Part shown: positions 1-19,364 of the stretch, piece after piece
Layout of the letters: each line of letters begins with the position of its first letter
How positions within the stretch are numbered: position 1 is the stretch's first letter
NCBI GenBank assembly: GCA_037917625.1
Contig: JAVCBY010000090.1
Location: 1 to 19,364 of the forward strand
DNA length: 19,364 nt
Direction of reading: 5' to 3'
From: Thermoproteota archaeon
GTDB lineage: Archaea > Korarchaeota > Korarchaeia > Korarchaeales > Korarchaeaceae
Program-made: the position numbers and the translations under genes
The notes under the pieces: model-generated
The model's database searches: none
What the model was told of the DNA's origin: nothing
Seen by the model: only the letters and a program-made list of their open reading frames with translations

Positions 1-84
1 TAAGGAAGCCGATAGTAGACCGTCTAAGTCCTCCCCGTGACTGCATATGGAGAGCCTTTCCCCCTTGAATATATCCTCGAGCAT
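1..84 (-). CDS. DHH-family phosphoesterase, 5' end only (runs off the window)
   Basis: Not in the ORF track. Manual translation from ATG at 84 gives MLEDIFKGERLSICSHGEDLDGLLSASL; H-x-x-D-L-D-G matches DHH motif I. Divergent from the FAD synthase gene. Confidence 0.7.
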   Translation of the reverse strand, partial: MLEDIFKGERLSICSHGEDLDGLLSASL

Positions 85-107
85 TTTCCGACCATCATAA
101 GTTCAAT

Positions 108-122
108 GATAGATTTTTTAAT
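108..122. promoter_or_regulatory. AT-rich TATA-like element between divergent genes (probably bidirectional, leaderless transcripts)
   Basis: gatagattttttaat lies roughly 25-30 nt from both ATG 145 (+) and ATG 84 (-). Confidence 0.45.
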
Positions 123-144
123 CTTACGAATTCGATTGCTCGAG

Positions 145-579
145 ATGGGACGCAGGGTCATGGTCGCTGGGACGTTCGATATAATCCATGAGGGTCACAT
201 AAAAATGCTCTGGAGTGCTAAGAACTTGGCTGGAGATGATGGTGAACTAATAGTTGTGGTAGCTAGGGATGAGAACGTGAGGAAGTACAAGAGGAGGGAG
301 CCCATACTGGAGGAATCTATCAGGGCATATATAGTGAAGAACTTGAAGCCCGTCGATAGAGTAGTGCTCGGGGAGAAGGATCCGATAGAATCTGTAGTGA
401 AGTTGAAGCCAGATGTCATCGCTCTGGGTTACGATCAGTGGGCTGATGAGAATTGGCTGAGGGAGGAGCTCTTGAAGAGGGGAATCAATGTGGAAATAGT
501 CAGGTTACCGAGGTTCGGCGATAGTTCATCTTCATCCATAGTCAGGAGAGTGATAAACTTATTCTGCTCATCTGAATAG
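145..579 (+). CDS. ribL: Archaeal FAD synthase / cytidylyltransferase-family nucleotidyltransferase
   Basis: GTFDIIHEGH (HxGH motif), VVVARD, KPDVIALGYDQ, SSSSI. Start moved from 37 to ATG 145 because the longer version overlaps the DHH gene and 145 follows a TATA box. Confidence 0.8.
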   Translation: MGRRVMVAGTFDIIHEGHIKMLWSAKNLAGDDGELIVVVARDENVRKYKRREPILEESIRAYIVKNLKPVDRVVLGEKDPIESVVKLKPDVIALGYDQWADENWLREELLKRGINVEIVRLPRFGDSSSSSIVRRVINLFCSSE

Positions 580-1014
580 CTTAATGAAGGAACTTGAGAA
601 TTCTTTAGCGAGTACTGAGAGCTCATCAGTCGATTCTTGGTCAGATTTTACGAGCAATTCACTGAGAATATCTAATATTACCTCATCTTTCCCGAATTTC
701 CTAGCGATTATTAAGGCTAGATAGAGAGTATCCCTCATGACATTGCAAGCTAACTCAATATCAGTTGAGCTCTCACATAACTCGACGCTCCTCATTATGA
801 CCAATGGGATCCCGCATATGAGGGTCTTAAGGTCACCCCCTCCCGCGTCCTGAACGTTCTCATGGAGCGTCTCAAAGAACAGGAATCTGAGGTATCCGCT
901 CATCCTACAGAGATCCCTCACCTTCTGATGCCTCTCTGTATTCGATTCGAACTCCTCAAGTAGCGTCAAGAACTCCTCATTCATCTGATATATGCAATCC
1001 TCTACTGACTTCAC
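568..1014 (-). CDS. Hypothetical protein, 148 aa, acidic and probably helical
   Basis: Fills the gap between ribL and metG with host-like codon usage; no recognised motif. Confidence 0.7.
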   Translation of the reverse strand: MKSVEDCIYQMNEEFLTLLEEFESNTERHQKVRDLCRMSGYLRFLFFETLHENVQDAGGGDLKTLICGIPLVIMRSVELCESSTDIELACNVMRDTLYLALIIARKFGKDEVILDILSELLVKSDQESTDELSVLAKEFSSSFIKLFR

Positions 1015-1071
1015 GGGACCCGATGCGGGGATACGCTTAAAATTGTTATGATGATCAGATTGGGAGCGAAG

Positions 1072-2751
1072 ATGAGGTGGATAGTGGCCTCAGCTTGGCC
1101 TTACATAAATGCTGTCCCACACTTAGGTACCTTAGTCCAAGTACTCTCTTCAGATGTATTCGCGAGATTCCTGAGGAAGATGGGAGAGGAAGTGGTATTC
1201 GTCTCGGGCTCAGATGAGCATGGGACACCTATAGAGATAGAAGCTATAAGGAAAGGGATAGCTCCTAAGGACCTAACGGATGAGATGCACGCATATATCA
1301 CTTGGCTCTTCGAGAGCTTCAGGATAAGTTACGATAACTACACGAGAACTGAGAGCGATGTCCATAAGGAATTCGTGAGGGATTTCTACATCAAGGTCTA
1401 TAATGAGGGGCACATATTCGAGAGGGAAACGGATCAATTGTACTGCCCTAAGGACGAAATGTTCCTTCCCGACAGATTCGTCACGGGGACTTGCCCTTAC
1501 TGCGGGTACGAGAGGGCTCACGGGGATCAATGCGATAGATGCGGTAGGTTGCTCAACCCGACGGATCTCATAGATCCGAGGTGTTCGATATGCGGCTCCA
1601 TCCCGGAGATAAGGAGGACTAAGCACTGGTTTTTTGACCTACCGAAGTTCTCAGAGAAATTGAGAAAATATATAGAGGAAAATGAGAATTTACCTGAGAA
1701 CGCAAAAGCTTTATCTCTATCGATGATCGATGAGGGCCTCAGACCGAGATCCCTAACTAGGGATAACAAGTGGGGGATCCCTGCGCCTTTCCCAGGCTCT
1801 GAGGGGAAGACCATCTACGTCTGGATGGAAGCAGTCCTGGGCTACGTTTCCGCTGTGAAGGAGTACTTCCTCAAGAGGGGGGAAGCTGAGAAGTTTGAGG
1901 AGTTCTGGAAGAGAGAGGATACGAGATCCGTCTACTTCATAGGGAAGGACAATATCCCGTTCCACACGATGATATTCCCGGCCCTCCTGATGGCTAGTGG
2001 GGAGGGTTATGTCCTCCCATTCAGCGTCGCCTCTACTGAGTTCCTCCTTTACGAAGGGGAGAAATTCTCGAAGAGCGAGAGGAGAGGTATATGGATGGAT
2101 GAGGCCCTCCAAATACTTCCAGCAGATTATTGGAGGTTCTACATGATCTACATGAGACCCGAGCTTAAGGACACGAGCTTCTCCTGGGAGGATTTCGAGT
2201 CCAAAGTGAATGATGAGCTGAACGATATAATAGGTAACTTGATACACAGGGTCCTCTCCTTCATAGTCTCTAGGTATAATGGCCAGGTCCCATCAGCTGA
2301 GCTAGATGAGGAGGCATCGAGCTTCCTCATTAAGGTGAGGGAGACGAGCGAGAGGATCGAGGAGAACTTGATGAAAATAAAGCTGAGAGATGCTTTAAGA
2401 ACATTCATAGAGATGGCAAGATTAGGAAATAAATTCTTCAACAATAGAGAGCCTTGGAAGGATTTTGAATCAAATAGGGAGAGAGCTGACTCCACCATAC
2501 TAGCGTCCTACATACTCCTCAAGATCATCGCGTTCTACATGCACATATTCATGCCCTCCTCCGCTGAGAAGCTCTGGAAGATGCTCGGGCTCGAGGGCGA
2601 GCCTGAAGCTAGAGTCGCTTTCTCAGATCATGATAAGGGGAAGATAAGCTCTTTAGAACCTCTATTCAAGAAAATAAGAAAGGAAGAATTGATAAACAGA
2701 TTAAATCAAATAAGGGAAAGGGGAGAAGTTCTGTCCGCGAGGGAGAGTTAA
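1072..2751 (+). CDS. metG: Methionine--tRNA ligase (short form, no C-terminal tRNA-binding domain)
   Basis: AWPYINAVPHLGT (HIGH-like), GSDEHGTPI, zinc knuckles (CPYC...CDRC...CSIC), YVWMEA, GKDNIPFH, KFSKS (KMSKS-like). Start may be 1048, 1060 or 1072. Confidence 0.97.
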   Translation: MRWIVASAWPYINAVPHLGTLVQVLSSDVFARFLRKMGEEVVFVSGSDEHGTPIEIEAIRKGIAPKDLTDEMHAYITWLFESFRISYDNYTRTESDVHKEFVRDFYIKVYNEGHIFERETDQLYCPKDEMFLPDRFVTGTCPYCGYERAHGDQCDRCGRLLNPTDLIDPRCSICGSIPEIRRTKHWFFDLPKFSEKLRKYIEENENLPENAKALSLSMIDEGLRPRSLTRDNKWGIPAPFPGSEGKTIYVWMEAVLGYVSAVKEYFLKRGEAEKFEEFWKREDTRSVYFIGKDNIPFHTMIFPALLMASGEGYVLPFSVASTEFLLYEGEKFSKSERRGIWMDEALQILPADYWRFYMIYMRPELKDTSFSWEDFESKVNDELNDIIGNLIHRVLSFIVSRYNGQVPSAELDEEASSFLIKVRETSERIEENLMKIKLRDALRTFIEMARLGNKFFNNREPWKDFESNRERADSTILASYILLKIIAFYMHIFMPSSAEKLWKMLGLEGEPEARVAFSDHDKGKISSLEPLFKKIRKEELINRLNQIRERGEVLSARES

Positions 2752-3446
2752 TCCTTCCTCACTATAACCTCTATTGTTATGTCCCCGGATGCTATCGGGT
2801 GGCCTGGCTTCATAGCTTGAATAACAATCCTGAAGGTGGAGTTCTCAGTCACATTCGCGCGCCACCCAAGAGAGGCTCTTCCCTCACTATCCGTCTTAAC
2901 GTACTCCGTAACTGTAGAGTTCGATCCTAGAGATACTGCTAGGAGCTTAGCGTTCTCAACGGGCTTCCCACCCACGGTCACTCTCGCGTATATCCTATCG
3001 CTAACTTCAGCATAAGTAGCATTAGCTATCCTAACTGTTAAGACCGGACTCTCCACATTCAGCTCCAATTCAAGGGGAGGAGCTCCGAATACACTGAAGT
3101 AAGACTCCTCAGTGATATCTTGACCATTCAAAGTAGCTTTAATCCTCAGGATGTGAAATCCGATCCTATATTTTCCCTCCTCTATGTCTATACTTCCACC
3201 TATCTCCTTAGCCGGGGGGAGGGAGGTCACGTATACTGTCCTGTTAAGCTCAGCATCTATGACCTCGGCTGTCACTTTGGATGGTGCAGATGGGAAGGAG
3301 ATAGTGAAGTTCAGTTTCCCACCTAAGGGAACGGTTCTCTCCTCGATCGATATAATGAACTTAGGAGAGTTCATCAAGGGCCAGATCAATAGAATTGCCA
3401 CGAATATCACGTTTAGAGCGACTGCCAGTAGGATCTTGTTGTTCAT
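2748..3446 (-). CDS. Hypothetical secreted or membrane-anchored beta-rich (Ig-like) protein
   Basis: N-terminal MNNK plus hydrophobic helix; GKPVENA and TDSEGRA resemble Ig-like/Big domain motifs; several N-x-S/T sequons. Confidence 0.75.
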   Translation of the reverse strand: MNNKILLAVALNVIFVAILLIWPLMNSPKFIISIEERTVPLGGKLNFTISFPSAPSKVTAEVIDAELNRTVYVTSLPPAKEIGGSIDIEEGKYRIGFHILRIKATLNGQDITEESYFSVFGAPPLELELNVESPVLTVRIANATYAEVSDRIYARVTVGGKPVENAKLLAVSLGSNSTVTEYVKTDSEGRASLGWRANVTENSTFRIVIQAMKPGHPIASGDITIEVIVRKD

Positions 3447-3494
3447 AGGGCACCTACTTCCCTCCAGATCTTAGTATAAATAAATGTTACCGAC

Positions 3495-3510
3495 GCGAAT
3501 ACCTTATATT
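3495..3510 (+). promoter_or_regulatory. BRE/TATA promoter of egsA
   Basis: gcgaataccTTATATt; predicted transcription start near 3530. Confidence 0.55.
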
Positions 3511-3541
3511 GAGTGCGAGCCTTTGATCTGGGTGCCTAGAA

Positions 3542-4624
3542 CTGGAGAATAAGAAGGGGCTGGAGAGGATAGAGAGCCCAAGATACATATTCTTCGGTCC
3601 CAATGCTATTTCAAAAGTGGGAGAAGTCCTAAGAAGCTTGAGCATAAGGTCTCCGATCCTCCTGATAAGCGGGCCGAGCGTGACTAAAGCCGTCGCAGAG
3701 GACTTAGTGTCCTCACTCGAATCTGAGTACAAGATCTTACACGTAGCGATGACTGGTGGGCTTGAGGAACTAGTGGATACCATTAAGATGGCGAGGAAAT
3801 ATAAAATAGATCTCCTAATAGGAGTTGGGGGAGGAAAACCCCTAGATATTACTAAAATATTGGCTTCAGAACTCGATGTTAGATATCTAGTCGTCCCGAC
3901 GTCAGCGAGTCACGATGGTATAGCTTCGCCCTCAGTGAGCTTCACACTCTCCAGGGAGATAGAGGGGAGGCTGGGGAGGGAGATCAGGGTAGAGGCGCCC
4001 ACAGCTATATTGGCTGATACGACTATAATAAGTAGGGCATCTCCAGTCACATTCAAGTCAGGTTTCGGGGATCTGGTCGCTAAGATAACAGCTGTAAGGG
4101 ATTGGGAGCTAGCCTATAAGCTCAGAGATGAGCCTTATAGCGAATACGCTGCATCTATGTCTTTGTTGAGCGCTAAAATAGCGATGGATCATGCGCATGA
4201 GATAAGAGCAGGCTTAGAGGAGTCGACTAGGATACTGGTCAAAGCTCTGATAGGTAGCGGGGTGGCGATGAGTATAGCTGGCAGCTCCAGACCAGCTAGC
4301 GGGAGTGAGCACATGTTCAGTCACGCTCTAGATATAATCTCATCGGAAGCGGGTGTTAGGCCAGCGCCTCACGGCATCCAAGTAGCGATAGGGACTATAA
4401 TGATGGCTTATTTGCAGGGTCAAGATTGGAAGATGATAAAGGAGAAGCTAATAGAAGCTGGAGTCCCCACTACTGCTGAGGAAGCTGGGATAAGCCCAGA
4501 TATGGTGGTGAAAGCCCTGACGATAGCTCATAAGGTGAGGGATAGATATACCATACTGGGGAGCTCGGGCCTCACTTTGAGCGCTGCTGAGAAATTGGCG
4601 CGGGTCACAGGAGTAATAAAGTGA
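3542..4624 (+). CDS. egsA: sn-glycerol-1-phosphate dehydrogenase [NAD(P)+]
   Basis: GVGGGKPLD, PTSASHDGIASP, GFGDL, SSRPASGSEHMFSHALD, HGIQV, RDRYTILG. The conserved N-terminus (IESPRYIFFGPNAI) lies upstream of the first canonical start (GTG 3617); CTG 3542 is a tentative start. Confidence 0.93.
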   Translation: MENKKGLERIESPRYIFFGPNAISKVGEVLRSLSIRSPILLISGPSVTKAVAEDLVSSLESEYKILHVAMTGGLEELVDTIKMARKYKIDLLIGVGGGKPLDITKILASELDVRYLVVPTSASHDGIASPSVSFTLSREIEGRLGREIRVEAPTAILADTTIISRASPVTFKSGFGDLVAKITAVRDWELAYKLRDEPYSEYAASMSLLSAKIAMDHAHEIRAGLEESTRILVKALIGSGVAMSIAGSSRPASGSEHMFSHALDIISSEAGVRPAPHGIQVAIGTIMMAYLQGQDWKMIKEKLIEAGVPTTAEEAGISPDMVVKALTIAHKVRDRYTILGSSGLTLSAAEKLARVTGVIK

Positions 4625-5273
4625 CCGCTAACGCTGAGATCAATAAAGCGGAAATTAAGATAAATATAAGAGTAAAACCGGCTGAATATAATAAAGATTT
4701 ATATCTACTCATGCCGAAAGAAATTCTATGTATCCTGAATAAGATCCATGAGAACCAGATAATCGAGATCAAGGAGAGGATCGGAAACATTGAGTTAGGG
4801 AAGGAGAATAGGTAATCCATCATCTCAACGGAGAATCTCGATAGGAGATCCCTCCACCCAGTTCCCTCGCACGATATTATCCTACCGGGTAAGATAGCTA
4901 ATATAATTGTATTGAGTCCTCCCATGATGGCGTATATGATTGAACAATTGCTGATAAGATAGAAGTACTTTCTCCTCCTCATGTTGAGCTCCTTAGGTAC
5001 ATATCTCGAGAATAGAGCCACTGTGAGGAGCCAGCTCAGGGCTATGAGAGCCCAAGAGTATAGGAAGAGGGAGCTCTTCACCTCTAAGAAAGCTCTCACT
5101 CTCTCATCTAGAAAAGCGCTAGAGCAAGATATCTTAAGTTGCAAGAGGAGGAGGGAAGTGGCATTGAAGGTGAAGAAGAGGAAGAGTGAGATCATCGAAT
5201 ATATCGGGTCTAAATTCATCCCAAGGCCCCTCAAGTCTTCCTCTCTACCTAGGAGGAAACCCAGGATACTCAA
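4605..5273 (-). CDS. Hypothetical multi-pass membrane protein (about 5 TM, Yip1-like layout)
   Basis: About five hydrophobic segments; the TTG start overlaps the ABCE1 stop (TTGA), suggesting translational coupling. Confidence 0.75.
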   Translation of the reverse strand: MSILGFLLGREEDLRGLGMNLDPIYSMISLFLFFTFNATSLLLLQLKISCSSAFLDERVRAFLEVKSSLFLYSWALIALSWLLTVALFSRYVPKELNMRRRKYFYLISNCSIIYAIMGGLNTIILAILPGRIISCEGTGWRDLLSRFSVEMMDYLFSFPNSMFPILSLISIIWFSWILFRIHRISFGMSRYKSLLYSAGFTLIFILISALLISALAVTLLLL

Positions 5274-7045
5274 GGATAGTACCTCCCGGATGCTCTAGCC
5301 ATCTGATCTAGTTTGGATCCGGGCTTATTGACCCTGGGCCTGCCCGTATCTGGGTCCCTCCTGAAGGTGATATCTACGTCCATCAGGAACTCGTTAAGCC
5401 CTTCCCTGGGGTCCTTCGGTTCTGATGCGTAACCCTCTCTCCCAGGGATCCCCCTGAATATCATTATCCTATCGGAGTAAGTCTCTATGGAGAGTATATC
5501 GTGCTCAACAACAATAACTGCCTTCCTCTCCCCTTTTATCCTTCTCCTTATAGCTTTAGCTACGGAGAACCTAGCCTCAACATCTAGGAATGCGCTAGGC
5601 TCATCTATTAAGTAGATATCAGCCTCTCTACCGAGACAAGCTGCTATAGCTACCTTCTGAAGCTCACCACCGCTCAACTCATCCAAGTACCTATCTAGGA
5701 GCTGCTCAATACCGAGCCTCTTGATGACCTCCACTCTGAAGTATGGGCTGGAGTAATTCCGCTCAGCTACTTTCCTGAGGAGGGATTCAACGGTCCCATC
5801 ATAGCTGGGCTTGACGTACTGAGGCTTATAAGATATCTTAAGATTTGCGTTCAAGCTCCCTTCATCGGGTTGAAGCTCCCCCGCTAAGAGCCTTATGAAA
5901 GTGGTCTTTCCGATCCCATTAGGCCCAACTGCAACGACTACTTCGCCCACATATATCTGAGCGCCGCTCACACGGAGGGAGAATCCGTTTAAGCGTTTCA
6001 CCATGTCTGAGTAAGATATCAGTACCTCTGAGGAGGGCTCAGAAGGGGCTGACCTCTGCAAGAAGGATATAGCCTCATCCCTGAATCTGACGTTGTCATC
6101 AGGCAGATAGCCATCTAGGAATATGTTTATGCCCTCCCTAGTGGAATGCGGATGGCTAACGACACCGTACACACCTGGCTCACCGTAAAGTATGTGGACG
6201 TAATCGCTTAGGTAATCCAATATTGCTAGATCATGCTCAACAACTATCAAGGACTTATTCTTATTCTGGAGTTCCCTCAAGAGCTTAGCTGCTCTCATCC
6301 TCTGGAAGACATCTAGATAGTTCGTAGGTTCATCGAATATATAGAGATCACCCTCCCTCGAGTAAGCCGCAGCTATAGCTACCTTCTGAAGCTCACCACC
6401 GCTCAGCTCCCTCAGATCCCTATCCCTTATGTTCTCAAGCTCCAAAATTGAATCTACCTCATCGTACGAACCTCTCTCATCCACCCTCCTTAAGACATCA
6501 GATACCTTGCCCCTCACTACTTCGGGTATCTTATCTATCCTCTCCGGCTTCAAAATGACCCTTATCTCATTATTAATTAACTTCTTTAAGTAAGAATGGA
6601 GCTCAGATCCCCTGAACCTCTCTAAAATCTCATCCCATGAGACATCCCTATCTACGATCCCTAGATTGGGCTTTATCCTCCCCGAGAGTATCGAGATAGA
6701 TGTCGTCTTCCCGACGCCGTTCGGACCTATGAGGCCCAGCACCTTAGAGGGCCTGACTATGGGCAGCCTGAAGAGAGCGAACCCATTCACTCCATATCTA
6801 TGGACCTCCTCGCCCTCGATGGGTGCCGGGAGATTCACTATGGATATGGCACCAAATGGGCACTTCTTTACACAAATTCCGCATCCTGTACACAATTTCT
6901 CATCTATTACGAGTGTAGAATCAACTAGCTTTATTGTATCTTCCACCCCCATCCTTACCTCTGGGCAGTACTTTATGCACTCGAGACCGCACTTCTTAGG
7001 GTTGCACCTATCCCTATCGATCACAGCTATTCTCTTACTGGGCAA
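5270..7045 (-). CDS. rli: Ribosome recycling ATPase ABCE1/RLI
   Basis: N-terminal Fe-S domain (CNPKKCGLECIKYCP, CTGCGICVKKCP), two NBDs (GPNGVGKTT, GPNGIGKTT, two LSGGELQ), C-terminal ITFRRD...RPRVNK; SD GAGGTGA before TTG. Confidence 0.97.
   Translation of the reverse strand: MPSKRIAVIDRDRCNPKKCGLECIKYCPEVRMGVEDTIKLVDSTLVIDEKLCTGCGICVKKCPFGAISIVNLPAPIEGEEVHRYGVNGFALFRLPIVRPSKVLGLIGPNGVGKTTSISILSGRIKPNLGIVDRDVSWDEILERFRGSELHSYLKKLINNEIRVILKPERIDKIPEVVRGKVSDVLRRVDERGSYDEVDSILELENIRDRDLRELSGGELQKVAIAAAYSREGDLYIFDEPTNYLDVFQRMRAAKLLRELQNKNKSLIVVEHDLAILDYLSDYVHILYGEPGVYGVVSHPHSTREGINIFLDGYLPDDNVRFRDEAISFLQRSAPSEPSSEVLISYSDMVKRLNGFSLRVSGAQIYVGEVVVAVGPNGIGKTTFIRLLAGELQPDEGSLNANLKISYKPQYVKPSYDGTVESLLRKVAERNYSSPYFRVEVIKRLGIEQLLDRYLDELSGGELQKVAIAACLGREADIYLIDEPSAFLDVEARFSVAKAIRRRIKGERKAVIVVEHDILSIETYSDRIMIFRGIPGREGYASEPKDPREGLNEFLMDVDITFRRDPDTGRPRVNKPGSKLDQMARASGRYYP
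5643..5676. repeat. 34-bp perfect direct repeat, copy 1 (copy 2 at 6372-6405)
   Basis: gctatagctaccttctgaagctcaccaccgctca is identical at both positions; it encodes the ABC signature region. Confidence 0.9.
6372..6405. repeat. 34-bp perfect direct repeat, copy 2 (copy 1 at 5643-5676)
   Basis: Identical to 5643-5676. Confidence 0.9.
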
Positions 7046-7049
7046 GGGA

Positions 7050-7658
7050 TCACCTCGGAAGGGAGGCCTCCCTTCCGAGATCGAAGGCCCTCAGATTTAA
7101 ATCTCGATATCTAGCTGGCGATAACTCCGATATGACCTCCCTTATCAGATCATCTGGGAAGGGTACAGCTCCGCTAGCCTGAGCAGCGCCTAGGATGACG
7201 ACGTTAGCAGCTATATAATCGCCCGCCTTCTCAGCTAGACCATAAGCATCTACAGTGAACAAATTCTTCGGATTTAAGCTCTTAATAGCTTCTATAATCT
7301 CATCCAAGCTCGGTACTTTGAACCTGCTCAAGTAAGCAGCCATAGGAACTATTATGTGATCGCTCATCACGACAGTAGTCCTCTCAGATATATAAGGGGC
7401 TTGCCTAAGCGTTTCCAGGGGTTCCATACCTATTAGCAAATCTAGAGTCCCCTCCAGAATTAAGGGGCTGTGAACTTCACTCCCTATCCTGAGCTCAGTC
7501 CTAATAGAGCCATATCTCTGCGAGAGGCCGTGTATCTCGCTCTGAACGAAGTTTATCCCCATCTTCAGGGCTGCTCTAGCCAATATATTCGTCGTGAATA
7601 GGATTCCCTGGCCCCCAACACCAGCTACTATCACGTTGAATTCCTCTATCATGCTCAC
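7050..7658 (-). CDS. iorB: Indolepyruvate:ferredoxin oxidoreductase beta subunit
   Basis: GVGGQGIL, SEIHGLSQRYGS, EPLETLR, NVVILGA, NLRAFDLG; GTGA overlap with the iorA stop. Confidence 0.93.
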   Translation of the reverse strand: MSMIEEFNVIVAGVGGQGILFTTNILARAALKMGINFVQSEIHGLSQRYGSIRTELRIGSEVHSPLILEGTLDLLIGMEPLETLRQAPYISERTTVVMSDHIIVPMAAYLSRFKVPSLDEIIEAIKSLNPKNLFTVDAYGLAEKAGDYIAANVVILGAAQASGAVPFPDDLIREVISELSPARYRDLNLRAFDLGREASLPR

Positions 7659-9547
7659 ACCCCCACTTTATCATCCCTCCAGTTTATCGATCCCTCCTGA
7701 GGTTCTATCGCATCGTACGGGCAGACTTGGACGCAAGCGCCGCATCCGAAACAGATGGTGGGATCTATCTCAACTGAGGAGCCAGTATCGATGAAAGCTG
7801 GGCATGCGAATGTATTTATGCATACCCTACAGTAGGTGCACTTATCCTCATTCACCCTATAGGGTACTATCTTTTTCCCCTCAGCTCTGATTTTCCTAAC
7901 TGTTAAGAGGGCGCACTCCCTCCTAGTTATCACAACCGAAACACCTTCCGCCTTCAGAGCACCTCTTATCGCTTCTTCAGTTCCTTTATGATCGAATGGA
8001 TCGACTACCCTGAGGTAGTTAACTCCTATCGCTCTCACCAAATCCTCCAAACTTATCGAGGGGGCCTCGCGCCCCATAGCGTCATAAGGCACGCCTGGAT
8101 GTGACTGATGCCCTGTCATTGCAGTCGTTCTGTTGTCCATTATAATAACTGTGAACTTCCTCTTATTGTGAACGGCATTTATCAAAGCTGGTATTCCTGC
8201 GTGGAAGAACGTGGAATCCCCTATGAGTGCGACGACATCTTGCTGTGTCGCTAAGCTTACACCATTAGCTATCCCTATGGATGATCCCATCGCGTGAGTC
8301 ACGTGCTCCACTCTGAAGGGAGGCTGGAAGAGAAGGGCGTAGCACCCTATATCACCCATGAAAACAGCCCTTCCAGCGGCTCTCCTCAAAGCGTAGCCCG
8401 CTGATCTGTGGGGACAAGCTGGGCAGAGGATCGGTTGCCTAGGGGGAACCATCTCGAGCAACTTTGAGCTTTTTCTATCAATCTCACTGAAATCTATCGG
8501 TGATTTAATCCCGAATGCTTTTGAAAATCCTTCGAGGACAGTCCTTATGGTGTACTCGTGAACTTGGGGCATGTGCCCAGTGAGCTTACCCAAGATCTCG
8601 AGATCCGGAGCGTAATCCTTAGCTAAAGCCTTTATCCTAAGCTCGAGGAATGGATCTAATTCCTCAACTATGAAGGCCGTGTTTATAGACCTCAGGAATT
8701 CCCCTATCATCCGTTCAGGCAAGGGGAAGGTCATGCCTATCTTCAGCACTTTGGCCTCGAGGCCAGTTAACCTCAGGGCATCCCTTACATGTGCATAGGA
8801 TACTCCAGAAGTTATTATCCCAATCTCAGAATCTTGAGGACCTTCCACTCTCGCATAATTCCCTGAAATTCCCTGAATCTCCTTTATCTTTTTTAGGAGC
8901 TCTACATGGTGTTTCCTCGCTATCGCGCCGACCTGCAGATATCTATCAGGTTCTGGAGGCTCGAATTTACCCACATCGCCTCTAGCTGTTATCTCGCCGA
9001 GCCTCACAGGACCCTTCTGATGGTTTATTCTCGTCGTCGTCCTCAGCATGAACGGTATTTTATAGATATAAGATAGTTCCATCGCTTCCCTCGTGAAATC
9101 CTTGGCTTCCTGAACGTTAGATGGCTCGAGCATCGGTAGGCCTGCTGCCTCACTATAATGTCTGTTATCCTGCTCGTTCTGACTGCTGTGACAATGAGGA
9201 TCATCTGCCGATACTATGACCATCGCGCCCGTCAGCCCGGCATAAGTGAGAGTGAAGATAGCATCAGCAGCGACGTTGAAGCCGACGTGCTTCATCATTG
9301 TCATGGACCTGAGCCCCGACCAAGCTGCGCCTATAGCTACTTCAGCGGCCACCTTCTCATTGGATGACCACTCGAAGTATATGCCCAGCTTCTTGGTAGC
9401 GAGAGATAGGGCCTCGCCTATCTCCGTACTCGGGGTTCCAGGATAGGCTGCAGCCACATTGAGGCCGCCCTCTAAAGCCCCTCTAGCTATAGCCTCATTC
9501 CCAAGCAGGCTCTCCAGGGTACCAGGTGGAGCTAATAGATCCCCCAT
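7655..9547 (-). CDS. iorA: Indolepyruvate:ferredoxin oxidoreductase alpha subunit
   Basis: GNEAIARG, YPGTPSTE, NEKVA, KHVG, SSQNEQD, CPACPH, DIGCY, GDSTFFH (TPP motif), C-terminal 2x[4Fe-4S] domain. Confidence 0.96.
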   Translation of the reverse strand: MGDLLAPPGTLESLLGNEAIARGALEGGLNVAAAYPGTPSTEIGEALSLATKKLGIYFEWSSNEKVAAEVAIGAAWSGLRSMTMMKHVGFNVAADAIFTLTYAGLTGAMVIVSADDPHCHSSQNEQDNRHYSEAAGLPMLEPSNVQEAKDFTREAMELSYIYKIPFMLRTTTRINHQKGPVRLGEITARGDVGKFEPPEPDRYLQVGAIARKHHVELLKKIKEIQGISGNYARVEGPQDSEIGIITSGVSYAHVRDALRLTGLEAKVLKIGMTFPLPERMIGEFLRSINTAFIVEELDPFLELRIKALAKDYAPDLEILGKLTGHMPQVHEYTIRTVLEGFSKAFGIKSPIDFSEIDRKSSKLLEMVPPRQPILCPACPHRSAGYALRRAAGRAVFMGDIGCYALLFQPPFRVEHVTHAMGSSIGIANGVSLATQQDVVALIGDSTFFHAGIPALINAVHNKRKFTVIIMDNRTTAMTGHQSHPGVPYDAMGREAPSISLEDLVRAIGVNYLRVVDPFDHKGTEEAIRGALKAEGVSVVITRRECALLTVRKIRAEGKKIVPYRVNEDKCTYCRVCINTFACPAFIDTGSSVEIDPTICFGCGACVQVCPYDAIEPQEGSINWRDDKVGV

Positions 9548-9704
9548 GCTCTCCCAAGGAGATCGCAGAGAAAAAATTAAAACTTCTCTTTCTCCACCAG
9601 ACCTAAAAGATTATGTGTTTTAGGTGCATATAAATTATTTAATTAATCAGAAGAACGAGGAATTATATAAAAAATTCTGGAAATTGATTGAGAACAGAAA
9701 TTTT

Positions 9705-11009
9705 TTAAATATTTCGGTAGGACTCGAAGTACCTAGAAGCGAAATCCAGCGCCTTACCTACATTCGCGATATTAACGTAGGATGGTATTCCTTCCTTCCT
9801 GAGCTTTCTTGCGACCTCTCTACTGAGATCTCCACCGAGAAAAACTGATATCACAGGTTTATCTGTAAGATCACTCATCTCGAGGAGCATCGTCTGGAAC
9901 TTCTCTAAATTCTCGGGGTCCATCCCACAGTAGATTAGTATTATCAGATCTATCTCACTCGAATTCGCACTGCTCTCTAAGATCCCCCTGAATATATCGG
10001 GGCTCGCTTCAGGAGTGAGGTCTAACGGGTTCCCATGCCGCGATCCCTCGGGCATGAATATCCTCGTATCATCTATGAGTGCATCACTTAAAGGAGGGAT
10101 CTCCAGGGAGGTGTCTTCGAGGGATTCAACGAGCAAATTTCCAGCTCCACTGCTGTTACTTGCCACTAAAGCCCTCTTTCCCGTGATTTTCTTCCCTAAG
10201 AAAGCTACAGCTATATCGAAAGCAGCTATGAAGTCAGTTGTGATCGGGATCTCTTTCCTAAGTGGCTCAAGCTTCTTCCTAATTTCCGAGGACCCCGTGA
10301 CTATGATTATGGGCTTCTTCCTGAGGGCATCCTTAATAGCTTCTATTAACTTCTTCTGATCTCCCAAAGTCTCCATATGGATCATTATAGACCTCGTGTC
10401 ATCGTCCTCCGAGAGATAGTTGAGGAGATCTCGCTCCTCTACATCCGCTTTCCCCCCAGTCCCCACTACGGCGGAGAACTCAAGACCTTCAGAGATACCG
10501 AAATCTATCATGGACATCCCTAAAGTCTTCGATTCCGAGATGAGAGCTATGCCTCTCCCTTCCCCGCTCAAGGGTATTGGGGAGGCATTTATCTTGTGCT
10601 TTGGGTAGTAAACGCCGAGGGATGATGGGCCTAAGATCCTCATCCCATGCTTCCTCGATACCTCTGAAATCACCTCTTTTAGGGGACTCATCCTCCTCCC
10701 AGATAGTATTATAGCACTCCTCACGCCCTTCGCCCCTAATTCCTCCAAGATCTTTGGGACATAGCTCTCAGGAGCTGAGACTACAGCGAGATCTATCTCA
10801 TCAGTTACATCTAACACGGACCTATAGCATCTTATATCCTGAACCTCGGAGTACCTATGGCTTATCGGATATATAGGCCCCCTGAAACCGCACTTCAAAA
10901 GGTTATTCATTACCTCATGGCCCAGTTTTCCAGGAGTCTTTGAAACTCCAACCATAGCTATAGATTTAGGGTTGAAGAGACTTTCCAGGTTCTCTTTAGC
11001 ATTTTTCAA
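9705..11009 (-). CDS. ADP-forming acyl-CoA synthetase alpha-subunit-like protein, degenerate (phospho-His loop missing)
   Basis: LFNPKSIAMVGVS..PGKLG, IDLAVV, MRILGP, GGKADV, SNSSGAG and NPLDLT match the AcdA architecture; the SHTG motif is absent. SD GGGTGA before TTG. Confidence 0.85.
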   Translation of the reverse strand: MKNAKENLESLFNPKSIAMVGVSKTPGKLGHEVMNNLLKCGFRGPIYPISHRYSEVQDIRCYRSVLDVTDEIDLAVVSAPESYVPKILEELGAKGVRSAIILSGRRMSPLKEVISEVSRKHGMRILGPSSLGVYYPKHKINASPIPLSGEGRGIALISESKTLGMSMIDFGISEGLEFSAVVGTGGKADVEERDLLNYLSEDDDTRSIMIHMETLGDQKKLIEAIKDALRKKPIIIVTGSSEIRKKLEPLRKEIPITTDFIAAFDIAVAFLGKKITGKRALVASNSSGAGNLLVESLEDTSLEIPPLSDALIDDTRIFMPEGSRHGNPLDLTPEASPDIFRGILESSANSSEIDLIILIYCGMDPENLEKFQTMLLEMSDLTDKPVISVFLGGDLSREVARKLRKEGIPSYVNIANVGKALDFASRYFESYRNI

Positions 11010-11015
11010 GAAGTT

Positions 11016-11534
11016 TCACCCCATCTCAGTTGCTACAGCTTTCCATATTATGTCTCCTGCATGGTGAATGTTTTTAATAGTTTTTCCCCTCTCCTTAGCC
11101 TCATCACTAGATCTCTGAGCTATTCCAAGGGCTATCACAGCCCTAATTTTCTCATCGACAACAGCGACGAGGTCACCGGGGTTGAAGCTTCCCTCAACCT
11201 CCTTGATTCCCGGACCCATTACATCAGCTCCACTCGCGATAGGCTTGACGGCACCTAGGTCCACAACGACTCTAGGTATAGGTAATCTCAGCCTCTCCAC
11301 GGCAGTTAGGAAAGGTATGAGCCTGCCATCAGGGAATTCTATGAGGATCGGAGCATCCTGGAGGTAGTAGACTTTCGCGACATCATCCCTCAGGGGCACC
11401 TCCAATACTTGAAGGGAGATCTTCCTCCTCTGAAACGCCTCACTCATCCCAGGTATCTCAGAAATAGCCCTATCTATGAGCTGCCTACTCTCCTTAAGCG
11501 TTAAAAAGTATCTTCTGAACTTTATTCGGATCAC
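11016..11534 (-). CDS. PUA-domain RNA-binding protein (pre-PUA + PUA, MCT-1/Tma20-like)
   Basis: VVVDLGAVKPIASGADVMGPGI, GDLVAVVDE, NIHHAGDIIW. Confidence 0.88.
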   Translation of the reverse strand: MIRIKFRRYFLTLKESRQLIDRAISEIPGMSEAFQRRKISLQVLEVPLRDDVAKVYYLQDAPILIEFPDGRLIPFLTAVERLRLPIPRVVVDLGAVKPIASGADVMGPGIKEVEGSFNPGDLVAVVDEKIRAVIALGIAQRSSDEAKERGKTIKNIHHAGDIIWKAVATEMG

Positions 11535-11546
11535 CCCTCAAAATAA

Positions 11547-11623
11547 TGGCGCCCGGGCCGGGATTTGAACCCGGGTCTGGGGCTCGACAGGCCCCTATGC
11601 TGGCCGGGCTACACCACCCGGGC
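11547..11623 (-). tRNA. tRNA-Asp (anticodon GUC), intronless, CCA encoded
   Basis: Reverse complement GCCCGGGTGGTGTAGCCCGGCCAGCATAGGGGCCTGTCGAGCCCCAGACCCGGGTTCAAATCCCGGCCCGGGCGCCA folds into a full cloverleaf with a TTCAAAT T-loop and a CT-GTC-GA anticodon loop. Confidence 0.97.
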
Positions 11624-11647
11624 ACCTTGATGAGTTAGCTTACCTAA

Positions 11648-11660
11648 TTATAAATCTTTC
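11648..11660 (-). promoter_or_regulatory. BRE/TATA promoter of tRNA-Asp, overlapping the stop codon of the endonuclease IV gene
   Basis: Minus strand GAAAGATTTATAA, about 25-30 nt upstream of tRNA position 1. Confidence 0.65.
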
Positions 11661-12499
11661 ACCTCGCTGAGGGCGCTCATGTAGAGGGCCCTCATCTTAA
11701 TTGAGTCCCTCTCGAGCACTGGCGACTCCGATATTATGATCCATCTCAAGCCATATTCCGCTATTATTTCAGCTAAAGGCTCGAATGGGGGTCCGTAGCC
11801 AGATCCTAGGTCGTGATGCATCCTCTCCCCCACTCCCGATTTAGAGAGCTCTACCTCAGTGAAGTGTATCACGAAGCCGTTCAGATCCCCTAGCCTCCTC
11901 TCAATGGTCCTCAAGATCCTCTCATAATCATCCCTACCCTTTATGCTTCCTCCCTCCCTCGCGTGGATGTGAGCGAAATCTATCGTGGGCCTCACTCCAT
12001 CTACCTCCTCAGACATCCTCAGGACCTCATCCAAGGATCCCAATTGGGATGGCTTGCCCGTGGTCTCAGGTCCGAGCTCCAAATCTATTCCCAGAGATCT
12101 AAATTCCTCTCTAACTCTCCTTAATGATTCTATAGCTGCCTTAAGGGCATCCTCCTCACTCATCTTCCCATAATACCCTGGATGGAATGTGATATGACCA
12201 GCGCCCATTTTGCTCGCAGCTACTCCGGAATCTATTAACCTCTTGATGCTAGCCTCTCCCTTCTCCTTGGAGCAGAGGTTTATCGCATACGGGGCATGTA
12301 AGGAGAGCATTATATCGTTTTCAGAGGCTTCCCTCCTCACCCAAGAGAGTAGATCCTCATTTTTCGGTATAGCCCTCACAGCTTGATACTCCATGGCATC
12401 GAGACCTATCTCCCTCAGGTAAGAGAAGGCCCTCTCCTTGGAAGCATCGAGCGGATAGCCGGCGGGTCCGAACCTAACTCTATCGATTAGCACGAGCAT
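11648..12499 (-). CDS. nfo: Endonuclease IV-like (AP endonuclease family 2) TIM-barrel protein
   Basis: RFGPAG, SLHAPYAINL, FHPGYY, GPETTGKPSQLGSLDE, IDFAHIHAR, HFT, HH, ISESP. Start ATG 12499 (leaderless, TATA at 12515-12522) or TTG 12514. Confidence 0.9.
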   Translation of the reverse strand: MLVLIDRVRFGPAGYPLDASKERAFSYLREIGLDAMEYQAVRAIPKNEDLLSWVRREASENDIMLSLHAPYAINLCSKEKGEASIKRLIDSGVAASKMGAGHITFHPGYYGKMSEEDALKAAIESLRRVREEFRSLGIDLELGPETTGKPSQLGSLDEVLRMSEEVDGVRPTIDFAHIHAREGGSIKGRDDYERILRTIERRLGDLNGFVIHFTEVELSKSGVGERMHHDLGSGYGPPFEPLAEIIAEYGLRWIIISESPVLERDSIKMRALYMSALSEVKDL

Positions 12500-12673
12500 T
12501 CCAGTGACGCTCAAAAGATAAAGGTTCCTGAAGTGAGAGGGTTCACTCCAGGAGAATATCGATAAAACTCGCTTTATTATTATGTTTCGGTCAATAATGA
12601 ATATATTTTTTCATTTATATGAATTAAAAGTTGAAAATGTTAATAATATGATGGAGATGCTATTTTATGCGCA

Positions 12674-12690
12674 GCGAAAGGTATTTATCT
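12674..12690 (+). promoter_or_regulatory. BRE/TATA promoter driving the structured RNA / radical SAM leader
   Basis: gcgaaag-gta-TTTATct; standard spacing puts the start near 12710, at the first base of the closing helix. Confidence 0.6.
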
Positions 12691-12710
12691 CACATCATCC
12701 AGTAGATCAT

Positions 12711-12846
12711 GGGTCACCCGGCTCGCTGCGGGCTTAGCCCCTTCGTGGGCTATCGTGACATAGTGCGGGGGAAGGGGCCCTACATTGGCCCCGATCATGG
12801 GCGTCCCAAAGGACGCCACCCCTCCGTACTTTGTGCCGGGTGACCC
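12711..12846 (+). ncRNA. Unidentified structured RNA (non-coding RNA or riboswitch-like leader)
   Basis: GC-rich island beside AT-rich DNA. 12-bp perfect closing helix 12711-12722/12835-12846; hairpins 12735-12752, 12774-12792, 12800-12817; stem 12758-12771/12821-12834 with G-U pairs that favour the + strand. Confidence 0.65.
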
Positions 12847-12872
12847 CACCTCCGCCTCCCTCGGTGGAGAGA

Positions 12873-13937
12873 ATGTGGTTCCTGAGGCCGGATTGTATAA
12901 CAGCATTTGAGGAAAGGGAGATAAGGGATTCCATACCTCGCTATATAGATGTAGTTGAGGGCAGGAAATCCCCTCTCTTCAAGCTCTCGAAGATAATCAG
13001 GCTTGAGCCCTCGGATGACCTTTGGAAAACCCATGAGGAAGGATTGAAGATCCTCAGGGAAATTTTAGAGGGAGATGAGAACCCTAGGAGGGGCGAAGAT
13101 GGAATATCCCTCTTAGATGTTAAGGTATACTTATCCCTCGAGCTCGCAGGGAAATGCAGGTTCTGCGAGTGGAAATGCGGTGTCAACAGGATTGAGGGAG
13201 AATCTGGAGTGTGTAGAGTGAGGGAAACGAGAGTTTCGAGTGGCTTCATCCACATGGGGGAAGAACCTCCAGTGAGTCCATCGGGCACTATATTCTTCTC
13301 AGGCTGCAATTTCAAGTGTATATACTGTCAGAACTGGGACATATCTCAATTCCCCGAGTCGGGGAGGATAGTATCTCCTGAGAAACTAGCAGCTCTCATG
13401 GATGATCTCAGGAGGAGGGGCGCTAGGAACATAAACTTAGTCGGTGGGGAGCCGACTCCCAACATACATACGATATTGCTCTCCCTCAGATATGCTTCGG
13501 AGGACTTCCCCGTGATATGGAACTCCAATATGTACATGAGTGAGGAGGGCATGAAGCTCCTGCTCGGCATCGTAGATCTTTGGCTCCCTGATTTCAAGTA
13601 TTGGAAGGATGAATGCGCCAGGACCTTGAGCGGAATCCCCAGGTATTCGGAAGTCGTTAGGAGGAACTTATCCATGGCTTATGAATTCCCGCCCGGGGAG
13701 ATTATAGTGAGGCATCTAGTCTTACCTAATCATGTAGATTGTTGCACTAAGCCTATACTGAGCTGGATATCGAGGAACATACCGAGAGCCCTCGTGAACA
13801 TAATGGACCAATATAGGCCGGAGTACAGAGCGCATCAGGTACCTGGGATGAATAGGAGGGTCAGCTCGGATGAGATTAGGGAAGCTTTCGAATTCGCGGA
13901 TAGCCTTAAGCTTAGATGGAGGTCCGTCAGCCGGTGA
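12873..13937 (+). CDS. Radical SAM protein, PflX-like (pyruvate formate-lyase activating enzyme-related)
   Basis: CRFCEWKCGVNR...GVC, HMGEEPP, GTIFFSGCNFKCIYCQNWDIS (CxxxCxxC), GGEPTP, WLPDFKY, RHLVLPNH, MDQYRP. Start ATG 12873 after SD GGTGGAG. Confidence 0.92.
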   Translation: MWFLRPDCITAFEEREIRDSIPRYIDVVEGRKSPLFKLSKIIRLEPSDDLWKTHEEGLKILREILEGDENPRRGEDGISLLDVKVYLSLELAGKCRFCEWKCGVNRIEGESGVCRVRETRVSSGFIHMGEEPPVSPSGTIFFSGCNFKCIYCQNWDISQFPESGRIVSPEKLAALMDDLRRRGARNINLVGGEPTPNIHTILLSLRYASEDFPVIWNSNMYMSEEGMKLLLGIVDLWLPDFKYWKDECARTLSGIPRYSEVVRRNLSMAYEFPPGEIIVRHLVLPNHVDCCTKPILSWISRNIPRALVNIMDQYRPEYRAHQVPGMNRRVSSDEIREAFEFADSLKLRWRSVSR

Positions 13938-14496
13938 CTAGGGAAAGGAGCTTCCACTTGAGCTCCTCAAGGCATCCCTCATTTAGGAGGAAGTGATCCG
14001 CATAGGCAAGGGCATCTCCGAGGTGAAATGCCTCTATCTCCTCCCTATCCTCCCTCAAGAATTCCTCATGGCTCCTCTTATCGAAACCCTCCCTCCTCCT
14101 AAGGGACGTCCTGATGAACCTAATCCATCTAGAGGATAATATTGCTATGGTTATGACATCTTCCCCAAACTCTTTTTTGAATTCATCAATTTCTTCAATA
14201 TTTCTTATACCATTTACCACATAACATCGGGGGGGAGGGGATCCCTTAATGACTTCTATAGCTAGCTTAGCGATAACGCTAGCCCCCTTCTCCCTCCTTA
14301 ACTCAATGCCAACTGACCTTAAGCTCTCTCTGGTTTTACTTAGCCCCTTCCTCTCAACCTCCTCGATGAGCAAATCGCTCATCCTTATTACCCTATACCC
14401 TAGAGCTTCCTCAAGCGCTTTCGAAGCTTCATCCTTCCCGCTGCCGGGCAGTCCCACTATCAGTACGATCGGCTTACCCGGGCATCCTGAGCCCAT
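13927..14496 (-). CDS. P-loop nucleotide kinase (UPF0200 / dephospho-CoA kinase-like family)
   Basis: GLPGSGKD Walker A, MSD, ELR, NGIRNIEE, REDREE, ADHFLLNEG. Confidence 0.85.
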   Translation of the reverse strand: MGSGCPGKPIVLIVGLPGSGKDEASKALEEALGYRVIRMSDLLIEEVERKGLSKTRESLRSVGIELRREKGASVIAKLAIEVIKGSPPPRCYVVNGIRNIEEIDEFKKEFGEDVITIAILSSRWIRFIRTSLRRREGFDKRSHEEFLREDREEIEAFHLGDALAYADHFLLNEGCLEELKWKLLSLVTG

Positions 14497-14565
14497 AGAC
14501 CCACCTTGAACCCAATAGCTGATTCCCTTTTAATATGGAACATAAGTCAAGTTAGGGGAATAAAT

Positions 14566-15381
14566 ATGATCTCGATAATAGAAGTTGAAGCGACTAGTCA
14601 GGGGGACGGAGTGATACCTTTCACTGGACCCTTCTTCAGGGCCGCTGTGCTGAGATCGATATCCTCTCAGGATCCTCTGCTCGCGAAAGCCCTGGAGCTA
14701 TCCTCTAAAAAGATATTCGTTGAGGCACTCAGGAAGGAGAGGAAGCAGATGCCATGCGGTTCCTTGGAGGAGTCAGTTTACATTGGCTCGGAGTACAGAG
14801 GATCCATAATAATATTTAATGATAATGTGATAAGTGATGCGATAAAATCATGGATATTCAAGAAACCCACCATAACGATAAAGGATATTCCATTTAAAGT
14901 GACATCGTACATGCATCAAGAGATAAATATACTGGACTTCATACAAGAAAATCCATGCAGGAATTTCAGGCTCCGCTTCCTCACGCCCACGTGCTTCAAG
15001 AGGGCGACTTCTCAGTACTGCTACCTCTACCCAAATCCCAGGCTTATCGTCTCCTCTCTCGCTTCAGCTTGGAATGCTCTCTCACCTAAGAAAGGTCCGG
15101 AAACTAGATTAGCAGCTACTTGGGCCGATCTCAGCGTTGTAGAGACGGGATACGAATTATGCACGACTAAACCTGTGGAGATGAGCGGGGAGAAGACATT
15201 CGTCGGTTTCATGGGCTGGGTGAACTATAAGGTGATAGATCACCCCGAATGGCATAGATCGTCGCACGAGGAGATGGCTAAATGGCTAGCGACTTATCTG
15301 ATGTTCGGGGAACTGATAGGAGTAGGATATATGAGGAACATGGGGTTCGGAAGGATAAAGTTTGAGGTTAAGAGGAAGTAA
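14566..15381 (+). CDS. cas6: CRISPR-associated endoribonuclease Cas6 (stand-alone)
   Basis: C-terminal G-rich loop GVGYMRNMGFG (GhGxxxxxGhG), FLTPTCFKR, YLYPNP, GFMGWVNY. Start ATG 14566 with TATA-like ttttaata at 14528-14535. Confidence 0.88.
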   Translation: MISIIEVEATSQGDGVIPFTGPFFRAAVLRSISSQDPLLAKALELSSKKIFVEALRKERKQMPCGSLEESVYIGSEYRGSIIIFNDNVISDAIKSWIFKKPTITIKDIPFKVTSYMHQEINILDFIQENPCRNFRLRFLTPTCFKRATSQYCYLYPNPRLIVSSLASAWNALSPKKGPETRLAATWADLSVVETGYELCTTKPVEMSGEKTFVGFMGWVNYKVIDHPEWHRSSHEEMAKWLATYLMFGELIGVGYMRNMGFGRIKFEVKRK

Positions 15382-15384
15382 CAG

Positions 15385-15777
15385 TTAAACAATAGCCTCT
15401 AACAAACCCCTCTTTGCTCTCTCCATTAGCAGGATCCCGCTCCTTAACTCAATTGCCTTGTGGTCGCTAGCTCCGAATATCCTCTTGAGCTCCCAGAAGA
15501 CCCTCCAAGTGCTAGTAGCGTCCTTGCATGAGGAGATTGATACGGTTAAGCTTCCAGATTCCGGCCATGTGTGAACGGCGGCATGAGATTCCCCTATTAT
15601 CGCGATGCTCAGGACCCCTCCATTGGGTTTCCGCATCGTTATTATATCGAATAGCGTAAGCCCGGAATTAATGACGGATTCTATCAATGCACTCTCCACG
15701 AAAGCGATATCCTCGAGTAGATTTCTGCTGACGCCGAAAAGCTCACCAATCACATGGTACTCGAAGGCCCTCTCCAT
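15385..15777 (-). CDS. speH: Pyruvoyl-dependent S-adenosylmethionine decarboxylase-family proenzyme (SpeH/SpeD class; arginine decarboxylase paralogue not excluded)
   Basis: HVIGELFG, GGV, GESHAAVHTWPE (E-S self-cleavage site), downstream Cys (SSC); strong SD GGAGGTGA. Confidence 0.85.
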   Translation of the reverse strand: MERAFEYHVIGELFGVSRNLLEDIAFVESALIESVINSGLTLFDIITMRKPNGGVLSIAIIGESHAAVHTWPESGSLTVSISSCKDATSTWRVFWELKRIFGASDHKAIELRSGILLMERAKRGLLEAIV

Positions 15778-15782
15778 TTTTT

Positions 15783-15831
15783 ACCTCACCTCCGCCTCCC
15801 TATACATAAAACGACTCATAATTTATTTAAA
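15783..15831 (-). promoter_or_regulatory. TATA box and purine-rich SD leader of the AdoMetDC-family gene
   Basis: TTTAAATA at 15824-15831; leader AGGGAGGCGGAGGTGAGGT before ATG 15777. Confidence 0.6.
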
Positions 15832-16011
15832 AAGATTACGAAGAGCTGCCTAATTGCCCTAAGTTTGAGGATAAGCTCTCAGAGATCCTAATTTTGCTGT
15901 CAGATCGGAAGTCAACCCGACTTTTTCCAGCTCTAAACTAATAAAAATCGCGAATTCAATATGATGGGATTTTCTGAGATTTATGTGGATCAAATAAGAT
16001 AAAATAAATAG

Positions 16012-16119
16012 AATCCCCCAGGAAGAATCTTCATTGAGCTCAGTTAACTGAGAAGGGTCCGGAGATCAACTCCTGATGACCAGTTGAATAGATCCCCCCC
16101 TTGTGGGGGGAGGGGGATT
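16012..16119. other. Candidate structured intergenic element
   Basis: AATCCCCC...GGGGGATT inverted ends with several internal inverted repeats; U-rich tract follows on the minus strand. Confidence 0.3.
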
Positions 16120-16182
16120 ATATTAAGCTCCATCTCGAGTAGCTCGTAAGCTCTCCACTAAATGCATTATCCTCAGGGTCTG

Positions 16183-17220
16183 TCAGAAGAAGCCCTCTAG
16201 ACTCCCACTAAGGCTATACTCCTCACCCAATATTGTTCTAAGCATCCTCTTCAGGGTCTCACTCTTAACATCGATTTCGGGCTCCTCAGATATGCTCTTC
16301 CTCTTAGAGAGCCAATCATTTAATATCCTCTTCGAGTATTCCACCATCACATCCCTCCACCCAGCAGCATCCTCCAAATCCAATTCACGCTCTAAGGGAG
16401 CCCTTCCGAGCTCATTGTAGTACTCCTTACTTATGCCCTCCCCAGAGGAGCTCCTCTCGAAGGAGTAAAAGATCCAACCTAGGGAGATAAATTGTGAGAT
16501 CTCGGCATCCTCCCCCGAGAGGGAGAATTCATCCTGCCTGAAGCACACGAACTCATCTGCCCTGACGAGCTGATATATCTCATCGTAGAGAGGTTGAGCT
16601 TCCTCTTCCATCATTCTCACTGCTTCTAAGCTGAGGGAAAATCTCTTTCTGAATTCCTCGACAGACCAGCTTCCCAGGAGGATGCTTATCCTTCCGAATG
16701 CGTTGACGTTTCTATCCTTCAGGTATTCTGAAATTGATTCGAGAGCTAGCTTGATCTCCTCCTCCGATTTCTCACCTATAACTGAGGATCCTGGAAGATA
16801 ATTCAAGATTTCAGTCAGATCTTTGAAATTAGATACTTCAATATCCCTAATCCTAGCTAAAACTCTCTTGATTATCGCGGTAGATGAGAGGGGGTCCAGT
16901 AAGAGGGAGGGGTTTTGAGAGAAAGCTGAAGCGGCTGTTCCCCCAGCTATCCTCCCAAGCGTCCATAAGGAGTCTAAGACCCTCCATTCTCCCCCATCCT
17001 CTATCAAAATCATTGGGTTCAATCTACCGGATCTATTACTGCTCGGAGACGCCCTGTACTCCATCGAGAACCCGCATTTCACCTTCTTATTATCCACATT
17101 TAGATCCCTCAATAGTAAGAGCGAGAACCCCCCTCTGAGATCCAGCATCCATGGGGAATCCTCCCTTACGGCCTTTATGAGGTAATCAGCATAATGGTCC
17201 CTCTCAGATTTATATGTCAT
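16183..17220 (-). CDS. Hypothetical protein, 345 aa
   Basis: Long ORF, host-like codon usage, SD GGAGGTG at 17232-17238; no family recognised. Confidence 0.85.
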   Translation of the reverse strand: MTYKSERDHYADYLIKAVREDSPWMLDLRGGFSLLLLRDLNVDNKKVKCGFSMEYRASPSSNRSGRLNPMILIEDGGEWRVLDSLWTLGRIAGGTAASAFSQNPSLLLDPLSSTAIIKRVLARIRDIEVSNFKDLTEILNYLPGSSVIGEKSEEEIKLALESISEYLKDRNVNAFGRISILLGSWSVEEFRKRFSLSLEAVRMMEEEAQPLYDEIYQLVRADEFVCFRQDEFSLSGEDAEISQFISLGWIFYSFERSSSGEGISKEYYNELGRAPLERELDLEDAAGWRDVMVEYSKRILNDWLSKRKSISEEPEIDVKSETLKRMLRTILGEEYSLSGSLEGFF

Positions 17221-17489
17221 TTAACTCGAGGCACCTCCCCCCTGATATTGCAGTCAGAAGTATATAATCTCACCCGTTCATCCCCACCTCCAGTCATCAC
17301 GAGGCCCCTGTTCATCCTCAACATCTCCTTGAATATAGGCTCTAATGATGATATTGCCTCACTCCGATCATTTAAGTACGCGAACTCACCAGTAATAAAT
17401 CTAGTACTAGCAGTCCAGAGGAGCCTCAGAATATCTAATTGATGGAATCATTCATGACTGAAAGGCAAGCTATATGAGGATGGGAACAT
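17217..17489 (-). pseudogene. Interrupted small ORF translationally coupled to the 345-aa gene
   Basis: Manual translation MFPSSYSLPFSHE*FHQLDILRLLWTASTRFITGEFAYLNDRSEAISSLEPIFKEMLRMNRGLVMTGGGDERVRLYTSDCNIRGEVPRVK*; in-frame TGA at 17448-17450; final TGA overlaps the next ATG (ATGA). Confidence 0.5.
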
Positions 17490-17764
17490 ACCTCAGTGTA
17501 AATTCTAATAGTCGCGTAGATCCCTTAGATCGGCCCTTTATTAATTTCGCTTTGAACTTAATTTAGCTGACTGTCAGGTAGAATCAGTGCACATAATTTT
17601 GGAGCTTTCTTAAGCGAGTCAGGTATCATGAGTGAGTCAGCTGGAGAGCCTCGATGAGGAAAAGATTAATTAGGCTTCAACCTCCATCTCAAGGGGGATG
17701 AGATAGCCATCCCAGACTGATGGGGACGTATGATTCACCCAGGGGTAATCGACCCCCAATCTGA

Positions 17765-18985
17765 TTAAAGCCCCTTTATAACATCTATCAAGTCGTCAGT
17801 CATCTTATCCGCTTGCTCCATCGTCACGATGAGGGGAGGCTCTATCCTCACTACGTTCCCGAAGATCCCTCCAGTCCCCATTATGTACCCTCTCTTGAAC
17901 ATCTCATTTCCTATCCTCTTAGTCGCCTCTGGATCTGGCTTCTTCCCTTCCTTCACGATCTCAACGCCTATGAAGAGACCCCTCCCCCTAACCTCACCTA
18001 CAGGCTTAAGGGCTGCATCCCTGAGCTTACCCATTATGAAGTTACCGACCTTAAGGGCGTTCTCATGCAATCTCTCCTCTAATAATACCTCTATGCCAGC
18101 TAGAGCAGCTGCGCAAGCGACAGGATTGCCGGAGAATGTCACGTTGTGGTCTTCGGGCTCCCAAGCTTTATCAATTTCTTCAGTCGTCATTATACCGGCT
18201 AGAGGAAGACCCGCGCCTAAAGCCTTAGCCATAGTCATTATATCAGCTCTCACATCCTCCCATTCATGACCAAATATCTTGCCCGTCCTTCCGAATCCGC
18301 TCTGAACTTCATCGACGATGAGCAATACATCATTTTCCCTGCATATCCTCTCTAGCTCCTTCAACCAACCGTCTGGAGGAACTATTATGCCTCCCTCCCC
18401 TATCACTGGCTCTATTATGACGGCCGCTGTGTTCTCAGGCCCCAAGCGGTACTTTATGTACTCATCAACTTTCTCGAGTGTATACTGCTTACAAGTCTCA
18501 ACGTCCCCTGGGAACCTGTAGCAATAAGGAGTGGGAAGGTGGACTATTCCAGGGTAGCTGGCGAAGTGGCCCATCAACTTCTTATACTTATGTGACGCGG
18601 TGAGCGTGAGCGTGAGACCTCCTCTCCCATGAAATGCGCAATCGAATGCTACTACATAAGAGCCAGTGCCCCCCTTGACCTTCACGGAGTATTTCTTCGC
18701 TAGCTTAATCGCGCTCTCTACAGCCTCAGTCCCACTATTAGCGTAGTATGTTTTTCTCAAATCTCCCGGCGCGATTTCAGCTAATTTCTTAGCTAGTAAG
18801 ATAGCTGGAACATTATAGTAGAGCATTGAAACATGAGAGAGCTTCTCTATCTGCTCCTGAACAGCCTTAACTATCTTTGGATGAGAATGACCATAATTAA
18901 TCACTCCTATACCTGCAAGGAAGTCTAGATATTTCCTTCTCTCGACATCCCAAATTTCAATGCCTTTAGCTCTTTCAAAAATCAC
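17765..18985 (-). CDS. Class-III PLP aminotransferase (4-aminobutyrate/ornithine/putrescine aminotransferase-like); N-terminus uncertain
   Basis: YLDFLAGIGV.NYGHSHP, NSGTEAVE, AFHGR, EPVIGEGG, DEVQSGFGRTG, MAKALGAG (PLP lysine), TFSGNP, VRGRGL, RIEPPL. The frame extends upstream to ATA 19036, then TGA 19037-19039. Confidence 0.93.
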   Translation of the reverse strand: MIFERAKGIEIWDVERRKYLDFLAGIGVINYGHSHPKIVKAVQEQIEKLSHVSMLYYNVPAILLAKKLAEIAPGDLRKTYYANSGTEAVESAIKLAKKYSVKVKGGTGSYVVAFDCAFHGRGGLTLTLTASHKYKKLMGHFASYPGIVHLPTPYCYRFPGDVETCKQYTLEKVDEYIKYRLGPENTAAVIIEPVIGEGGIIVPPDGWLKELERICRENDVLLIVDEVQSGFGRTGKIFGHEWEDVRADIMTMAKALGAGLPLAGIMTTEEIDKAWEPEDHNVTFSGNPVACAAALAGIEVLLEERLHENALKVGNFIMGKLRDAALKPVGEVRGRGLFIGVEIVKEGKKPDPEATKRIGNEMFKRGYIMGTGGIFGNVVRIEPPLIVTMEQADKMTDDLIDVIKGL

Positions 18986-19106
18986 AGGATATGTTATTGG
19001 ATAGGCGGATTGGATGAAACGCCTGGCTTCGTCTATTCACACTACCACCTTCTGCTCAAGGGGGATATTAAAATAAAAAGGATGATGTTCAAATAAACGC
19101 AGGGAT

Positions 19107-19364
19107 TCATCTCAATATTCCCAGATAAAGCCTTGAAAATTGGGGATGACTCAACAGCCCCTTGGCATCGCCCTCATACCTCCCCGCTCACGAGGAGGTG
19201 ACCCTTATCCCCTAACTCTAGGGCCTTCTTCGCGTTCTGCTCTACGAGCACTATAGTTTGCGAATGAATCCCTCAATTCGCCAGCTTGCTAGTACCTGAT
19301 TAACCACTAAAGGCGCTGAATCCGTAGTTATCTCATCTAGTAATAGGACCTTGGGTTTCCTCAT
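19107..19364 (-). pseudogene. livF: Branched-chain amino acid ABC transporter ATPase (LivF-like), frameshifted 3' remnant
   Basis: Segments in different frames: MRKPKVLLLDEITTDSAPLVVNQVL / ELRDSF / QTIVLVEQNAKKALELGDKGHLLVSG / RYEGDAKGLLSHPQFSRLYLGILR*. Walker B, VEQN and YLG are LivF hallmarks. Confidence 0.8.

Follow-up and report, generated by a model that had tools for sequence, protein, structure and literature searches.

Does the GC-rich segment that lies directly ahead of a radical SAM gene in this korarchaeal contig encode a structured RNA, and if so, does that RNA serve the gene or act independently of it? The window, that is, the whole 19,364-nt stretch of DNA that was analyzed, had originally been predicted to carry at this point a promoter-driven RNA of unrecognized type with several helical junctions. 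The RNA feature is real, conserved, and uncatalogued; its coordinates and those of its promoter, its helices, and the adjoining gene are given in Table 1.

Table 1. Features of the structured RNA locus and of the gene downstream
Feature	Position	Strand	Description and basis
BRE/TATA promoter element	12674-12690	+	GCGAAAGG then TATTTAT at 12682-12688; read from the sequence
Structured RNA, P1 to P1	12711-12846	+	136 nt; fold and covariance model R1 (137 bits)
P1	12711-12722/12835-12846	+	GGGTCACCCGGC/GCCGGGTGACCC; perfect 12-nt inverted repeat
P2 hairpin	12735-12740/12747-12752	+	UAGCCC-CUUCGU-GGGCUA; invariant GCGGGCUUAG directly before
P3, clade specific	12758-12771/12821-12834	+	MFE fold of the source sequence
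P4 hairpin	12774-12779/12787-12792	+	GGGGCC-CUACAUU-GGCCCC; invariant GGAA directly before
P5 hairpin	12800-12806/12811-12817	+	GGCGUCC-CAAA-GGACGCC; MFE fold and alignment
Anti-SD/SD hairpin	12850-12869	+	CUCCGCC-UCCCUC-GGUGGAG; 3 nt past P1; MFE fold
PflX/PflA-like radical SAM gene	12873-13937	+	354 aa; Pfam, cysteine motif, fold

The TATTTAT box begins 29 nt 5' of G12711, the first base of P1, and this spacing places the probable transcription start at or beside that G, approximately 24 to 29 nt past the TATA. The repeat that forms P1 is the sole perfect 12-nt inverted repeat within positions 12500 to 13000. When positions 12705 to 12875 were folded, the unconstrained minimum free energy (MFE) structure contained each of the five helices, together with the two three-way junctions, at -95.8 kcal/mol, compared with -69.4 ± 4.1 kcal/mol in 200 dinucleotide shuffles (z = -6.5), none of which equaled it. 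The minus strand of the RNA region gave a weaker fold (z = -4.2), and because there are many G-U pairs, with those in P1, P2, and P5 becoming A-C mismatches if read on the opposite strand, the RNA was assigned to the plus strand. The segment forms a GC island, with a GC content of 0.65 across positions 12725 to 12874 compared with 0.29 to 0.31 immediately upstream. The BRE/TATA element, the pairings of P1 to P5, and every coordinate given in the original prediction agree with the sequence; a TATA-like box at a similar distance is also found in relatives.

The product of the gene downstream matches the Pfam families Radical_SAM (PF04055; E = 3.1e-17, 63.7 bits) and Fer4_12 (PF13353), and the CxxxCxxC motif (C145/C149/C152) is invariant in 20 archaeal ortholog sequences. 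The best Foldseek match to its AlphaFold model (pLDDT of 91) was 3c8f, the PFL-activating enzyme, with an E value of 1.1e-10 and a TM score of 0.74 (by target length), the search otherwise returning generic radical SAM folds. No PDB entry was matched when the protein sequence served as the query, and no NCBIfam equivalog was matched at its cut-off. Given the Pfam domains, the invariant cysteine motif, and the top structural match, the "PflX-like" label attached to the gene at the outset is a fair one. A second invariant cysteine set, C95-x2-C98-x3-C102...C114 (residues 95 to 114), lies in the N-terminal domain, which has no Pfam match, and may contribute an auxiliary cluster or bind zinc. Orthologs of the gene were identified in 32 of the 35 other genomes of the korarchaeal family, covering all five genera, and at 40 to 59% identity across many archaeal lineages, at loci titled Crenarchaeota/Thermoproteota, Hadarchaeota, Heimdallarchaeota, Thermococcus, and several DPANN-type lineages. 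Upstream of the locus lies a tRNA-Asp (GTC) gene (positions 11547 to 11623, minus strand), and a gene for a Cas6 endoribonuclease (positions 14506 to 15381, plus strand) is found two genes downstream.

The phylum was represented by only 43 species genomes in the collection, and the relatives searched included 20 other genomes of the genus and 15 from four sister genera. Using BLASTN, the RNA segment was found in 17 of the 20 other genus genomes, in 0 of the 15 sister-genus genomes, and in 0 of 25 more distant ones. The covariance model (R1) identified exactly one copy per genome in 18 of the 20, the two genus genomes that gave no match being approximately 70% complete, and at default filters it found no match in other genera. 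A metagenome scan with a P4-P5 pattern returned 10 loci, mostly duplicates of known genomes, with one new variant (L155). No other segment of the locus is as well conserved within the genus as the RNA, and in distant genus members homology starts at the first G of P1, with the distance to the TATA maintained.

To examine pairing across the genus, a model comprising P1, P2, P4, P5, and a 3-bp CGG/CCG helix from RNAalifold was applied to a trimmed alignment of 18 genus sequences (A2). It was found that 99.7% of the 645 cells were paired, compared with 36 to 49% when the partners were slid by 1 to 3 columns. Changes on both sides occurred in five pairs (four in P1 and one in P4), a number equaled by 2 of 500 shuffles, while the covariation score of the alignment was reached by none of the 500. 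P1, with 4 of its 12 pairs altered on both sides, kept 99.5% of its cells paired, and P4, with one compensatory pair, kept 100%. P2, which consists of six pairs and a two-pair extension in this alignment, and P5 are almost invariant (99.3 and 100% of cells paired, respectively), the loop of P2 being variable; because these two helices never covary, covariation neither supports nor contradicts them. Structural conservation in relatives, which the original prediction had set as a check, was found in 18 of the 20 other genus genomes, with compensatory changes in P1 and P4.

P3 behaved differently from the other helices. As drawn, it pairs in 58.1% of cells across the 18 genus members and holds in the sub-clade of the source sequence only, the pairs kept in all 18 being inner G-C pairs (A2 columns 62/119, 64/117, and 65/116); some genus members have a local hairpin, CCAC-N4-GUGG, in its place. 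The two nested three-way junctions that had been proposed are consequently present in the MFE fold of the source sequence but do not extend to the family as a whole. Within the genus, the unpaired segments GCGGGCUUAG, GGAA, and CUCCG.AC show little or no variation, and the 3' strand of P3 includes the conserved CCUCCG.AC. One genus member (G002; loci L055/L037) carries a strongly diverged RNA (55 bits), in which a different helix appears to enclose P4, judging from the sequence and predicted folds.

Beyond the genus, sampled representatives of all four sister genera were found to have a diverged GC-rich RNA of 124 to 154 nt directly 5' of the radical SAM ortholog. In these RNAs a TATA begins 27 to 31 nt before a long terminal helix (theme GCCGCCCGGC/GCCGGGCGGC), a P4-like hairpin is present (GGGGNC-N7-GNCCCC), and another hairpin occupies the position of P5. 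In 18 of 18 representatives of the five genera, P1 is preceded by an AT-rich TATA-like box that starts 27 to 37 nt ahead of its first base, and P1 shows further compensatory variants in the sister genera. From an unrefined alignment that MAFFT made of 18 representatives, RNAalifold recovered P1 (9 pairs), P4 (5 pairs), and part of P5 (3 pairs), with 9 of the 17 pairs compensatory; in P4, four of the five pairs had changed on both sides with pairing kept. With filters off, R1 scored the sister-genus RNAs at 18 to 28 bits, over the full length in two genera and over P3 to P5 only in a third. As reverse complements of true members scored 11 to 26 bits, partly overlapping this range, these scores alone are no proof of homology, and the real argument for a probable kinship is the combination of position, promoter spacing, and shared helices. 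A covariance model-guided family alignment (A5) contained reverse-strand matches and, at 282 columns, was too ragged for a second model. In one sister genus (g2; L060 to L064), approximately 100 extra GC-rich bases with additional hairpins, e.g., CCGGGGG-N-CCCCCGG, separate the RNA from the start codon, so that the leader there exceeds 250 nt.

The junction sequences that are invariant within the genus are altered between genera. Such fast turnover would argue somewhat against a classical metabolite aptamer, and would be no less compatible with a protein partner, or with a role that depends on architecture, than with such an aptamer. Outside the family the RNA was absent: in three further families of the phylum, the 5' regions of the orthologs are short and AT-rich, and among 80 ortholog loci across the archaea, R1 matched only 11 loci of the korarchaeal family, leaving 69 loci elsewhere without the RNA.

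An unrelated conserved motif of approximately 55 nt, ..GAUGUCUUAAGUCAUGCCCACUGA-N4-9-UGAUGA.UAUCGGGGUAUAGGAA, was observed at nine loci of an Ignisphaera/Desulfurococcales group (L078:773-943, L079:1340-1510, L080:752-922, L081:1327-1497, L083:1342-1512, L086:1355-1525, L090, L092, and L105:1357-1527). Eight of the nine copies fall within the 5' region of the ortholog of this radical SAM gene, and the copy in L078 is located approximately 650 nt upstream; Rfam gave no match to it at an E value of ≤0.1 for L081, L083, and L090. By our own reading of the sequence, its CUGA...UGAUGA portion looks like a D'/C' K-loop and is a possible L7Ae site. The motif hints at recurrent RNA-level control of this gene.

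Between the korarchaeal RNA and the ATG at position 12873, positions 12847 to 12872 are GC-rich and contain neither an AT-rich promoter-like stretch nor a T-run, as is also the case in relatives. Because the gene has no promoter-like element other than that of the RNA, the RNA is probably the 5' leader of the PflX-like radical SAM mRNA. Their adjacency adds little to this, as synteny (endonuclease-IV-like gene, RNA and radical SAM gene, kinase-like gene, and cas6) is conserved across the family, and adjacency is thus mostly inherited and not independent evidence. In G002, the flanking genes differ, yet the RNA and the radical SAM gene are still adjacent; the two appear to have moved together, which would tie the RNA to the gene.

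A second genus member, G003, has lost the gene. At its locus (L034, positions 1147 to 1371 and 1660 to 2425), the radical SAM sequence is a decayed pseudogene that is interrupted by several in-frame stops, has an N-terminal deletion, and no longer contains the CxxxCxxC motif. The divergent upstream endonuclease-IV-like gene is truncated to residues 11 to 82, and a search at an E value of ≤1e-20 revealed no further copy of the radical SAM gene. The RNA is intact (129 bits), keeps its TATA, and is 88.8% identical to that of the sister genome G019. Read as an RNA kept without its gene, and hence independent of it, this case was overturned by a relative-rate test of G003 against G019 with two outgroups. 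The RNA had 8 G003-specific and 0 G019-specific changes over 133 sites, compared with 27 and 23, respectively, over 537 sites in the kinase-like gene, a functional neighbor; the radical SAM remnant had 55 and 12 over 467 sites and the endonuclease-IV-like remnant 23 and 8 over 216 sites. Constraint on the RNA thus appears to have relaxed where the radical SAM gene died. As the rate in the G003 RNA (6.0%) is approximately half that of the neighboring pseudogenes (11.8 and 10.6%), some residual gene-independent constraint is possible.

That slower decay, in an RNA that remains intact with its TATA despite both flanking genes being broken, is what would be expected of a stable small RNA (sRNA), either derived from the 5' untranslated region (UTR) or independently terminated or processed, that acts in trans, e.g., as a component of a ribonucleoprotein (RNP) or as a partner or substrate of the radical SAM enzyme, while the gene merely shares its promoter. 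The RNA starts at P1, which coincides with the predicted transcription start, and closes with a 12-bp GC helix, in the manner of stable structured RNAs, and the absence of any G019-specific change in 133 sites compares with 2.6 to 4.3% in the coding neighbors. The U5 run that G002 has between its RNA and its SD sequence could also be read in this way, but no consistent T-run terminator follows P1 in the genus or the family, and with no other AT-rich promoter-like stretch available to the gene, read-through must occur. The acceleration of the RNA, moreover, falls exactly in the gene-less lineage, and R1 never placed the RNA at a second locus, or apart from the radical SAM gene or its remnant, in the genomes scanned. 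With a target or protein partner not evident, we regard an sRNA acting in trans as unlikely, although it is the alternative that fares best.

A passive leader, one that blocks 5'-to-3' decay at high temperature or insulates two divergent promoters and senses nothing, would account for a 5' end buried in a 12-bp helix and for quick sequence turnover between genera in which the architecture of P1 plus hairpins is retained. Korarchaeum members are hyperthermophiles. Stability alone, however, needs none of the unpaired segments that are invariant within the genus (GCGGGCUUAG, GGAA, and CUCCG.AC), a 136-nt multihelix fold far exceeds what protection demands, and the RNA is lacking ahead of the orthologs from three further families in the phylum. 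On this balance a purely structural role is doubtful.

Korarchaeota are poorly represented in seed alignments, and a diverged member of a known family (RNase P, signal recognition particle [SRP] RNA, 5S rRNA, a tRNA-like RNA, a C/D or H/ACA guide, or a known riboswitch) might therefore have been missed by the models. Searched with the whole window at gathering thresholds, however, Rfam 15 returned a single match, a tRNA at positions 11550 to 11623. Between positions 12500 and 13000, matches at an E value of ≤10 were minus-strand and at chance level (CssrA, 14.6 bits against a gathering score of 93, and PyrR205, 12.1 bits against 35.6), and eight related loci, including leaders from other genera, yielded at an E value of ≤0.1 only tRNAs and one subthreshold match overlapping a tRNA. 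RNase P (RF00373), 5S (RF00001), and SRP (RF01857) RNAs were each found once, above the cut-off, elsewhere in all three genus genomes checked (G012, G015, and G003), and ARAGORN identified only the tRNA-Asp at positions 11547 to 11623, with no tRNA at the RNA locus. By eye, no C/D, ACA, or canonical K-turn motif was seen in the korarchaeal RNA; the GGAA and GAUC that flank P4 do not fit the K-turn/L7Ae consensus, in which tandem sheared G-A pairs follow a 3-nt bulge or a CUGA/UGAUGA K-loop is formed. Membership in a known family is accordingly very improbable, and the earlier claim that the RNA is unrecognized held in the Infernal/Rfam comparison that had been proposed for it. Searches for mimicry in three genus genomes found GCGGGCTTAGCCC at ≤2 mismatches approximately as frequently as a reversed control, and the P4 motif at ≤3 mismatches gave one unrelated extra match, which leaves mimicry of rRNA or of other sequences unsupported. 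No description of this RNA, or of small or leader RNAs, was found in the literature searched on Korarchaeum/Korarchaeota. We regard it as a new RNA family that belongs to the structured-leader type and is confined to one korarchaeal family.

A protein-coding explanation is very improbable, for although ORFs of 44 to 79 aa overlap the region on both strands, a leaderless upstream ORF (uORF) at positions 12709 to 12843 (44 aa) is opposed by the loss of its ATG in most relatives and by 1- to 3-nt indels among close relatives, and, for this or a minus-strand ORF, the substitutions are compensatory across helices rather than periodic and homology begins at P1 rather than at the start of the ORF.

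If the RNA is a cis-acting leader, how it might act is suggested by the sequence that follows it. The SD sequence just 5' of the ATG is paired in a 7-bp hairpin (Table 1), which is predicted to be stable at 80°C in eight sequences of the source's clade, while most other genus members have a 4-bp CACC/GGUG stem only, predicted to be open at that temperature. The CACCUCC element is absent from G019 though its radical SAM gene is intact, and in the sister genera the spacer between the RNA and the gene is entirely different. Across the family, no conserved alternative and mutually exclusive pairing was identified that would connect the fold with the SD; CGGGC-UUA-GCCCG, which by our own reading of the alignment is a possible alternative pairing of P2 bases, found no support. 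A tandem CACCUCC(R)CCUCC is present between P1 and the SD (positions 12847 to 12862 and in relatives), and CCUCC occurs a third time within the RNA (positions 12822 to 12826). The 3' end of 16S rRNA has the same sequence, and the three copies might vie with one another for pairing to the G-rich strands and to the SD.

In the mechanism that we propose, the first 136 nt of the leader would form a domain in which the long closing P1 encloses the G-rich P4 and P5 and the lineage-variable P2 and P3. A factor acting in trans, whether a small ligand or a protein (for instance, the enzyme), would bind at the P3-P4-P5 junction, and its binding would decide whether the ribosome-binding site, three bases past P1, stays paired with the CACCUCC/CCUCC anti-SD. 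Access to the SD would then govern translation of the radical SAM protein. We place about even confidence in the reading that the RNA is a new cis-acting leader working through an SD-sequestering hairpin. The more specific proposal, that it is an archaeon-specific riboswitch or RNP switch whose aptamer was invented in one korarchaeal family, and that it senses a metabolite linked to radical SAM chemistry (SAM, 5'-deoxyadenosine, methionine, or the enzyme product) or the enzyme itself and gates translation of that enzyme, is tentative and on present evidence improbable. In its fold, covariation, and distribution the RNA does show one generic trait of riboswitches, a conserved structured element in the 5' leader of a putatively regulated gene. 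An RNA thermometer would mask the SD in a weak, heat-labile hairpin and would need no aptamer upstream. At 80°C, opening is predicted for the 4-bp SD stem of most genus members but not for the 7-bp stem of the source's clade; a thermometer offers no explanation for the 136-nt conserved fold.

The closest functional parallels to a cis-acting leader of this kind are the bacterial purine, TPP, and SAM-I riboswitch leaders, which couple a multihelix junction aptamer to an SD-sequestering platform. Like these, the korarchaeal RNA is a folded 5' leader in which a long P1 closes the structure, with junction nucleotides that are conserved (here within the genus), an association with a single gene family, and an SD paired with a pyrimidine-rich anti-SD just past P1. 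Unlike them, it matches no Rfam riboswitch, is confined to one archaeal family, varies in junction sequence between genera, and has no alternative pairing identified. A second parallel is provided by leaders that bind proteins for autoregulation, among them the ribosomal-protein leaders, the ThrRS operator, and the 5' UTRs with K-turns bound by L7Ae. The korarchaeal leader resembles these in adjoining the SD of one gene and in combining a fast co-evolving sequence with a conserved shape, and differs in having neither a canonical K-turn, by eye, nor detected mimicry; it is the CUGA...UGAUGA motif of the Ignisphaera-group orthologs that, by our own reading, resembles the K-loop of L7Ae-bound 5' UTRs.

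Among archaea, very few known riboswitch classes are in use, with one instance in Korarchaeota, according to a survey (McCown et al. 2017, PMC5473149). A study of Pyrococcus abyssi describes sRkB and sRk28, noncoding RNAs derived from 5' UTRs and proposed to be riboswitch-like (Phok et al. 2011, PMC3124441), which, like the RNA described here, are GC-rich, structured, leader-derived RNAs of hyperthermophilic archaea. They belong to another phylum and to other genes (a QueC-like ATPase and another ATPase), and are likened here by description, not by sequence (PMC3124441). Some of the P. abyssi RNAs carry K-turns (PMC3124441), in contrast to the korarchaeal RNA, in which none was seen by eye, and the terms "radical SAM," "pflX," and "formate lyase" do not occur in that article (PMC3124441). 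To such leaders the korarchaeal RNA adds a well-supported, lineage-specific example with clear covariation, placed before a widespread radical SAM gene. If it merely stabilizes the mRNA, it is a modest addition to the catalog of archaeal RNA families; if it senses a ligand or the enzyme, it would offer an in vitro route to the function of that enzyme in organisms that are not readily cultured.

Follow-up and report, generated by a model that had tools for sequence, protein, structure and literature searches.

The SAM riboswitch transcripts SreA and SreB of Listeria monocytogenes reportedly act in trans on the prfA 5′ UTR, and sRNA162 of Methanosarcina mazei is said to be an archaeal trans-acting sRNA that masks ribosome-binding sites. 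Among Firmicutes, sRNAs with C-rich seeds (RNAIII-type UCCC motifs and the C-rich regions of RoxS and FsrA) pair with Shine-Dalgarno (SD) sequences. RNA-based regulation in Archaea is thinly documented, and our literature search returned no sRNA or riboswitch of the kind considered here for the Korarchaeum-like lineage. Few riboswitch classes are known from Archaea, TPP and fluoride among them, and Korarchaeota are credited with one (PMC5473149).

We analyzed a 19,364-nt stretch of DNA (hereafter the window) from a Thermoproteota archaeon belonging to an uncultivated, Korarchaeum-like hyperthermophile lineage of hot-spring archaea. The structured 5′ leader RNA predicted for a radical SAM gene is followed by a C/U-rich tail that is complementary to the predicted 5′ UTR of speH, an AdoMet_dc-family gene on the opposite strand. 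This complementarity is unique in its own genome, conserved in relatives and accompanied by covariation. A trans RNA-RNA duplex masking the speH ribosome-binding site is the best explanation of these sequence patterns, and one that we consider probable. The features concerned are as follows.

12682 to 12688, + strand: TATA-like box TATTTAT of the leader RNA, a putative promoter element
12711 to 12847, + strand: structured RNA domain of about 137 nt, delineated by folding, alignment and a covariance model
12843 to 12861, + strand: C/U-rich tail (the anti-speH segment), sharing the last 5 nt of the closing stem P1
12863 to 12869, + strand: SD-like GGTGGAG of the radical SAM gene, with which 12850 to 12856 pair in the predicted fold
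12873 to 13937, + strand: radical SAM gene, 354 aa, PflA/NrdG activase-like (Pfam)
13927 to 14496, − strand: P-loop kinase-like gene, AAA_17 (Pfam; synteny kept)
14506 to 15381, + strand: Cas6 homologue (Pfam, TIGR01877 and synteny)
15385 to 15777, − strand: AdoMet_dc-family gene, here called speH, 130 aa, pyruvoyl decarboxylase (Pfam)
15778 to 15801, − strand: predicted complete 5′ UTR of speH, 24 nt, its 5′ end placed from the TATA position
15824 to 15831, − strand: TATA-like box TTTAAATA of speH, preceding 15801 by about 26 nt, a putative promoter element

Domain analysis revealed Pfam matches of the radical SAM protein to PF04055 (63.7 bits) and PF13353 (45.2 bits); every NCBIfam match fell under its cut-off, no PDB relative was found by sequence, and the Atlas clusters of the protein carry the generic name pyruvate formate-lyase activating enzyme-like. 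The speH product belongs to the PF02675 family (86.9 bits against a cut-off of 25), falls slightly short of the TIGR03330 cut-off (71.7 versus 75.65 bits) and has bacterial AdoMetDC proenzymes as its nearest solved relatives (E = 1.7e-13). In Thermoproteota, the AdoMet_dc family includes arginine decarboxylases, so that AdoMetDC is a candidate activity of the speH product. A second AdoMet_dc paralogue, 25% identical to the speH product, lies on contig C65 of the same genome. The Cas6 homologue matches PF10040 (70.3 bits) and TIGR01877 (73 bits, exceeding the cut-off of 58.65), and its start is likely the ATG at 14566, which is favored because the alignment with relatives does not set in before about residue 13-29. 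The genome also carries CRISPR arrays (contigs C40 and C97) and, on C15, a second Cas6. A CRISPR link of the leader RNA was considered and set aside, as the repeat k-mers show no resemblance to the RNA by eye.

The leader RNA would begin at about 12711 with a four-helix domain, in which a 12-bp closing stem, P1 (12711-12722 with 12836-12847), encloses three hairpins and is followed directly 3′ by the C/U-rich segment, predicted to be single-stranded. The fold has a z score of −5.2, and none of 200 shuffled sequences was equally stable. RNAalifold analysis of 17 sequences yielded 36 pairs, four of them with changes on both sides, and a covariance model located the domain in 18 of the 20 other genomes of the genus, ahead of the PflA-like radical SAM gene. 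Weaker forms of the structured RNA are carried by three sister genera. The survey was extended by a scan of genome contigs and by a metagenome scan with a radical SAM alignment. Among 80 contig loci, the RNA was present only where the genome search had already found it, plus partial matches at L081 and L093. In metagenomes, where the radical SAM homologues are at most 50% identical among the matches listed, the RNA model gave no match at E up to 0.01 in the best 44 of the 80 loci listed, and no further lineage was added.

In each of the 17 aligned relatives (17/17), the first G of the closing stem is preceded by an A/T-rich TATA-like box; measured in the window, the center of this box is 26 nt upstream of that G, and its putative promoter role is based on archaeal promoter geometry. 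The transcript ends of both the leader RNA and speH were placed from TATA-like boxes only (about 26 nt upstream of 12711 and 15801), and the TTTTTAAA/TTTTTATT box upstream of speH is kept in relatives. Reading the RNA region on the − strand gave a poorer fold (z = −3.9 versus −5.2), and the covariation of the stems makes a 73-aa − strand ORF at 12685-12906 most likely an artefact of the G+C-rich RNA.

At gathering thresholds, Rfam 15 returned nothing but a tRNA in the window and no family for the structured RNA; at E up to 10, the interval 12500-12950 gave two chance-level matches, CssrA (14.6 bits) and PyrR205 (12.1 bits), both on the − strand. The link to SAM that the first-pass annotation had drawn for the domain found no backing in these searches, since neither in sequence nor in structure does the domain match the known SAM riboswitch classes of Rfam 15. 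It is unlikely, in our view, that the 137-nt domain represents a novel class of archaeal riboswitch that responds to a SAM/polyamine metabolite and serves as a platform in trans, with its tail toggling two ribosome-binding sites. Candidate ligands would be SAM, decarboxylated SAM, methylthioadenosine, 5′-deoxyadenosine or a polyamine, and a change of fold upon binding would present or conceal the tail, letting it alternate between the ribosome-binding site of its own gene and the one in the AdoMetDC mRNA. If this were true, the locus would amount to an mRNA-to-mRNA switch that apportions SAM to the two enzymes consuming it, and to the first archaeal riboswitch that acts in trans. Should the domain bind a metabolite, the archaeal repertoire would gain both another riboswitch class and a mode of action in trans, and a widespread family of archaeal radical SAM proteins, uncharacterised so far, would receive a first hint of its function.

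The two copies of the matching sequence agree on the + strand at 18 of 19 positions (12843-12861 versus 15783-15801), with a contiguous part of 15 nt (12847-12861 = 15787-15801), exactly as the first-pass annotation had reported. On the + strand, the first copy precedes the radical SAM start (ATG at 12873) by 12 nt, and on the − strand the second precedes the AdoMet_dc start (15777) by 6 nt; these gene starts bear out the orientation assigned earlier, in which one copy would be transcribed on + and the other on −. Assuming that each copy is transcribed with its own gene, the two RNAs would be mutually antisense, and the part of the speH leader complementary to the tail (15783-15801) includes the SD GGAGGTGA at 15786-15793.

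To place this match in its genomic context, we searched the own genome (1,223,236 bases in 116 contigs, about 84% complete). The 15-mer core occurs exactly twice, at these two loci, and no third site lies within one mismatch of it. Queried with 12836-12872 (37 nt), the genome offers a single non-self perfect complement of at least 14 nt, the speH leader; at shorter lengths, one further locus matches as a 13-mer and four loci match at k = 12. When duplex energies were computed across the genome in 40-nt windows (step 10, both strands), the speH leader was the top non-self partner of the tail, at −39.0 kcal/mol; the next-best partner reaches −35.5 kcal/mol, so that other G-rich genome sites are just 3.5 kcal/mol weaker. 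The earlier worry that other leaders might match equally well proved unfounded: no leader did so in the genome scans, and those of neighboring genes form 5-11 contiguous pairs with the tail.

The window itself contains 17 direct and 7 inverted repeat families of at least 15 nt, including another exact 15-mer pair, and its other chance repeats span 15-20 nt. Because repeats of similar size occur within the window, the argument for a match beyond chance rests on the relatives and not on the window alone. A rough earlier estimate had put the probability of a chance match at a few percent, and the copies had alternatively been read as direct repeats bounding a 2.9-kb cassette. Gene order, however, is fixed in the examined loci of genera g1 (G002 excepted), g2, g4 and g5, and g3 retains the same order apart from speH. 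The 2.9-kb block shows no presence/absence among the loci examined; its contents are the radical SAM gene, the kinase, Cas6 and AdoMet_dc only, with no integrase, transposase or other mobility gene. The cassette reading is therefore rejected, and with the match conserved and covarying across four genera, and its copies on different contigs in G002, we regard chance or mobile repeats as extremely unlikely.

Comparative analysis revealed that the segment just 3′ of the closing stem is complementary to the predicted speH 5′ UTR, SD included, with at least 12 contiguous Watson-Crick pairs in 19 of the 23 genomes in which both sequences are readable. Such pairing is found in 15 of 16 g1 genomes (13-21 contiguous pairs), in all three g2 genomes (14, or 18 with G-U) and in the single g4 genome (12), and in none of three g5 genomes, where G024 has 10 pairs (13 with G-U), G045 has 7 and G047 has 6. 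Five sequence variants reach the 12-bp level, with that of G024 as a weaker sixth. The complementarity starts at the predicted speH transcript start in g1 and g2. Pairing is absent in 3 of the 23 genomes despite the presence of both genes (G019 of g1, G047 and G045 of g5), which suggests that it is dispensable in some lineages.

To assess covariation, helix columns were anchored on the leader GGAGGUG and counted in 20 genomes, leaving out the helix-less G019 and G047. Columns −8, −5, −4, −2, −1 and +7 each display at least two Watson-Crick pair types with both sides changed; at column −1, for example, the pairs are C-G in 11 genomes, U-A in 8 and A-U in 1. Since the relatives share ancestry, this covariation reflects a handful of events and not 20. 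Among all 720 permutations of tails and leaders from six clade representatives, the true assignment ranks first. The retention of complementarity while both sequences changed suggests that one RNA controls the other. The pairing in trans proposed in the first-pass annotation is thus supported by 19 genomes, four genera, five variants and six covarying columns, the match being kept in relatives with changes on both sides.

The match also persists where the two loci are separated. In G002, contig C20 carries the RNA together with the radical SAM gene, speH is on C16, and the 4.6 kb downstream of the radical SAM gene contain neither the kinase nor Cas6 nor speH; the match is a perfect 21-mer, in line with action in trans. 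In g3, the RNA and the radical SAM gene are kept and speH is missing from the locus; AdoMet_dc was not found in four of the five g3 genomes, and the g3 tail lacks the C-rich segment. Extended, genome-specific complementarity over an SD, and its conservation with compensatory changes, are features of an antisense regulator, and both are present here.

Matched copies could also arise at the DNA level, as operators for one regulator of both genes, with RNA complementarity as a by-product. The copies are indeed direct repeats on the same DNA strand, and the speH copy includes the predicted transcription start, over which archaeal repressors usually sit. However, the predicted start of the leader is about 135-150 nt upstream of the other copy, which in g2 and g4 precedes the radical SAM start by 56-86 nt, and neither position resembles that of an operator. 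Six columns change between clades while the copies stay matched, so that the regulator and both sites would need to change together. Four of the five counted within-helix differences are G-U compatible, a property relevant to RNA and not to DNA, and the neighboring genes scanned include no gene for a DNA-binding protein, an unassigned 345-aa ORF apart. Shared operators are, on this evidence, quite improbable.

The C/U-rich tail is similar to the 3′ end of 16S rRNA, and any anti-SD-like sequence would be expected to form part of the helix (CCUCC opposite GGAGG, and flanks) with a strong SD. Consistent with this, cross-clade tail-leader pairs still reach 7 contiguous pairs, attributable to SD/anti-SD composition alone, and a 7-bp hairpin is predicted in the window between tail positions 12850-12856 and the radical SAM SD at 12863-12869. 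The tail might accordingly be a cis anti-SD of the radical SAM gene only, its complementarity to the speH leader deriving from SD-like features shared by the two translation-initiation regions. Yet the complement in speH spans 13-21 bp, compared with 4-10 bp for the longest cis runs between the anti-speH segment and downstream sequence across clades; covariation extends to positions 5′ of the SD, beyond the reach of rRNA; and the segment is far from the start codon in g2 and g4. We judge this purely cis role very improbable. No 16S contig is present in the own assembly; G012, G015 and G001, which represent the three main g1 clades with differing helices, share one and the same 16S 3′ end, and this invariance rules out rRNA as a third partner of the tail.

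Energy calculations predict −12.5 kcal/mol at 37 °C and −2.0 kcal/mol at 85 °C for the cis hairpin, and −14.7 kcal/mol at 85 °C for the trans duplex. The net cofold gain at 85 °C is −12.0 kcal/mol, with the structured domain still folded, and in the window cofolding with the speH leader releases the SD of the radical SAM gene. The first-pass annotation had envisaged a tail that switches between its own SD and speH. The window hairpin agrees with this idea, but cis pairing in other clades is limited in length or inconstant, and 56-86 nt separate the tail from the radical SAM start codon in two genera, g2 and g4 (overall range 12 to 86 nt). Sequestration of the own SD in cis does not hold as a universal feature.

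These cis contacts also bear on a further possibility, which we rate as rather unlikely: the pairing is real and has another main purpose, with the speH leader freeing or blocking the radical SAM SD, or with the duplex marking both mRNAs for joint cleavage or stabilization. Release of the own SD upon cofolding fits such a role, as does a 9-bp cis partner of the anti-speH segment (−23.9 kcal/mol) upstream of the radical SAM start in g2; a Cas6-family endoribonuclease gene, moreover, lies between the radical SAM gene and speH in every genus examined. Against this, cis pairing amounts to only 4 bp in g1C and g5, the cis partner is inconstant within g2, and nothing links Cas6 to the leader RNA. 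The helix always covers the speH SD, whereas the distance to the radical SAM start varies from 12 to 86 nt.

Under the preferred explanation, masking of the speH ribosome-binding site, the C/U-rich segment would pair in trans with the short speH 5′ UTR from about its first nucleotide through the SD, forming a duplex of 15-19 bp here and 12-21 bp in relatives. Provided that both strands are transcribed as assumed and that the duplex forms in the cell, the ribosome-binding site would be hidden and speH translation lowered; in this genome, the duplex would also free the radical SAM SD from its weak hairpin with the same tail. The folded domain may act as a sensor, scaffold or stabilizer. Collectively, the locus provides a specific, covariation-backed hypothesis in which a leader tail would target the ribosome-binding site of a polyamine-pathway gene. 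This hypothesis is approachable with a pair of short RNAs transcribed in vitro, for which nature already supplies compensatory variants.

The arrangement shares with the conserved multi-helix leaders of archaeal TPP and fluoride riboswitches an anti-SD-like segment beside an SD, as found in translational expression platforms; unlike them, it matches no class, and its complementarity in trans is foreign to theirs. The likeness to SreA/SreB lies in a structured 5′ leader of one gene, part of which is complementary to the 5′ UTR of a different mRNA. It differs from SreA/SreB in that the domain falls outside the SAM riboswitch families and all other Rfam families, the host is an archaeon, and the pairing spans the target SD and nearly the whole UTR. 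The window, in contrast to SreA/SreB, also has no terminator between the tail and its own coding region, which suggests that the regulator may be the mRNA leader itself. As with sRNA162, an archaeal RNA shows antisense complementarity to a 5′ UTR and its ribosome-binding site, but here the putative regulator is a conserved 137-nt structured domain fused to an mRNA leader. Finally, as in the Firmicutes sRNAs with C-rich seeds, an unpaired C/U-rich anti-SD mimic is predicted to occlude a G-rich ribosome-binding site; whereas those sRNAs address several targets through short seeds, the tail described here has one target, to which it is matched over 12-21 bp with covariation extending beyond the SD.

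The near-identity that the first-pass annotation proposed between 12843-12861 and 15783-15801 is present at both positions on the forward strand (18/19 identical, 15 contiguous). Both copies are upstream of start codons: the first at a distance of 12 nt from the radical SAM ATG (12873, forward strand), the second at 6 nt from the ATG of the AdoMet_dc-family gene speH (15777, reverse strand). The two gene transcripts would therefore be mutually antisense there. The locus comprises the following features:

11550-11623, reverse strand: tRNA gene (74% G+C, 59.4 bits)
11648-12514, reverse strand: AP_endonuc_2 / xylose isomerase-like TIM-barrel gene
Between the TIM-barrel and radical SAM genes: AT-rich spacer, then a G+C-rich structured stretch
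12873-13937, forward strand: radical SAM gene
13927-14496, reverse strand: AAA_17 kinase-like gene
14506-15381, forward strand: Cas6 homologue (Cas6-family endoribonuclease gene)
15385-15777, reverse strand: AdoMet_dc gene (speH)
16183-17220, reverse strand: 345-aa ORF without a family

Taken by itself, the window is weak evidence that the match is meaningful, because it contains repeat families of at least 15 nt in both orientations (17 direct, 7 inverted), among them another exact 15-mer pair. The genome-wide search that had been suggested as a check covered the own assembly, which comprises 116 contigs (1.22 Mb) and is about 84% complete; the 15-mer core is confined there to the two copies, with no further site within one mismatch. 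Perfect complementarity of at least 14 nt to 12836-12872 occurs in this genome only at the speH leader (the predicted 5′ UTR), which was also the best non-self duplex partner (-39.0 kcal/mol; next, -35.5) in an own-genome scan with 40-nt windows and 10-nt steps. Elsewhere in the window, a 116-nt direct repeat (5580-5695 and 6309-6424; 73% identity) inside a 591-aa ORF (5270-7045, reverse strand) is probably an internal protein repeat, and a G/C-rich palindrome (16085-16120; C run, then G run) lies in the 400 nt that separate speH from the 345-aa ORF.

The speH product is clearly matched by Pfam AdoMet_dc, with an NCBIfam equivalog score just under the cut-off, and may be AdoMetDC or a related decarboxylase. 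A second AdoMet_dc-family gene (contig C65, 5367-5699, forward strand; 25% identical to that of the window) is encoded in the same genome, and similar paralogues occur in 4/5 genomes searched of the window's own genus (g1); the genome-wide scan listed no complement of at least 12 nt to the tail region on C65. In the loci inspected across five genera of the family, the Cas6-family gene lies between kinase and speH, away from CRISPR arrays; the own genome has its arrays on C40 and C97, and C15 carries a second Cas6.

The first copy would form the tail of a structured leader RNA, in whose predicted fold (z = -5.2) a closing stem of 12 perfect pairs (12711-12722 with 12836-12847) encloses three hairpins. 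BLAST matched the region in 17/20 other genus genomes and 0/20 outside the genus. A 17-sequence alignment yielded a consensus of 36 pairs, four of them changed on both sides, three in the closing stem, and a covariance model built from it recovered the RNA in 18/20 other genus genomes, the two missed being 70% complete. Run directly on loci fetched from other genera, the model gave weaker matches, again at the corresponding position ahead of the radical SAM gene, in four g3 loci (27.6-31.6 bits) and one g5 genome (G047, 27.3 bits), and partial matches there in g2 (14.8-24.5 bits); g4 gave no right-strand match, and the same closing stem was seen by eye in its sequence. Opposite the RNA, and overlapping it, is a 73-aa ORF (12685-12906, reverse strand) that probably just reflects the G+C-rich RNA sequence, because the stems of the structured RNA covary. 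In one genome (G003, L054 1501-2450), the RNA is retained at 135 bits ahead of a decayed radical SAM gene, with no ORF above 55 aa and a remnant of residues 182-353 only (34% identical); its tail has diverged, and the contig ends before any speH ortholog was found. Retention beside a decayed gene hints that the RNA may have a role beyond its own gene.

TATA-like boxes are centred 26 nt upstream of 12711 and, on the reverse strand, about 26 nt upstream of 15801. Since this is the usual archaeal TATA-to-start spacing, the leader RNA would start at its closing stem, and the first nucleotide of the speH mRNA would also be the first of the complementary stretch.

Gene order from the TIM-barrel gene through RNA, radical SAM, kinase, Cas6 and speH to the 345-aa ORF is common to g1, g2, g4 and g5. 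For each locus, the sequence leading up to the radical SAM start was compared with the 30-40 nt before the speH start.

Longest contiguous Watson-Crick complementarity between tail and speH leader (length including G-U in brackets)
Genus; genomes with both sequences; contiguous pairs
g1; 16; 13-21 in 15, 5 in G019
g2; 3; 14 (18)
g4; 1; 12
g5; 3; G024 10 (13), G047 6, G045 7

Leaders of the kinase, 345-aa ORF and TIM-barrel genes gave 5-11 contiguous pairs in the same genomes. In G019, G047 and G045 both genes are present and the pairing is absent, and in G024 it is weak; in G006, G008, G044, G046 and G013 one partner lies beyond a contig end.

The paired sequences vary from clade to clade, yet the pairing is kept, as the annotation's proposed check on relatives had sought. 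With helices of 20 genomes anchored on GGAGGUG of the speH leader (G019 and G047, without a helix, omitted), two or three different Watson-Crick pair types, changed on both sides, occur at each of columns -8, -5, -4, -2, -1 and +7, and 4/5 interior mismatches counted between the two DNA copies are G-U compatible. Tails and leaders of different clades pair only over the 7-nt SD core. The true tail-leader assignment was the best of 720 permutations for six clade representatives, and its score was reached by 2/5040 for seven. Because the relatives are not independent, this covariation amounts to a handful of events.

Separate pairing of each partner with rRNA cannot account for the variable columns, which are mostly located 5′ of the SD: G012, G015 and G001, one from each of the three main g1 clades, differ in their helices and share the same 16S 3′ end. 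Proximity or local repeats were likewise rejected as a cause: G002 carries the RNA and radical SAM gene on C20, with no kinase, Cas6 or speH in the 4.6 kb downstream, and kinase, Cas6 and speH on C16, and its perfect 21-mer complement is the longest of all. The alternative that the copies are direct repeats bounding a 2.9-kb cassette did not hold, as the block shows no presence/absence among the loci compared and contains no mobility gene. Genus g3 (L153-L155, L163) keeps the RNA, radical SAM gene, kinase and Cas6 and lacks speH at this locus; searches for AdoMet_dc came back empty in 4/5 genomes of this genus (71-93% complete), and the RNA tail there is A/U-rich, without the C-rich segment.

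The tail would pair in trans with the speH leader and occlude the speH ribosome-binding site, the simplest effect of a helix that covers the speH SD in every case and extends 5′ to about the predicted first mRNA nucleotide. At 85 °C, a temperature picked from the growth conditions of the lineage, ViennaRNA gave -14.7 kcal/mol for the trans duplex, -2.0 kcal/mol for the hairpin of the tail with its own SD, and a net cofold gain of -12.0 kcal/mol with the structured domain intact. The suggested toggle between own SD and speH is compatible with the window, given a predicted 7-bp cis hairpin, and partly with g2, in one genome of which the anti-speH segment has a cis partner of 9 bp (-23.9 kcal/mol). 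It is not a general feature: the best cis pairing found in g1C (a g1 clade) and g5 is 4 bp, and in g2 and g4 a distance of 56-86 nt separates the segment from the start codon. In g2 (L157, L158, L160), a G-run/C-run hairpin with a U-rich tract behind it lies 3′ of the segment, some 60-80 nt ahead of the radical SAM start, which hints at a possible terminator releasing a stand-alone small RNA; a second G-run ahead of the segment permits an alternative hairpin. Any link of the leader RNA to SAM is conjecture, prompted by the substrate that the two enzymes have in common.

The leader RNA has no family in Rfam and belongs to none of the curated RNA families, and full-text literature on Korarchaeum noncoding RNA and Korarchaeota riboswitches yielded no description of it; an excerpt of one paper credits Korarchaeota with one riboswitch (PMC5473149). 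Antisense control of a ribosome-binding site is a known principle, and what appears new, judging from the comparisons, is that the tail of a conserved structured archaeal leader RNA would effect it. Its nearest counterparts are trans regulators derived from riboswitches (SreA/SreB, for example), SD-masking sRNAs with C-rich seeds, and sRNAs of archaea that cover ribosome-binding sites.
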